Positions 1 through 64,000 of a stretch of 64,000 nt of DNA are shown here, piece after piece. Under the pieces are notes generated by a model. That model saw nothing but the letters and a program-made list of their open reading frames with translations, ran no database searches and was not told the origin of the DNA. The translations under genes were made by a program, and so were the position numbers. The stretch's first letter is position 1. Each line of letters starts with the position of its first letter. The stretch is from Angustibacter luteus (GTDB taxonomy: Bacteria > Actinomycetota > Actinomycetes > Actinomycetales > Angustibacteraceae): positions 310,001-374,000 of the forward strand of contig NZ_BAABFP010000002.1 in the NCBI RefSeq assembly GCF_039541115.1. Direction: 5' to 3'.

Positions 1-271
1 GCAGGCTGAGCGAGAAGAACACCACGACGAGGGCGGCGCCCAGCGCGGCCGACCAGGCGGCCTTGCTGCCGCCGAGGATCCCGGCGAGGACGACGGCCCC
101 GACCCCCGTCACGAGGGTCGGCACGAGCGCGGTGCGAAGCATCGCGGCGAACTGGGCACGGGTCTGCGCAGCCTCCGCCTCGGAGACCTCAGGAATGCGG
201 GCGCCCTCGTCCACGGGACGAGCATCCTCGGTTACGAGGCTCGTGGCGAGTGGACGGTCGTCCTTGGCCAT
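1..271 (-). CDS. AtpI-like membrane protein, first gene of the ATP synthase locus (runs off the left edge)
   Basis: Hand-translated from ATG at 271: MAKDDRPLATS...MLRTALVPTLVTGVGAVVLAGILGGSKAAWSAALGAALVVVFFSLSL, open to the edge. Hydrophobic helices; position after rfe matches the actinobacterial rfe-atpI-atpB order. Not in the ORF track. Confidence 0.65.
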   Translation of the reverse strand, partial: MAKDDRPLATSLVTEDARPVDEGARIPEVSEAEAAQTRAQFAAMLRTALVPTLVTGVGAVVLAGILGGSKAAWSAALGAALVVVFFSLSL

Positions 272-340
272 CACGGGGGCCTGCCTTTCGGCGGCTCGAG
301 GGGTGGTCGTCGGGCAGAAGCTGGGGCGTTGCCGTGCTGC

Positions 341-358
341 TTGTGAATGCTATCACAA
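341..358. promoter_or_regulatory. Rex (ROP)/CRP-type operator
   Basis: TTGTGAATGCTATCACAA: one mismatch to Rex TTGTGAA-N4-TTCACAA and a perfect TGTGA-N6-TCACA, 70 bp upstream of the atpI-like start. Confidence 0.65.
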
Positions 359-426
359 GCGTCTTCACACGTTGTTCACACGGGGGCGGGCGCTGGGACC
401 CCGCGCCCGCCCGCGTGCTGACGGCC

Positions 427-813
427 TCAGCGGATGGTGACCCAACCACCTTCCTGGGAGGCCAGGGTGGACTTCAGCAGCTCCTCCACGCGGATCCCGG
501 AGGTGGTGCTCGCCGTGCTGAACGTGAACGGCACGCTGGTGTTGTTCCCGTTCTTGTTGTCCACGACGAGCGCGCAGCAGTCCTTCTTGAAGTGGACGTA
601 CAACCGCACCCACTTGTTGTCGCCCGCGGTGTCGTAGAGCCGCCCGGTCACGTACAGCCGACCGCCGCTCACGTACCAGGTGCCGCTCGCCTGCACCCCG
701 GTCAGACCACTACTGCTCCACGACGTCGACGCCGCCTGTGCGCCGCTGGGGGCTACCAGCAACGTCGTGGCTGCCAGCCCGACCGTCGCCAACCCCATGA
801 CTGCCTTGCGCAT
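427..813 (-). CDS. Small secreted hypothetical protein (128 aa)
   Basis: GGGAGG RBS before ATG 813; Sec signal MRKAVMGLATVGLAATTLLVAPSGAQA (AQA site); beta-rich mature part. Confidence 0.7.
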   Translation of the reverse strand: MRKAVMGLATVGLAATTLLVAPSGAQAASTSWSSSGLTGVQASGTWYVSGGRLYVTGRLYDTAGDNKWVRLYVHFKKDCCALVVDNKNGNNTSVPFTFSTASTTSGIRVEELLKSTLASQEGGWVTIR

Positions 814-897
814 GTGCACCTCCCGTTCCGCCCGGCACCGTTGCCGGGTCGGGCGCACACGCTAGGGGAACATTGGGGACGAAAGGGACCTTTTCGA

Positions 898-2034
898 CTA
901 ATTCGACGTGTCCGATTCCGCGGACTGGCGCACGGCGCTGAGGCGCCGGCTGACCGGCCCCGAGATCGTCATCGCGACCGCCACCAGGAAGAGCGCCACG
1001 ATCACCACGACCGCCCAGTGCAGCGGCAGCAGCGCCAACGCGGCCATGCCGAACGCCACCAGCGCGGCCCACAGGTAGAGCGAGAGCACCGCCCCCGCGT
1101 GCGAGTGGCCGAGGGCCAGCATCTGGTGGTGCAGGTGCTGGGCGTCCGGTTGCCACGGCAGGCGGCCGGCCCTCGTGCGTCGCACGATCGCCAGGACGAG
1201 GTCGAGCAGCGGCACCACGAGCACCGCGATGGGCATCAGCAACGGGAACAGGTAGAGCAGCTCCGGCGGCAGGTCCCCCGCGCTGAGCGCCGCCGGGTCG
1301 ATGTTGCCGGTCAGCGAGATCGTCGCGGCCGACAGCAGCAGCCCGAGCAGCATGGCCCCGGTGTCGCCCATGAAGATCTTCGCCGGGTTGAAGTTGAACG
1401 GCAGGAAGCCCAGGCAGCACCCGATCAGCACCGCGGCGATCAGCGAGGCGACCGAGAAGACGTTGGTCGCGTAGTCCTTCGAGATCGAGTACGCGTAGGC
1501 GAAGAACCCGATCGCCGCGATGCAGGTGATGCCCGCCGCCAGCCCGTCCAGGCCGTCCACGAAGTTCACCGCGTTCATCGTGGTCACCACGACCAGCACC
1601 GTGATCGCGACCAGGGCGGTCGTCGGCAGGTACGTCACCCCGAAGACGGGCAGCGACAGCATCTGCACGCCCTGAAACGCCATCACCCCGGCTGCCAGCA
1701 GCTGGCCGGCGAACTTCGTCCACGCCTCCAGACCCCAGATGTCGTCGGCGATGCCCAGCGCGACGACGAGCGTGGCGCCCAGCAGGACCGCCTGCAGGTC
1801 GCTGTTGTCCTGCGTCACGGTGTGCAGGAACGGCAGGTGGCTGGCCACCAGCAGCGCGACGACGAAGCCGGCGAAGATCGCCAGCCCACCCAGGCGCGGC
1901 ATCGGCACCGCGTGCACGTCCCGGTCCCGGACGGCGGTCACCCAGCCCCGCCGGACGGCCAGCGTCCGCACGACCGGGGTCAGCACGTACGTCACGGCGG
2001 CCGCGACCAGGAGGACGAAGAGGTACTCGCGCAC
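898..2034 (-). CDS. wecA: Polyprenyl-phosphate GlcNAc-1-phosphate transferase (WecA/Rfe, MraY/GT4 family)
   Basis: PRLGG, DD, NAVNFVDGLDGL, FNFNPAKIFMGDTG and HLHH motifs; polytopic membrane protein. Confidence 0.92.
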   Translation of the reverse strand: MREYLFVLLVAAAVTYVLTPVVRTLAVRRGWVTAVRDRDVHAVPMPRLGGLAIFAGFVVALLVASHLPFLHTVTQDNSDLQAVLLGATLVVALGIADDIWGLEAWTKFAGQLLAAGVMAFQGVQMLSLPVFGVTYLPTTALVAITVLVVVTTMNAVNFVDGLDGLAAGITCIAAIGFFAYAYSISKDYATNVFSVASLIAAVLIGCCLGFLPFNFNPAKIFMGDTGAMLLGLLLSAATISLTGNIDPAALSAGDLPPELLYLFPLLMPIAVLVVPLLDLVLAIVRRTRAGRLPWQPDAQHLHHQMLALGHSHAGAVLSLYLWAALVAFGMAALALLPLHWAVVVIVALFLVAVAMTISGPVSRRLSAVRQSAESDTSN

Positions 2035-2068
2035 TCAGCGCCCCCCGGCCGCCTGACGGGTCACCGGG

Positions 2069-3346
2069 TCAGCTCCGGGGGTACGCCGGGAAGGCCGTCA
2101 CCAGGTCGCTGACGTCGGCGCGGACCTCGCGGGCCACCGCGTGCTGCGGGTCGCCGTCCGTCTCCTTCACCGCGCGGGCGATCAGCCCGGCGATCGCCGT
2201 CATCTGCTCCTCGCCCATGCCCTGCGTGGTCACGGACGGGCTGCCGACCCGGATGCCCGAGGCGATGCTCGGCGGCTGCGGGTCGTTGGGGATGGCGTTC
2301 TTGTTCAGCACGATGCCCGCCGCGTCGCAGCGGGCCTCGGCGTCCTTGCCGGTCACGCCGGTCTCCGCCAGGTCGAGCAGCGCCAGGTGCGTGTCGGTGC
2401 CGCCGGTGACCGGGCGCATGCCGTGCTCGCCGAGCCCCTTGGTCAGGGCCTGCGCGTTCGCGATCACCTGGCGGGCGTAGGCCTGGTACTCCGGCGTCAT
2501 GCACTCCTTGAGGTTGACCGCCTTCGCCGCGACGGCGTGCATCAGCGGGCCACCCTGCATCATCGGGAAGACCGCCTTGTCGAGCTTGGCGGCGTGCTCG
2601 GCCTTGCAGACCAGCGCCCCACCCCGCGGCCCGCGTAGCACCTTGTGCGTGGTGAACGTGACGACGTCCGCGTACGGCACCGGGCTGGGGATGGCCTTGC
2701 CGGCCACCAGGCCGATGAAGTGCGCCGCGTCCACCATCAGGATCGCGCCGACCTCGTCGGCGATCTCGCGGAACGCCTTGAAGTCGATCAGCCGCGGGAT
2801 GGCCGAGCCGCCGCAGATGATCATCTTCGGCTTGTGCTCGCGGGCCAGGTCGCGCGCCTGGTCGTAGTCGATGTCCTCGGTCTTGGCGTCCACGCCGTAG
2901 TGCACGGCGTTGAACCACTTGCCGCTGAACGACACCTTGGTGCCGTGGGTCAGGTGGCCGCCGTGAGGCAGGCTCATCGCCAGCACGGTGTCACCCGGCT
3001 GGCAGAAGGCGCCGTAGGCGGCGATGTTCGCGTTGGCGCCCGAGTGCGGCTGCAGGTTCGCGTGCTCGGCGCCGAACAGCTCCTTGGCCCGCTCGATGCC
3101 CAGCTCCTCGGCCCGGTCGACGACCTCGCAGCCGCCGTAGTAGCGCCGCCCGGGGTAGCCCTCGGCGTACTTGTTGCTGAGCGTGGAGCCCAGCGCGGCC
3201 AGCACCGCCGGCGACGTGAAGTTCTCGCTCGCGATGAGCTGCAGGCCGGACCGCAACCGGTCCAGCTCGTCGACCACCACGGCCGCGATCTCGGGATCCT
3301 GGGCGCTGAGGGCGTCGAAGTCGGGACCCCAGAACGTCTCGCTCAT
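2069..3346 (-). CDS. glyA: Serine hydroxymethyltransferase
   Basis: LIASEN, NKYAEGYPGRRYYGG, GGHLTHG and TTHKVLRGPRGG (PLP lysine). Confidence 0.97.
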   Translation of the reverse strand: MSETFWGPDFDALSAQDPEIAAVVVDELDRLRSGLQLIASENFTSPAVLAALGSTLSNKYAEGYPGRRYYGGCEVVDRAEELGIERAKELFGAEHANLQPHSGANANIAAYGAFCQPGDTVLAMSLPHGGHLTHGTKVSFSGKWFNAVHYGVDAKTEDIDYDQARDLAREHKPKMIICGGSAIPRLIDFKAFREIADEVGAILMVDAAHFIGLVAGKAIPSPVPYADVVTFTTHKVLRGPRGGALVCKAEHAAKLDKAVFPMMQGGPLMHAVAAKAVNLKECMTPEYQAYARQVIANAQALTKGLGEHGMRPVTGGTDTHLALLDLAETGVTGKDAEARCDAAGIVLNKNAIPNDPQPPSIASGIRVGSPSVTTQGMGEEQMTAIAGLIARAVKETDGDPQHAVAREVRADVSDLVTAFPAYPRS

Positions 3347-3409
3347 GATGGCTTCTCCTGTGATGGGGAGGGTGCGGTGGACGTGGCGCAGCGGGTGGCC
3401 GCGATCACT

Positions 3410-4078
3410 CTATTGGGCCGCGGGCGGCAGATCGGACTCGACCTGCCCGGCGACCGCTCGCAACCGCTCGAGCGGGATCGGGCCGGCCCGCAGCACGCGG
3501 GGCACCGCTCCGGTGACGTCCACGATGGTCGACGCGGTGCCGGTCGGGCTCGGGCCGCCGTCCAGGTAGATGCTGACCGCCTCGCCGAGCTGGGCCTGCG
3601 CCTCGTCGACGGTCGTGGCCGGCGGCTCGCCGGTCCGGTTCGCACTGGTCACGGCCATCGGGCCGGTCAGCTCGAGCACCGCGAGCGCCACCCGGTGCAG
3701 CGGCATGCGCAGCGCGACGGTGCCGTTCGTCTCCCCCAGGTCCCAGTCCAGCGACGGTACGGCCCGGCAGACGATGGTGAGCGGGCCGGGCCAGAACGCG
3801 GCGACCAGCTCGCGGGCGGCGTCGCTGACGCCGGTGGCCAGCCCGTCCAACGTGCGGGGGTTCGGCACCAGCACCGGCGGCGGGACGTCACGCCCACGGC
3901 CCTTCGCGGCGAGCACAGCGGCCACGGCGTTGCGGTCGAAGGCGTCCGCCCCCACGCCGTACACGGTGTCGGTGGGCATCACGATGACCTCGCCGCGCTG
4001 AACGGCGTCCGCGGCGAGCTTGGCGCCGGTCGTGCGCCCGGTGTCGGTCTTGGCGTCCATACGGTTCACGAGCGACAT
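3410..4078 (-). CDS. tsaC: L-threonylcarbamoyladenylate synthase (Sua5/YrdC)
   Basis: PTDTVYG, KGR, FWPGPLT, TSAN and STIVD motifs; follows prmC. Confidence 0.93.
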   Translation of the reverse strand: MSLVNRMDAKTDTGRTTGAKLAADAVQRGEVIVMPTDTVYGVGADAFDRNAVAAVLAAKGRGRDVPPPVLVPNPRTLDGLATGVSDAARELVAAFWPGPLTIVCRAVPSLDWDLGETNGTVALRMPLHRVALAVLELTGPMAVTSANRTGEPPATTVDEAQAQLGEAVSIYLDGGPSPTGTASTIVDVTGAVPRVLRAGPIPLERLRAVAGQVESDLPPAAQ

Positions 4079-4165
4079 CCTGGCAGGCTGCCTACCGTGA
4101 CGTCCGAAGGCGTCGCGGCAACAGGTGCGATCCGTTCGGACGTCAGCGGCGCGCGGCGGTGCCGG

Positions 4166-5035
4166 TCAGGCGCGGCGGGCCGAGACGAGCCGCGGGGTGC
4201 CGGTGAGGTCCGGATGCCCCGCGGCCTCCCGCCAGAGCCCGGACGACGTCAGCGTCCGCAGCAGCGCGACCTGCTGGACGTCGGCGTGCTCGACCACCAG
4301 CAGCCCGCCGGGGCGCAGGAGGCGCGCGGCGGCGACCACGACCGCCCGCGGCACCTGCAGGCCGTCGGCCCCGAGCCCGTACAGCGCGACCTCGGGGTCG
4401 TGGTCGCGCACCTCGGGGTCCACCGGCACCTGGTCCGGCGGGATGTACGGCGGGTTGCTCACCACGACGTCGACCGCGCCGTCCAGGTCGTCGAAGGCGG
4501 ACGACGCGTCGCCGGTCCGCAGGTCGACCGCCGGGGCGAGCCGCGCCACGTTCACCGCGGCCCAGGCGACCGCCTGCTCGGACAGCTCGACGGCGTGCAC
4601 CTGCGCACCCGGCACCTCGGTCGCCACGGCGAGCGCGATGGCGCCGGACCCGGTGCACAGGTCGACCACCACCGGACGACGCCCCGCCCCGACCAGCGCC
4701 CGGGCCTCGTCGATCGCCGGCTGGGCCACCGACTCCGTCTCCGGGCGCGGCACGAAGACCCCCGGCCCGACGGCCAGCTCCAGGTCGCGGAAAGGTGCCG
4801 TCCCGGTCAGGTGCTGCAGCGGGACGCGCCGCGCCCGCTCGTCGACGAGGTCGTCGAACCGCTCGTCGAGCCGGACGTCGTCCCCGCGCAAGGCCGCCAC
4901 GGCCACGTCGGCGCGGCTCAGGCCCAGCACGTGCCCGGCCAGCACCTCGGCGTCGTGCCGGGCGCTGGGCACGCCGGCCACGGTCAGCCGCGCGGTGGCC
5001 GCCCGCAGCTGGTCGGCGAGGCTGGTGGGGCTCAC
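4166..5035 (-). CDS. prmC: Release factor glutamine methyltransferase (HemK)
   Basis: [26 protein letters not shown] and SNPPY. GTG start overlaps the prfA stop; the track ORF is over-extended to 5596. Confidence 0.95.
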
Positions 5036-6108
5036 TCGGCCATCGCGGCGAGCTGGGCGGCCTCGTCGGCGTCCACCGCGGACTGCACGACCGCGTCCAG
5101 GTCGCCGTCCAGCACGGTGTCCAGGTTGTAGGACTTGTAGCCGGTGCGGTGGTCGCTGATCCGGTTCTCGGGGAAGTTGTAGGTGCGGATCCGCTCCGAG
5201 CGGTCGACGGTGCGCACCTGGCTGCGCCGCACCGCGGACGCCTCCGCCTCGGCCTGCTCCTGGGCCAGCGCGTGCAGCCGGGCCCGCAGGATGCGCATCG
5301 CGCTCTCGCGGTTCTGCAGCTGGCTCTTCTCGTTCTGGCACGACACGACCAGACCGGTCGGCAGGTGGGTGATCCGCACGGCCGAGTCGGTGGTGTTCAC
5401 GCTCTGGCCGCCGGGCCCGGAGGAGCGGAAGACGTCGATCCGGACGTCGTTCGGGCCGATCTCGAGCGCGACCTCCTCGTCCGGCTCCGGCACCACCAGG
5501 ACACCGGCCGCCGAGGTGTGGATCCGTCCCTGCGACTCGGTCACCGGCACCCGCTGGACCCGGTGCACGCCGCCCTCGTACTTCAGCCGCGACCACACGC
5601 CATGGCCCGGCTCGGGGGTGCCCTTGGCCTTCACCGCGACCGACACGTCCTTGTAGCCGCCGAGGTCGGACTCGGTCGCGTCCAGCAGCTGGGTGCTCCA
5701 GCCGGACCGCTCGGCGAAGCGCAGGTACATCCGCAGCAGGTCCGCGGCGAACAGGGCCGACTCCTCGCCGCCCTCACCCGCCTTGACCTCGAGGATCACG
5801 TCGCGGTCGTCGTCCGGGTCGCGCGGCACGAGCAGGCGGCGCAGGTGGTCGGCGGTGGACTGCTCGACCTCGGTCAGCGCGGGCAGCTCGTCGGCGAACG
5901 AGTGGTCGTCGGCGGCCAGCTCACGAGCCGCCTGGACGTCGTCGCGCGCGCTCAGCCAGGCCGCCCGTGCCGCGACCACCGGGGTCAGCTCGGCGTACCG
6001 GCGGGCGAGCCGGCGGGCCAGCGGCTGGTCCGTGTGCACCTCCGGGTCGGCGAGCCGGCGCTCGAGCTCGGCGTGCTCGGCGAGGAGGGCGTCGACGGCG
6101 TCCTGCAC
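5032..6108 (-). CDS. prfA: Peptide chain release factor 1
   Basis: GGQ (GPGGQSVN), PVT anticodon loop (VQRVPVTES) and [14 protein letters not shown]. Confidence 0.97.
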
Positions 6109-6124
6109 CTGGGGCTCCTCAGCT

Positions 6125-6145
6125 GGGGCGAACGTGCATGATCAC
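6125..6145. repeat. Half copy of a REP-like palindrome
   Basis: GGGGCGAACGTGCATGATCAC is identical to the arms at 53332 and 54630. Confidence 0.75.
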
Positions 6146-6163
6146 GAGGGGGCGCAAAAGCGA

Positions 6164-6195
6164 CGGTGCCGGCGCCCCGAGGGGCACCGGCACCG
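6164..6195 (-). terminator. Intrinsic terminator after rpmE
   Basis: 15-bp stem CGGTGCCGGTGCCCC/GGGGCGCCGGCACCG (one G-U) followed by TCGCTTTT on the minus strand. Confidence 0.7.
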
Positions 6196-6203
6196 CGGAA
6201 GAG

Positions 6204-6431
6204 CTACTTGGCCTCGGCCTTGTCGTCCTTCTTGCCGTAGCGAGCCTGGAACCGGGCGACGCGACCGCCGGTGTCCATGAGCTTCTGCTTGCCGGTGTAG
6301 AACGGGTGGCACTGGCTGCACACGTCGGCGTGCATCGTGCCGGACGGCAGCGTGCTGCGCGTGGTGAACTCGGCGCCACAGGTGCAGGTGACCTTGGTGT
6401 CGATGTACTCGGGGTGGATGTCCTTCTTCAC
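6204..6431 (-). CDS. rpmE: 50S ribosomal protein bL31, zinc-binding (C+) type
   Basis: [13 protein letters not shown]...[13 protein letters not shown] and GGRVARF. Confidence 0.97.
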
Positions 6432-6450
6432 GATGCTCCTTGACGTTGAC

Positions 6451-6499
6451 GGTCGCCGGGTCGCCCGAGGCGGAGTGCACGAGGGCGTGAGCCGGAACC
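6451..6499 (-). promoter_or_regulatory. Probable structured L31 leader RNA
   Basis: GGTTCCGGCTCAC...GACCCGGCGACC can fold as an irregular stem in the rpmE 5' UTR. It resembles actinobacterial L31 leaders as recalled; not model-checked. Confidence 0.45.
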
Positions 6500-6577
6500 A
6501 ACGGTCCAGTGTGCCAGACCTGGCACGTGAGTCATAACCAGCGAGCAGGGGTGGACATTCCTGCTCGACTCCCCCAC

Positions 6578-8674
6578 TCAGACCCGCAGGACGTACCCGT
6601 TCGTGCCCGGCACCGCGTCGGCGTCCCAGCGCGGCAGCCGCACGGTGAACGTGGTGCCGCGGCCCTCCACGGAGTCGACGTCCACGTCACCGCCGTGCGC
6701 CGCGACGATGCCCGAGATGATCGCCAGGCCGAGGCCGGTGCCCGGGATCTGCCGCTGGGTCGCGTTGGACGCCCGGTAGAACCGGGTGAACAACGAGTCG
6801 ATCTCGGCCTTGGGGATGCCGATGCCGGTGTCCTGCACGCGCAGCAGGACGTCGTCCTGGGCGATCTCCACGCTGACCGTGACCCGCCCACGCCGTGGGG
6901 TGAACTTGACCGCGTTGCCCACGAGGTTGAGCAGCATCCGCTCGATCTGGCCCGGGTCGGCCATCAGCAGCGCGTCCACCGGCACCGGGTAGGTGTCGAT
7001 GAGGACGCCGGCCGCCTCGGCCTGGGGTCGCAGTGAGTCCACCGCGTGCTCCACCACACCGGCCAGCGCGACCGGCAGCCGCTCGCTGCGCACCGCCCCG
7101 GACTCGACCCTGGAGATGGTGAGCACGTCCTCGATGAGGTCACGCAGGCGCTGGGTGTTGCGGGCCACGATCTCGAGCATGTTGTCCTGCATCGGCTGCA
7201 GCTCACCGGCGTCACCGTCGCGCATCATCTCGACGTACCCGGCGATGCTGGTCAGCGGCGTCCGCAGCTCGTGGCTGATGGTGGACAGGAAGTCCGACTT
7301 GGTCCGGTCGAGCTCGCGCAGCTGGCCCACCACGGAGGTCTGCTGCTCGAACAGCCGCGCGTGGTGGACCGCGCGGGCCAGGTCGCTGGCCACGCTCTCC
7401 ACCAGTCCGGCGTCCGCGGCGTCGAACCGGCGCCGGCCCTCGGCGCGGGCGCAGACCAGCACGCCGATCCGCTCGTTGCCGACCATCACGGGCGCCACGA
7501 TCATCGACCCCACGCCGGCGTAGGCCCGGGCCGTGCTCAGGGCGGCGCTCGCCTGGCTGCCGCCCTGCAGGTACAGCGCGATGTCGTCCACCACGATCGA
7601 CTGGTGCCCCCGGGCGCTGACCGCGACGGCCGACTCCAGCGGGTGGGTCGGGCCGGGCGGCTCCGGGGGCAGGGTGTCCAGGGCGGGCGTCGTCCACTGT
7701 GCGGTGACGGCCCCCATCCGGCTGCCGTCGACGAACCGGACGTGCACCCGGTCCGCCTGGGCCATCGGCCCGAGACCGCAGACCACCTCCTCCGCGACCG
7801 CGTCCCCGTGCAGGTGCGCACGCATCCGGCGGTCCAGGTCGCGGGTCAGCCCGCGCACCTGCGCGCGGACGAACTCGGCGTCCCGCAGCCGCAGGCTCTG
7901 CTCAGCGAGCCGGTTGATGCTGGTCGCCACCGCGCGCATCTCCTGCGGACCACGCTGCTCGACGCGTGCCTCCAGGTCGCCCGCCGCCAGCCGGCTGAGC
8001 ACGACGCGCAGCCGGGTCAGGGCCGGCACGACCTGGTGCACGGTCAGCCAGGCCAGCAGGACGAGCCCCACGCCGGCCAGCAGCGTGGTGGCCACCAGCA
8101 CCCACAGGCTCATCCCCCAGCGCCGGTCGGCGTGCCGCAGCGAGTCGTCGATCCGGCGGTCCACCTGGTCGGCCAGCGCGTCGTTGACGTCGTAGAAGGA
8201 GAGCAGCACCGACCGGTTGGCGCGGTAGCGCTGGTCGGCCTTGGCGCGGCTGACCTTGCCCTGCGCCACCGGGTCGGCGATGGTCGAGAACCACGTGCGG
8301 ACGTCGTCGTCCTGGGCCCGGACCAGTGCACAGGACGCCGGTGCCGCCGGGCACACCTGCTCGGCGTCGGCGAGCGCCTGCCGGTACGCGCTGCGGTTGG
8401 TGGCCAGCGACGTGAGGCTCGCCTGGTCCCCGGTGATGATGTACGCCCGCAGGTCCGAGGCCGCACGCACCACGGAGTCCCGCATCTGGCTGTTCGCGCG
8501 CTGCAGCGGCAGCTCCGCCGCGGCAACCTCACGCAGCGCCCCGGACGAGGAACGGCTCAGCAGGAGGCCGCCGACTCCGGAGCCGACCACCACCAGGCCC
8601 ACCACGGCGAACCCGGCGAGCAGCCGGCGGCGGATGCTCCAGGACGGGGTGGTGACGTCGTGCTGGCTGCTCAC
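6578..8674 (-). CDS. Membrane sensor histidine kinase (TM-CHASE3-like-TM-HAMP-GAF-HisKA-HATPase)
   Basis: SHELRTP H-box, [10 protein letters not shown]-box, DTGIGI and GTGLGL G-boxes, two TM helices. GTG 8674 overlaps the upstream TGA. Confidence 0.9.
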
Positions 8675-10158
8675 GAGCCCACCCGCTCGGGCTGCTCGCT
8701 CGGGTCGGACTGCTCGGGCTTGGCCGCCTGGGTGAAGCCCACCCGGGTCATGACGCCCCACTCGTACCCGCTGCCCCGCAGCTCGTCCCACAGTCCCTGC
8801 AGCCGCCAGTAGGCGGTCAGCTGGCGGTAGCCGATGTTCTCCGCCACGGCGGCCGCGACCGTCCACAGCAGGTCGCGCCAGCGGCGGTAGCGGTGGAAGG
8901 AGAACTCCTCCAGCGCGGCCGAGGCCACGGTGAGCAGGAACGCGTAGCCGAAGGCGACCAGCGTGAACAGCACCGCGAACCGGATGTTCACGGCGCCCAC
9001 GGCCAGGCCGGCGACCATCGCGAGCAGGCCGAACAGCTCGATCACCGGTGCGATGAGCTCGAAGACCACGTAGTAGGGCAGCGTGACGAGCCCGATCCGG
9101 CCGTAGCGCGGGTTGCCGATCATGTCCCGGTGCCGCCACAGCGTCTGGGCCAGCCCCCGGTGCCAGCGGCGGCGCTGGCGGCCCAGCACGCTGCGGGTCG
9201 GCGGCACCTCCGTCCAGACGACGGGCTCGGGCACGAACACGACGCGGTAGTCCTTGCGGGCCAGCCGCATGTGCTGGTGGATCCGGGTGACCAGGTCGAA
9301 GTCCTCACCGAGGTTGGTCACATCGAGGCCACCGACACTGACCACGACGTCGCGCCGGAACATGCCGAACGCGCCGGAGATGATGGCCAGCGCCCCCAGC
9401 CGGGACCAGCCGGTGCGGCCCATCAGGAACGCCCGCAGGTACTCGACGGCCTGGATCCGGGGCAACCACGAGTTCGGCATCTGCACGTCGACCACCCGGC
9501 CCGAGGCCACGGTGCAGTCGTTGACCGCGCGCACCACTCCCCCGGTGGCCACCACCCGCGCCGGGTCGTCCGCGAAGGGCTTGCTGACCAGCAGGAGCGC
9601 GTCCGTGTCCAGCAGCGAGTCGGCGTCGACGAAGCAGACCAGCGGGTAGCGGGCCGCGTTCACGCCCATGTTGAGGGAGTCCGACCGGCCGCCGTTCTCC
9701 TTGCGCACCACCACGAGCGGGTAGGTCGCCGACACGTGCACGTCGATGAGCGCGCCGCTGGTGTGCACGTCGGTCGGCACCTCTCGCGGGACGGGGCGCA
9801 GGTCGAACGCAGCGTCCAGCGCGGCGAAGGTGTCGTCGGTGCTGCCGTCGTCGACGACCACGACCTCGAACTCCGGGTAGCGCAACGAGAGCATGCCGCG
9901 GATCGACTCGACGATGCCGACCGACTCGTTCCAGGCCGGCACGATCACCGAGACCGGCATGGTCAGCGGGCTGGCGTGCGCCTCGTCGTACCCGGCGAAG
10001 GGCACCCGCCGCAGCTGGCGGGCGAACTCCAGCGACGCCAGCACGAGCAGCAGCAGGTACGAGCTGTTGATGGCCAGGAAGTAGATGAGCACGGCGACGT
10101 CCATCACGGACAGGAGCTGGACGATCCCGGGTCTCAGCGCGTCCAGGAAGCCGCTCAT
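8671..10158 (-). CDS. Processive GT2 glycosyltransferase (PgaC/IcaA-like)
   Basis: DDGSTD, KENGG, DADS, GED and QRRRW motifs; N- and C-terminal TM helices. Confidence 0.9.
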   Translation of the reverse strand: MSGFLDALRPGIVQLLSVMDVAVLIYFLAINSSYLLLLVLASLEFARQLRRVPFAGYDEAHASPLTMPVSVIVPAWNESVGIVESIRGMLSLRYPEFEVVVVDDGSTDDTFAALDAAFDLRPVPREVPTDVHTSGALIDVHVSATYPLVVVRKENGGRSDSLNMGVNAARYPLVCFVDADSLLDTDALLLVSKPFADDPARVVATGGVVRAVNDCTVASGRVVDVQMPNSWLPRIQAVEYLRAFLMGRTGWSRLGALAIISGAFGMFRRDVVVSVGGLDVTNLGEDFDLVTRIHQHMRLARKDYRVVFVPEPVVWTEVPPTRSVLGRQRRRWHRGLAQTLWRHRDMIGNPRYGRIGLVTLPYYVVFELIAPVIELFGLLAMVAGLAVGAVNIRFAVLFTLVAFGYAFLLTVASAALEEFSFHRYRRWRDLLWTVAAAVAENIGYRQLTAYWRLQGLWDELRGSGYEWGVMTRVGFTQAAKPEQSDPSEQPERVGS

Positions 10159-11312
10159 CGGACTGCCTCCGAGGCCATCGCGGCCGCGATCGCCTGGACC
10201 TGCGCCGGCACGACCGGCGTCGGGCGGTCGGCCGGTGCACGGGGCGGCTCGGTGGCGTTGAGCTCGTTCATGGCCAGCGCCTCGGCCGCGTAGATCGCAC
10301 CGGGGCCGCCGCGGGCGGCGACCTCACGCAAGCGCTCCACCGCGCGGTCACCCAGCCGGCCCAGGGCGCGGGCGGCGTTGCTGGCGACCAGGTGGGCGTC
10401 GTCCAGCAGCAGCGGCTCGAGCATCTCGACGGCCTGCCGGCCCCCGATGTCGCCGATCGCCCGGGCCGCGACGGCCCGCAGGGCGAACGGCTCCGCCGGG
10501 TCGAGGCAGCGCCCGAGCACGGTCAGACCACTCGGCACGCCGATCCGGCCGAGGGCACGGGCGCAGCGGATCCGTACGTCGTCGTCCGGGTCGTGCATCG
10601 CGTGGCTGGCCAGCACCCCCACGGCCGTGACCGCGCCGCCCAGCCCGAGGATCTCGGCGGCCACCGCACGGGCGGCGGGGTCGTGCGCGCTCATGGCGGT
10701 GACCAGGATCGGGGTCGCACCCGGGCCGAGCCGGGCCAGGCTGCGCGCCACGATCCGCATCGGCACGGGGTGCGGCCCGGCGACGGAGCGCACGAGGATC
10801 TTCGTGGACGCCGGATCGCCGATCTCACCGAGAGCGCGGGCCGCCACGATGCGGACCTCCGGGTCCCGGTCGTGCTCCAGCAGGTGCTCGAGCTCCTCCC
10901 GGGGGGCGTGGGCGCCGAGCAGGCCCAGGAGCTCAGCCGAGCGGGCCCTACCGACGGCGCCGGCTCCGTGCAGCCGCTTGACCAGCCGGTCGATCGTGCC
11001 GCGCCGCTCCAGCAGCTCGACCAGGGCCGTGCGAGCACCGCCGCGCAGCTTGCGGACCATGGACACCACCACCGGCTCGAGGGCTCGCCAGACCTGGTCG
11101 TCCAGGGCGAGCAGGCGCTCGACGTACACCGGGTCCTGTCCCTCGTCGGCGACGAGGGCGACCAGCAGGGGGCGGTAGGGATCGGCCAGGGCGATGCGGC
11201 GACGCACCGAGCGCTGACGCAGCCCGCGGCGCAGCACGATCGCCACGGCGAGGGCGACGCAGAGCAGGGCGATCGCCAGTCCACCGACAGCGAAGGCCGC
11301 CGCCGCGTTCAC
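10155..11312 (-). CDS. Membrane-anchored HEAT-repeat protein
   Basis: N-terminal TM helix, then repeated D(P/D)xVRxxAAxALGxIG units. Confidence 0.85.
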   Translation of the reverse strand: MNAAAAFAVGGLAIALLCVALAVAIVLRRGLRQRSVRRRIALADPYRPLLVALVADEGQDPVYVERLLALDDQVWRALEPVVVSMVRKLRGGARTALVELLERRGTIDRLVKRLHGAGAVGRARSAELLGLLGAHAPREELEHLLEHDRDPEVRIVAARALGEIGDPASTKILVRSVAGPHPVPMRIVARSLARLGPGATPILVTAMSAHDPAARAVAAEILGLGGAVTAVGVLASHAMHDPDDDVRIRCARALGRIGVPSGLTVLGRCLDPAEPFALRAVAARAIGDIGGRQAVEMLEPLLLDDAHLVASNAARALGRLGDRAVERLREVAARGGPGAIYAAEALAMNELNATEPPRAPADRPTPVVPAQVQAIAAAMASEAVR

Positions 11313-11683
11313 GCCGAGCTGCGAGCCAGCACCGCCTGCACCCGGCTCAACAGCTCGCGGGGGCTGAACGGTTTGACCACGTAGTCGTCAGCGCCCATCG
11401 AGAAGCCGGACTCGACGTCCGCCTCCTGCGCCTTCGCGGTGAGCAGGATGACCCGGGTCGAGCCCATCTCGGGGTGGCTGCGCAGCCGCTGCAGCACCTG
11501 CAGGCCGCTCAACCCGGGCATCATCACGTCCAGCACGGCGACGTCCGGCCGGTGCTGGACCGCGCTCGCGTAGGCGTCGTCCCCGTCGCCGGAGACCAGG
11601 ACGTCGAAACCGGCGGCCTCGAGCTTGAAGGCCACGAGGTCGCGAATGTCCCGGTCGTCGTCCGCAACGAGCACGGTGGTCAC
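11309..11683 (-). CDS. Single-domain response regulator (receiver only)
   Basis: VADDD, LDVMMP (phospho-Asp), LTAK and KPF; GGAGG RBS; no output domain. Confidence 0.9.
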   Translation of the reverse strand: MTTVLVADDDRDIRDLVAFKLEAAGFDVLVSGDGDDAYASAVQHRPDVAVLDVMMPGLSGLQVLQRLRSHPEMGSTRVILLTAKAQEADVESGFSMGADDYVVKPFSPRELLSRVQAVLARSSA

Positions 11684-11738
11684 GAGGGGGCCTCCAGGGC
11701 GAGGTGGGGCGGCCGCGGCAGCGACCGTCCTGCTCTAT

Positions 11739-11764
11739 CTCGGCAGCCAGACCTCGACCTTGAG
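11739..11764 (-). promoter_or_regulatory. Sigma28 (WhiG/FliA)-like promoter
   Basis: Minus strand CTCA-N16-GCCGAG, 56 bp upstream of the receiver gene start. Confidence 0.6.
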
Positions 11765-11793
11765 CCGAACGGGTGAACACGTGCGCGCAGACG

Positions 11794-11835
11794 GCAGCAG
11801 GCCCCGCGCACCCATGGGTGCGCGGGGCCTGCTGC
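11794..11835 (-). terminator. Perfect 42-bp palindrome after rho (probable terminator)
   Basis: GCAGCAGGCCCCGCGCACCCA/TGGGTGCGCGGGGCCTGCTGC, 14 bp after the rho stop. Confidence 0.7.
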
Positions 11836-11849
11836 GTGCTTGCGACGGG

Positions 11850-13769
11850 TCAGTCGTCGTCGCCGCCCTTGCCGGGCACCGGCGTCGTCTTCTGCACCTG
11901 CATCAGGAACTCGGTGTTGCTCCTGGTCTCCTTCAGCTTGGACAGCAGCAGCTCGAGTGCCTGCTGGGAGTCCAGGCCCGACAGCACGCGGCGCAGCTTC
12001 CAGCTGACCTGGAGCTCCTCACGGCCGAGCAGGATCTCTTCGCGCCGGGTGCTGGACGGGTTGACGTCCACCGCCGGGAACAGTCTCTTGTCAGCGAGGC
12101 GCCGGTCGAGCCGCAGCTCCATGTTCCCGGTGCCCTTGAACTCCTCGAAGATGACCTCGTCCATCTTGGAGCCGGTCTCGACGAGCGCGGTGGCCAGGAT
12201 GGTCAGCGAACCGCCGTCCTCGATGTTGCGCGCGGCACCGAAGAAGCGCTTCGGCGGGTACAGCGCGCTGGAGTCCACGCCACCGGACAGGATGCGCCCG
12301 CTGGCGGGTGCAGCCAGGTTGTACGCGCGACCGAGGCGGGTGATCGAGTCGAGCAGGACGACCACGTCGTTGCCCATCTCGACCAGGCGCTTGGCCCGCT
12401 CGATGGCCAGCTCGGCAACGGTCGTGTGGTCCTCGGCCGGACGGTCGAACGTCGAGGCGATGACCTCGCCCTTGACCGTGCGCTGCATGTCCGTGACCTC
12501 TTCGGGGCGCTCGTCGACGAGCACGACCATGAGGTGGGCCTCGGGGTTGTTCGTGGCCACGGCGTTGGCGATCGCCTGCAGGATCAGCGTCTTGCCGGCC
12601 TTCGGCGGCGAGACGATGAGGCCGCGCTGGCCCTTGCCGATCGGCGACACCAGGTCGATGATCCGCGTCGTCAGGATGCCCGGCTCGGTCTCCAGCCGGA
12701 GTCGCTCCTGCGGGTACAGCGGGGTCAGCTTGCCGAACTCGACCCGCGTCTTGGCCTGGTCCGGCGTCATGCCGTTCACGGTGTCCAGGCGGACCAGCGC
12801 GTTGAACTTGCTGCGGTTGCCCTGCCCGCCCTGCTGCTCGCCCTCGCGGGGCTGGCGGACGGCGCCGGTGACCGCGTCGCCCTTGCGCAGGCCGTTCTTC
12901 TTGACCTGGCCGAGCGAGACGTAGACGTCGTTCGGACCCGGCAGGTAGCCGGACGTCCGGATGAAGGCGTAGCTGTCCAGGACGTCGACGATGCCGGCGA
13001 CCGGCAGCAGCACGTCGTCCTCGGTGAGCTCCGGCTCCTCGTAGCCCTGGCCGAGCTCGCCGGGGCGGCCACCGCGGCGCTTGCGGTCGCGGTACCGCCC
13101 ACGGCGACGGCGACCGCCGCCCTCTTCGTCGTCGTCGAACCGGTTCTGACCGGCCGGGTTCTGGGTGCCCTGGGTGTTCTGGGCGCCCTGGGTGTTCTGG
13201 GTGCCCTGGGTGCTCTGGGCGTTCTGGCCGGCCTGGGCCGGCTGGCTGGCCTGGCCCTGCGGCTGGCCACCCTGGCGGTTCTGACGCTCGCCCTGCTGAC
13301 GCTCGCCCTGCTGACGCTCGCCCTGCTGACGCTCGCCCTGCTGACGCTCGCCCTGCTGACGCGGCTGACGCTGACGGTCGCTGCGCTGGCGCTCGCCCTG
13401 CTGACGCTCCTGGCCGGACTCGGCGGACGCCTGCTCACGGCCCGCGTCGGCCGGGGCGCTGGTCTGGTCGGACGGCTGGCGCTGGGCCGACTGCTCACGC
13501 TGGGCCGGCTGCTCACGCTGCGTCGGCTGCTCGTCCCGGGCCGGGCGGGTCTCACGCTCGGAGCTGGCGTCACGGGCGGCTGGGGCGCTCGCGCCACTGG
13601 CACTGGGGGGGCGGCTGCCGCCGGAGCGACGCTCGCCGATCGCGGCGATCAGGTCGCTCTTGCGCATCTTGCCGGTGCCGGTGATGCCCAGCTCGGCGGC
13701 CATGGCCTGCAGCTCGGGCAGCCGCTTGCCGGTCAGGCCGCTAGCCGGACGGGTGGTGGTCTCGGTCAC
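11850..13769 (-). CDS. rho: Transcription termination factor Rho with long N-terminal insertion
   Basis: PIGKGQRGLIVSPPKAGKT, DERPEEVTD, DSITRLGRAYN and EEFKGTGNME. Confidence 0.98.
   Translation of the reverse strand: MTETTTRPASGLTGKRLPELQAMAAELGITGTGKMRKSDLIAAIGERRSGGSRPPSASGASAPAARDASSERETRPARDEQPTQREQPAQREQSAQRQPSDQTSAPADAGREQASAESGQERQQGERQRSDRQRQPRQQGERQQGERQQGERQQGERQQGERQNRQGGQPQGQASQPAQAGQNAQSTQGTQNTQGAQNTQGTQNPAGQNRFDDDEEGGGRRRRGRYRDRKRRGGRPGELGQGYEEPELTEDDVLLPVAGIVDVLDSYAFIRTSGYLPGPNDVYVSLGQVKKNGLRKGDAVTGAVRQPREGEQQGGQGNRSKFNALVRLDTVNGMTPDQAKTRVEFGKLTPLYPQERLRLETEPGILTTRIIDLVSPIGKGQRGLIVSPPKAGKTLILQAIANAVATNNPEAHLMVVLVDERPEEVTDMQRTVKGEVIASTFDRPAEDHTTVAELAIERAKRLVEMGNDVVVLLDSITRLGRAYNLAAPASGRILSGGVDSSALYPPKRFFGAARNIEDGGSLTILATALVETGSKMDEVIFEEFKGTGNMELRLDRRLADKRLFPAVDVNPSSTRREEILLGREELQVSWKLRRVLSGLDSQQALELLLSKLKETRSNTEFLMQVQKTTPVPGKGGDDD
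13281..13355. repeat. Perfect 15-bp tandem repeat x5 inside rho
   Basis: (CTGACGCTCGCCCTG)5 encoding (QQGER)5. Confidence 0.9.
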
Positions 13770-14070
13770 GAAGTTCCTTCTCCCCTCGTTCGCCCCCGGT
13801 CTGTGGCGGGTAGCGAGTTCAATGAGCCGGCTTTGCTTGCCAGAGCTCAGGTGTCGTCATCCGTGCGGGAACGGCGGACCCGTCAGGTTCGGGACCGCGG
13901 TATTTCGGATTCGCCTCAGCCGTCCCTCGACGGGAGTGGCGTGGATGGCGACTGCGTCGGCTTCCGGAAGGCGGGGAGCGTGCCGGAGCGGGGACGCGCA
14001 GTCAGAGTAACACCATCACCTGCTGAATGTGTTCCTTCCCACGCCCCCGCCACGCCGCGCCGCCACCCGA

Positions 14071-15042
14071 TCAGGCGAGCCGATCCGAGGGCCCTGCAAC
14101 CGCCTCGTCACCGACAGCAACGACGGTCGCGCCGTGCGCCACCAGGGCCGGCGCGAGGGCCCGCCAGTGGGCTGCTGCCGTTGCGGCACAGCGGGTCCGC
14201 AGCGCCTCGGCGTCACCGACCCCGAGCACCAGAACGCTCGGCCCGGCTCCCGACACCACCGCGGCGAGTCCGCGCGCTCGCAGCTCCTCGACGACCTCGA
14301 TGGTCTGCGGCATCGCTGCGGCCCGCTGCCGCTGGTGCAGCCGGTCCTCGGTCGCAGGCAGCAGGAGGTCGGGGTCCTGCGTCATGGCGTGCACGAGCAA
14401 CGCGGCACGAGCGCTGTTCGCCGCCGCGTCCGCGTGCGCGACGCTCGTGGGCAGGACGGACCGCGCGTGGTGGGTGGCCAGCCGGCTGGTCGGCACCAAC
14501 AGCACCGCGACGACGTCCGGCCGCGGCTCGAGCCGGACCGCCCGCGGGCCGGCCGGTTCCGTCCACGCGAGGGTCAGCCCACCCAGCAGCGCGGCGGCTG
14601 CGTTGTCCGGGTGACCCTCGAACTCGGTGGCCAGGCAGAGCAGCTGCTCGTCGTCCAGCCCGCCCGAGCCGGCGCCCGGTCCGGCCAGCGCCCGGGCCGC
14701 GACCAGGCCGGCGACGACGGCCGCCGCCGAGGACCCCAGCCCGCGCCCGTGCGGGATCGTGTTGCGGCAGACGAGCTCCAGCGAGTCCGGCTGCGTCCAG
14801 CCGGCCGCGTCGAGACCACGTCGCAGGGCGCGCACGACCAGGTGGTCCTCACCGTCGGAGACCTCGCCGACGCCCTCGCCGTGCACCGTGACGCGGACGC
14901 CGGGCTCGCCGCCGACCCGCACCTCGACCTGGTCGAACACCCCGAGGGCAAGGCCGAGGCTGTCGAAGCCCGGGCCGAGGTTCGCGCTGGTGGCGCACAC
15001 CTGCACCCGCACGCTCACCGGCTCATCCAGCGGCCCGCTCAC
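14071..15042 (-). CDS. thrB: Homoserine kinase
   Basis: ATSANLGPGFD, PHGRGLGSSAA (GHMP motif), EGHPDN and SGAGPS. Confidence 0.96.
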   Translation of the reverse strand: MSGPLDEPVSVRVQVCATSANLGPGFDSLGLALGVFDQVEVRVGGEPGVRVTVHGEGVGEVSDGEDHLVVRALRRGLDAAGWTQPDSLELVCRNTIPHGRGLGSSAAAVVAGLVAARALAGPGAGSGGLDDEQLLCLATEFEGHPDNAAAALLGGLTLAWTEPAGPRAVRLEPRPDVVAVLLVPTSRLATHHARSVLPTSVAHADAAANSARAALLVHAMTQDPDLLLPATEDRLHQRQRAAAMPQTIEVVEELRARGLAAVVSGAGPSVLVLGVGDAEALRTRCAATAAAHWRALAPALVAHGATVVAVGDEAVAGPSDRLA

Positions 15043-15046
15043 CCGC

Positions 15047-16132
15047 TCACTCCTCCAGGCCGAGGGCCGTCGCGACCGAGACGGTGTCGACCGGGACGCG
15101 GACCGGCGTCACCTCTGACCCGTCCTCGGTGCGCAGCGCCCACTGCGGGTCCTTCAGGCCGTGACCGGTGACCGTGCACACGATGCGTTGCCCGGGCTCC
15201 AGCCCACCGGCCGCGTGCACGGCCAGCAGGCCGGCGACCCCGGCGGCCGAGCCCGGCTCGACGAAGACACCCTCCCGGCTGGACAGCCAGCGGTGCGCGG
15301 CCAGGATCTGCTCGTCGGTGACGGCGTCGATCCGGCCGCCGCTGTCGTCGCGGGCCTGCTCGGCCTGCCGCCAGGACGCGGGGTTGCCGATCCGGATGGC
15401 GGTGGCGATCGTCTCGGGCTCGTCGATCGGGTGACCGGCCACGATGGGCGCCGCGCCGGCGGCCTGGAACCCCCACATCCGTGGGGTGCGGGTCGCCGGT
15501 CCGGGCTGCGCCGACGCCGATGTGTACTCCCCGTAGCCCTTCCAGTACGCCGTGATGTTGCCGGCGTTGCCCACCGGCAGGCAGTGCACGTCGGGGGCGT
15601 CGCCCAGTGCGTCGACGACCTCGAAGGCCGCGGTCTTCTGCCCCTCGATCCGGTACGGGTTGACCGAGTTCACCAGCTCGACCGGGTAGGCCTCGGCGAG
15701 CTTGCGGGCCACCGTGAGGCAGTCGTCGAAGTTGCCGTCGACCTGCAGGAGCGTCGCGCCGTGCGCGATGGCCTGGCTGAGCTTGCCCATCGCGATCTTG
15801 CCGTCCGGCACCAGCACCGCGCAGGTCATCCCGGCCGCCGTCGCGTAGGCCGCTGCGGACGCCGAGGTGTTGCCGGTCGACGCGCAGATGACCACCCGGG
15901 CGCCGGCCTGAGCGGCCTTCGAGATGGCCATCGTCATGCCGCGGTCCTTGAAGGACGCGGTCGGGTTCATGCCCTCGACCTTCAGCCACACCTCACAGCC
16001 GGTGGTCTGCGACAGGTGCCGGGCGCGCACCAACGGGGTGCCACCCTCGCCGAGGGTCACCACGGGGGTGTCCGTGTCGACCGGCAGCCGGTCCCGGTAC
16101 TCCTCGATGACGCCGCGCCACTGGTGTGCCAC
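15047..16132 (-). CDS. thrC: Threonine synthase
   Basis: [18 protein letters not shown] (PLP lysine), ASTGNT and PVGNAGN. Confidence 0.96.
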
Positions 16133-17448
16133 TACTCGCCCTCCACCCGCATCACGCTCGCCACCGCCTGGACGACGTCCAGCTTGGCCAGGTCGTCCAC
16201 CGTCGCCGCGAGCGCCTCGTCGGTCGCCTGGTGGGTGACCACGACCAGCGCGGCGCGCGGCGGGGCGTCACCCTCACCGGGGGTGAGCTGCTGGCGGACG
16301 GTCTCGATGGACACCTCGTGGTCGGCGAACACCAGCGCGACCTGGGCGAGCACCCCCGGCCGGTCGGCCACGTCGAGGCTCACGTGGTAGCGGGTGCGGG
16401 TGCTCCCCATCGGCAGCAGCGACAGCTCGGCGTACGACGACTCGCCCGGCCCGCGGCCACCCTGCACGCGGTGCCGCGCCACGGACACGACGTCGCCGAG
16501 CACCGCGCTCGCGGTCGGCTCGCCGCCGGCGCCCGGCCCGTAGAACATCAGCTCGCCAGCGGCCTCGGCCTCGACGAAGACGGCGTTGAACGCCCCACGG
16601 ACGCCGGCCAGGGGGTGCGTGCGCGGCAGCATCGCCGGGTGCACCCGCACCGCGACGCCCTCACCGCCTGCCGGGTCCGCCGTCCGCTCGCAGATCGCCA
16701 GCAGCTTGACCACGCAGCCCATCTCGCGGGCCGCGGCGACGTCGGCCGCGCTGACGTCGGTGATGCCCTCGCGGTACACCGCCGAGGCGGGCACCCGGGT
16801 GTGGAACGCGAGCGAGGCGAGGATCGCGGCCTTGGCGGCGGCGTCGAAGCCCTCGACGTCCGCGGTCGGGTCGGCCTCGGCGTAGCCGAGCGCCTGCGCC
16901 TGCTCGACGGCCTCGGCGAACCCGGCTCCGGTGGTGTCCATCTGGTCCAGAACGTAGTTGGTGGTGCCGTTGACGATGCCCAGCACCCGCTTGATCCGGT
17001 CGCCGGCCAGCGACTCGCGCACCGGACGGACCAGCGGGATGGCCCCGGCGACAGCGGCCTCGAAGTACAGGTCGACCGCGTGCTCGTCGGCGGCCGCGTA
17101 CAGCGTCGGGCCGTCCTGGGCGAGCAGCGCCTTGTTCGCCGTGACGACCGAAGCGCCGTGCGCCATCGCGGACAGGATCAGCGTGCGGGCCGGCTCGATG
17201 CCGCCGATCACCTCGATGACGATGTCGGCCCGGGTGACGAGCTCCTCGGCGTCCGTGGTGAACAGCTCGGGCGCGACGCCGGTGGCGGCGCGGTCCCGGC
17301 CGGTGCGGCGGACGGCGATGCCGACGATCTCGAGCGGGCGACCGGAGCGGGCGGCCAGCTCGCCGGCGTGCTCGGTGAGCAACCGGGCCACCTGGGTGCC
17401 GACGACGCCGCAGCCGAGCATCGCGACGCGCAGAGGGGCGGTACTCAC
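16132..17448 (-). CDS. hom: Homoserine dehydrogenase with ACT domain (alternative start 17466)
   Basis: [27 protein letters not shown] and GYAEADP; C-terminal DRPGVL ACT domain. Confidence 0.95.
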
Positions 17449-17478
17449 GGCGCCATCATGACTCACGGCGCCATCATG
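17443..17478. repeat. Perfect 18-bp tandem duplication at the hom start
   Basis: ACTCACGGCGCCATCATG twice (17443-17460 and 17461-17478). Confidence 0.9.
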
Positions 17479-17521
17479 CCGGGTGCGCCCACCTGGTGAG
17501 AACGACGTCCGTGATCCGGAC

Positions 17522-18943
17522 TCACCCGAGGTCCAGGGCGAGCAGGTCGTCCTCGGTCTCGCGCCGCACCAGCACCCGCACCTGGCCGTCGCGGGCCGCG
17601 AGCACCGGGGGCCGCGGCACGTGGTTGTACTGGCTGGCCATGCTCCGGCAGTAGGCGCCGGTGCCGGGCACGGCGAGCAGGTCGCCGGGCCCGACGTCCG
17701 AGGGCAGAAACTCGTCCTTGACCACGATGTCGCCGCTCTCGCAGTGCTTGCCGACCACCCGGGAGAGCACGGGCTCGGCGTCCGAGCGGCGGTTCGCCAG
17801 GGTCGCCGAGTAGTCGGCGTCGTACAGGGCGGTGCGGATGTTGTCGCTCATCCCGCCGTCCACGGCGACGTACCGGCGCCGGCCGCCGCCGTCCAGGTCG
17901 ACGTCCTTGACGGTGCCGACCGAGTACAGGGTGAAGGTGCTCGGACCGGCGATGGCCCGACCGGGCTCCACCGAGATCCGCGGGACGTCGACCCCGAGGT
18001 CCGCGCACTCCTTGCCGACGATCTCGGCGAGTCCCCCGGCCAGGTCGGTCGGCGCCAACGGGTCGTGCTGGGTCGTGTAGGCGATGCCGAACCCGCCACC
18101 GAGGTCGAGCTCGGGCAGAACGACCCCGTGCTCGGTCGCCACCTTCGCGTGCAGCCCCAGCACCCGTCGGGCCGCGATCTCGAAACCCTGGACGTCGAAG
18201 ATCTGCGAGCCGATGTGCGAGTGCAGGCCGCGCAGCTCGAGCTCGGGCCGGGCCAGCACCTGCGCGACGGCCGCCCGGGCCTGGCCGCCGCTGAGCGACA
18301 GACCGAACTTCTGGTCCTCGTGAGCGGTGGCGATGTAGGAGTGGGTGTGCGCCTCGACCCCGACGGTCACCCGCAGCAGCACCGGCGCCCGCACGCCGCG
18401 CTCGCGCGCGAGGTCGGCGACCCGGTCGATCTCGGACGGTGCGTCGACGACGATCCGGCCGATGCCGGCGTCCAGCGCCCGGCCGATCTCGGCGTCGCTC
18501 TTGTTGTTGCCGTGCAGCCCGATCCGGGACGGCGGCACCTGCGCCCGCAGGGCTACGGCGAGCTCGCCCCCGGTGCAGGTATCCAGGCTCAGGCCCTCCT
18601 GCACCACCCAGCGGGCGACCTCGGTGCACAGGAACGCCTTGCCCGCGTAGTACACGTCGGCACCGCCGCAGAGGTCGGCGAAGGCGGCGTCGAAGGCGGT
18701 GGCGAATGCGCGGGCGCGGGCCCGGAAGTCCGCTTCGTCCACCACGTACGCGGGGGTGCCGTGCTGGGCCGCGATCGCGACCACGTCGACGTCCGCGACC
18801 TTGAGCCGGCCGCAGCTGCTGCCCCGCCGGACCGTGCGCGACCACAGGGGCGCCACCAGCTCGTTGACGTCGACCGGCGGGCGCAGCCACGACGGGCCGA
18901 AGTACCCGTCGGCGTGCAGCGCACCGGCCTCGTGCGCGCGCAC
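17522..18943 (-). CDS. lysA: Diaminopimelate decarboxylase
   Basis: YAGKAF (PLP lysine), HGNNKS, HSHIGSQ, EPGR and HCESGD. GTG 18943 overlaps the argS TAG. Confidence 0.96.
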   Translation of the reverse strand: MRAHEAGALHADGYFGPSWLRPPVDVNELVAPLWSRTVRRGSSCGRLKVADVDVVAIAAQHGTPAYVVDEADFRARARAFATAFDAAFADLCGGADVYYAGKAFLCTEVARWVVQEGLSLDTCTGGELAVALRAQVPPSRIGLHGNNKSDAEIGRALDAGIGRIVVDAPSEIDRVADLARERGVRAPVLLRVTVGVEAHTHSYIATAHEDQKFGLSLSGGQARAAVAQVLARPELELRGLHSHIGSQIFDVQGFEIAARRVLGLHAKVATEHGVVLPELDLGGGFGIAYTTQHDPLAPTDLAGGLAEIVGKECADLGVDVPRISVEPGRAIAGPSTFTLYSVGTVKDVDLDGGGRRRYVAVDGGMSDNIRTALYDADYSATLANRRSDAEPVLSRVVGKHCESGDIVVKDEFLPSDVGPGDLLAVPGTGAYCRSMASQYNHVPRPPVLAARDGQVRVLVRRETEDDLLALDLG

Positions 18944-20589
18944 TACATCTGCTCCGGCGCGGACACACCCAGCAGGTCCAGGCCGCGGGCCAGCACGGTT
19001 CGGGTGGCCTCGTTGACCCAGAGCCGGGTGCGGTGCAGGTCGGTGATCTCCTCGTCCGCGCTCTCGGGCCGGACCCGGCACTCGTCGTACCACTTGTGGT
19101 ACTTGCCGGCGAGCTCCTCGAGGTAGCGGGCCACCCGGTGCGGCTCACGCAGCTCCGCGGCCTGACCGACGACCCGCGGGAACTCGCCCAGGGTAGCCAG
19201 CAGCACGGACTCGGTCTCGTGGTCCAGCAGCGTCGGGTCGAAGCCGTCCTCGCGCCGTACGCCGTCCTCGGCCGCCAGCCGGGACATCCGGCTGATCCGG
19301 GCGTGCGCGTACTGGACGTAGAACACGGGGTTGTCGTTGCTGCGCTGGCGCAGCTGCTCGCCGTCCAGGTTGAGCGGCGAGTCAGCCGGGTACCGGGCCA
19401 GGGAGTACCGGACGGCGTCGCTGCCGATCCAGTCGATCAGGTCGCGCATCTCGATCATGTTCCCGGCGCGCTTGGACAGCTTCGCGCCGTTGAGGTTGAT
19501 CAGCTGGCCGATCAGCACCTCGATGTTGACGCTCGGGTCGTCACCGGCGCAGGCCGCGATGGCCTTGAGCCGCCCGACGTAGCCGTGGTGGTCCGCGCCG
19601 AGCATGTAGACCTTCTCGGGGAAGCCGCGGTCCTTCTTGCTGAGGTAGTACGCCGCGTCCGCGGCGAAGTAGGTCGGCACGCCGTCCTGCCGGACCATCA
19701 CCCGGTCCCGGTCGTCGCCGAAGTCGGTGGTACGCAGCCACACCGCACCATCGGCGTCGAAGACGTGCCCCTGCTCACGCAGCCGGGCCACGGCCTGCTC
19801 CACCGCGCCGCCGTCGTGCAGCGTGCGCTCGCTGAACCAGACGTCGAAGTGCACGTCGAACGAGGCGAGCACCTGCTGGATCTCGGCCAGCTGGGCCTGG
19901 TAGCCCAGGTCGCGGGCGACGACCAGCGCCTCGTCGTCGGGCAGCTCGAGCAGGTCCGGCCGCTGCTCGAGCACGACCTTCGCGAGACCGTCGACGTACT
20001 CGCCGGGGTAGCCGTTCTCGGGCACCGCCTCGCCGCGCGCACGGGCCAGCACGGACGCCGCGAAGTTCTCCATCTGGGCACCGGCGTCGTTGACGTAGTA
20101 CTCGCTGGTCACCGTCGCGCCGCTGGCGGCCAGCAGCCGGCGCAGGGAGTCGCCGAGCGCCGCCCACCGGGTGTGCCCGATGTGCAGCGGACCGGTCGGG
20201 TTCGCCGACACGAACTCCAGGTTCACCACGTGACCGGCGAGCGTGGTGTTCTCGCCGTAGGCGGTCCCGGCCTCCACGATGGTGCGGGCCAGCTCACCGG
20301 CGGCGCCGGCGTCCAGCGAGATGTTCAGGAAGCCGGGGCCGGCGACGTCGACCTTGCGGACGCCCTCGACCTCCTGCAGCCGGCGGGCCAGCACCTCGGC
20401 CAGCTGCCGCGGCGGGATCCCGGCCCCCTTGGCCAGCTGGAGCGCCAGGTTCGTCGACCAGTCGCCGTGCTCACGCGAACGCGGGCGCTCCACCCGGACC
20501 TCGTCGGGGACGGCGGCACTGAGCTCGCCGGAGGTGACGGCGTCGGCCAGGACACCACGGATGGCCAGGGAGAGCTGCTCGGGGGTCAC
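18943..20589 (-). CDS. argS: Arginine--tRNA ligase
   Basis: SANPTGPLHIGH (HIGH), GADHHGY, LSKRAG, YVQYAHAR and APEQM end; leaderless TAACCT-N6-GTG. Confidence 0.97.
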   Translation of the reverse strand: MTPEQLSLAIRGVLADAVTSGELSAAVPDEVRVERPRSREHGDWSTNLALQLAKGAGIPPRQLAEVLARRLQEVEGVRKVDVAGPGFLNISLDAGAAGELARTIVEAGTAYGENTTLAGHVVNLEFVSANPTGPLHIGHTRWAALGDSLRRLLAASGATVTSEYYVNDAGAQMENFAASVLARARGEAVPENGYPGEYVDGLAKVVLEQRPDLLELPDDEALVVARDLGYQAQLAEIQQVLASFDVHFDVWFSERTLHDGGAVEQAVARLREQGHVFDADGAVWLRTTDFGDDRDRVMVRQDGVPTYFAADAAYYLSKKDRGFPEKVYMLGADHHGYVGRLKAIAACAGDDPSVNIEVLIGQLINLNGAKLSKRAGNMIEMRDLIDWIGSDAVRYSLARYPADSPLNLDGEQLRQRSNDNPVFYVQYAHARISRMSRLAAEDGVRREDGFDPTLLDHETESVLLATLGEFPRVVGQAAELREPHRVARYLEELAGKYHKWYDECRVRPESADEEITDLHRTRLWVNEATRTVLARGLDLLGVSAPEQM

Positions 20590-20636
20590 CGTGGAAGGTT
20601 ACCGACTCACGCAGCCCGCTGACTCAGCCCACTGGT

Positions 20637-21074
20637 TCAACCCACGCGGCCCGCGGAGGCCAGCACGCCGACGATGGCGACGAGCTCGTCGGGGTCGAAG
20701 GGCTTGGCGATGAAGGCGTCCACCGTGGCCTGCTCGGCCTGGGCCCGGTGGTGGCTCTGCACGGACGCGGTCACCATGACGACCGGGAGGTGCTCCAGGC
20801 GCGGGTCGCTGCGGATCATGGAGACCGTCCACCAGCCGTCCCGGCGGGGCATCAGCGCGTCGACCGTGACGACGTCCGGCAGCACGTTCGTCGGGTCGCT
20901 CAGCAGGTCGAGCGCCTCCTGGCCGTCGTGCGCCTCCATGACGTCATAGCCCTCGAGCTCGAGGTTCATCACGATCAGCGAGCGCACGGAGTCGGTGTCG
21001 TCGCAGACCAGCACCCGCGGGGAGGACAGCGAGCTGACCGAGCGCCTGCGCCGGCCCCTCCCCTGCTGCATCAT
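20637..21074 (-). CDS. Single-domain response regulator
   Basis: VCDD, VDALMP, VTAS and KPF; leaderless TAGTCT-N6-ATG; lies between tRNA-Arg and argS. Confidence 0.88.
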   Translation of the reverse strand: MMQQGRGRRRRSVSSLSSPRVLVCDDTDSVRSLIVMNLELEGYDVMEAHDGQEALDLLSDPTNVLPDVVTVDALMPRRDGWWTVSMIRSDPRLEHLPVVMVTASVQSHHRAQAEQATVDAFIAKPFDPDELVAIVGVLASAGRVG

Positions 21075-21205
21075 TCCCTCAGACTAGGCCGACATCGTGA
21101 TCAAGCCAGGCGAGTTGCAGCATCCCGGTCCTGAGAGGGGCAAAATGCAGAATCCCGAGCCGCGGGTGGTGGCTCGGGACGTCGGTCCTTCTCGCGATCT
21201 GAAAG

Positions 21206-21277
21206 CGCCCCCGGCAGGATTCGAACCTGCGCCCCCGCCTCCGGAGGGCGGTGCTCTATCCCCTGAGCTACGGGGGC
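21206..21277 (-). tRNA. tRNA-Arg(CCG)
   Basis: GCCCCCGTAGCTCAGGGGATAGAGCACCGCCCT-CCG-GAGGCGGGGGCGCAGGTTCGAATCCTGCCGGGGGCG folds as a cloverleaf; CCA not encoded. Confidence 0.97.
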
Positions 21278-21335
21278 TCGGGCTCAACGAGGTTACCAGC
21301 CACCGCGAGCGAGTCCGAACCGGGCTGCTGCCCTG

Positions 21336-22475
21336 CTAGTCCTGCCCGGACTGCGTCTTGGACTCGCCCTCGACGAACTCCCAGTGCCATGGCTCGGGCC
21401 GGCTGCCGGTGCCCGGGCGGGCCCACGCGGGGTTGTCCCAGCCGAACTTCGGCGCGTTCGCGAGGAACCAGGTGCGGCGTGCGCTGCTGGTCTGGTCCGG
21501 ACCGTCGCAGACGTCGATCGCCAGCCCCCAGCCGTGCTCGCTGGTGCCCGGTCGCGCTGCCAGCCCCGGCTTGCGGGCGGCGACGCTGTATTGCGAGGCG
21601 AGCGAGCGGTAGGAGTCCGTGAGGCACAGGTCCTCGCCGAACGTGCCGCGGTACACCTCGTTCAGCCGGATCAGCCGGACCGCCGCGTCGGCCCGCAGCC
21701 GGTGCCGGGACGCCCACGGCAGCACGCACAGGATGGACGTCGGGAGCTGGCCGTTCGAGTACGACTGGGTCGGCGTCCTGCCGCTGCAGCCGGCAATGGC
21801 ACCGCGCTCCTGCGAGCGAGAGACGGCGGTCATCCGGAACGCGTTGTCCAGCGTCCCGCCGGCCAGTCGGGACGACGACTGCTGGGTGCTCAGCTGGGTG
21901 CTCAGCTGGCTGCTGTCGGACAGCACGCCACCGGAGGCCGAGGTCGTGGCACCCAGCGAGGCGGCGGCCTGACCGGCAGCCTCGGAGGGCAGTGCTCCTG
22001 CGGCGACCGCGAGACCGCCGAGCCCGGCGACGGCAGCCAGGGCGCCGACCACGGCGAGCCCGCGGTGGCGAGACGTCCGCGGGGCCGGCTGCTCGCGGCT
22101 GTGCGGCGCGCGCCGGACGTTGGGTGAGGGTCGCGACGCTGGCTGCGGGGCGGCGGGCGGTGCGGCGACCGAGCGCCGTGAGCGTGTCGCGGGCAGCACC
22201 GTGGTGGTCGGCCGCGCCTCCGCCAGCCGGGCCGCCTTCGCCTCGGCGCGGGTCCGGTACTGCGGCGCGGCAGGTGCGGAAGGCTCCGGGTGCACCAGCG
22301 TCGTCCGGTCGATGACGTCGGTGACCTCGACGTCCGCCGTCCGGTCAGTCTCCGGGGTCGGCTCGGGTGCTGCACCCGGGGCGCGACGCCGTCCGCGGTA
22401 CTCGCTCGCGGGCTCCTGCGACGTCCAGTCGACGAACAGACGGTCACCCGTCGTCGATCGAGTGGCAGGGGGCAC
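21336..22475 (-). CDS. Membrane-anchored M15-family (VanY-like) peptidoglycan peptidase
   Basis: SYRS, PGTSEHGWGLAID (SxHxxGxAxD) and EPWH; disordered N-terminus plus one TM helix. Confidence 0.85.
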   Translation of the reverse strand: MPPATRSTTGDRLFVDWTSQEPASEYRGRRRAPGAAPEPTPETDRTADVEVTDVIDRTTLVHPEPSAPAAPQYRTRAEAKAARLAEARPTTTVLPATRSRRSVAAPPAAPQPASRPSPNVRRAPHSREQPAPRTSRHRGLAVVGALAAVAGLGGLAVAAGALPSEAAGQAAASLGATTSASGGVLSDSSQLSTQLSTQQSSSRLAGGTLDNAFRMTAVSRSQERGAIAGCSGRTPTQSYSNGQLPTSILCVLPWASRHRLRADAAVRLIRLNEVYRGTFGEDLCLTDSYRSLASQYSVAARKPGLAARPGTSEHGWGLAIDVCDGPDQTSSARRTWFLANAPKFGWDNPAWARPGTGSRPEPWHWEFVEGESKTQSGQD

Positions 22476-22700
22476 GCGGGAACTCCAGCTCGTCGGCGTC
22501 AGGACGCGTCGAGACGCGCCACTGGTCAGTGGTCGAGGTGTCAGGGTCGGGCATCAGGGCTTGCATCAGGATCGATCGGCGGTGCAGCGCGTCCACGGAC
22601 CCGGAGGGGGCCAGGCGGTTGTCGGGGCGGACAACTGCCCGGGACGCCCGACCGACCATAGGCGATTTGGGTGAATCACAACAGGGGCACTCGCAGGGAA

Positions 22701-22716
22701 TGTGACGCAGACCACA
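22701..22716. promoter_or_regulatory. Candidate CRP site
   Basis: TGTGA-CGCAGA-CCACA (9/10 to consensus) upstream of a minus-strand TATGGT -10 at 22660-22655. Confidence 0.5.
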
Positions 22717-22744
22717 TCACTCTTGGTGATGGAAACCAGATGAC

Positions 22745-23782
22745 CTAGGCCTGGCGGCGCGTCTCGTCCCGGACCTCACCCACCAGCTCCTCCAGCACGT
22801 CCTCCAGGAAGACCACGCCGGTGACCTCGTCGTCCTCGACGACCCGGGCGAGGTGCGCGCCCGAGCGCTGCATCGTGGCGAGCACGTCCTCCACCTCGTC
22901 CGCGGAGGAGACCGTGACCAGCGAACGGACCCGCTTCGCGGGCACCGGCTGGTCGTAGCGCTCGTCGTCCGCGTACAGCACGTCCTTCAGGTGCAGGTAC
23001 CCGACCACGGCGCCGGACCCGTCCACCACCGCGAACCGGGAGAAGCCGGTGCGCGCAACCAGCCGCTCCACGTCCGCGGGGGTCGCACCGCCACTCACGG
23101 TGACCAGCTCGTCGAGCGGCACCGCCACGTCCCGGGCGCAGCGCTGGCTGAACTCCAGGGCACCGGTGACCAGGTCGTGGGCGTCCCCGAGCAGCCCCTC
23201 GCGCTGGCTCTCGGCGACGATGGAGGAGACCTCCTGGGCGGTGAACGTCGACGTCACCTCGTCCTTCGGCTCGACGCCCACGAGCCGCAGGCACCCGTTG
23301 GCGAGGCCGTTGAGCAGCCGGATCACCGGTGCCAGCGCGCGCGAGAGCGCGACCAGCGGCGGCGCCAGCACCAGGGCCGCGCGGTCCGGCCCGGCGATGG
23401 CCAGGTTCTTCGGCACCATCTCGCCGATCACCACGTGCAGGTACACCACGATCGCGAGCGAGATCGCGAACGCCACGGTGTGCACGGCCGCCGGCGAGGC
23501 ACCCAGCGCCTCCAACGGCTCGGCGATGAGGTGCGCCAGCGCCGGTTCGGCCACCGCCCCCAGGCTCAACGAGCAGACGGTCACGCCGAGCTGGGCGCAG
23601 GCGAGCATCACCGACACGTGCTCCATGGCCCACAAGGTGCTGCGCGCCCGGCGCGACCCCCCCGCCGCGAGCACCTCGATCTGGCTGCGCCGGGCCGCCA
23701 TGACGGCGAACTCGGCGCCGACGAAGAACGCGTTGGCCAGCAGCAGGGCGACCGCGACCAGCAGCGCCGTCCCGGAGCTCAT
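22745..23782 (-). CDS. CNNM/HlyC-CorC family protein (DUF21-CBS)
   Basis: NAFFVGAEFA, QLGVT, GEMVPKNLA, CBS pair and LEDVLEELVGE. Confidence 0.9.
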   Translation of the reverse strand: MSSGTALLVAVALLLANAFFVGAEFAVMAARRSQIEVLAAGGSRRARSTLWAMEHVSVMLACAQLGVTVCSLSLGAVAEPALAHLIAEPLEALGASPAAVHTVAFAISLAIVVYLHVVIGEMVPKNLAIAGPDRAALVLAPPLVALSRALAPVIRLLNGLANGCLRLVGVEPKDEVTSTFTAQEVSSIVAESQREGLLGDAHDLVTGALEFSQRCARDVAVPLDELVTVSGGATPADVERLVARTGFSRFAVVDGSGAVVGYLHLKDVLYADDERYDQPVPAKRVRSLVTVSSADEVEDVLATMQRSGAHLARVVEDDEVTGVVFLEDVLEELVGEVRDETRRQA

Positions 23783-25122
23783 GAAGCACCCCCGGAGTCC
23801 GCGGACGCCTCGTCGGACGACGAGTCCGCCGGCGCCGGGATCACCCGCAGGCGATCCACCCGGCGTCCGTCCATCCGGCTGACCGACAGCCGCCAGCCCG
23901 CGACCGTGACCACGTCACCGACGTCCGGGACGCGCCCGACGGCGGCCATCACGAAACCGCCCACGGTCTCGTACGCACCGTCGTCCGGCACCGGTGCGCC
24001 GATGCGGTCACGGACCTCGTCGGGCCGCCACAGCCCCGGCACCACCCAGGAGCCGTCGGAGAGCCGGCGCCCCGCCGTCCGCCCGCGGTCGTGCTCGTCG
24101 GCCACCTCGCCGACGATCTCCTCCACGACGTCCTCGAGGGTGACCACGCCGGAGGTGCCGCCGTACTCGTCCACCACGACGGCCAGCTGCAGGCCCTGCT
24201 CGCGCAGCTGGCCGAGGAGGGGGTCCAGCCGGACCGTCTCCGGCACCATCAGGGGCTCGGACATCAACGCCGCGGCCGGTACCTCCGCCCGGCGTTCGAG
24301 CGGCACGGCGACCGCCCGCTTGATGTGCACGACGCCGACGACGTCGTCCAGCCCGTCGTCCACCACGGGGAAGCGCGAGTGCCCGGTCGTGCGGGCGAGC
24401 CGGACGACGTCGGCGGCCGAGTCCTCGCGCTGGACGACGACGCAGCGCAGCCGCGGCGTCATCACGTCCTCCGCGGTGCGTTCACCGAAGCCCAGCGAGC
24501 GGGTGAGCAGCCGCGCGGTCGAGGCGTCCAGGGTGCCGGCCTCGGCCGAGCGCCGCACGAGCGAGGCGAGCTCCTGCGGCGTGCGCGCGCTGGACAGCTC
24601 CTCCTTGGGCTCGACGCCGACCCGCCGCAGCAGGGCGTTGGCGCTGCCGTTGAGCACCGTGATCAGCGGCCCGGCGACCAGCGCGAAGACCCGCATGGGC
24701 ATGGCGATCAGCTGCGCCGTGCCCAGCGGGCGGGCGATCGCCAGGTTCTTGGGGACGAGCTCGCCCAGCACCATCGAGAACCCGGTCGCCAGCACCAGGG
24801 CGATCCCCACGGCCACCGGCTCGACCGCCCCCTCGGGCAACCCGATCGCCTCGAGCGGACCGTGCAGGAGCGCGGCGATGCTCGGTTCGGCGAGGTAGCC
24901 GACGAGCAGCGTGGTCAGCGTGATGCCGACCTGGCACGCGGACAGCTGGGTCGAGAGCTTGCGCAGGGCGGTGAGGACGCCGACCGAGCGGGTGTCGCCG
25001 TCCGCGACCGAGCGCTCGACGAAGGACCGGTCGAGGGTCACCAGGGAGAACTCGGCGGCGACGAACACCGCGGTGCCGATCGTCAGCACCACGGCCGCCA
25101 GCAGCAGCAACCACTCGGTCAC
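23779..25122 (-). CDS. CNNM/HlyC-CorC family protein (DUF21-CBS-CorC)
   Basis: FVAAEFS, QVGIT, GELVPKNLA, HSRFPV, DEYGGTSG and a C-terminal CorC domain. Confidence 0.9.
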   Translation of the reverse strand: MTEWLLLLAAVVLTIGTAVFVAAEFSLVTLDRSFVERSVADGDTRSVGVLTALRKLSTQLSACQVGITLTTLLVGYLAEPSIAALLHGPLEAIGLPEGAVEPVAVGIALVLATGFSMVLGELVPKNLAIARPLGTAQLIAMPMRVFALVAGPLITVLNGSANALLRRVGVEPKEELSSARTPQELASLVRRSAEAGTLDASTARLLTRSLGFGERTAEDVMTPRLRCVVVQREDSAADVVRLARTTGHSRFPVVDDGLDDVVGVVHIKRAVAVPLERRAEVPAAALMSEPLMVPETVRLDPLLGQLREQGLQLAVVVDEYGGTSGVVTLEDVVEEIVGEVADEHDRGRTAGRRLSDGSWVVPGLWRPDEVRDRIGAPVPDDGAYETVGGFVMAAVGRVPDVGDVVTVAGWRLSVSRMDGRRVDRLRVIPAPADSSSDEASADSGGAS

Positions 25123-25234
25123 GAGGCAGCTACCCGAGGAGCACGTGCTCCCGGATGGTGAGGCTCGTCGTCCGGGTCGTCCGGCAGCTGGTCCGGCACG
25201 GTCGTCATCCCAGAGAGCGTAGACGGCGAGGTGC

Positions 25235-28530
<3,296 letters not shown>

Positions 28531-28575
28531 CCCCCTGAGACGAGCGCGGCGGGCGCCTTAAGGCATGAAATCCAC

Positions 28576-28604
28576 TTGTGAGTGAGTGCTCACTCATCTA
28601 TTGT
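28576..28604 (+). promoter_or_regulatory. Sigma70-type promoter with TetR operator
   Basis: TTGTGA-N17-TATTGT, overlapped by the perfect palindrome TGAGTGAG-TG-CTCACTCA (28579-28596). Confidence 0.75.
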
Positions 28605-28612
28605 CTTCGTCC

Positions 28613-29221
28613 ATGAGTCCACGCGCCCCCGCACTGCCGCCCGACCAGCGCCGCGCCGCGCTGATCGAGGCCACGCTGCCGCTGCTGCGGGCCAAGGGCG
28701 CCGCCGTCAGCACCCGTGAGATCGCCGAGGCGGCGGGCATCGCCGAGGGCACGATCTTCCGCGTCTACGGCTCGAAGGACGAGCTGATCGCAGACTGCAT
28801 CCAGCGGGCGTTCGACAGCGAGATGCTGCGCGCCGCGCTGCGCGACGTCGACCGGGCACTGCCGCTGGCGATGCGGCTCGTCGCCGCGGTCGACCTGCTG
28901 CAGGCGCACATGAGCGGGGTGTTCTCGCTGATGATCACCCTGCGCACCAGCGGGCAGTCGATGCCCTCCTCGCCCGCCGGGCCGTCGTCCGACTACGCCG
29001 AGCGCCGACGCGAGGACAGCCAGCTCATCGACGCCGAGATGACGGACCTCATCGGTGCCGACCGCTCGGCGCTGCGGGTGCCGGTGCCGCAGGCACTGAC
29101 CGTCCTGCGGATGCTCACGCTCTCCAGCGTGCACCCGTTCATGCACCAGCAGCCGACCACGACCACGGCGACGGAGATCGTCGACGTCGCCCTGCACGGC
29201 CTGTTGAAGAGGGGGAACTGA
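28613..29221 (+). CDS. TetR/AcrR family regulator
   Basis: STREIAEAAGIAEGTIFRVYGSKDEL helix-turn-helix; ATG 28613 lies just after the -10. Confidence 0.9.
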   Translation: MSPRAPALPPDQRRAALIEATLPLLRAKGAAVSTREIAEAAGIAEGTIFRVYGSKDELIADCIQRAFDSEMLRAALRDVDRALPLAMRLVAAVDLLQAHMSGVFSLMITLRTSGQSMPSSPAGPSSDYAERRREDSQLIDAEMTDLIGADRSALRVPVPQALTVLRMLTLSSVHPFMHQQPTTTTATEIVDVALHGLLKRGN

Positions 29222-30958
29222 ATGCTCGCCAACCTCACCCGCGCCTACCTGGCGCCCTACCGGCGCTGGCTGACCGCGATCGTGCTGCTGCAGCTGGTCG
29301 CCACCATGGCGTCCCTGTACCTGCCCAGCCTCAACGGCAAGATCATCGACGACGGGGTGGCCAAGGGCGACACGGCGTTCATCCTGAAGGCCGGCGGCAT
29401 GATGCTGATGGTCTCGCTGGTGCAGATCGTGGCCACCATCTGCGCCACCTGGTTCGGCGCGCGGACGGCCGCCGGCCTCGGCCGCGACCTGCGGGCGTCG
29501 GTGTTCTCCCGGGTCGGCTCCTTCTCGGCGCAGGAGGTCTCGCGCTTCGGGGCGCCGACGCTGATCTCGCGCAGCACCAACGACGTCACGCAGGTGCAGA
29601 CCGTGACCTTCATGGGCTTCACGATGATGGTCTCGGCGCCGATCATGATGGTCGGCGGCATCTTCATGGCCCTGCGCGAGGACGTCGGGCTGTCCTGGCT
29701 GGTCGCTGTCGCCGTCCCGTTCCTCGGGCTCTCGGTCGCCCTCGTGATCCGCCGGATGATCCCGCAGTTCCGGCTGATGCAGGAGTCCGTGGACTGGGTG
29801 AACCGGGTGCTGCGCGAGCAGATCACCGGCATCCGGGTCGTCCGCGCGTTCGTCCGCGAGGACCACGAGCGCTCCCGCTTCGCCGAGGCCAACACCCAGT
29901 ACACCGGCACCGCGGTCGCCGTCGGCCGGCTGATGGCCCTCGTCTTCCCCATCGTGATGCTGACCTTCAACGCCTCGACCGTCGCGGTGCTGTGGTTCGG
30001 CTCCCACCGGGTGGCCAGCGGCGCCATGCAGATCGGCGAGCTGACGGCGTTCATGTCCTACCTGATGCAGATCCTGATGTCGGTGATGATGGCGACCTTC
30101 ATGTCGATGATGATCCCGCGGGCGTCGGTGTCGGCCGGTCGCATCACCGAGGTGCTGGAGACCGACTCCACGGTCGTCCCGCCGACCACCCCGACCGCCA
30201 TCCCGGACGGCGCGACCCGGGTCGAGCTGGACGACGTCGAGTTCCACTACCCGGGCGCGCAGAACGCTGTGCTGCAAGGGATCTCGCTGGTCGCCGAGCC
30301 CGGCAGCACCACGGCGATCATCGGCAGCACCGGGTCCGGGAAGTCGACCCTGCTCTCGCTGATCCCCCGGCTGTACGACGTGACCGGCGGCAGCGTGCGG
30401 ATCGGCGGTGTCGACGTCCGGGGGGCAGCGCTCACCGACGTGTGGTCCCGGATCGGGCTGGTGCCGCAGAAGCCGTACCTGTTCACCGGGACCATCGCGA
30501 GCAACCTGCGCTACGGCGACCGCGACGCGAGCGACGAGGACCTCTGGGCGGCCCTGCGGATCGCCCAGGCCGACGGGTTCGTGCGGGCCATGCCGGACGG
30601 CCTCGACTCCGCCATCGCCCAAGGCGGGACCAACGTCTCCGGCGGCCAGCGCCAGCGTCTGGCCATTGCCCGTGCCCTGGTCGCCAAGCCGTCCATCTAC
30701 CTGTTCGACGACTCGTTCTCGGCCCTCGACCTGGCCACCGACGCACGGCTGCGGGCCGCGCTGCGGCCGGTGACCCAGGACGCGGCCGTGATCGTTGTCG
30801 CCCAACGGGTCTCCACGATCATCGACGCCGACCGGATCGTCGTCCTCGAGGACGGGCGGGTGGTCGGCACCGGCACCCACGACGAGCTGATGCAGACCTG
30901 TCCGACGTACCAGGAGATCGCGCAGTCGCAGCGCGCCGCGCAGGAGGTGGCGGCATGA
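29222..30958 (+). CDS. ABC exporter half-transporter (TMD-NBD), degenerate-site subunit
   Basis: GSTGSGKS, VSGGQRQR and FDDSFSALD (Asp in place of the catalytic Glu, Gln switch). Confidence 0.92.
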   Translation: MLANLTRAYLAPYRRWLTAIVLLQLVATMASLYLPSLNGKIIDDGVAKGDTAFILKAGGMMLMVSLVQIVATICATWFGARTAAGLGRDLRASVFSRVGSFSAQEVSRFGAPTLISRSTNDVTQVQTVTFMGFTMMVSAPIMMVGGIFMALREDVGLSWLVAVAVPFLGLSVALVIRRMIPQFRLMQESVDWVNRVLREQITGIRVVRAFVREDHERSRFAEANTQYTGTAVAVGRLMALVFPIVMLTFNASTVAVLWFGSHRVASGAMQIGELTAFMSYLMQILMSVMMATFMSMMIPRASVSAGRITEVLETDSTVVPPTTPTAIPDGATRVELDDVEFHYPGAQNAVLQGISLVAEPGSTTAIIGSTGSGKSTLLSLIPRLYDVTGGSVRIGGVDVRGAALTDVWSRIGLVPQKPYLFTGTIASNLRYGDRDASDEDLWAALRIAQADGFVRAMPDGLDSAIAQGGTNVSGGQRQRLAIARALVAKPSIYLFDDSFSALDLATDARLRAALRPVTQDAAVIVVAQRVSTIIDADRIVVLEDGRVVGTGTHDELMQTCPTYQEIAQSQRAAQEVAA

Positions 30959-32980
30959 GCGAGGGCGTGAAGACCGAGGAGGAGAAGGCCGCCGAGGCCC
31001 GTCGCGGCCCCGGGTTGCAGGCGCGTCGCGGCCCCGGCATGCAGATGGGTATCCCGACCGAGAAGTCGAAGGACTTCGGCACCTCGGCGCGGCGGTTGCT
31101 CGGCCTGCTCGGCCCGCAGCGCGCCGCGCTCACCGCGGTGCTGGCCCTTGCTATCGGCAGCGTGAGCCTGTCCGCGATCGGCCCGAAGATCCTCGGCCAC
31201 GCGACCGACCTGATCTTCGCGGGAGCCATCGGCAGCCAGCTGCCCGAGGAAGCCACCAAGGACCAGGTCGTCGCCGGCCTGCGCGCCGACGGCCAGGACA
31301 CCTTCGCCGACCTGGTCGCCAACATGAAGGACCTCGTGCCGGGCCAGGGCATCGACTTCCACCGGCTCGGTCAGGTGCTGTTGTTCGTCCTGGCGCTCTA
31401 CCTCGTGGCGTCCGTGCTGCAGTGGCTGCAGGGCTGGATCCTGACCGGCGCCGTGAACCGCACGATCTACCGGTTGCGCAGCGACGTCGAGGACAAGCTG
31501 GGCCGGCTGCCGCTGCCCTACTTCGACAACCAGCCGCGCGGCGAGCTGCTCAGCCGGGTCACCAACGACATCGACAACCTCGCCCAGGGCCTGCAGCAGA
31601 CGCTCAGCCAGCTGCTGACCTCGCTGCTCACCGTCGTCGCGATGGTGGCGATGATGATCTGGATCTCTCCCCTGCTGGCGGTCCTCGCCCTGATCACGAT
31701 CCCGATCACCATGGTCGTCACCGCCGCCATCGGCAAGCGCTCCCAGAAGCACTTCCTGCAGCAGTGGAAGAGCACGGGCGAGCTCAACGGCATCGTCGAG
31801 GAGACGTTCACCGGCCACAGCCTGGTGAAGGTGTTCGGCCGGCAGGAGCAGACCGAGCAGGAGTTCGAGGTCAAGAACACCGAGCTGCACGACGCGGGCT
31901 TCGGCGCGCAGTTCGTGTCCGGCATCATCATGCCGACGATGATGTTCATCGGGAACCTGAACTACGTCGTGATCGCCGTCGTCGGCGGCCTGCGGGTCGC
32001 GACCGGGGCAATGAGCCTGGGCGACGTGCAGGCGTTCATCCAGTACTCGCGGCAGTTCACCCAGCCGCTGACCCAGGTGGCCTCGATGGCCAACGTCATG
32101 CAGTCCGCCGCCGCCTCCGCAGAACGCGTCTTCGAGCTGCTGGACGCCGACGAGCAGGAGCCCGAGCACGCCGAGCCGGTCACGCTGACCGACCCGCACG
32201 GCCGGGTCGAGTTCCAGGACGTCGCGTTCTCCTACTCCCCCGACCGCCCGCTGATCGAGGACCTCTCACTGTCGGTGGAGCCGGGCCAGACGGTCGCGAT
32301 CGTCGGCCCCACGGGCGCCGGCAAGACGACGCTGGTCAACCTGATCATGCGCTTCTACGAGCTCGACTCCGGACGGATCACGCTGGACGGCGTGGACATC
32401 ACCCACCTGACCCGCAACGCCCTGCGATCCGAGCTGGGCATGGTGCTGCAGGACACGTGGCTGTTCTCCGGCACCATCCGGGAGAACATCGCCTACGGGC
32501 GTCCCGACGCGAGCGAGGACGAGGTGCTGGACGCCGCCCGGGCCACGTTCGTCGACCGCTTCGTGCACTCGCTGCCCGACGGCTACGACACCGTGCTGGA
32601 CGCCGAGGCCAGCAACATCAGCGCCGGCGAGAAGCAGCTCGTCACCATCGCCCGGGCGTTCCTGGCCGATCCCGCCCTGCTGATCCTGGACGAGGCGACC
32701 AGCTCCGTCGACACCCGTACCGAGCTGCTGGTGCAGCAGGCGATGGCCGCCCTGCGCACCGACCGGACGAGCTTCGTCATCGCGCACCGGCTGTCCACGA
32801 TCCGCGACGCCGACGTGATCCTGGTGATGGAGCAGGGACGCATCGTGGAGCAGGGCGATCACGAGCAGCTGCTCGCGCTGGGTGGTTCCTACGCCGCCCT
32901 GTACGCGGCACAATTCAGCGGCGCGGCGGTTGACGCCGACAACGAGCTCGGCGTGCCGGTACCGGCCGTCCCCGCTGGAG

Positions 32981-33006
<26 letters not shown>
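30955..33006 (+). CDS. ABC exporter half-transporter (TMD-NBD), consensus subunit
   Basis: ATG 30955 overlaps the upstream TGA; GPTGAGKT, ISAGEKQ, LDEATS and AHRLST. Confidence 0.92.
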
Positions 33007-33927
<921 letters not shown>

Positions 33928-33931
<4 letters not shown>

Positions 33932-34710
33932 ACCGCGCACTGTCCGCCGAGCTGGTCAAGCTGCGCACCACCCGGATGTGGTGGGGGCTGCTGGTCGCCC
34001 TGGTGGCGCTGGTCGCCCTCCAGGTCGCGTTCACCGCCTCGTTCGCGGGGCGCTACGCCGACGCCGGTGGCCCCGTCCTGCCCGCGCTCGACACCCCCGA
34101 GGGCCTGCGCACCGCCCTGTCCGCGGGCTACCAGTACGGCTACCTGATGGCGCTGGTCCTCGGCGCGATCGTCGGGTCGGTCGACTTCCGGCACCGGACG
34201 GCGACCCAGACCTTCCTGGCCTCGCCGCACCGGGGGTACGTGGTCACGGCCAAGTGCCTGGCCTGCGCCGTGGCCGGCCTGGTCTACGCCGTCGTGACCC
34301 AGGTGCTGTCGCTGGCGATCGTGCTGGTGGTCGCCGCCGTCCGCGGCATCGACGTCGACCTCGGCGGTGACGGCGTGCTGCGCTCGCTGCTGCTCGGGGT
34401 GCCCGGCATCGTGCTCTGGTGCGTGGTCGGGGTCAGCCTCGGCGTGCTGCTGCGCAACCAGGTCGCCGCCGTCCTGGTGGCGGTGGGCTACGTGCTGCTG
34501 ATCGACCCGCTCGCCGCTCTGGCCATCCGCCAGCTCGACGCGTCGCCGGTCGACCAGTACACCCTGGGCAGCGCGTCCAGCGCGCTGGTCGGGGCGTCCA
34601 CCGGCGCCGACGTCCTGTCCTGGTGGGCCGGCGGGCTGGTGATGCTCGCCTACGCCGTGGTGATCGCCGTGGCCGGCTGGCTGGTGACGACCCACCGCGA
34701 CGTCACCTGA
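33928..34710 (+). CDS. ABC-2 type permease
   Basis: About six TM helices; AELVKLRT N-terminus and HRDVT C-terminus typical of this class; coupled to the ATPase. Confidence 0.85.
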
Positions 34711-34892
34711 GCGGCCCCTGGCGCTCTCCCCGAGGCCCCGCGTGCCAGACGCCACGACGCGCTCAGGCATCGATCGGTGGAGGCGGTCGGCGGCGACGAT
34801 CGTGAAGCACTAGCCTGGACCGTGTCGGTCGCCTGCCGGTGACCGGAGCAGTGCACCACGCGATCGAGGAAACGGAAGAGGCGATCACCGCC

Positions 34893-37800
34893 GTGTCGCA
34901 GGAGTCCGCGAACAGCGACCCGATGGCGGCCTTCGGGCCCAACGAATGGCTGGTGGACGAGCTCTACCAGCAGTACCTGAAGGACCGGTCCAACGTCGAC
35001 CGGGCGTGGTGGGGGTTCTTCGAGGACTACAACCCGCTCGACCCCGCGACCAACGGCCAGCGTCCGTCCGTCGAGGACACCGACCCCGGCGGGATCGCAC
35101 CTGCCACCGCGGCCACCGCGGCCGCCGCGGCCACCCCCGCCGTCCAGCCTCCGCCTGCTCCCCCGGCACCTGCCGCCCCCGCCGCCCCCGCACCGGAGAA
35201 GGAATCCGTGCAGCAGCCCATCCCGGCGGAGCCCGCCGCCAAGCCAGACGCCAAGCCCGCCGCCAAGCCGGCCCCCGCGGCCAAGCCGGCCCCCGCCGCC
35301 AGGCCCACCGCTGCGGCGGACGACGGCCCCGACGTCCGGCCGCTGCGGGGCGCGTCGGCCCGGGTCGTGACGAACATGGAGGCCAGCCTCCAGGTGCCGA
35401 CGGCGACCAGCGTGCGCGCCATCCCGGCCAAGCTGCTCATCGACAACCGCATCGTGATCAACAGCCACCTCAAGCGCAGTCGCGGCGGCAAGGTCTCGTT
35501 CACCCACCTCATCGGGTTCGCCGTGGTCAAGGCGCTCGCCGCGATGCCGGAGATGAACCACAGCTACGCGGAGCGGGACGGCAAGCCCGTCCTGGTGGCG
35601 ACCGACGCCGTCAACCTCGGCCTCGCGATCGACCTGGCGAAGCCGGACGGCACCCGCCAGCTCCTGGTGCCCAGCATCAAGGGCGCGGAGTCGATGGACT
35701 TCGCCCAGTTCTGGACCGGCTACGAGGACGTCGTGCGGCGGGCGCGCGCCCAGAAGCTGACCGCCGACGACTTCGCCGGGACGACGATCAGCCTGACCAA
35801 CCCGGGGACCATCGGCACCAACCACTCCGTGCCGCGGCTCATGAGCGGGCAGGGCACCATCGTGGGCGTCGGCTCGCTGGAGTACCCGGCCGAGTGGCAG
35901 GGCGCCAGCGAGGAGACGCTGAACCGCAGCGCCATCTCCAAGATCGTCACGCTCACCTCGACGTACGACCACCGGATCATCCAGGGCGCCCAGTCCGGTG
36001 ACTTCCTGCGCCGGATCCACCAGCTGCTGCTGGGCGAGGACGGCTTCTACGACGAGATCTTCCGCTCCCTGCGCATCCCGTACGAGCCGATCCGCTGGAT
36101 CCAGGACATCTCGACCAGCCATGACGACGACATCACCAAGACCGCACGGGTGCAGGAGCTGATCCACGCCTACCGGGTGCGCGGGCACCTGATGGCCGAC
36201 ACCGACCCGCTGGAGTACCGCCAGCGCCGCCACCCCGACCTCGACGTGATCACCCACGGGCTGAGTCTGTGGGACCTCGACCGCGAGTTCCCGACCGGCG
36301 GCTTCGGCGGCAAGCCGTTCATGAAGCTGCGGCACATCCTCGGCGTGCTGCGCGACTCCTACTGCCGCACCGTCGGCATCGAGTACATGCACATCCAGGA
36401 CCCCGAGCAGCGGGCGTGGATCCAGAGCAAGGTCGAGCGGCCCTACGACCGCACCTCCGCCGAGGAGCAGCTGCGCATCCTGCGCCGACTGAACTCCGCC
36501 GAGGCCTTCGAGACCTTCCTGCAGACCAAGTACGTGGGGCAGAAGCGGTTCAGCCTCGAGGGCGGCGAGTCCGTCATCGCGCTGCTGGACCGCATCCTGT
36601 CCCGCGCAGCCAACGAGCGCATGGACGAGGTCTGCATCGGCATGCCGCACCGCGGCCGGCTGAACGTGCTGGCCAACATCGCGGGCAAGTCCTACGGGCA
36701 GATCTTCCGCGAGTTCGAGGGCACCCAGGACCCGCGCAGCGTGCAGGGCTCGGGTGACGTCAAGTACCACCTGGGCACCGAGGGCAAGTTCACCTCCGAG
36801 GAGGGCGAGAACACCAAGGTCTACCTGGCGGCGAACCCCAGCCACCTGGAGGCCGTCAACCCGGTGCTCGAGGGCATCGTCCGGGCCAAGCAGGACCGGC
36901 TCGACCTCGGCGGCGAGGCGTTCAGCGTGCTACCGGTGCTGATGCACGGCGACGCGGCCTTCGCCGGCCAGGGCGTGGTGGCCGAGACGCTGAACCTCTC
37001 GCAGCTGCGCGGCTACCGCACCGGCGGCACGATCCACATCGTCGTGAACAACCAGGTGGGCTTCACCACCTCGCCGTCCGCGTCCCGCTCGTCGTTCTAC
37101 TCGACCGACGTGGCCCGGATGATCCAGGCGCCGATCTTCCACGTGAACGGCGACGACCCGGAGGCCTGCGTGCGGGTCGCCGAGCTGGCGTTCGAGTTCC
37201 GCCAGGAGTTCGGCAAGGACGTCGTCATCGACATGGTCTGCTACCGCCGTCGCGGGCACAACGAGGGCGACGACCCGTCCATGACCCAGCCGCTGATGTA
37301 CCGGCTGATCGAGAACAAGCGCAGCGTGCGCAAGCTCTACACCGAGTCGCTGATCGGCCGTGGCGACATCACGGTCGAGGATGCCGAGGCCGCGCTGCGC
37401 GACTACCAGCAGCAGCTGGAGCGGGTCTTCACCGAGACCCGGGAGGCCTCGCGGTCGACCGGTGACGGCGACTCGCGCGGCGGCCTGGAGCGCCCGCAGG
37501 CGCAGGTGGACGACGACGTGTTCTCGGTGTCGCGCCCGTCCGCCATCAGCACCGAGGTGCTGCACCACATCGGCGACGCGTTCAGCTCGGCTCCCGAGGG
37601 CTTCAGCGTGCACCCCAAGCTGCAGCAGCTGATGGCCAAGCGCACGCAGATGACCCGCGAAGGTGGCGTCGACTGGGCGATGGGCGAGCTGCTCGCCTTC
37701 GGCTCGCTGCTCATGGAGCAGACGCCGGTGCGGCTGGCCGGCCAGGACTCCCGCCGCGGCACCTTCGTGCAGCGGCACTCGGTGCTGATCGACAAGGTCA

Positions 37801-38687
37801 CCGCCGAGGAGTGGACGCCGCTGCTCTACCTGACCGACGACCAGGCCCGGTTCTGGGTCTACGACTCGTTGCTGTCCGAGTTCGCGGCCATGGGCTTCGA
37901 GTACGGCTACTCCGTGGAGCGGCCGGACGCGCTGGTGCTGTGGGAGGCCCAGTTCGGCGACTTCGTCAACGGCGCGCAGACGATCATGGACGAGTTCATC
38001 TCCTCCTCGGAGCAGAAGTGGGGCCAGCACTCGTCCGTCGTGCTGCTGCTGCCGCACGGCTACGAGGGGCAGGGCCCGGACCACTCCTCGGCGCGCATCG
38101 AGCGCTTCCTCCAGATGTGCGCGGAAGACAACATGACCGTCGCGATGCCCAGCACCCCGGCGTCCTACTTCCACCTGCTGCGCCGTCAGGCGTACGCCCG
38201 GCCCCGTCGTCCGCTGATCGTCTTCACCCCGAAGTCGATGCTCCGGTTGAAGGCCGCGGTCAGCAGCCCCGAGGAGTTCACCTCCGGACACTTCCTGCCG
38301 GTGATCGGGGACGCGTCGGTCGATGCGGCGAACGTCGACCGGGTGCTGCTGTGCGCGGGCAAGATCTACTGGGACCTGGTGGCCGAGCGCAGCAAGCGCG
38401 AGGACACCAGCACCGCGATCATTCGGGTCGAGCAGCTCGCGCCGCTGCCCGTCGACGAGATCCTGACCGAGATCGACAAGTACCCGGGTGCGCAGCTGGT
38501 CTGGGCGCAGCAGGAGCCGGCGAACATGGGGCCGTGGCCGCACGTCGCGCTGAACCTGCCGGAGTTCCTCGGCGGGCGGGCGCTGCACCGGGCCTCGCGC
38601 CCGGCGTCCGCGTCGCCGGCGAGCGGGTCGTCGAAGCGGCACGAGGAGGAGCTCGTCGCGCTGCTCGAGCAGGCCCTGGGCCGCTGA
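34893..38687 (+). CDS. kgd: Multifunctional 2-oxoglutarate decarboxylase/dehydrogenase E1o-E2 fusion
   Basis: [45 protein letters not shown] (ThDP) and [14 protein letters not shown]. Confidence 0.97.
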
Positions 38688-38696
38688 GGGACGCGC

Positions 38697-38873
38697 GTGT
38701 ACTTCACCGACCGCGGGATCGAGGAGCTCGAGGAGCGACGCGGGGACGAGCACGTCTCCTTGTCCTGGGTGGCCGAGCGGCTGCGCGAGTTCGTCGACCT
38801 GAACCCGGAGTTCGAGACACCGACGGAGCGGCTGGCCACCTGGCTGGCCCGCCTGGACGACGAGGACGAGTGA
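38697..38873 (+). CDS. 58-aa acidic actinobacterial protein (DUF6104-like)
   Basis: Hand-translated MYFTDRGIEELEERRGDEHVSLSWVAERLREFVDLNPEFETPTERLATWLARLDDEDE; high GC3; below the track cutoff. Confidence 0.85.
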   Translation: MYFTDRGIEELEERRGDEHVSLSWVAERLREFVDLNPEFETPTERLATWLARLDDEDE

Positions 38874-38880
38874 GCTGCCC

Positions 38881-39501
38881 GTGAGCGCTGTTGCGAGCGG
38901 CGCGCGCCGCGACGTCCGGATCTGCGTGGTGGGGTCGTCGATGGCCCTCGGCTACGGGGACCCCAAGGCCCTCGGCTGGGTGGGCCGGGTCGCCGCCCGC
39001 ACACCGGCGGAGGAGATCGACCTGACCGTGCACAACCTGGGCGTGCGCGGTGACACCACGGCCGGCGTGCTCGAGCGCTGGCGTGCGGAGGTGGGACGGC
39101 GGCTCGAGGACGGCGCGGACAACCGGCTCGTCGTCGCGGTCGGCGCGGGAGACGTCGACGCGGGCATCTCGCTGGCCCGCACGCGGCTGAACCTGGCCAA
39201 CGTCGTCGACGAGGCGGCCGCGGACGGGCTGCAGCCCTTCGTCGTCGGGCCGCCACCGCGGGCCGACCGCACGTTCAACGACCGGTTGCGGGCCGTCGTC
39301 GACGCCGAGCGCGATGTCTGCGAGCGCCGGTCGGTGCCGTTCGTGGACTGCTTCGAGCCGCTGCTCTCGCACGAGCAGTGGGCGGCGGACCTGTCCACCG
39401 GCGACGGCGTGCACCCGGGTCAGGCCGGCTACGGCCTGCTCGCGTGGCTGGTGCTGCACTGCGGCTGGCCGCAGTGGCTCGGCCTCGACCCCCTCCCCTG
39501 A
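38881..39501 (+). CDS. SGNH/GDSL hydrolase
   Basis: VGSS block I, NLGVRGDT block II and DGVHP block V. Confidence 0.85.
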   Translation: MSAVASGARRDVRICVVGSSMALGYGDPKALGWVGRVAARTPAEEIDLTVHNLGVRGDTTAGVLERWRAEVGRRLEDGADNRLVVAVGAGDVDAGISLARTRLNLANVVDEAAADGLQPFVVGPPPRADRTFNDRLRAVVDAERDVCERRSVPFVDCFEPLLSHEQWAADLSTGDGVHPGQAGYGLLAWLVLHCGWPQWLGLDPLP

Positions 39502-39526
39502 CCTTCGCGCCCCCTTCTCGCACCTA

Positions 39527-39573
39527 TCGCGCTACCCGTGGTTTTCGAGGCTCCATAGCCACGGGTAGCGCGA
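39527..39573 (+). terminator. Hairpin after the kgd-GDSL unit
   Basis: TCGCGCTACCCGTGG/CCACGGGTAGCGCGA perfect 15-bp stem. Confidence 0.6.
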
Positions 39574-39592
39574 ATGGTGCTCGAACTCGGGG

Positions 39593-39649
39593 TTGACGGG
39601 TTGCGACAGACGCGATATATCTTGAGTTCCCAAGACGAGATATATCGCG
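39593..39649 (+). promoter_or_regulatory. Promoter with PadR-type operator
   Basis: TTGACG -35 at 39593; inverted repeat CGCGATATATCT (39611-39622)/AGATATATCGCG (39638-39649) covers the -10. Confidence 0.7.
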
Positions 39650-39662
39650 AACGGAGCGTGAC

Positions 39663-40484
39663 ATGGCGGAGAGCTGGCAGGTCGACGGAGCGAAGGTCCT
39701 GGAGGTCGGCGGCGAGGGCGAGCCGGTGCGCGAGCTGCGCGTCGGCCTGGTCGCCGGGCGGGTGGACGTCGTCGCCCACTCCGACGACGAGCCGGGCGCT
39801 CGCATCGAGGTCACCCGGGTCAAGGGACGTCCCCTCGAGATCGAGTGGAAGGACGGCGCGCTGTCCGTGGCCCACCCGAAGGTCAAGTGGGACGGACTCC
39901 TCGACGGCCTGAAGAGCCTGGGCCGCAAGGACGACGAGGCCGAGCTGAGCATCGCCGTCCCCCGCGGCTGCTCGGTGAAGATCTCCACGGTGTCGGCGGA
40001 CGGCCTGCTGGCCGGGCTGCAGGCCGATGCCTCGGTCCGCACGGTCAGCGGCGAGCTCGCCGTCTCCGACGTCCGGGGCGAGGTCAACGCCCGCACCGTC
40101 TCCGGCCGGATCGACGTCCGCGAGCTGCGCGGCAGCCTCAGCGGCGAGTCGGTCAGCGGCTCGCTCGTGGTGCACGCGGTCGAGCTCGACAAGCTCGACG
40201 TCAAGACCGTGTCCGGCGAGCTCGTGCTCGACCTGCACTCCACGCCGAGCCGGGTGAACATGAAGAGCGTCTCCGGCGACCTCGTCGTCCGGATCCCCCC
40301 GGAGTCCGGGTTCCGGCTGGACGCCGCGACCATGTCCGGCCAGATCGTGGCCGACGGCCGCCGGCTCGGCAAGGGCCGCCCCGGCCCGCCCCAGGGCGAG
40401 ATCCGGGACGGCGACGAGTCGGTCCGGGTGTCCGCCAAGTCGGTCAGCGGCGACGTGACCCTGATCCGCACGGCCGCCTCGTGA
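39663..40484 (+). CDS. DUF4097-like beta-strand repeat protein
   Basis: Repeated (T/S)VSG(E/D/S/R) units; GGAG RBS. Confidence 0.85.
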   Translation: MAESWQVDGAKVLEVGGEGEPVRELRVGLVAGRVDVVAHSDDEPGARIEVTRVKGRPLEIEWKDGALSVAHPKVKWDGLLDGLKSLGRKDDEAELSIAVPRGCSVKISTVSADGLLAGLQADASVRTVSGELAVSDVRGEVNARTVSGRIDVRELRGSLSGESVSGSLVVHAVELDKLDVKTVSGELVLDLHSTPSRVNMKSVSGDLVVRIPPESGFRLDAATMSGQIVADGRRLGKGRPGPPQGEIRDGDESVRVSAKSVSGDVTLIRTAAS

Positions 40485-41098
40485 GTCCGGTCTTCGCGCA
40501 CGGCCAGCTGCGCCTGTACATGCTGATCTCGCTGGCCGACGGCCCGAAGCACGGCTACGAGATCATCCGTGACCTCGAGGAGCGCTTCGACGGGCTCTAC
40601 GCGCCGAGCGCGGGCACCGTCTACCCGCGGCTCTCGCGGCTGGAGGAGGAGGGCCTGGTCGTCCGCGAGGACGACGGCCGCAAGGCGGTGTACCGGATCA
40701 CCGACGCTGGGCGGGCCGAGCTCGCACACCGCTCGGACGACGTCCAGGACCTCGAGGTCGACCTCGACCGCACCGTGCGCCAGCTGGCCGAGGAGGTCCG
40801 CGCCCAGGTGCGCGGCGGCGCCAAGGACCTGCGCGCCGAGCTCATGGACGCCGCTCGGACCGCCCGCCGGCACGCCCGCGACGAGCCGGCGGACAAGGCC
40901 GCCCGGGAGGCGTCGTACGGCCGCCACCCGCAGGTCGAGAACGCCGTCGAGGAGCTGCGTCGCGGCCTGCGGTCAGCCACCCGTCGGCAGTGGATCGACC
41001 AGGAGTCGTTGAACGAGATCACGTCCATCATCGAGCGCGCCCGCGACGACGTCATCGCCGTCGTGGAGCGCGCCGTCAAGCAAGGGAGGCAGCCATGA
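40481..41098 (+). CDS. PadR family regulator
   Basis: HGQLRLY, HGYEII, PSAGTVYPRLSRLEEEG and RKAVYRITDAG; GTG overlaps the upstream TGA. Confidence 0.9.
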   Translation: MSPVFAHGQLRLYMLISLADGPKHGYEIIRDLEERFDGLYAPSAGTVYPRLSRLEEEGLVVREDDGRKAVYRITDAGRAELAHRSDDVQDLEVDLDRTVRQLAEEVRAQVRGGAKDLRAELMDAARTARRHARDEPADKAAREASYGRHPQVENAVEELRRGLRSATRRQWIDQESLNEITSIIERARDDVIAVVERAVKQGRQP

Positions 41099-41214
41099 TG
41101 GCTGGAGCAAGCAAGGAGCTCGTCACCTACGTGCAGGACGAGCGGGTCCGGGCCGCGGCCCGTTGGCACCGGCCCGAACCGCGCGGCTCGATGCGTCGCA
41201 CCCTGGCCGACTGA
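41095..41214 (+). CDS. Putative 39-aa small protein
   Basis: GGGAGG RBS and ATGA overlap with the padR stop; MMAGASKELVTYVQDERVRAAARWHRPEPRGSMRRTLAD. Confidence 0.5.
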   Translation: MMAGASKELVTYVQDERVRAAARWHRPEPRGSMRRTLAD

Positions 41215-41291
41215 GGTGTGGCTGGTCGCCCAGGCGCAGATCGGTTGCGCTGCAACGCGTGCGGCCGAGGCGAGGCGCTCGACGACCACCG

Positions 41292-42260
41292 TCAGGGTCG
41301 GGTGAACACGACCTTGCCGAACAGGTCCGCGTCGAGCATCCGCTCGAATCCCTCGCGGGCCCGCTCGAGCGGGAGCACCCGGTCGACCTGCGGGCGCACC
41401 CCGGTCACCGCGCAGAACCGCATCAGCCGGTCAAGCTCGTCCCGGGTGCCCATGGTCGACCCGACCACCCGCAGCTGGAGGAAGAACACCCGGGTGAGCT
41501 CGGCCGGCGGCGCGTCGCCGCTGGTCGCCCCGCAGGTGACGATCACGCCACCGGGTTTGAGCGCCTTCACCGAGTGCGACCAGGTCGCCTGGCCGACGGT
41601 CTCCATCACGCCGTCCACCCGCTCGGGCAGCCGCTCACCCGACGCGAAGGCCCGGTCCGCGCCCAGCTCGAGGGCCCGCGCCCCCTTCGCCTCCTCCCGG
41701 CTGGTCACCCACATCCGGTAGCCCGCGGCGGACCCGAGCGCGACCAGCGCCGTCGCCACCCCGCCGCCGGCACCCTGCACGAGCACCGTCGAGCCGGGCG
41801 CCAGGTCGCTGCGGGTGAACAGCATCCGGTACGCCGTCAACCACGCCGTGGGCAGGCAGGCGGCCTCCTCGAAGCTGAGCTCGGCCGGCTTGGGCACCAG
41901 GTTGCGCCGCGGCACCACGACCTCGTCCGCGAAGGTGCCCTGGTGCCGTTCGGACAGGAGGGAGCGCTTGGGGTCGAGGGTCTCGTCGCCGCTCCAGTCC
42001 GGTGAGCTGATCACCGCGTGCACCACGACCTCGTTGCCGTCGTCGTCCACCCCGGCGCCGTCGCAGCCGAGGATCATCGGCAGCCGGTCGGCCGGAAGGC
42101 CGACCCCACGCAGGCTCCACAGGTCGTGGTGGTTCAGGCTCGCCGCCCGCAGGCGCACCCGCGCCCAACCGTCGGGCACCTCCGGCGACGGCCGCTCCCC
42201 CAGGGACAGGCCGGTCAGGGGGTCGTCGTTCGAGCTTCCGGACGCGAAGACAGCAAACAT
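41292..42260 (-). CDS. MDR-family NAD(P)H oxidoreductase
   Basis: ASLNHHD, ILGCDGAG, AACLPTAWLTAY, QGAGGGV and GSTMG. Confidence 0.9.
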   Translation of the reverse strand: MFAVFASGSSNDDPLTGLSLGERPSPEVPDGWARVRLRAASLNHHDLWSLRGVGLPADRLPMILGCDGAGVDDDGNEVVVHAVISSPDWSGDETLDPKRSLLSERHQGTFADEVVVPRRNLVPKPAELSFEEAACLPTAWLTAYRMLFTRSDLAPGSTVLVQGAGGGVATALVALGSAAGYRMWVTSREEAKGARALELGADRAFASGERLPERVDGVMETVGQATWSHSVKALKPGGVIVTCGATSGDAPPAELTRVFFLQLRVVGSTMGTRDELDRLMRFCAVTGVRPQVDRVLPLERAREGFERMLDADLFGKVVFTRP

Positions 42261-42278
42261 GATGCGACCCTAACGTCC

Positions 42279-44000
42279 GTGAACCCAGCCGCCACCCCAG
42301 CCACCACCCCAGCCGAGACCGCCGCCCAGCGCGCCGAGATCGTCGTCGGACCCGTCCTGCGCTACGTCGACCAGACCACCGCCACCGTCTGGGTGGAGAC
42401 CGACCGGGCCTGCGAGGTCGAGGTGCTCGGGCACCGGACGACCACCTGGGACCTGTACGGCCACCACTTCGCGATCGTCGTGGTCGAGGGCCTCGAGCCC
42501 GCCAGCCGCACGCCGTACGAGGTCCGCCTGGACGGCGACCTGGCCTGGCCCGAGCCCGGCTCCCCGCACCCGCCGAGCATCATCCGCACGCTCGGGGCGG
42601 AGCACCTGGCGCGGATCGCCTTCGGCTCCTGCCGCCGCGCCGCGCCCTTCGACCGCCAGGCGCTCAAGGCGGTGGGCGCCGACGCCCTGGTCGCGCTGTC
42701 CGAGCGGATGATGGGAGACGACTCGCGGCACGCCCCCGACCTGCTGCTGCTGGTCGGCGACCAGGTCTACGCCGACGACCCGTCGCCGGCGCTGAAGAAG
42801 CGGCTGCGGGAGCTGCACGACCACGGCCAGCGCGAAGCCACGGCCGAGGGTCCGGACAGCGGCGACGTCCGCGAGGAGATCGTCGACTTCGAGGAGTACA
42901 CCTGGCTGTACCACGAGTCGTGGCGCACCCCGGCGGTGCGCTGGCTGCTGTCCACGGTCCCGACGTGCATGATCCTGGACGACCACGACCTGCGCGACGA
43001 CTGGAACAGCTCGTGGTCGTGGCGGCAGGAGATGACCCAGAAGGACTGGTGGCACGACCGGGTGGTCGGGGCGTTCTCGTCGTACTGGGTCTACCAGCAC
43101 CTGGGCAACCTGTCCCCCGGCGAGCTGGCGCAGGACGAGGTGTACGACGCGCTCCGCGGCGCGCCCGACGGCCCCACCCGCGAACGGCTCCTGGCGGACT
43201 TCGTGGTGCGCGCCGACGAGAACCCCGACACCGCACGCTGGAGCTTCCACCGCGACCTCGGCCGCACCCGGCTGGTCGTGCTCGACTCCCGCTGCTCGCG
43301 CCGGCTGACCCCGGGCGACCGAGCCATCGTGGACGACAAGGAGTGGGCGTGGTTCGAGGAGGTCACCGACGCGGACGTCGACCACCTGCTGATCGGGACG
43401 TCGCTGCCGGTGCTCCTGCTGCACGGGGTGCACGCGCTGGAGGGCTGGAGCGAGGCCGTCGCCGAGGGGGCATGGGGGGCCTGGGGCGAGAAGCTCGGCG
43501 AGCAGGTCCGGCTCAAGGTCGACCTGGAGCACTGGGCCGCGTTCCGGAACTCCTTCGACGCGATGGTGACCCGGGTCCGTGAGATCGGCACGCGCGCCGA
43601 GCCGCCGGCCAGCGTGCTGTGGCTGTCCGGCGACGTGCACTGCTCCTACCTGGCGACGGCCGACGTGGCCGGCGTCGACCCCGCTGGCACCACCGTCCGG
43701 CAGCTCACCATGTCGCCCTTCCGCAACCCGCTCGGGCCGATGATCCGGACGGCCAACTCGTGGCTGGACCGCGGCGCGGCTCGCTCGCTGCTCGGCTGGC
43801 TGGCCCGGCGGGCCGGGGTCCGCGAGCCCGCGATGACCTGGGACGTCGACCACGGGCCGTGGTTCGACAACGGCGTCATGACGGTCGTGCTGGACGGGCG
43901 GTCGGCCGCCGTGGAGGTCGAGCACGCGCGCGTCGTCTCCGGCCGCCAGGTGCTGGACCGCACGGCGACCCTGCCGCTGACGACGGCCCGCCCGGCCTGA
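42279..44000 (+). CDS. PhoD-like metallophosphoesterase
   Basis: GPVLRY, FGSCR, GDQVYAD, DDHD and LSGDVH; GTG 42279. Confidence 0.88.
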   Translation: MNPAATPATTPAETAAQRAEIVVGPVLRYVDQTTATVWVETDRACEVEVLGHRTTTWDLYGHHFAIVVVEGLEPASRTPYEVRLDGDLAWPEPGSPHPPSIIRTLGAEHLARIAFGSCRRAAPFDRQALKAVGADALVALSERMMGDDSRHAPDLLLLVGDQVYADDPSPALKKRLRELHDHGQREATAEGPDSGDVREEIVDFEEYTWLYHESWRTPAVRWLLSTVPTCMILDDHDLRDDWNSSWSWRQEMTQKDWWHDRVVGAFSSYWVYQHLGNLSPGELAQDEVYDALRGAPDGPTRERLLADFVVRADENPDTARWSFHRDLGRTRLVVLDSRCSRRLTPGDRAIVDDKEWAWFEEVTDADVDHLLIGTSLPVLLLHGVHALEGWSEAVAEGAWGAWGEKLGEQVRLKVDLEHWAAFRNSFDAMVTRVREIGTRAEPPASVLWLSGDVHCSYLATADVAGVDPAGTTVRQLTMSPFRNPLGPMIRTANSWLDRGAARSLLGWLARRAGVREPAMTWDVDHGPWFDNGVMTVVLDGRSAAVEVEHARVVSGRQVLDRTATLPLTTARPA

Positions 44001-44006
44001 CGCCAG

Positions 44007-44052
44007 GATCGTGGCAACCTCGCATCGCGGGTGATGCGAGGTTGCCACGATC
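44007..44052. repeat. 20-bp-arm palindrome between convergent genes (REP-like or bidirectional terminator)
   Basis: GATCGTGGCAACCTCGCATC-N6-GATGCGAGGTTGCCACGATC. Confidence 0.75.
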
Positions 44053-44070
44053 TGCTGGTCGGCGGGTGGG

Positions 44071-45282
44071 CTAGCTCCGGGCGAGGCCCTCGCGGCGCGC
44101 GGTGGCCGAGACGGCCGCCGACACCGCCGGGACGACGCGCTCGTCGAACACGCTCGGCACGATCTCCACCGCCGTCGGCGAGTCGACGAGGTCGGCGATC
44201 GCCCACGCCGCGGCCAGCTTCATCGCCTCGCTGACCCGGCCGGCCCGCACGTCCAGCGCCCCGCGGAACACCCCGGGGAAGGCGAGCACGTTGTTGATCT
44301 GGTTCGGGAAGTCGCTGCGACCCGTCGCCACGACTGCGGCATACCGGCGGGCGACGTCCGGGTGCACCTCCGGGTCGGGGTTGGCCAGGCCGAAGACGAT
44401 CGCGGACGGCGCCATCGCGGCCAGCGCGACCTCGGGCACCGTGCCACCGCTGACCCCGACGTACGCATCGGCGCCGCGCAGCGCGTCGCCGAGCGCGCCC
44501 TGGACGCCGCGCGGGTTGGTCCCGAGTGCGAGCCGGCGCTTGTGCGGGGCCAGGTCGGGCCGTCCCACGTGCAGGACGCCGCGCGAGTCGCACACCACCA
44601 CGTCCGCCACCCCGGCGCGGCCGAGGATCCGGCTCACCGCGACGCCCGCCGCCCCGGCACCGCCGACCACCACCCGCAGGTCGGCCAGCGGCTTGCCGAC
44701 CACCCGCGCGGCGTTGCGCAGCGCGGCGAGCACCACGATCGCCGTCCCGTGCTGGTCGTCGTGGAAGACCGGGATGTCCAGCAGGTCCTGCAACCGGCGC
44801 TCGACCTCGAAGCAGCGCGGGGCCGAGATGTCCTCCAGGTTGATCCCGCCGTACGTCGGGGCGAGCCGCACCACGGTCTCGACGAGCTCGTCGACGTCCG
44901 TGGTGGCCAGGCAGATCGGCACGGCGTCGACGTCCGCGAAGTGCTTGAAGAGCAGGGCCTTGCCCTCCATCACCGGCAGCGCGGCGGCGGGTCCGATGTC
45001 ACCCAGGCCGAGCACCGCCGTCCCGTCGGTGACGACCGCGACCGTGTTCGCGCGGCTGGTGTAGACGTCGGCGAGCGTCGGATCGGCCGCGATGGCCCGC
45101 GACACCTCGGCCACGCCCGGGGTGTAGGCCAGGGACAGGTCGGCGCGACCGGTCAACGGACGGCGAGCGGTGACCGCGAGCTTGCCGCCGAGGTGGTGCT
45201 GGAAGACGGCCGAGCTCGGGTCGTAGGTGGGTTCGGGCAGGGCAGGACGATGCAACGGTTCGGCGGACACGGGTCCGTTCAC
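44071..45282 (-). CDS. NAD(P)-dependent malic enzyme
   Basis: [35 protein letters not shown] and [11 protein letters not shown]. Confidence 0.95.
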
Positions 45283-45561
45283 CTCAATCAGGACATGGGC
45301 TGCGCAAGGGGGACCTCGAGGAACGCTCTACGACCGGGTATGGCCGGAATGTCCTCGCACGGGGGTCTCCCGCAAGGCGCTGCCCATGGTGCCACAGTGA
45401 CGACCGGATCACGAGGGGCGAGACCGGACAGAGACGTGCATCACGCAAAGATCGCCTGTCGTCACGGAAGATCACGAGAAGGTCCCGATCGACTCCGGGG
45501 TACCACCCGTACAGATGTCGGTGGCAGGATGCGGCCATCAGATGAGCCTGAGGAGGCCCTC

Positions 45562-46473
45562 GTGTTGTTGCGTTCCCGTGGTCTGGCTGCCGCCGTCCTG
45601 TTCGGTGCAGGCGCCGCGCTGTCCCTGTCCGCCTGTGGTTCGGACTCGCTGTCCAAGGATTCTGGGAGCTCGAGCTCGCAGACCGTGGCGTCGGCGACCG
45701 TGGACTCAGCGCTGGTCGCGAAGCTGCCGGAGAAGGTCAAGACCGCCAAGAAGATCGTCGTGGGCACGGATGCCTCCTACGCGCCGAGCGAGTTCCTGGC
45801 GGCAGACGGCAAGACCGTCGAGGGCTTCGACGTCGACCTGTTCAAGGCGGTCGGCCAGAAGTTCGGGGTGGACGTCGAGTTCGTCCCCTCGTCCTTCGAC
45901 TCGATCATCGCCGGCACCAACACCGGCAAGTACGACGTCGGGGTCTCGTCGTTCACCATCAACGACAAGCGCAAGGAGCAGGCCAACATGGTCAGCTACT
46001 ACAGCGCGGGCACGCAGTGGGCGACGGCCAAGGGCAACCCCAAGAAGGTCTCGCCGGACAGCGCCTGCGGCCTGAAGGTCGCGGTCCAGACCGGCACCAC
46101 CCAGGAGCAGGACGACCTGCCGAAGAAGCAGGCTGCGTGCAAGTCCGCCGGCAAGCCGGCCATCGTCATCCAGTCCTACCAGGGCCAGGACGAGGCGACC
46201 GCGGCCGTGGCGACCGGAAAGGCTGACGCGATGCTCGCCGACTCCCCGGTCGGCGCGTACGCGGTGCAGAAGTCCGACGGTGCGCTGATGACCGTCGGCG
46301 ACATCTACGACTCGGCTCCGTACGGGTACGTCCTGCCCAAGACCGAGACGGACTTCGCCCAGGCGATCGCTGACGCCCTCAAGTCGCTCAAGGCAGACGG
46401 CACCTACGACAAGGTGCTGAGCAAGTGGGGCGTCCAGTCCGGCGGGATCAGCGACTTCGCCGTCAACCCGTGA
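45562..46473 (+). CDS. Polar amino acid ABC substrate-binding lipoprotein
   Basis: GAGGAGG RBS, lipobox LSAC, GTDASYAP and GFDVDL. Confidence 0.9.
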   Translation: MLLRSRGLAAAVLFGAGAALSLSACGSDSLSKDSGSSSSQTVASATVDSALVAKLPEKVKTAKKIVVGTDASYAPSEFLAADGKTVEGFDVDLFKAVGQKFGVDVEFVPSSFDSIIAGTNTGKYDVGVSSFTINDKRKEQANMVSYYSAGTQWATAKGNPKKVSPDSACGLKVAVQTGTTQEQDDLPKKQAACKSAGKPAIVIQSYQGQDEATAAVATGKADAMLADSPVGAYAVQKSDGALMTVGDIYDSAPYGYVLPKTETDFAQAIADALKSLKADGTYDKVLSKWGVQSGGISDFAVNP

Positions 46474-47447
46474 CCGATCACGCTGCGTCGAGCCCCGGGA
46501 CGGGTGACCGTCCCGGGGCCATCGACGCGGTGCCGGTGCGCCACCCCGGCCGGATCGTGGCCATCGTCATCATCGCGATCCTGGCGGCGATGTTCGTCCA
46601 CCTGCTGACGAACCCCGCCTTCAAGTGGCACTTCGTCTTCGAGGCGATGATCCAGCAGCCGGTGATCAACGGCCTGGTCCGCGGCACGCTGCTGGTCACG
46701 GTCTGCTCGATGATCTTCGGCGTCGTGCTGGGGGTCATCCTGGCCGTGATGCGGTTGTCGCCCAACAAGATCCTCTCGTACACCGCGTGGACCTTCACCT
46801 GGTTCTTCCGGGCGATCCCGCGGTACGTGCTGCTCTTCATCATCGGCAACCTGGCGATCCTCCTGCCGCGCATCGAGATCGGCATCCCGTTCGACTGGGT
46901 CGCAACCAACCTGCTCGGCATCGACCAGAGCGTGCGGTTCTTCGGCTTCGGCACCACGGTGATCGGCGCGACGGTGATCGGCGGCATCCTCGGGCTGGGG
47001 CTGTCCGAGGCGGCCTACATGGCCGAGATCGCCCGAGCGGGGATCATGAGCGTCGACAAGGGGCAGAACGAGGCGGCCGAGGCGCTCGGCATGAGCCGGG
47101 GCAAGGCGATGCGCCGGGTCGTGCTTCCGCAGGCGATGCGGGTGATCGTCCCGCCCACCGGCAACGAGACGATCGCGATGCTGAAGGACACCTCGCTGCT
47201 GATCGCGCTGCCGCTGAACGCGGAGCTGTTCTTCCAGCTGCGCTCGATCGGCTCCCGGACGTTCCAGGTCTTCCCGGTCGCCATCGCCGCGACCCTCTGG
47301 TACCTGATCATGTGCAGCGTGCTGATGATCGGCCAGTACTTCCTGGAGCGCCGGTTTGGCCGAGGCTTCGGCAGCTCCCCCAAAGCCAATGCGCACCCCG
47401 GCGCCACGCCGACCGCCGCCGGCCTCACCGTGACCGGGAACAAGTGA
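46470..47447 (+). CDS. Polar amino acid ABC permease
   Basis: [28 protein letters not shown] and KDTSL. Confidence 0.92.
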
Positions 47448-48304
47448 TGACGACCACCGACCAGCCGCTGGTGCACGCGGTCAACGTGCACAAGGCCTTC
47501 CACGGCACCGACGTCCTCAAGGGCATCGACATGGACGTCGCCGCCGGCGAGGTCGTGACCCTGCTCGGACCGTCCGGCTCGGGCAAGACGACGTTCCTGC
47601 GCTGCATCAACCAGCTCGAGACGATCGACGGCGGCCGCATCTGGGTGGACGGCGACCTGATGGGCTACGCCGAGAAGGGCGGTCGGCTGCACACCCTGAA
47701 CGACAAGAAGATCGCTGCCCAGCGCCGCGAGATCGGCATGGTGTTCCAGCGGTTCAACCTGTTCCCGCACATGACCGCCACCGAGAACGTGATGGAGGCG
47801 CCGGTCCAGGTCAAGGGCGAGAGCAAGTCCGACGCCCGCAAGCGGGCCGGCGAGCTCCTCGAGCGCGTGGGCATGTCGGACCGGTCGCACGCCTATCCGG
47901 CGCAGCTGTCCGGCGGCCAGCAGCAGCGGGTCGCCATCGCGCGAGCGCTGGCCATGCAGCCCAAGCTGATGCTGTTCGACGAGCCGACCAGCGCGCTGGA
48001 CCCCGAGCTCGTCGGCGAGGTGCTCAACGTGATGCGGGAGCTGGCGAACGACGGCATGACGATGATCGTGGTCACGCACGAGATGAGCTTCGCCCGCGAG
48101 GTGGCCGACCGGGTGGTCTTCATGGACGGCGGCGTCGTCGTCGAGCAGGGCGACCCGCGCCAGGTCATCTCGAACCCGCAGCACGCCCGCACCAAGTCGT
48201 TCCTGCAGCGGATGCAGCGCGAGGAGGCCGAGGGCCATCACGGCGCCACGATCGAGGTGCCCGCGGACGCCGAGCTGGCGACGGACGACGCCCCGGAGGT
48301 CTGA
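47447..48304 (+). CDS. Polar amino acid ABC ATPase
   Basis: [25 protein letters not shown] and [11 protein letters not shown]. Confidence 0.94.
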
Positions 48305-48338
48305 CCTGGCCGCCCGTGCGCCGTCCCGGCGATGGGGC

Positions 48339-48656
48339 ATGGCCGTCGTCCGAGGTCGCTCGATGAGCCCGACGCTGTCGGACGGCGACCGGTTGCTGGT
48401 GCGCTGGGGGTCGCTCCCCCGCCCCGGCCAGCTGGTCGTCGTCCAGCTGCCGGACGGCCCGGACGGGCCGCGTCCGGTGTCGGTCAAGCGGGCGACCCGG
48501 CGCGACGGCGTCGGCTGGTGGGTCGAGCGGGACAACCCCGCCGAGGGCGTGGACTCCTGGCTCGTCGGGGCGATCCCGGACGACGACGTGCTGGCCGTCG
48601 TCCGGTGCCGGCTCTGGCCCCGACCTGGTCGCGCGAGCCCGCAGCCCCGCGTATAG
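48339..48656 (+). CDS. sodX: Ni-SOD maturation peptidase (S26 family)
   Basis: GRSMSPTL and VKRA Ser/Lys dyad, DN...DS motif, adjacent to sodN; start uncertain. Confidence 0.8.
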   Translation: MAVVRGRSMSPTLSDGDRLLVRWGSLPRPGQLVVVQLPDGPDGPRPVSVKRATRRDGVGWWVERDNPAEGVDSWLVGAIPDDDVLAVVRCRLWPRPGRASPQPRV

Positions 48657-48695
48657 GTTGACGTCGTACGCGAGACGCGAAAGAAGGGACCATCC

Positions 48696-49100
48696 ATGCT
48701 TCCCCGCCTGTTCGCCCGCACCGTCGAGGTCAGCGCCCACTGCGACCTCCCCTGCGGCGTCTACGACCCCGCCCAGGCCAAGATCGAGGCCGAGTCGGTC
48801 AAGGCCATCATCGGCAAGATGAAGGACAACTCCGACCCGGAGTTCATCGCCCGCGCGGTGCTCATCAAGGAGCAGCGTTCCGAGCTGGTCAAGCACCACC
48901 TCTGGGTGCTGTGGACCGACTACTTCAAGCCCCCGCACTTCGAGAAGTACCCGCAGCTGCACACGCTGTTCAACGAGGCGACGAAGCTCGCGGGTGCCGC
49001 CGGCACCAAGGGCAGCTCGGACGCCGGCAAGGCCGACGAGCTGCTGGCCAAGATCGACGAGATCGCCGACATCTTCTGGGAGACCAAGAAGGCGGCGTGA
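48696..49100 (+). CDS. sodN: Nickel superoxide dismutase precursor
   Basis: 14-aa propeptide followed by the nickel hook HCDLPCGVYDP; LWTDYFK. Confidence 0.97.
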   Translation: MLPRLFARTVEVSAHCDLPCGVYDPAQAKIEAESVKAIIGKMKDNSDPEFIARAVLIKEQRSELVKHHLWVLWTDYFKPPHFEKYPQLHTLFNEATKLAGAAGTKGSSDAGKADELLAKIDEIADIFWETKKAA

Positions 49101-49777
49101 GCAAGGTCCCGCACGTGCCGGAGGCCGACCCCAGGACGTCGGGGCCGGCCTCCGGCACGCCTGGGCTGGTCGCCACGCAGGTGCGCAAGCTGTTCGGCGA
49201 GCGCGCCGTGGTCGACGGCATCAGCCTGCAGGTCGACCCCGGCGAGGTGCTCGCCCTGGTCGGCGGCAACGGGTCCGGCAAGACCACGCTGCTGCGCATC
49301 CTGACCGGCGCGATCGACCCGGACGACGGCGAGGTGACCTGGCAGGGCCGCTCGCTGGACGAGTCGGACCCCTGGGTGCGCCGCGAGGTCGCTGTGCTGC
49401 TGGACGACGCCGAGACCTTCCCCGACCTGTCGGTCCTCGAGCACGTCGAGCTGCTGGCCCGGGCGTTCGGCCTGGACGACGCCCGCCCGCACGCGCAGCA
49501 GGTGCTCGACGAGGTCGGCCTGACCCGGCAGGCCGGTCAGCTGCCGACGTCGCTGTCCAGCGGGCAGCGGCACCGCCTCGGGCTGGCCAGCGTGCTGGTC
49601 CGCCCGGCCGGGCTGGTCGTCCTGGACGAGCCCGAGCAGCGCCTGGACGACGCCGGCCGGACGTGGCTGAGCGAGCGGCTGCGCCGCCTGGCCGACGACG
49701 GCGCCGCGATCGTGCTGGCCAGCCACGACGAGCAGCTGGTCGAGGACGTCGCGCACCTCGTCCTCGAGCTCGGCTGA
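49097..49777 (+). CDS. ABC ATP-binding protein
   Basis: GGNGSGKT, LSSGQ, LDEPEQRLD and ASHD; GTG overlaps the sodN stop. Confidence 0.88.
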   Translation: MSKVPHVPEADPRTSGPASGTPGLVATQVRKLFGERAVVDGISLQVDPGEVLALVGGNGSGKTTLLRILTGAIDPDDGEVTWQGRSLDESDPWVRREVAVLLDDAETFPDLSVLEHVELLARAFGLDDARPHAQQVLDEVGLTRQAGQLPTSLSSGQRHRLGLASVLVRPAGLVVLDEPEQRLDDAGRTWLSERLRRLADDGAAIVLASHDEQLVEDVAHLVLELG

Positions 49778-49787
49778 GGATCCTGTC

Positions 49788-51257
49788 GTGGCCGTCGCGC
49801 TGAGCCCGGAGGTCCCGGCTCGCACCGTCCGCCAGCAGCTGCGCAAGGCCCGCCGGGCGTCGGTCGCCGCGCGACCGGTCACCGAGGTGCTGCAGGACCT
49901 CTACGTGACGGCGTTCGGCATCGTGCTGATCTCGGTGATGGTGGGCCCGCTGGCCCGCGACGCCCTGCAGGACGTCGTCGACCACGGCGGGGCGGGTCAG
50001 GCGCCGCACGCGCTCGTGCCCGCGCTGGGTATCGCGCTCGGCCTGGTGTTCGTGGGCACCGGCGTGCGCGCCCTCAACCTCGTCGGGCCGGTGGTCTGCG
50101 ACCCCGCCCGCGCCACCTGGCTGCTCGCCTCCCCCGTCTCGCGGGCCGGGCTGCTCGGCGCGGCGGCCGGCGCGGCCCTGGCCGGGACGGCCTTCGTCGG
50201 CGCCCTCGGTGGGCTCGCGGTGGGACTGCTGCTCTCGTGGCCGGGGGTGGCCTCGGCGGTGGTCGGCGGTTTCGCGGCGGCGTTGCTGGGGCTGCTCGCG
50301 ATCGGCCTGCAAGGACGGCGCACCGGTGGCCGGTGGATGCGCTGGGGCGGCGACGCGCTGGCGCTGCTGGCCGTCCCCGTCCTGGTCGCCGGGCTGCTCG
50401 GGGTGGACGCGCAGCCGGCGACGCCCAGCGCCCGCACCGCCGGTCTCGTCGCGCTGGCCCTCGGCCTGCTGCTGGTGCTCTGCGCGACCCGGCTGTCTCG
50501 CGTGCTGGCCCGGCTGCGGCGCACCGACATGGTCGCCGGCACCGGGCTGGCCACCGGGCTGCGGGCCACGGTCACCGCGCTCGACGGGTCGTTCGTCGCC
50601 GAGACGCTCCGGCTGCGACGGCTGCTCGAGCGCGGCGTCGTCGGCTCGAAACCCCTGCGCGGCAGTGGCTTCAACGCGCTGGTCGCGGCCGACGTCCGGC
50701 GGGTCTCACGGGCCTCGCGCGGGCCACTGGCTGCGCTCGGCGCCACCACCCTGGCGTGGGCGGCGGAGGACCTGTACGGGCGGCTCGGCAGTGTCGTCGT
50801 CCTGCTCGTGGTGTGCTGGGCCGGCGCGGGCGCCAGCGCCGCGGGCCTGCGCACGGTGACCCGCAGCCGCGGGCTGGCCCGCTCCCTGCCACTGGCCGAC
50901 CAGGACCTGCGCCAGGCCCACCTGGTCGTGCCGGCCCTGGTCGCCGCCGTCGTCGCCGAGGTGGGCTGCCTGCTCACCGGCCGCCCCTCGTGGTGGACCC
51001 TGGTGCTGACGCTGCTCGCCGCGGCCGGCGTGCTGCGCACCGCGGCCGGGCGCCCCGACATCAAGTGGGAGCTGCAGGCCACCTCACCGATGGGGGCGTT
51101 GCCGGTGGGGGCGTTCACCGCGTTCCTGGTCGGGCCGGACGTCGTGGTCGTCGCGGCGCTGCCGTTTCTGGTCGGCGCGACCCCGATGGTCTCGTTGCTG
51201 CTGCCGCTGCTGGCCGTGACCGTGCTGCTGCGCCGAAAGATCAAGCGCCCGTCGTGA
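49788..51257 (+). CDS. Polytopic membrane protein, probable ABC partner (DUF6297-like)
   Basis: Many TM helices, GPV...WLL.SP.SR and TSPMGALP motifs; follows the ATPase. Family name from recall. Confidence 0.7.
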   Translation: MAVALSPEVPARTVRQQLRKARRASVAARPVTEVLQDLYVTAFGIVLISVMVGPLARDALQDVVDHGGAGQAPHALVPALGIALGLVFVGTGVRALNLVGPVVCDPARATWLLASPVSRAGLLGAAAGAALAGTAFVGALGGLAVGLLLSWPGVASAVVGGFAAALLGLLAIGLQGRRTGGRWMRWGGDALALLAVPVLVAGLLGVDAQPATPSARTAGLVALALGLLLVLCATRLSRVLARLRRTDMVAGTGLATGLRATVTALDGSFVAETLRLRRLLERGVVGSKPLRGSGFNALVAADVRRVSRASRGPLAALGATTLAWAAEDLYGRLGSVVVLLVVCWAGAGASAAGLRTVTRSRGLARSLPLADQDLRQAHLVVPALVAAVVAEVGCLLTGRPSWWTLVLTLLAAAGVLRTAAGRPDIKWELQATSPMGALPVGAFTAFLVGPDVVVVAALPFLVGATPMVSLLLPLLAVTVLLRRKIKRPS

Positions 51258-51349
51258 GTTGCCTCGTGCCGGTTTGGGAGTAACGTCCCGCCCTGCGGGT
51301 GCCACTGGAGCCACCCGCAGCAGGGGACCCCTCATCGGAGGCACGCACC

Positions 51350-51622
51350 GTGGCCACACCGGCAGAGCACGAGCCGAACGCACCCAGTCCAGCCCACCGC
51401 AACCTGCCCGTCGGGCTGATCGTCGTGGTCGGCGTCCTGCTGGCCCTGCCCGTCGTAGCGCTGCTCTGGGTAGCGAGCTACGCGAAGGAGACCCCGCGGC
51501 TGTGGGGCTTCCCCTTCTTCTACTGGTACCAGTTCCTCTGGGTGTTCCTGGCGGCGATCTGCACGTCGGTCGCCTACCGGATCGTGCACACCTTCCAGAG
51601 CCGTGAGCGGGGCGACCAGTGA
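51350..51622 (+). CDS. DUF3311-like small membrane subunit of a solute symporter
   Basis: GGAGG RBS; P.LWGFPFFYWYQ motif; overlaps the symporter start. Confidence 0.8.
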   Translation: MATPAEHEPNAPSPAHRNLPVGLIVVVGVLLALPVVALLWVASYAKETPRLWGFPFFYWYQFLWVFLAAICTSVAYRIVHTFQSRERGDQ

Positions 51623-53289
51623 GCGCCGCGGTGCCGGCGGCGGCCGCGGCGGGCAACACCGACATCAACTGGGTCGCCCTGACCATCGTCATCGTGCTGT
51701 TCTGCCTGGTGACCGTGATGGGTTTCATGGCCGCACGCTGGCGGCGCAAGGACGCCAGCATGGGCAGCCTGCAGGAGTGGGGGCTGGGCGGGCGCAGCTT
51801 CGGCACGTTCATCACGTGGTTCCTGCTCGGTGGTGACCTCTACACGGCGTACACGTTCGTCGCCGTGCCCGCGGCGATGTTCGCCACCGGAGCCGTGACG
51901 GGCTTCTTCGCCGTCCCCTACACGATCATCGTGTACCCGATCATCTTCGTCTTCATGTCCCGCCTGTGGTCGATCTCGCACACCCACGGGTACGTGACGC
52001 CGGCCGACTTCGTGAAGGGTCGCTACGGCTCCCGCGGCCTGTCGCTGGCCGTGGCGCTGACCGGCATCCTGGCGACGATGCCGTACATCGCGCTGCAGCT
52101 GGTGGGCATCCAGGCGGTGCTCGAGGTCATGGGCATCGGCGGGTCGCAGAACGCGCTGGCCCGCGACCTGCCGCTGCTGATCGCCTTCGCGGTGCTCGCC
52201 GCGTACACCTACTCCAGCGGGCTGCGCGCGCCGGCGATGATCGCGTTCGTCAAGGACGGCCTGATCTACCTGGTCATCCTGGTCGCGATCATCTACCTGC
52301 CGCAGCACGTCGGCGGCTGGGGCCACGTCTTCGACTCGGCCCAGGAGAAGATGGCCACCGTCAACCCGGTGACCAAGAAGCCGGTGGGCGCGTTCATCCC
52401 GAACACGCTGCAGTTCTGGCCCTACGCGACCCTCGCGCTGGGCTCGGCGATGGCGCTCTTCATGTACCCGCACTCCATCACGGCCGTGCTGTCGTCCAAG
52501 AACCGCAACGTGATCCGGCGCAACGCCTCGATCCTGCCGGCGTACTCGTTCCTGCTCGGCCTGCTGGCCCTGCTCGGCTTCATCGCCATCGCGGCGGGCA
52601 CCAAGCCGATCGGGCTGGACGGCCTGCCCAACCCGCAGCTCGTCGTCCCGCAGCTGTTCGAGGACGAGTTCCCGTCCTGGTTCGCCGGGATCGCGTTCGC
52701 GGCCATCGCGATCGGCGCGCTCGTGCCGGCGGCGATCATGTCGATCGCAGCGGCGAACCTGTTCACTCGCAACATCTACCGGGACTTCATCAACCCGGAC
52801 GCGACGCACGCGCAGGAGGCCAAGGTCTCCAAGATCGCGTCCCTGCTGGTCAAGGTCGGCGCGCTGCTGTTCGTGTTCACCCTGGACAAGACGCTGGCGC
52901 TGAACTTCCAGCTGCTCGGCGGCGTGTGGATCCTGCAGACGTTCCCGGCCATCGTGTTCGGGCTCTACACCCGCTGGTTCCACCGGTGGGCGCTGCTGGT
53001 CGGCTGGGCCGTGGCCATGGTCTACGGGTCCGTCACGGCGTACCAGCAGATCAACCCCGCGACCCACAAGCACTTCGGGTCGTCGCTGGCCAACATCGAC
53101 GTGATCGGCCAGACCGGCTACATCGCGCTCACCGCCTTCGTGATCAACGTCGTGGTGGCGGCGGTGCTCACCGTCGTCTTCCGGCTGGTGAAGGCACCCG
53201 CCGGCGAGGACGCCACGAAGCCCTCCGACTACAAGGCGGACGCCGGCGACCCGAGCGTGCACGACCTGCCGGAGCTCAGCGAGGCCTGA
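51619..53289 (+). CDS. Sodium:solute symporter, MctP-like monocarboxylate permease
   Basis: EWGLGGRSFG, GGDLYTAYTF, PYIALQL and about 13 TM helices. Confidence 0.9.
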   Translation: MSAAVPAAAAAGNTDINWVALTIVIVLFCLVTVMGFMAARWRRKDASMGSLQEWGLGGRSFGTFITWFLLGGDLYTAYTFVAVPAAMFATGAVTGFFAVPYTIIVYPIIFVFMSRLWSISHTHGYVTPADFVKGRYGSRGLSLAVALTGILATMPYIALQLVGIQAVLEVMGIGGSQNALARDLPLLIAFAVLAAYTYSSGLRAPAMIAFVKDGLIYLVILVAIIYLPQHVGGWGHVFDSAQEKMATVNPVTKKPVGAFIPNTLQFWPYATLALGSAMALFMYPHSITAVLSSKNRNVIRRNASILPAYSFLLGLLALLGFIAIAAGTKPIGLDGLPNPQLVVPQLFEDEFPSWFAGIAFAAIAIGALVPAAIMSIAAANLFTRNIYRDFINPDATHAQEAKVSKIASLLVKVGALLFVFTLDKTLALNFQLLGGVWILQTFPAIVFGLYTRWFHRWALLVGWAVAMVYGSVTAYQQINPATHKHFGSSLANIDVIGQTGYIALTAFVINVVVAAVLTVVFRLVKAPAGEDATKPSDYKADAGDPSVHDLPELSEA

Positions 53290-53302
53290 CCCCCACCCTC
53301 CC

Positions 53303-53354
53303 CGGTGATCATGCACGTTCGCCCCGTCGCGGGGGCGAACGTGCATGATCACCG
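53303..53354. repeat. REP-like palindrome, full copy
   Basis: CGGTGATCATGCACGTTCGCCCC-N6-GGGGCGAACGTGCATGATCACCG, perfect 23-bp arms, between convergent genes. Confidence 0.85.
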
Positions 53355-53376
53355 CGGGTTGGCGGGACGGGTGGGG

Positions 53377-54225
53377 TTACGGGGTGCGGTGGCGCAGCAG
53401 GTGGGCCTGGCGGGTGGCGACCCAGCCGACCAGGACCACCAGGTGCAGCACCCACAACCACAGCAGGACGGCGATCGCGCCACCCACCGCGGACTCGCCG
53501 CCGAACGGCGCGCCCAGGTCCAGCGGCAGCGACAGGAACAGCACGAAGCCCTGCAGGAACCCGGACACGAACGCCCCCACGCACAGGCCCCCCACCACGC
53601 AGGTCGTCCAGGGCAGCCGGTCCGGCGCCACCACCCGGAACGTCCAGGCCAGCGGCAGCGCCACGACGAGCCAGTCGACGTTCAGCGCGAGGTAGACGCC
53701 CAGCACCCGCCCGCCCAGCCCCTCGCCGAACAGCTCACTGAGCAGCGGGGTCACCGCCAGCACGGCGAGCAGCAGCACCGGCGCGGCGACCAGCAGCGGC
53801 AGCACGGCAAGGCGCCCGCGCCAGCCGACCAGCCGGTCCCGGGCATCGGCCAGCGCGACGTACGCACGGCGCAGCCCCTCGCCGTACACGGTCGCGGGCA
53901 GCAGCGAGACCAGCACCGCGGTCCAGCCGATGCCCGCACCCAGGCGCAGCGCGCGGCCGGCGACCTGGTCCGCCCCCAGCTCCGACGGCAGGGCGTCGGA
54001 CAGGCTGTCCGCGAACCTGGACAGCGCGTCGCGGCCGAGCACCGCAGCGAGCAGCCGGGCGGCAATCAGCAGCCCCGGCACGAGCGCGATCGCCGCGTAG
54101 AACGTGACCCCCGCCGAGTACAGCATCAGGTCGTGGCCGCGCAGCGCCGCCGTGGTCGAGCGCGGCAGCGCCCGCAGGACGTCACGCCGGGGCAGCTGGT
54201 CTGCCCGCACCGTCGGCGCGCTCAC
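53377..54225 (-). CDS. YihY/BrkB family membrane protein
   Basis: SAGVTFY.AI.LVP N-terminal motif, about six TM helices and LLWLW.....LVG. Confidence 0.75.
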   Translation of the reverse strand: MSAPTVRADQLPRRDVLRALPRSTTAALRGHDLMLYSAGVTFYAAIALVPGLLIAARLLAAVLGRDALSRFADSLSDALPSELGADQVAGRALRLGAGIGWTAVLVSLLPATVYGEGLRRAYVALADARDRLVGWRGRLAVLPLLVAAPVLLLAVLAVTPLLSELFGEGLGGRVLGVYLALNVDWLVVALPLAWTFRVVAPDRLPWTTCVVGGLCVGAFVSGFLQGFVLFLSLPLDLGAPFGGESAVGGAIAVLLWLWVLHLVVLVGWVATRQAHLLRHRTP

Positions 54226-54587
54226 CCGGGTAGGCGGTCGAGAAACCGCCGGACGTCGACGACGACCCGGGTGACCTGCCCGGTCGCGAGCAGCCGGCCG
54301 TCGCGACCCGTCGCGGTCACGGCGAACCGGCGCAGCCGGCCGTCGGTGTACGTCGGCTCGGCCCGGACCAGCACAGACTCGCCCACCGGGCTGGCTGCCA
54401 GGTGCTCCAGCTCGACCCGGGTGCCGACGCTCGTCGAGCCGTCAGGCAGCGGCTCGGCGGCGTCGCCCGTGACGGCCTCGCACCAGGCGAGCAGCCGAGG
54501 GGTGGCCAGCACGTCGAGAGTGCCGGAGCCGAGCGCGCGGGCGGTGTCGTCGTCCGAGACCTGGAACTGCCGGTGCGCGTCGCTCAC
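54222..54587 (-). CDS. Hotdog-fold thioesterase (FlK-like)
   Basis: GSG.LDVLATP, E, SVGT and HLAASPVG; leaderless TAGCGT-N6-GTG. Confidence 0.85.
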   Translation of the reverse strand: MSDAHRQFQVSDDDTARALGSGTLDVLATPRLLAWCEAVTGDAAEPLPDGSTSVGTRVELEHLAASPVGESVLVRAEPTYTDGRLRRFAVTATGRDGRLLATGQVTRVVVDVRRFLDRLPG

Positions 54588-54614
54588 CCCGCGACGCTAC
54601 CCCGCGCGGAGCAG

Positions 54615-54655
54615 GCACGTTCGTCCCCGGGGGCGAACGTGCATGATCACCGCGG
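54615..54655. repeat. REP-like palindrome, truncated copy
   Basis: GCACGTTCGTCCCC/GGGGGCGAACGTGC; right arm identical over 26 nt to 53332-53357. Confidence 0.8.
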
Positions 54656-54678
54656 AGGGAGGGGGCGGCCGAACCGGG

Positions 54679-55770
54679 TCAGGCGACCAGGCCGAGGCGA
54701 CGCAGCTCGACGGTGAGGTCGTGCGGGTTGCTCGCGGCGCTCATGGCGTCCTCGAGCGTCACCACCCCGTCGCGGATGAGCGTGGTCAGGTGCTGGTCGA
54801 AGGTCTGCATCCCGTAGAAGCCGCCCTCGGTGATGAGCTCGGTGAGGGTGCTGGTCTTCTCCGGGTCCGCGATGGCGTCGGCGACACGACCGGTGTTGAT
54901 CGCGATCTCCATCGCGACGCAGCGGCCCTGGCCGTCGGCCCGCGGCACCAGCCGCTGGCAGATGATGCCGCGCAGCGAGCCGGCCAGCGCGAGCCGGACC
55001 TGCTTCTGCTCGTGCGGGGGGAAGAAGTCGATGATGCGCGCGATGGTCTCCTGCGCGTTCGTGGTGTGCAGCGTCGACATGACGAAGTGCCCGGTCTCGG
55101 ACGCCGACAGGGCGGCCTTCACGGTCTCGACGTCCCGCATCTCGCCGACCAGGATGACGTCCGGGTCCTGGCGCATCGCGGCGCGCAGGGCGACGGCGAA
55201 GTCCTCGGTGTCCAGCCGGACCTCGCGCTGGTTGATCATCGAGAGCTGGTCGCGGTGCAGGACCTCGATCGGGTCCTCGATGGTCACGATGTGGCACTCG
55301 CGGTGGGTGTTGATGTGGTCCACCATGCCGGCCAGCGTCGTCGTCTTGCCCGAACCCGTGGGGCCGGTGACGAGCACTAGGCCGCGCGGCTCGAGGGACA
55401 GCTGGGCGATCACCGCGGGCACGCTGAGCTCGTCCAGCGGCAGGGCGCCGACCGAGACCCGGCGGAACACCAGGCCGATCGAGCCGCGGGACTTGAACGC
55501 GTTGACCCGGAAGCGGCCGACCCCGGCCAGCGAGTAGGCGAAGTCCGCCTCGTTGGTCCGCTTGAACACCTCGCGCAGGTCGTCGCGCATGACCTCGTCG
55601 GCGATGGCCGCGGTCTGCTCGGGCGTCAGCGCCGGCCCCTGCAGCTTGCGCAGGCGCCCGTCGATGCGCAGGCGCGCCGGAGAACCGACCTTGATGTGCA
55701 GGTCGGAGCCCCGCAGCTCGGAGAGAGCGCGGAGGTACGGCGACACGGAGATCACGGCAGACTCGTCCAC
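54679..55770 (-). CDS. pilT: Type IV pilus retraction ATPase PilT/PilU
   Basis: SDLH, GRFRVN, GPTGSGKTT, TIEDPIE, QREV, RQDPDVILVGEMRD, TGH...TLHT and GMQTFDQ. Confidence 0.93.
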   Translation of the reverse strand: MDESAVISVSPYLRALSELRGSDLHIKVGSPARLRIDGRLRKLQGPALTPEQTAAIADEVMRDDLREVFKRTNEADFAYSLAGVGRFRVNAFKSRGSIGLVFRRVSVGALPLDELSVPAVIAQLSLEPRGLVLVTGPTGSGKTTTLAGMVDHINTHRECHIVTIEDPIEVLHRDQLSMINQREVRLDTEDFAVALRAAMRQDPDVILVGEMRDVETVKAALSASETGHFVMSTLHTTNAQETIARIIDFFPPHEQKQVRLALAGSLRGIICQRLVPRADGQGRCVAMEIAINTGRVADAIADPEKTSTLTELITEGGFYGMQTFDQHLTTLIRDGVVTLEDAMSAASNPHDLTVELRRLGLVA

Positions 55771-55779
55771 GACTGTCAG

Positions 55780-55806
55780 ATCGGCCCGACCGGCGGGTGA
55801 CTTGAG
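55780..55806 (-). promoter_or_regulatory. Sigma28-like promoter of pilT
   Basis: Minus strand CTCA-N17-GCCGAT ending 9 nt before the GTG (near-leaderless). Confidence 0.65.
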
Positions 55807-55819
55807 GACCTGGGGGCCT

Positions 55820-57121
55820 CTACTCCACGCGGGTGACGACCCGGGTCAGCGCCGACACGACCCGAGGGTCGTACTCGTAGGCCAGTCCGAGGTGGATCCG
55901 CTCGAGCGCCTCGCGTCGCCGGCTCTCCGTGCCACCGTCCCCGACGAGGTCGTCGTAGGCGTTCGCGGCCTTGATGATCCGGCTGCCCAGCGGGACGGCG
56001 CGGTCATCGGTCTGGTGGTGACGGCGGTACGGCTCGCACTGGCGCTCGATCATGTCGGCGACGTCGTTCAGCACGCCGGTCCGGCGGACCACGTCGGCCC
56101 CCAGGTCGGCGATCCGGCGCTGCTCCATCGGGGCGGCCATCACGGTCGCCCCGCCGGGGATGGGCTCGCTGAGCGACAGCTGCCCGATGTCGTGCAGCAG
56201 CGCGGCGTACTCCAGGTCGCGCAGCGAGCGCTCGACCATGCCGAGGTCGCGGCCCATGGCCAGCGCCAGCGACGCCACCCGTCGCGAGTGCCCGGTCTCG
56301 GTGTAGCCGCCGAGCTCGGTGACCCGGGACAGCGACCGGATGGTCTGGTTGTAGGTCTCCTGGATCGTGGAGTACCGGCGGAACGCGAACTGGGTGAGCA
56401 GCAGCGGCGCCAGGAACACCGGCACGGCCAGCAGACCCATCGGCTCGGCGGCGAGGGCGATCAGCACCCCACCGCAGCCGATCGCGCTGCCCAGGGCGGA
56501 GTTGAACCGCAGCTCGTCGACCAGGACGGACTTGAGCCGGGCGTTCTCGTCGCCGGCGCGCATGGTGGCGGCCAGGATCGCGTCGAACGCCAACGAGACG
56601 GCCACCGCGAGCAGCATCAGCACCGCCAGGAACGACCGGTTGCCGACCCAGGCGCGACCGGCCTCGGCGACCGAGCCGTGCTCGGTGAACGGGATGACCC
56701 GCCAGATCACGGTGAGCAGCGTGATCGCCAGGAACCGGTGCACCAGCCCGGCCAGCTCCGGCGGCCGACCGGCGAGCAGGTGCGGCAGGATGCCCACGAC
56801 GGTGGCGAGGGCGACGACGGCGATCACGGTCGCCGGGTCCACGGACCCGCCGTGCGAGGGACCGACGTTGGTGGTCAGCACGAACGCCACGGCCGCGGCG
56901 GTGCCGATCGGCGCCGCCTCGCGGTCGCCCGGCAGCCACACCCGCAGCGCCTCCCCCAGCGCGATCGCTGCGGCGAAGACCACCACGACATCGACGTTGT
57001 GCGCGCCGCGCTGGGTCAGGCCGGCCGCGGACGCCCCGACCGCCGCGGCCGCGACCATGGCGGCCAGGCAGCTGAAGGCCCAGGTGAGGGACAGCCGCGG
57101 TCCGTTGGGTCCGAGGGTCAT
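55820..57121 (-). CDS. Membrane-bound degenerate HD-GYP protein
   Basis: Multi-TM N-terminus; GHSRRV and LLHDIG kept, but HHE..DG.GYP is replaced by QCEPY and the later ADAFD by ANAYD; ATG overlaps the upstream TGA. Confidence 0.82.
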   Translation of the reverse strand: MTLGPNGPRLSLTWAFSCLAAMVAAAAVGASAAGLTQRGAHNVDVVVVFAAAIALGEALRVWLPGDREAAPIGTAAAVAFVLTTNVGPSHGGSVDPATVIAVVALATVVGILPHLLAGRPPELAGLVHRFLAITLLTVIWRVIPFTEHGSVAEAGRAWVGNRSFLAVLMLLAVAVSLAFDAILAATMRAGDENARLKSVLVDELRFNSALGSAIGCGGVLIALAAEPMGLLAVPVFLAPLLLTQFAFRRYSTIQETYNQTIRSLSRVTELGGYTETGHSRRVASLALAMGRDLGMVERSLRDLEYAALLHDIGQLSLSEPIPGGATVMAAPMEQRRIADLGADVVRRTGVLNDVADMIERQCEPYRRHHQTDDRAVPLGSRIIKAANAYDDLVGDGGTESRRREALERIHLGLAYEYDPRVVSALTRVVTRVE

Positions 57122-58554
57122 CCGCGCTCCCCCTGGGCCGGCTGGCCGTCCAGGTCCAGCGGGAGCCGACCCTCGACGGCGAAGCCCGGGTCGTCGTGGT
57201 CGCGCGAGTCCGGCGGCTCGGGACCGAACGCCCCGGGGACGTCGAGCCCGGCCAGCCGGGGGTCGGGTGCGTCGGCCTGCGGGTCGGCCGGCACCCACTG
57301 GGTCCGCTGCAGCCCGTCGGTGAGCGCCGCGACGAAGACCGCATCGAACTGTGTGCCGGTGCACTGCCGCAGCTCCTCGACCGCGTCCTCGACGCTGCGA
57401 GCCTGCCGGTAGGAACGGGTCGAGGTCATGGAGTCGAAGGCGTCCGCGACGGCGATGATGCGCGCGAACTCGGGAATCGCCGAACCGGCCAGACCCATCG
57501 GGTAGCCCCGGCCGTCAAGCCGCTCGTGGTGGTGCAGGATCCCCTCGAACGCCTCACCGAGGAACTCGATCTCGCGCACCATCTCGAGACCGCGCACCGG
57601 GTGCCGCGCGATCGTGGCGAACTCCTCGTCGGTGAGGGCACCGGTCTTCTGCAGCACCCGGGTGGGCACCCCCAGCTTGCCGACGTCGTGCAGCATGCCG
57701 GCGAAGTGCAGGGTCGACGTCCGCTGCTGGGACAGGCCCGAGGCCCGGGCGATGATCACGGACGCGCGAGCCACCCGCTCGCTGTGGCCCCGGGTGTAGT
57801 GGTCCTTGGCCTCCACGGCCTGCACGAGGGCGGCCACCGTGCGTTCGTGCGCAGCGTTCTGCTCGGCGTACTGGGCGAAGGCCCAGCGGGCGACGAAGAG
57901 CGGGGCGAGCACCAGGACGGCGGACAGCGGGCCGACGCCGGCGGCCTTCCAGAGCACCACCAGCAGGAGGCCGAACAGGCCGTAGCCGACGTACGCGACG
58001 CCGCCGCTGCGGAGCATGCCGGTCAGCACCTCGCGGAACGGGACGCGGTTGTTCACGCTGACGATGCCCGCGACCAGCACCGCGTTCGCCAGGCACATGA
58101 CGACGTCGGCCAGCACCAGCGGGAGGGCGAGCCGGGTGAGCAGGTCACCGGTCGCGCCCAGCCACGTCTCGGGATCGGTCGTGCCGCCGAGCACCGTGAA
58201 CGCGAGCCCGGCGGACCCGGCCAGCAGCACGTACAGGGCCGTGTTCATCGCCCAGCGGACCGGCGAGACGCGGCGGATCTCCGGCAGCCAGGACGCGATC
58301 CCGACGAGCATGGCGCCCGTGGTGCCGACCAGCACGACCGAGGCCAGCAGCACGATGGAGTTGGTGCCGAGGTCGGTCCGCTCGTAGACGCCACGGACCC
58401 GCGTGACGCTGCTGACCAGGCACAACAGCGCCAGGACGGCGATATCGGCCCAGTGCTCGGGCGGCGAGACCCGCCAGCTGACGGCCAGCGACGCGCAGGC
58501 GAGCAGGACCGACCCACCGACGTACAGTCGGACGCGGGCCTGACTGCGGTCCAC
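57118..58554 (-). CDS. Membrane-bound HD-GYP c-di-GMP phosphodiesterase
   Basis: Multi-TM sensor region; HSERV, LHDVGK, HP..G, HHHERLDGRGYP and ADAFDSMT..RSY; GAGGGAG RBS. Confidence 0.92.
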   Translation of the reverse strand: MDRSQARVRLYVGGSVLLACASLAVSWRVSPPEHWADIAVLALLCLVSSVTRVRGVYERTDLGTNSIVLLASVVLVGTTGAMLVGIASWLPEIRRVSPVRWAMNTALYVLLAGSAGLAFTVLGGTTDPETWLGATGDLLTRLALPLVLADVVMCLANAVLVAGIVSVNNRVPFREVLTGMLRSGGVAYVGYGLFGLLLVVLWKAAGVGPLSAVLVLAPLFVARWAFAQYAEQNAAHERTVAALVQAVEAKDHYTRGHSERVARASVIIARASGLSQQRTSTLHFAGMLHDVGKLGVPTRVLQKTGALTDEEFATIARHPVRGLEMVREIEFLGEAFEGILHHHERLDGRGYPMGLAGSAIPEFARIIAVADAFDSMTSTRSYRQARSVEDAVEELRQCTGTQFDAVFVAALTDGLQRTQWVPADPQADAPDPRLAGLDVPGAFGPEPPDSRDHDDPGFAVEGRLPLDLDGQPAQGERG

Positions 58555-58629
58555 TTGGCTCCCTCGTGATGGGCCAGAGTGCGTGAGGGAGACCGGCGGC
58601 TGGGGCGAACGAGTCGTTTAGCTCGTCGG

Positions 58630-58701
58630 TCAGCCGTTCATCCAGGTCCAGCCGGGCTGGGAGGAAAGGAACTTCTCGACTGCGGACACGATCTTGCTCA
58701 C
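58630..58701 (-). CDS. 23-aa peptide MSKIVSAVEKFLSSQPGWTWMNG
   Basis: AAGGAG RBS, GTG start, almost all codons G/C-ending, first ORF of the HD-GYP unit; not in the track. Confidence 0.7.
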   Translation of the reverse strand: MSKIVSAVEKFLSSQPGWTWMNG

Positions 58702-58778
58702 GGGACACCACTCCTTGATCGGGTCGTCACGAGGCCGCTATTCCCCGCGCGCACTCCGCTCCGCTCTGGAAATGGACC

Positions 58779-58817
58779 TACCGGACAAACATACAGGGGT
58801 GACGTTTGTCCGGTAAA
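58779..58817 (-). promoter_or_regulatory. Operator palindrome overlapping a sigma70-type promoter
   Basis: TACCGGACAAAC-N13-GTTTGTCCGGTA (perfect, 58779-58815); minus strand TTTACC-N18-TATGTT overlaps it. Confidence 0.65.
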
Positions 58818-58980
58818 GCACCGCCGGTCTCCTTCACGCACTCTGGAGTTGTTCTGGTCTCGCTCGGCGGATGCTATCCGCCGATCCGCTCCGGGAGCCG
58901 CATGTCGCGCGGTCCGTGGACGCGTCGTTGCTCCGTTCGAGTGAACCAGAGGCTCACCCTGAGCGACATTCGACCCAAGA

Positions 58981-59006
58981 GTCACGCTGCGCAGCCGGGT
59001 GCCGAC
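58981..59006 (+). promoter_or_regulatory. Sigma28-like promoter
   Basis: GTCA-N16-GCCGAC, 34 nt before ATG 59041. Confidence 0.5.
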
Positions 59007-59040
59007 TACGTTCTGTGGTGACCGACCCCGAGGGAGCGAG

Positions 59041-59694
59041 ATGACGTCGTTGCGGCTACGGCCCGAGTTGGAGGACGTCCTGCGCACGGTGCCGGGCATC
59101 CAGGCAGTCAGCGTGGTGACCACCCCGGACGGCGCGCCCATCGAGGTGCACGTGCTGGCCGACCAGGGCAAGCCCGCCAAGCAGGTGGTCCGCGACGTCC
59201 AGTCCATCGCCATGACCGCGTTCGACCTCGACCTCGACCGGAAGATCGTCAGCGTCGTCCAGGTGGGCGAGGCGCCCTCCGCCACCCCGCTGCAGCTCGT
59301 TCCCGAACCGCCGGAGCCGACGGTCCGGCCCGTCGTGCAGCGGGTGAGCGTGAGCACCGAGCCCGGCAGCTCGGCGGCGGCGGTGACGGTGCGGATCGGC
59401 GACGACGAGTTCAGCGGCGAGGTGACCGGCGCCCCCACCACCGCCGCGCGCTCGCGGATGGTCGCCGAGGCGACCGTCCAGGCGGTCGGTGAGCTGCTCG
59501 GCGCCGGCTGCGAGGTGGAGTCCGCCCAGCTGCTGCGGGCCGGTGCGCACGACGTCGCCGTCGTCGTCGTGGCGCTGCAGGTCCCCCGGGTCGGTGAGCA
59601 GCTGCTCACCGGCAGCGCCCTCGTGCGCACCTACCCGGACGACGCGGTCGTGCGGGCCGTGCTCGATGCGCTGAATCGGCACCTGGCGGGCTGA
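59041..59694 (+). CDS. Hypothetical protein (217 aa), C-terminus resembling the LeuA allosteric domain
   Basis: GAGGGAG RBS, high GC3; EVHVLA...PAKQVVRDVQS...DRKIVSVVQ N-domain and a C-terminal GSAL...DAVVRAVLDALNR. Confidence 0.78.
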   Translation: MTSLRLRPELEDVLRTVPGIQAVSVVTTPDGAPIEVHVLADQGKPAKQVVRDVQSIAMTAFDLDLDRKIVSVVQVGEAPSATPLQLVPEPPEPTVRPVVQRVSVSTEPGSSAAAVTVRIGDDEFSGEVTGAPTTAARSRMVAEATVQAVGELLGAGCEVESAQLLRAGAHDVAVVVVALQVPRVGEQLLTGSALVRTYPDDAVVRAVLDALNRHLAG

Positions 59695-59773
59695 TCGAAG
59701 CCCGGCTCACCCGAGTCCCGCGGTGTGGGACCATGGACCCGAGCACGCCGCGAGCACGACGAAAGGAGCAGCG

Positions 59774-59848
59774 ATGAGCAAGCGCGCCCGCAAGCGCCGC
59801 AGCCGCAAGGGCAACTCCGCCAACCACGGCAAGAAGCCCAACGCGTAG
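59774..59848 (+). CDS. 50S ribosomal protein bL37 (actinobacterial)
   Basis: AAGGAG RBS; MSKRARKRRSRKGNSANHGKKPNA matches the bL37 ANHGK(R/K)PNA signature; not in the track. Confidence 0.9.
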   Translation: MSKRARKRRSRKGNSANHGKKPNA

Positions 59849-59866
59849 GCATCGCCCACGACGTGA

Positions 59867-59900
59867 CGAGGGGCCCGAACCTGATGGTTCGGGCCCCTCG
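59867..59900. terminator. Bidirectional terminator between bL37 and rsrA
   Basis: CGAGGGGCCCGAACC-TGAT-GGTTCGGGCCCCTCG perfect 15-bp stem. Confidence 0.75.
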
Positions 59901-59925
59901 CTCGTGTCAGCGTCGTGCTGCCGGT

Positions 59926-60192
59926 TCAGGCGTCGTACTGGATCCGCACCTGGGTGATCCGGGTGAGCACGCGGGTGCGCAGCTCGTCGGGCGCCGCCTC
60001 GCACGCGCAGCTGCGCCGGATCAGCGCCTTGAGCGCCTGGTCGAGGTCGTACTCCTGCAGGCAGGGCCCGCACTCCTCGAGGTGCTGCTTGATCTTCGCG
60101 CAGTCCAGCTCGGCCATCTCGTCGTCGAGGTACTCGAAGACGCGGTCGAGGACCTCACGGCAGTCCGTCTCGTGGTGGTTCCCGCAGCTCAC
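59926..60192 (-). CDS. rsrA: Zinc-binding anti-sigma factor RsrA/RshA
   Basis: MSCG...[10 protein letters not shown] (HxxxCxxC) and APDELR; coupled to sigR. Confidence 0.93.
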
Positions 60193-60848
60193 GACTCGCC
60201 TCCGCCAGGCCTTCCGGCGGCCACCAGGCCGCGCTCACGTGCGTAGTCCGTCAGCAGCTCGCGCAGCTGTCGCCGCCCACGGTGCAGGCGAGACATCACG
60301 GTGCCGATCGGCGTACCCATGATCTCCGCGATCTCCTTGTAGGCAAAGCCCTCCACGTCGGCGTAGTACACCGCCATGCGGAAGTCCTCGGGGATCTGCT
60401 GCAGCGCGTCCTTGACGTCGCTGTCCGGCAGGTGGTCCAACGCCTCGGCCTCGGCCGAGCGCAGGCCACGCGAGGTGTGCGACTCGGCGCGCGCCAGCTG
60501 GTAGTCCTCGATGTTCTCGGCATCGGACTGCTGGGGCTCACGCTGCTTCTTGCGGTACGTGTTGATGTAGGTGTTCGTCAGGATCCGGTACAGCCACGCC
60601 TTGAGGTTCGTGCCCGGGCGGTACTGGTGGAACGCGGCGAACGCCTTGGCGAACGTCTCCTGCACGAGGTCCTCGGCGTCGGCCGGGTTGCGGGTCATCC
60701 GCAGGGCCGCCGAGTAGAGCTGGTCCAGGTACTGCATCGCGTCCCGCTCGAAGCGCTCGGTGCGGTCCTGGGCGCTCTCGGTCTCGGGCGCACGGGTGGT
60801 GTCGTCGGCGTCCTCGGCCCCGGCCGGGGTCTGGCTGGTCTCTGTCAT
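60189..60848 (-). CDS. sigR: ECF sigma factor SigR/SigH (possible extended isoform from TTG 61004)
   Basis: [33 protein letters not shown] and [15 protein letters not shown]. Confidence 0.95.
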
Positions 60849-61064
60849 CGCTGACCAGGGTATCGCCGTCTGGACCTCGGACCTGACCGTCGTCCGCTTG
60901 CGTGACGCGGTTGAGGCTGGGCCCGCGGCCGGGGTCGACGCCCCGGAAGTCCAACGGCCGAGCGCCGGTCCGTCCAGCGCGCGGTCAGCTGCAGCAGTGA
61001 GCAACGCGAATCCTCCCGATCGAGTGGGTGACGACCTGCCGGTCGTCGGCCCGTCGGTGGTGAG

Positions 61065-61090
61065 AACGCGCTCGGTGCGATGGTCATTCC
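61065..61090 (-). promoter_or_regulatory. SigR-dependent autoregulatory promoter
   Basis: GGAAT-N18-GTT on the minus strand, the SigR/SigH consensus. Confidence 0.8.
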
Positions 61091-61734
61091 GTCAGCTGCG
61101 CGAGCAGCTCACGGACGGCGGCCACGACCGCCGGCAGGTCGCCGGACAGTCCGTGGTCGCCGGCCACGGCCACGACCCGACCGGACGACGGCAGCACGGG
61201 CTCGACGTCCTGCGGGCCGCCGAACGGGTCCCGTCGGCCCTGCACGACGAGCAGCGGTAGGCCCCCGACCAGCGCGAGCTCGTCCGCCCGGCTGCGTTCA
61301 GGCTTGCCGGGCGGGTGCAGCGGGAAGGCCAGGGCCAGCACGGCGTCCGCCGCCAGCGCGGTGGCCGTCCGGCAGGCCACCCGAGCCCCCGCGCTCCGAC
61401 CCCCCACCACGAGCGGACCAGGCAGCGCTCCTCGACCGGAGCGCAGCTCGCGCACCGCGGGCAGCCAGGCCTCATCCAACCTCGGCGGTGGGGCCGCGAC
61501 CCGCTTACCGGCCACCAGCCACGGCTGCTCCACCAGGGCGACGGCCCAGCCGTCGTCCACGGCGGCCCGGGCGGCCGCGGTCAGGTCCTTGGCGCCGAAC
61601 CCGCCGCCGGCGCCGTGGCCGAGCACGAGGGTGCCGACCGCGCGCACCGGCCGCCGGACGTGCACCCGGGCCGGACCCACCGGCGTCTCGACGTCGCGCA
61701 CCTGCGGGGCGGGCGGGCGAGCCGCGGCCGCCAT
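61084..61734 (-). CDS. Alpha/beta hydrolase
   Basis: [13 protein letters not shown] nucleophile elbow, [16 protein letters not shown] and GDH. Confidence 0.88.
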
Positions 61735-62525
61735 CAGCCCAGCACCTCCCCGGTCATCGGGTCGACGACGCCCACGAGCTCCTCGCGCCGCGCCGGCTCG
61801 AGCAGCGTCGGGCCCTCGTTGCGAACGTCACCGACCCGGCGAGACACCGGGTAGGCCTCGAATCGGCCGGGTGGCGGCGGGTCGAGCAGCGGGCGGACGT
61901 CGTCCGGATCGGTGCGAGCGGGGTCGAGCCAGGCGTCCCAGCGCTCGCGCGGCACCACGAACGGCATCCGGTCGTGCAGCCGGTCCAGCCCCGGCTCGGC
62001 CGGCCCGGTGACGATGGTGAACGTGGTCAGCCAGGCGTCCGGGTCGTCGTCCGGCACGGCGTCGTTGCGCCAGAACTCGTACAGGCCGCCGAAGACCAGC
62101 CGGTCACCGCCGGCGAGGTGGGTGAAGAACGGCTGCTTGCGCGGTTTGCCCTTCACGTCCAGCGCGGTCGGGCTGGTCTGCCACTCGTACCAGCCGTCCG
62201 CGGGCACCAGGCAGCGCCGGGCTGCCGCCGCCCGCTTGAAGCCCGGCTTGTCGAACAGCGACTCGACCCGCGCGTTGATCATCCGGCTGCCGATCTTCGG
62301 GTCCTTGGCCCAGGACGGCACCAGGCCCCAGGTCAGCAGCCGCAGCTGGCGCACCGGTGGCGCGGAGCGGTCCGACCGCGGCGGACGCTCGAGCACGACC
62401 GGCACCTGGTGCGTCGGCGCCACGTTGTAGTCGGGCAGCACCGCTCCACCCGTCTCGTCGGACTCGATCTCGAGCTCCTCGACGAGGTCGTCCGGGTTGG
62501 CGCTCGCCGCGTACCTGCCGCACAT
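61734..62525 (-). CDS. SOS response-associated peptidase (SRAP/YedK/HMCES family)
   Basis: N-terminal MCGRY, YNVAPT, WGLVPSW, INARVE, GWYEW and HDRMP; track ORF over-extended. Confidence 0.93.
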   Translation of the reverse strand: MCGRYAASANPDDLVEELEIESDETGGAVLPDYNVAPTHQVPVVLERPPRSDRSAPPVRQLRLLTWGLVPSWAKDPKIGSRMINARVESLFDKPGFKRAAAARRCLVPADGWYEWQTSPTALDVKGKPRKQPFFTHLAGGDRLVFGGLYEFWRNDAVPDDDPDAWLTTFTIVTGPAEPGLDRLHDRMPFVVPRERWDAWLDPARTDPDDVRPLLDPPPPGRFEAYPVSRRVGDVRNEGPTLLEPARREELVGVVDPMTGEVLG

Positions 62526-62619
62526 GGGGCCAGCCTGCCACCACCCGCCGACACCCCCGGGTCGCGCCGACCGGCCCGGCTGGGCAGGATGGGACCCGTC
62601 CGCGACCCGGGGAGGCCCC

Positions 62620-63189
62620 ATGTCCGTCGTTCGCCGCATCGCCCGCCCACTGCTGGCCCTGACGTTCGTCGACGGCGGCTGGGACAGCTTCCGGCACCCG
62701 GCGGAGAAGGCCAAGAAGGCCGCCCCCGTGCTCGAGAAGGTCGCGCCGGTGCTCGGCCTGCCGAACGACCCGGAGATGCTGGTCCGGGCGAACGGGCTGG
62801 CCATGATGGGCGCCGGCGTCCTGTTCGCCACCAACCGCGCCCCGCGCACGAGCGCGCTCGTGCTGGCGGCGACGCTGGTGCCGACGACCGTGGCCGGGCA
62901 CCCGTTCTGGGAGGCCGACGACCCGGCCACCAAGCGGCAGCAGCGGCTGCACTTCTTCAAGAACCTCGGCATGCTCGGCGGTCTGCTCCTGGCGATCGTG
63001 GACACCGAGGGCAAGCCCGGCCTGAGCTGGCGCGCGCAGCGGGCCGCCAAGGATGCCAAGCGCGCCGCGGGAGCCGCGAAGAAGGACGCCCGACACGCCG
63101 CGCACGACGCCCGCCGGGAGGCCAAGCTCGCCAAGGCGCGGGCCAAGGCGCAGGTCGCCGATGTGCTGCCGGACCTGCCCGGCAGCTGA
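62620..63189 (+). CDS. DoxX family membrane protein
   Basis: GGAGG RBS; ARPLLA, PTT.AGHPFW and FFKNLGMLGGLL. Confidence 0.85.
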   Translation: MSVVRRIARPLLALTFVDGGWDSFRHPAEKAKKAAPVLEKVAPVLGLPNDPEMLVRANGLAMMGAGVLFATNRAPRTSALVLAATLVPTTVAGHPFWEADDPATKRQQRLHFFKNLGMLGGLLLAIVDTEGKPGLSWRAQRAAKDAKRAAGAAKKDARHAAHDARREAKLAKARAKAQVADVLPDLPGS

Positions 63190-63278
63190 CCGCGGCACCT
63201 GACCCCGGCACTGACCCAGGCCCGACCTCGGCGGGACCGGGTTAGACGCGGTCCGCTCGACCCGCGAGACTGTCGGGC

Positions 63279-64000
63279 ATGAGCGCCGACGCCGTGACCA
63301 CGCCCGTGCGCGACTGGACGGCCCCCGCCGCCACGACCCCGGTGGACAGCGTCGTGGTGGTGCCCGGCAGCAAGTCCCTGACCAACCGGCTGCTCGTGCT
63401 CGCCGCCGTCGCGGAGGGCCCCAGCCGGCTGCGCCGTCCCCTGCGCTCGCGCGACACCCAGCTGATGGCCGACAGCCTGCGCGCGCTCGGTGCCGACGTC
63501 CAGGACGTGCCCGGGACGGACGGTCTCGACTGGCTGATCACGCCCGGGCCGCTGCGCGGCGGCATCCAGGTGGACGCCGGGCTGGCCGGCACCGTGATGC
63601 GCTTCCTGCCTGCGGTCGCGGCGCTCGCCGACGGACCGGTGACGATCGATGGCGACCCCCGGGCCCGCGAACGCCCCATGGCTCCGGTGCTGGATGCGCT
63701 GCGCGCGCTCGGGGTCGAGGTGGACGACGGTGGGCGCGGCGCGCTGCCCTTCACCGTGCGCGGCGCCGGGTCGGTGCCCGGCGGCTCGGTGACCCTGGAC
63801 GCCTCCGCGTCCAGCCAGTTCGTGTCCGGCCTGCTGCTGGCCGCGGCCCGCTTCGAGCGCGGCGTCGTCGTCCACCACGACGGCAAGCCGGTGCCCAGCC
63901 AGCCGCACATCTCGATGACCGTCGAGGTGCTGCGCGACCGGGGCGTCGTCGTGGACGACAGCGAGCCGAACACCTGGCGGGTCGAGCCCGGCACGGTGAG
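63279..64000 (+). CDS. aroA: EPSP synthase (runs off the right edge)
   Basis: Hand-translated: [36 protein letters not shown] and PSQPH. Confidence 0.93.

Follow-up and report, generated by a model that had tools for sequence, protein, structure and literature searches.

What controls the paired membrane HD-GYP proteins of Angustibacter luteus, whose genes lie between a 23-codon open reading frame and a pilT gene? The locus is part of a 64,000-nucleotide stretch of DNA (the window), and an earlier note, made from the sequence alone, had read it as a dedicated module in which the peptide tunes the phosphodiesterases, c-di-GMP falls, and sigma-28 is freed to switch on pilT and a divergent 217-aa 'surface' gene. 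The genes concerned are (window coordinates):

54679..55770, minus strand: pilT paralogue, 363-aa PilT/PilU-family ATPase (TIGR01420 1.9e-136, T2SSE 5e-50)
55820..57121, minus strand: hdgB-like gene, 433-aa membrane protein with degenerate HD-GYP (HD_5 3e-11)
57118..58554, minus strand: hdgA-like gene, 478-aa membrane HD-GYP c-di-GMP phosphodiesterase (HD_5 1.3e-40)
58630..58701, minus strand: micro-ORF, 23 codons plus stop; its peptide is amphipathic in the N-terminal half and ends in a G-W-x-W type tail (conservation, coding pattern)
59041..59694, plus strand: divergent 217-aa protein of a family without assigned function (ORF, AF2 model, co-occurrence)
59926-60192, minus strand: zf-HC2 anti-sigma factor, SigH/RshA-like context (gene identity)
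60189-61004, minus strand: ECF sigma factor, SigH/RshA-like context (gene identity)

The intact membrane HD-GYP protein and its translationally coupled degenerate partner are as the earlier note described them, as judged by their HD_5 matches and by the ATGA at 57118-57121, where the hdgA stop overlaps the hdgB start; gene coordinates place the two end to start in nearly all relatives. The HD and HHE..D..GYP residues of HdgA are invariant (alignment A3), and the degenerate protein (55820-57121) retains the HD motif and lacks the HHE..D..GYP block. Of the 401 genomes of the class, 184 have an hdgA orthologue (E<=1e-50). The pair is the already known actinobacterial hdgA/hdgB operon: as in Streptomyces venezuelae (vnz24090/vnz24095), an intact HD-GYP membrane gene is followed in tandem by a paralogue without GYP, the products are multi-pass membrane proteins, the genes abut or overlap, and the site adjoins sigH/sigR-rshA/rsrA-like genes. 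The available text of PMC6205966 describes hdgA (6TM-HD-GYP) and hdgB (6TM-degenerate HD-GYP) as encoding membrane proteins from a probable operon, and that of bioRxiv 10.1101/2021.11.05.467447 cites c-di-GMP hydrolysis by HdgA as a personal communication and assigns HdgA a MASE9 domain, which Pfam did not detect on the N-terminal halves of the window's pair. Unlike the pair as published, the one described here has an upstream peptide, a leader RNA and a 217-aa neighbour, none of them mentioned in the available portions of these two papers. The claim that the whole combination is undescribed therefore fails for the HD-GYP pair and holds for the peptide and the RNA, neither of which a literature search found in print. 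Deletion of hdgA or hdgB in S. venezuelae gave no developmental phenotype, and both genes are poorly expressed, according to the accessible parts of PMC6205966 and PMC13232838. The peptide, the leader RNA and the 217-aa gene all appear to be missing from that lineage, judged from the Streptomyces-like large-genome relatives examined (family f51), where all three are absent.

The micro-ORF is a genuine gene under coding selection. An AAGGAG lies 8 nt 5' of its start. Among loci L001-L058, 38 have the ORF ahead of their hdgA orthologue, a position in which it recurs across many actinobacterial families, and an HMM recovered it in 28 of 39 loci (one per genome). Its codon-position entropy is 0.45/0.40/0.91, its synonymous share is 32% in frame vs 9% and 7% in the other two frames, and natural variants in metatranscriptome contigs comprise two synonymous changes and one Ser-to-Thr replacement, the latter in the variable part. 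The peptide gene proposed from sequence is thus real; moreover, many other genomes carry the peptide ORF together with the HD-GYP pair and the 217-aa gene. None of 10 micro-ORF peptides is annotated in a collection of 15 billion proteins. The N-terminal amphipathic half is the best conserved part of the peptide, the residues next to the stop less so; over residues 2-13 the helical hydrophobic moment reaches 0.59 (matched or exceeded in 29 of 5000 shuffles), and W.W falls within the last 8 residues in 35 of 38 peptides, followed by 0 to 5 residues. Small membrane proteins that modulate a sensor protein are exemplified by MgrB with PhoQ, and our peptide is similar in being a 20-50-residue product encoded beside the membrane sensor enzyme that it would regulate. 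Unlike MgrB, most members of this family are amphipathic rather than transmembrane and end in a Trp motif, and the peptide is encoded within the structured leader of its target operon.

This conserved, structured leader of ~270 nt ahead of hdgA-hdgB is undescribed; its features are:

58574..58599, minus strand: 3' arm of long-range RNA helix P1 (covariation, RNAalifold)
58728..58749, minus strand: hairpin P2, 7 bp, with AGCGG in the loop (covariation, RNAalifold)
58755..58765, minus strand: tandem repeat AGCGGAGCGGA, invariant among carriers (alignment)
58779..58815, minus strand: variable-region hairpin, here a perfect 12-nt palindrome (sequence, folding)
58821..58846, minus strand: 5' arm of P1 (covariation, RNAalifold)
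58847..58852, minus strand: ACAACT, the hexamer immediately 5' of P1, invariant in 38/38 rows of alignment A2, whose rows were anchored on that word
58864..58884, minus strand: palindrome TCGGCGGAT-AGC-ATCCGCCGA with the TAnnnT hexamer TAGCAT at 58871-58876 (by eye)

The arms of P1 had been read as an operator bracketing the peptide gene and its promoter. The inverted repeat is real and does surround the peptide gene (25 of 26 positions complementary, arms 221 nt apart), but it is a covarying long-range RNA helix, and as an operator it was rejected. Compensatory changes occur in 27 of the 33 pairs of P1 and P2, with 90.9% of cells paired vs 36-45% when the arms are slid, and 0 of 500 shuffles reached as high a value. 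In P1, 21 of 26 pairs carry such changes, with G-U pairs tolerated, and in P2 6 of 7 do (94.7% of cells paired); both helices are also predicted independently by RNAalifold. Covariation at the RNA level extends through the outer half of the repeat, which means that the transcription start must lie further upstream, and bracketing of the promoter was not confirmed; TAGCAT, matched by TACGAT or TACCAT at the same place in genus relatives (by eye), is a candidate housekeeping -10, and a generic sigma-70/terminator scan of 54500-59800 returned no site. The supposed operator was possibly the variable-region hairpin, whose length and sequence differ in other families.

P1 encloses the micro-ORF, hairpin P2 and three AGCGG words, and the window's leader folds at -142.9 kcal/mol (z-score -4.82); Rfam gave no match to it beyond noise. 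An extended motif around the tandem repeat is unique in the window's genome. A model of the AGCGG-repeat/hairpin core (R1), which also spans the first 12 codons and is thus not a pure test of RNA structure, finds the RNA in 54 of 151 genomes, with a single match in each except G154, where there are two; every listed match that was compared by eye lies 100-250 nt upstream of hdgA, on the same strand. That the repeat acts as DNA, whether as two operators bound by a looping repressor or as the termini of a miniature mobile element, is scarcely credible: two 26-nt complementary arms would suit it, but their sequences change between families while complementarity stays, RNA contigs contain the 3' arm together with the inner end of the 5' one, and a position fixed relative to hdgA, single-copy in 54 genomes, fits a mobile element poorly.

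Those contigs come from four metatranscriptome studies, each with one near-identical contig of 206-256 nt spanning only 58570-58826; no near-identical piece within a 20-kb control stretch is longer. Their depth is low (2.4-3.7), and RNA ends and strand are not definable from them. Such discrete contigs, confined to the leader, together with the very stable fold and the conserved single-stranded words ACAACT and AGCGG, could reflect a stable trans-acting, dual-function small RNA with targets other than hdgAB. We regard this as decidedly unlikely, as the RNA is always directly upstream of hdgA, on its strand and in one copy per genome, and its ends are not readable from the contigs. Long-range RNase III processing stems flank ribosomal RNAs, and P1 is like them in its ~26 bp, in arms ~220 nt apart, and in surrounding a functional RNA segment; unlike them, it closes around a micro-ORF and belongs to the leader of an mRNA, where cleavage is a proposal.

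Contigs that stop short of the downstream message are also what premature termination or processing would give, were the micro-ORF a purely cis-acting leader ORF whose translation, or nascent Trp-rich peptide, gates an attenuator or processing switch for hdgAB, the released peptide being functionless. Its place in a conserved structured leader and the two Trp codons that 35 of 38 peptides have close to the stop are consistent with this, as is the ability of the invariant AGCGG word to pair with ORF codons 6-7 (GCGG:CCGC; four RNAalifold pairs, no covariation). Conservation, however, is best in the N-terminal amphipathic half, the distance from W-x-W to the stop varies, the generic scan found no terminator-like site between the ORF and hdgA, and the downstream genes are unconnected to tryptophan supply. 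Five loci without the RNA motifs (L067, L091, L074, L075, L093) nevertheless keep an upstream micro-ORF with a Trp-motif end and a different, longer or hydrophobic, N-terminus, which favours the peptide itself as functional. We therefore consider a leader ORF acting in cis alone doubtful, if conceivable.

The divergent 217-aa gene (59041-59694, plus strand) is real, as the earlier note held; it has no Pfam or NCBIfam match, and its 2529 homologues are all named 'hypothetical'. Its AF2 model (pLDDT 86.8) comprises an N-terminal alpha-beta-beta-alpha-beta domain, a disordered linker and a C-terminal 2x(beta-beta-beta-alpha) domain that, in the model, resembles the LeuA/citramalate-synthase regulatory domain (Foldseek 1sr9 E 1.6e-5; VIA Z 9.3 to 3f6g). 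The protein is acidic (pI 4.81; family median 4.86) and contains no recognised RNA-binding domain, its dsRBD/uS5-like matches being weak (Z 6-7, TM about 0.2).

New here is the near-perfect co-occurrence of this protein with the AGCGG-repeat/hairpin core. Across 151 genomes, 53 have both, 1 the RNA only, 0 the protein only and 97 neither, counts that overstate the number of evolutionary events because the genomes include kin. The window and 39 relatives' loci divide into 24 with both motif and gene, 14 with neither, 2 with the motif only and 0 with the protein only; presence of the tandem repeat tracks the gene, and R1 lies divergently upstream in 71 of 80 loci anchored on the 217-aa gene. RNA core and gene are gained and lost together, with co-loss even within the window's own genus, and the protein likely recognises the leader AGCGG repeats. 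Repeat-recognising, ligand-activated RNA-binding regulators are known in TRAP and HutP, and the present system is similar: its leader RNA holds a short word three times over, and the adjoining gene, co-inherited with the repeats, codes for a small protein dedicated to the locus, its fold being of a ligand-binding type. Unlike TRAP and HutP, the protein is acidic and of unrelated fold (LeuA-regulatory-like plus alpha-beta-beta-alpha-beta), with binding and ligand as proposals.

The sigma28-like promoter ascribed to this gene did not hold up: of 23 relatives, 1 shows a loose motif there and the closest has none, and a scan with a fixed 15-nt-spacer sigma-28 consensus found no site in 54679-59694. 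The 217-aa gene, second behind another ORF in other families, follows the leader AGCGG module and not the promoter class of pilT.

That of pilT itself is conserved:

55778..55805, minus strand: WhiG/sigma-28 type promoter-like site TCAAG-N15-GCCGATCT (motif conservation at pilT)

The gene is real, as its TIGR01420 match attests, and its product shares 44% identity with the PilT-like ATPase encoded in the type IV pilus cluster of this genome. The site proposed before it (read 55805-55778) ends 7 nt before the GTG start, so that the mRNA would be leaderless, and the motif recurs ahead of 19 of 27 pilT orthologues vs 7 of 2185 control windows. It fits the WhiG promoter queries T(A/C)AA-N16-GCCGA and CTCA-N16-17-GCCGA given in the available text of PMC12871210. 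WhiG (6pfj_A, E 5e-105), twin-motif RsiG (6pfj_T, E 4e-27) and a type IV pilus cluster, for which the earlier note had suggested a search, are all encoded, as in RsiG-(c-di-GMP)-WhiG systems. Within 10 nt of the start codon, the motif also precedes FliM, type IV pilin, pilus-cluster PilT-like ATPase, GGDEF-EAL and EAL-HDOD genes, as in published WhiG regulons; going by the accessible parts of PMC8325347 and PMC12871210, it is published that WhiG controls type IV pilus genes, as the earlier note stated, and also genes for c-di-GMP turnover, and the main texts of both contain 0 occurrences of pilT or HD-GYP genes. Unlike members of those regulons, this pilT, a paralogue, lies apart from the pilus cluster, in a sigH-hdgAB synteny block, and, unlike the switch described in those parts, the link from HdgA to RsiG is a proposal.

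These promoters, and the finding that 27 of 39 loci have pilT no more than 6 kb from hdgB, speak for the dedicated circuit of the earlier note, which we nonetheless judge unlikely. The synteny block is anchored by the ECF sigma and zf-HC2 anti-sigma genes, and 37 of the 39 loci from relatives keep its order; other families have unrelated genes, biotin carboxylase/BCCP or TauE, between hdgB and pilT, which makes the pilT adjacency mostly conserved synteny. Furthermore, 12 of 39 loci have hdgAB without pilT, and L077, L088, L092 and L095 have the peptide without it; the 217-aa gene tracks the RNA; the loose motif is barely above its null genome-wide (45 vs 35); and, with several phosphodiesterases and other WhiG-motif-linked GGDEF/EAL genes in the genome, the activity to which RsiG responds may be that of an enzyme other than HdgA.

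We favour, tentatively and with slightly less than even confidence, an hdgA-hdgB operon behind an undescribed structured leader coding for a conserved 23-residue peptide, the peptide being a likely small membrane-associated partner or regulator of HdgA/HdgB and the 217-aa protein a likely AGCGG recogniser. The protein would sense a small molecule through its LeuA-regulatory-like domain and, by binding the AGCGG module, set translation or processing of the leader. The Shine-Dalgarno sequence of the micro-ORF is no more or less accessible (0.32) than the RNA on average (0.33), so a simple translational switch is not evident. P1 would be long enough for RNase III, such that peptide-coding RNA could accumulate apart from the hdgAB message. 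The peptide, an amphipathic helix with a Trp tail, may bind the sensor domains of HdgA/HdgB on their membrane face and adjust the hydrolysis of c-di-GMP, and lower c-di-GMP would free WhiG from RsiG, with higher expression of pilT and of pilus and flagellar genes, a circuit from peptide to phosphodiesterase to WhiG that we infer. Leader RNA, peptide and 217-aa protein are likely the first handle on the control of these c-di-GMP phosphodiesterases.

The locus lies in DNA of actinobacterial base composition (72% G+C over the window), and the whole gene set that an earlier sequence-only note had described there was recovered by profile searches and translation: pilT, a pair of HD-GYP genes with a coupled overlap, a 23-codon open reading frame (ORF) and a divergent 217-aa ORF (p217), arranged as follows.

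54679-55770, minus strand: pilT (TIGR01420, 1.9e-136)
55778-55806, minus strand: WhiG/sigma-28-type promoter-like site CTCAAG-N15-GCCGATCT, 7 nt before the pilT start, 16-nt spacer
55820-57121, minus strand: degenerate HD-GYP membrane protein, HdgB-like (HD_5, 3e-11)
57118-58554, minus strand: intact HD-GYP membrane protein, HdgA-like (HD_5, 1.3e-40)
58630-58701, minus strand: 23-codon ORF, with AAGGAG 8 nt upstream
59041-59694, plus strand (divergent): p217 ORF, 217 aa

The pilT product matches TIGR01420 over its full length with 454.8 bits (curated cut-off 319.1), placing it in the PilT/PilU family. In the HdgA-like protein the HD, HHE, D and G.GYP residues can be read in the translation and are invariant across an alignment of 29 orthologues (A3), identifying it as an HD-GYP protein and a predicted c-di-GMP phosphodiesterase. 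The HdgB-like protein, encoded directly behind hdgA (stop and start codons overlap as ATGA), retains the HD motif and lacks the HHE..D..GYP block, and is thus a degenerate HD-GYP protein. Past the p217 gene lie genes for a zf-HC2 anti-sigma factor and an ECF sigma factor (SigH/RshA-like), an SRAP gene, DoxX and aroA; behind pilT are genes for a thioesterase, BrkB and an SSF symporter. The 724-codon open frame at 61734-63908 (minus strand) bears its SRAP (SOS-response-associated peptidase) domain in the last third only. As this frame runs across DoxX and aroA on the plus strand, the true SRAP gene is probably far shorter. A nickel superoxide dismutase gene (48696-49100, plus strand; Sod_Ni, 3.5e-45) is matched in two metatranscriptomes by short fragments at high summed depth, probably from many organisms.

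The HD-GYP pair belongs to a known system, and to that extent the earlier note's view that the combination was undescribed does not stand. Al-Bassam et al. (2018) named hdgA (6TM-HD-GYP) and hdgB (6TM-degenerate HD-GYP) in Streptomyces venezuelae, and the passages of that paper concerning the two genes describe a probable operon with membrane-bound products, poor expression and no developmental phenotype upon deletion (PMC6205966); the absence of a phenotype is restated in the corresponding passages of a 2026 paper, which also report that HdgB interacts with itself (PMC13232838). In their remarks on HdgA, Galperin and Chou assign it to the MASE9-HD-GYP architecture; for hydrolysis of c-di-GMP by the S. 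venezuelae protein they refer to a personal communication (bioRxiv 10.1101/2021.11.05.467447). The MASE9 assignment of HdgA-like proteins rests on this published statement about HdgA; residues 1-240 of either HD-GYP protein in the window gave no Pfam match to MASE9 at E≤10. From the identical architecture, the tandem order and the sigH-rshA neighborhood in large-genome relatives, we infer that the window pair is orthologous to vnz24090/vnz24095 of S. venezuelae. Of 401 genomes taken as a sample of the class, 184 (including G070, a genome flagged as unpublished) have an orthologue of the intact HD-GYP protein (E≤1e-50), and the degenerate paralogue abuts hdgA in 38 of the 39 loci examined.

Upstream of hdgA orthologues, tblastn and a small HMM identified the peptide ORF in 38 of the compared loci L001-L058, and in 28 of 39 18-kb loci taken one per genome from diverse families; divergent copies were recognized by eye in L081 and L083, and inspection of the same kind revealed no peptide ORF upstream of hdgA in the Streptomyces-like loci L072 and L073. 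Among 37 sequences, entropy is 0.91 at the third codon position vs. 0.45 and 0.40 at the first and second, a twofold variation at the third, and synonymous changes account for 32% of pairwise codon differences in frame vs. 9% and 7% in the other two frames. The 23-codon ORF is, judged by these substitution patterns, a real, conserved and unannotated gene; none of 10 members of the peptide family was present in a collection of 15 billion proteins. Residues 2-13 of the peptide correspond to an amphipathic helix (hydrophobic moment 0.59, a value reached by 29 of 5000 shuffles), and 35 of 38 peptides contain W-x-W within the last eight residues.

Two groups of relatives carry other small ORFs in this position. 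In L067 and L091 (family f23), hdgA is preceded by peptides of 53 and 38 residues that resemble the 23-residue form in their N-terminal helix and carry one or two W-x-W-G-G tails, in loci devoid of the RNA words ACAACT and AGCGG (see below). The lineages represented by L074, L093 and L075 (family f26), which possess neither the p217 gene, the RNA core nor pilT, harbor micro-ORFs upstream of hdgA whose products, 35 and 28 residues long, are hydrophobic and transmembrane-like and end in S-W-T or G-W-T-W-W. Our main reason for regarding the peptide as likely to be functional in its own right, beyond the act of its translation, is that in lineages without the RNA motifs the C-terminal tryptophan motif is retained while the N-terminus turns from amphipathic to hydrophobic. 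With regard to a secreted signaling peptide, no signal sequence was seen by eye, and no maturation or export genes were found among the proteins scanned (~44-64 kb). Partition functions place the accessibility of the micro-ORF's Shine-Dalgarno sequence at the average of the RNA, neither favoring nor disfavoring a translational switch.

The peptide gene is enclosed in a leader of ~270 nt ahead of hdgA, whose inverted repeat (58574-58599 and 58821-58846; 26 nt, 25 of 26 complementary, 221 nt apart) the earlier note had reported as bracketing the peptide gene and its promoter. The repeat is present. We aligned 38 leaders (A2), with rows anchored on the word ACAACT, leaving out L004 and L055 (wrong anchor) as well as L008, L039, L046, L054 and L082 (no anchor word or contig end). 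In A2 the repeat arms form 26 pairs (P1), with a hairpin of 7 pairs (P2) lying between them. Together P1 and P2 are paired in 90.9% of cells; shifting the partner by 1-3 columns lowers this share to 36-45%, a comparison that favors the unslid structure in that it was drawn from the tested sequences themselves; compensatory changes occur in 27 of the 33 pairs, the observed pairing values were matched by none of 500 shuffles, and RNAalifold independently recovers P1 (19 pairs) and P2. The inverted repeat is thus, on covariation, a long-range RNA helix. Readings of the repeat as a mobile element or a DNA operator are rejected on account of this covariation, its fixed position and its single copy. 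Since the outer half of P1 covaries as well, transcripts must include the 5' arm, and the promoter must be located upstream of it; TAGCAT (58871-58876), a TAnnnT hexamer noted by eye within a palindrome, is a candidate -10 element. A generic sigma-70/terminator scan of 54500-59800 returned no sites.

Directly 5' of P1, the word ACAACT (58847-58852) is invariant in A2, where it also serves as anchor; it departs from a TAnnnT -10 element, and no partner for base pairing is evident. It is retained in relatives that have lost the AGCGG module (L059, L060, L062, L088). This module consists of a conserved tandem AGCGGAGCGGA, with a third AGCGG in the P2 loop; RNAalifold also predicts pairing between ORF codons 6-7 and the GCGG within the first repeat, where no covariation is seen. 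The window leader folds at -142.9 kcal/mol (z -4.82), and Rfam covariance models gave only three matches to it, at E 2.5-8.9, far under their gathering scores. R1, a covariance model built on a 108-nt core that takes in the first 12 codons of the ORF, finds one match per genome in 54 of 151 genomes (two in G154), and every match compared by eye lies 100-250 nt upstream of an hdgA orthologue. The extended AGCGG motif occurs once in the window's genome; across the class, the pattern AGCGGAGCGG-N8-30-AGCGG is uninformative, reversed-pattern controls being equally frequent.

Four metatranscriptome runs from four studies each yielded one leader contig of 206-256 nt, 95% to >99% identical to the window (58596-58826, 58619-58824, 58570-58813 and 58581-58808), at a low depth that leaves RNA ends and strand unresolvable. 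Over a 20-kb control stretch, no near-identical piece is longer than these contigs; apart from one 221-nt piece with 14 differences, everything else that matches is a short fragment of a conserved gene. Within the ORF the contigs show three variant sites, two of them synonymous and one exchanging Ser for Thr. The stretches without contig cover include hdgA, hdgB and the p217 gene, whose absence at this depth is no sign of silence. The contigs give only a hint that the leader may accumulate apart from the hdgAB message. Such accumulation would fit processing at P1, a 26-bp helix being long enough for RNase III.

The p217 protein yielded no Pfam or NCBIfam match at E≤0.01, LeuA_dimer included, and thus falls outside the LeuA family by sequence. 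Its 2529 homologues are all named ‘hypothetical’; at least 577 relatives occur in named genome contigs, from Angustibacter, Acidothermaceae, Frankiales, Sporichthyaceae, Motilibacteraceae and Candidatus Nanopelagicales. In the structural model (pLDDT 86.8), a disordered linker joins an alpha-beta-beta-alpha-beta domain at the N-terminus to a 2x(beta-beta-beta-alpha) domain at the C-terminus. Residues 95-217 resemble the regulatory domain of LeuA/citramalate synthase (Foldseek: 1sr9_B, E 1.6e-5; 3f6h, TMt 0.59), and the C-domain aligns with 3f6g_B over 108 residues (VIA Z 9.3, rmsd 3.0); as modeled, it shares the fold of the leucine/isoleucine-binding regulatory domains of these enzymes, a likeness of fold alone. 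The N-domain has generic matches only (Z 7-8), and residues 154-217 weakly resemble the uS5 N-domain and dsRBDs (Z 6-7). Elsewhere in the window's genome, a 358-aa ORF without Pfam match (L103; G000:C2:560882-561955) bears a paralogue of the p217 C-domain (43% identity over residues 92-214, E 5e-14) and has a WhiG-like motif 3 nt ahead of its start. In many families a ~190-aa ORF without Pfam match precedes the p217 gene in the same direction.

Inheritance of p217 closely follows that of the AGCGG module. The window and 39 loci comprise 24 with both the p217 gene and a AGCGGAGCGG word upstream of hdgA, 14 with neither, two with the word alone (one of them at a contig end) and none with the protein alone. 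Among 151 genomes, 53 (including the unpublished G070) have both R1 and a strong p217 match (E≤1e-20), one, a 60%-complete genome, has R1 alone, none has a strong p217 match alone and 97 have neither; nine of these 97 carry a distant p217 paralogue. Of 80 loci anchored on p217, 71 have R1 upstream on the opposite strand, and seven of the remaining nine have <800 nt of upstream flank. As kin are not independent, these counts overstate the number of events. Within the genus, the window's genome and G003 have both p217 and the module; G001, G002 and G004 are without both and still keep ACAACT, P1, the peptide ORF and pilT. The prediction that the peptide, the HD-GYP pair and the p217 gene recur together in other genomes is therefore borne out. 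We consider p217 a putative recognition factor for the AGCGG module, most simply as RNA, since the third repeat sits in the loop of a covarying hairpin; the acidity of p217 (pI 4.81, family median 4.86) counts against such recognition.

Downstream, the site before pilT fits the WhiG queries given in the relevant passages of PMC12871210 (-35 T(A/C)AA or CTCA, N16-17, -10 GCCGA with central CGA). It was found by eye and with a looser pattern, its 16-nt spacer lying outside a fixed-spacer sigma-28 scan of the window that gave 8 matches vs. 2.8 expected, none in the range of the locus. Of 27 loci with a pilT orthologue, 19 have a WhiG-type motif in the 200 nt ahead of that gene, in most cases ending 1-10 nt short of the start codon; the motif is found in 7 of 2185 control windows. 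We predict that pilT has a conserved WhiG (sigma-28) type promoter, from which its mRNA would be leaderless. The genome encodes WhiG (match to 6pfj_A, E 5e-105), a second sigma-28-like protein and an RsiG (C8:315155-315781) in which the motif E(X)3S(X)2R(X)3Q/H(X)3D occurs twice, at residues 61 and 169, and which matches the solved RsiG 6pfj_T (E 4.2e-27), as well as a full type IV pilus cluster (C5:355.7-367 kb) with PilB, a PilT-like ATPase, three N_methyl pilins and a prepilin peptidase. On its own, the loose WhiG motif is barely above its genome-wide null (45 vs. 35); with a start codon ≤10 nt downstream, it stands ahead of 13 ORFs in the window's genome, including the following, where the start codon is 5-10 nt downstream.

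G000:C2:212837-214951: GGDEF-EAL protein
G000:C2:22512-23729: EAL-HDOD protein
G000:C2:31757-32731: FliM
G000:C5:357495-358853: pilus-cluster PilT-like ATPase
G000:C5:361410-361934: type IV pilin

This set suggests a leaderless WhiG/FliA regulon spanning flagella, pili and c-di-GMP turnover in A. luteus, in keeping with the control of pilus and c-di-GMP turnover genes by WhiG described in portions of two reports (PMC8325347, PMC12871210). The sigma-28-like promoter that the earlier note had also placed before the p217 gene did not hold up, with a loose match in one of 23 loci and none in the nearest relative. The gene order sigH-rshA-[217-aa gene]-leader-hdgA-hdgB-[...]-pilT forms a synteny block, and in L068, L070, L071, L076, L079 and L090, from other families, genes for biotin carboxylase and a small biotinyl-carrier protein (BCCP), or a TauE exporter, lie between hdgB and pilT, so the adjacency of hdgB and pilT reflects mostly an old synteny block. 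Together, the p217 gene without a sigma-28 promoter and these intervening genes weaken the proposed circuit from peptide through c-di-GMP to pilus genes: what had been observed at the locus is largely confirmed, and its interpretation is supported in part.

HdgA/HdgB and WhiG-type control of pilus genes are known; the peptide gene, the covarying leader RNA and the tight partnership of this RNA, through its AGCGG module, with co-inherited p217 were not found in our literature searches and appear to be new. We know of no input signal established for the widespread HD-GYP proteins whose membrane domain is of the MASE9 type; to our knowledge, few cis-regulatory RNAs have been described in Actinomycetota. 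The boldest reading, which we regard as improbable in its entirety, is that of an undescribed three-part riboregulatory unit in this phylum: p217 would sense a ligand via its LeuA-regulatory-type domain and bind the AGCGG repeats of a leader bracketed by a 26-bp RNase III-type helix, and this binding would set the output of a Trp-tailed micro-protein, the missing input to the orphan MASE9-type sensors HdgA/HdgB, which would act through c-di-GMP and RsiG-WhiG to switch pilus and flagellar genes.

Peptide, RNA and protein offer three concrete, testable handles on the input to HdgA/HdgB, which matter given that the Streptomyces pair provides no phenotype as a starting point, and the leader, in which a coding sequence is embedded, is a large new addition to the structured RNAs of the phylum. 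With a PilT paralogue in a conserved, predicted WhiG promoter class beside c-di-GMP enzymes, the link between c-di-GMP turnover and RsiG-WhiG would become directly testable in non-sporulating actinobacteria.
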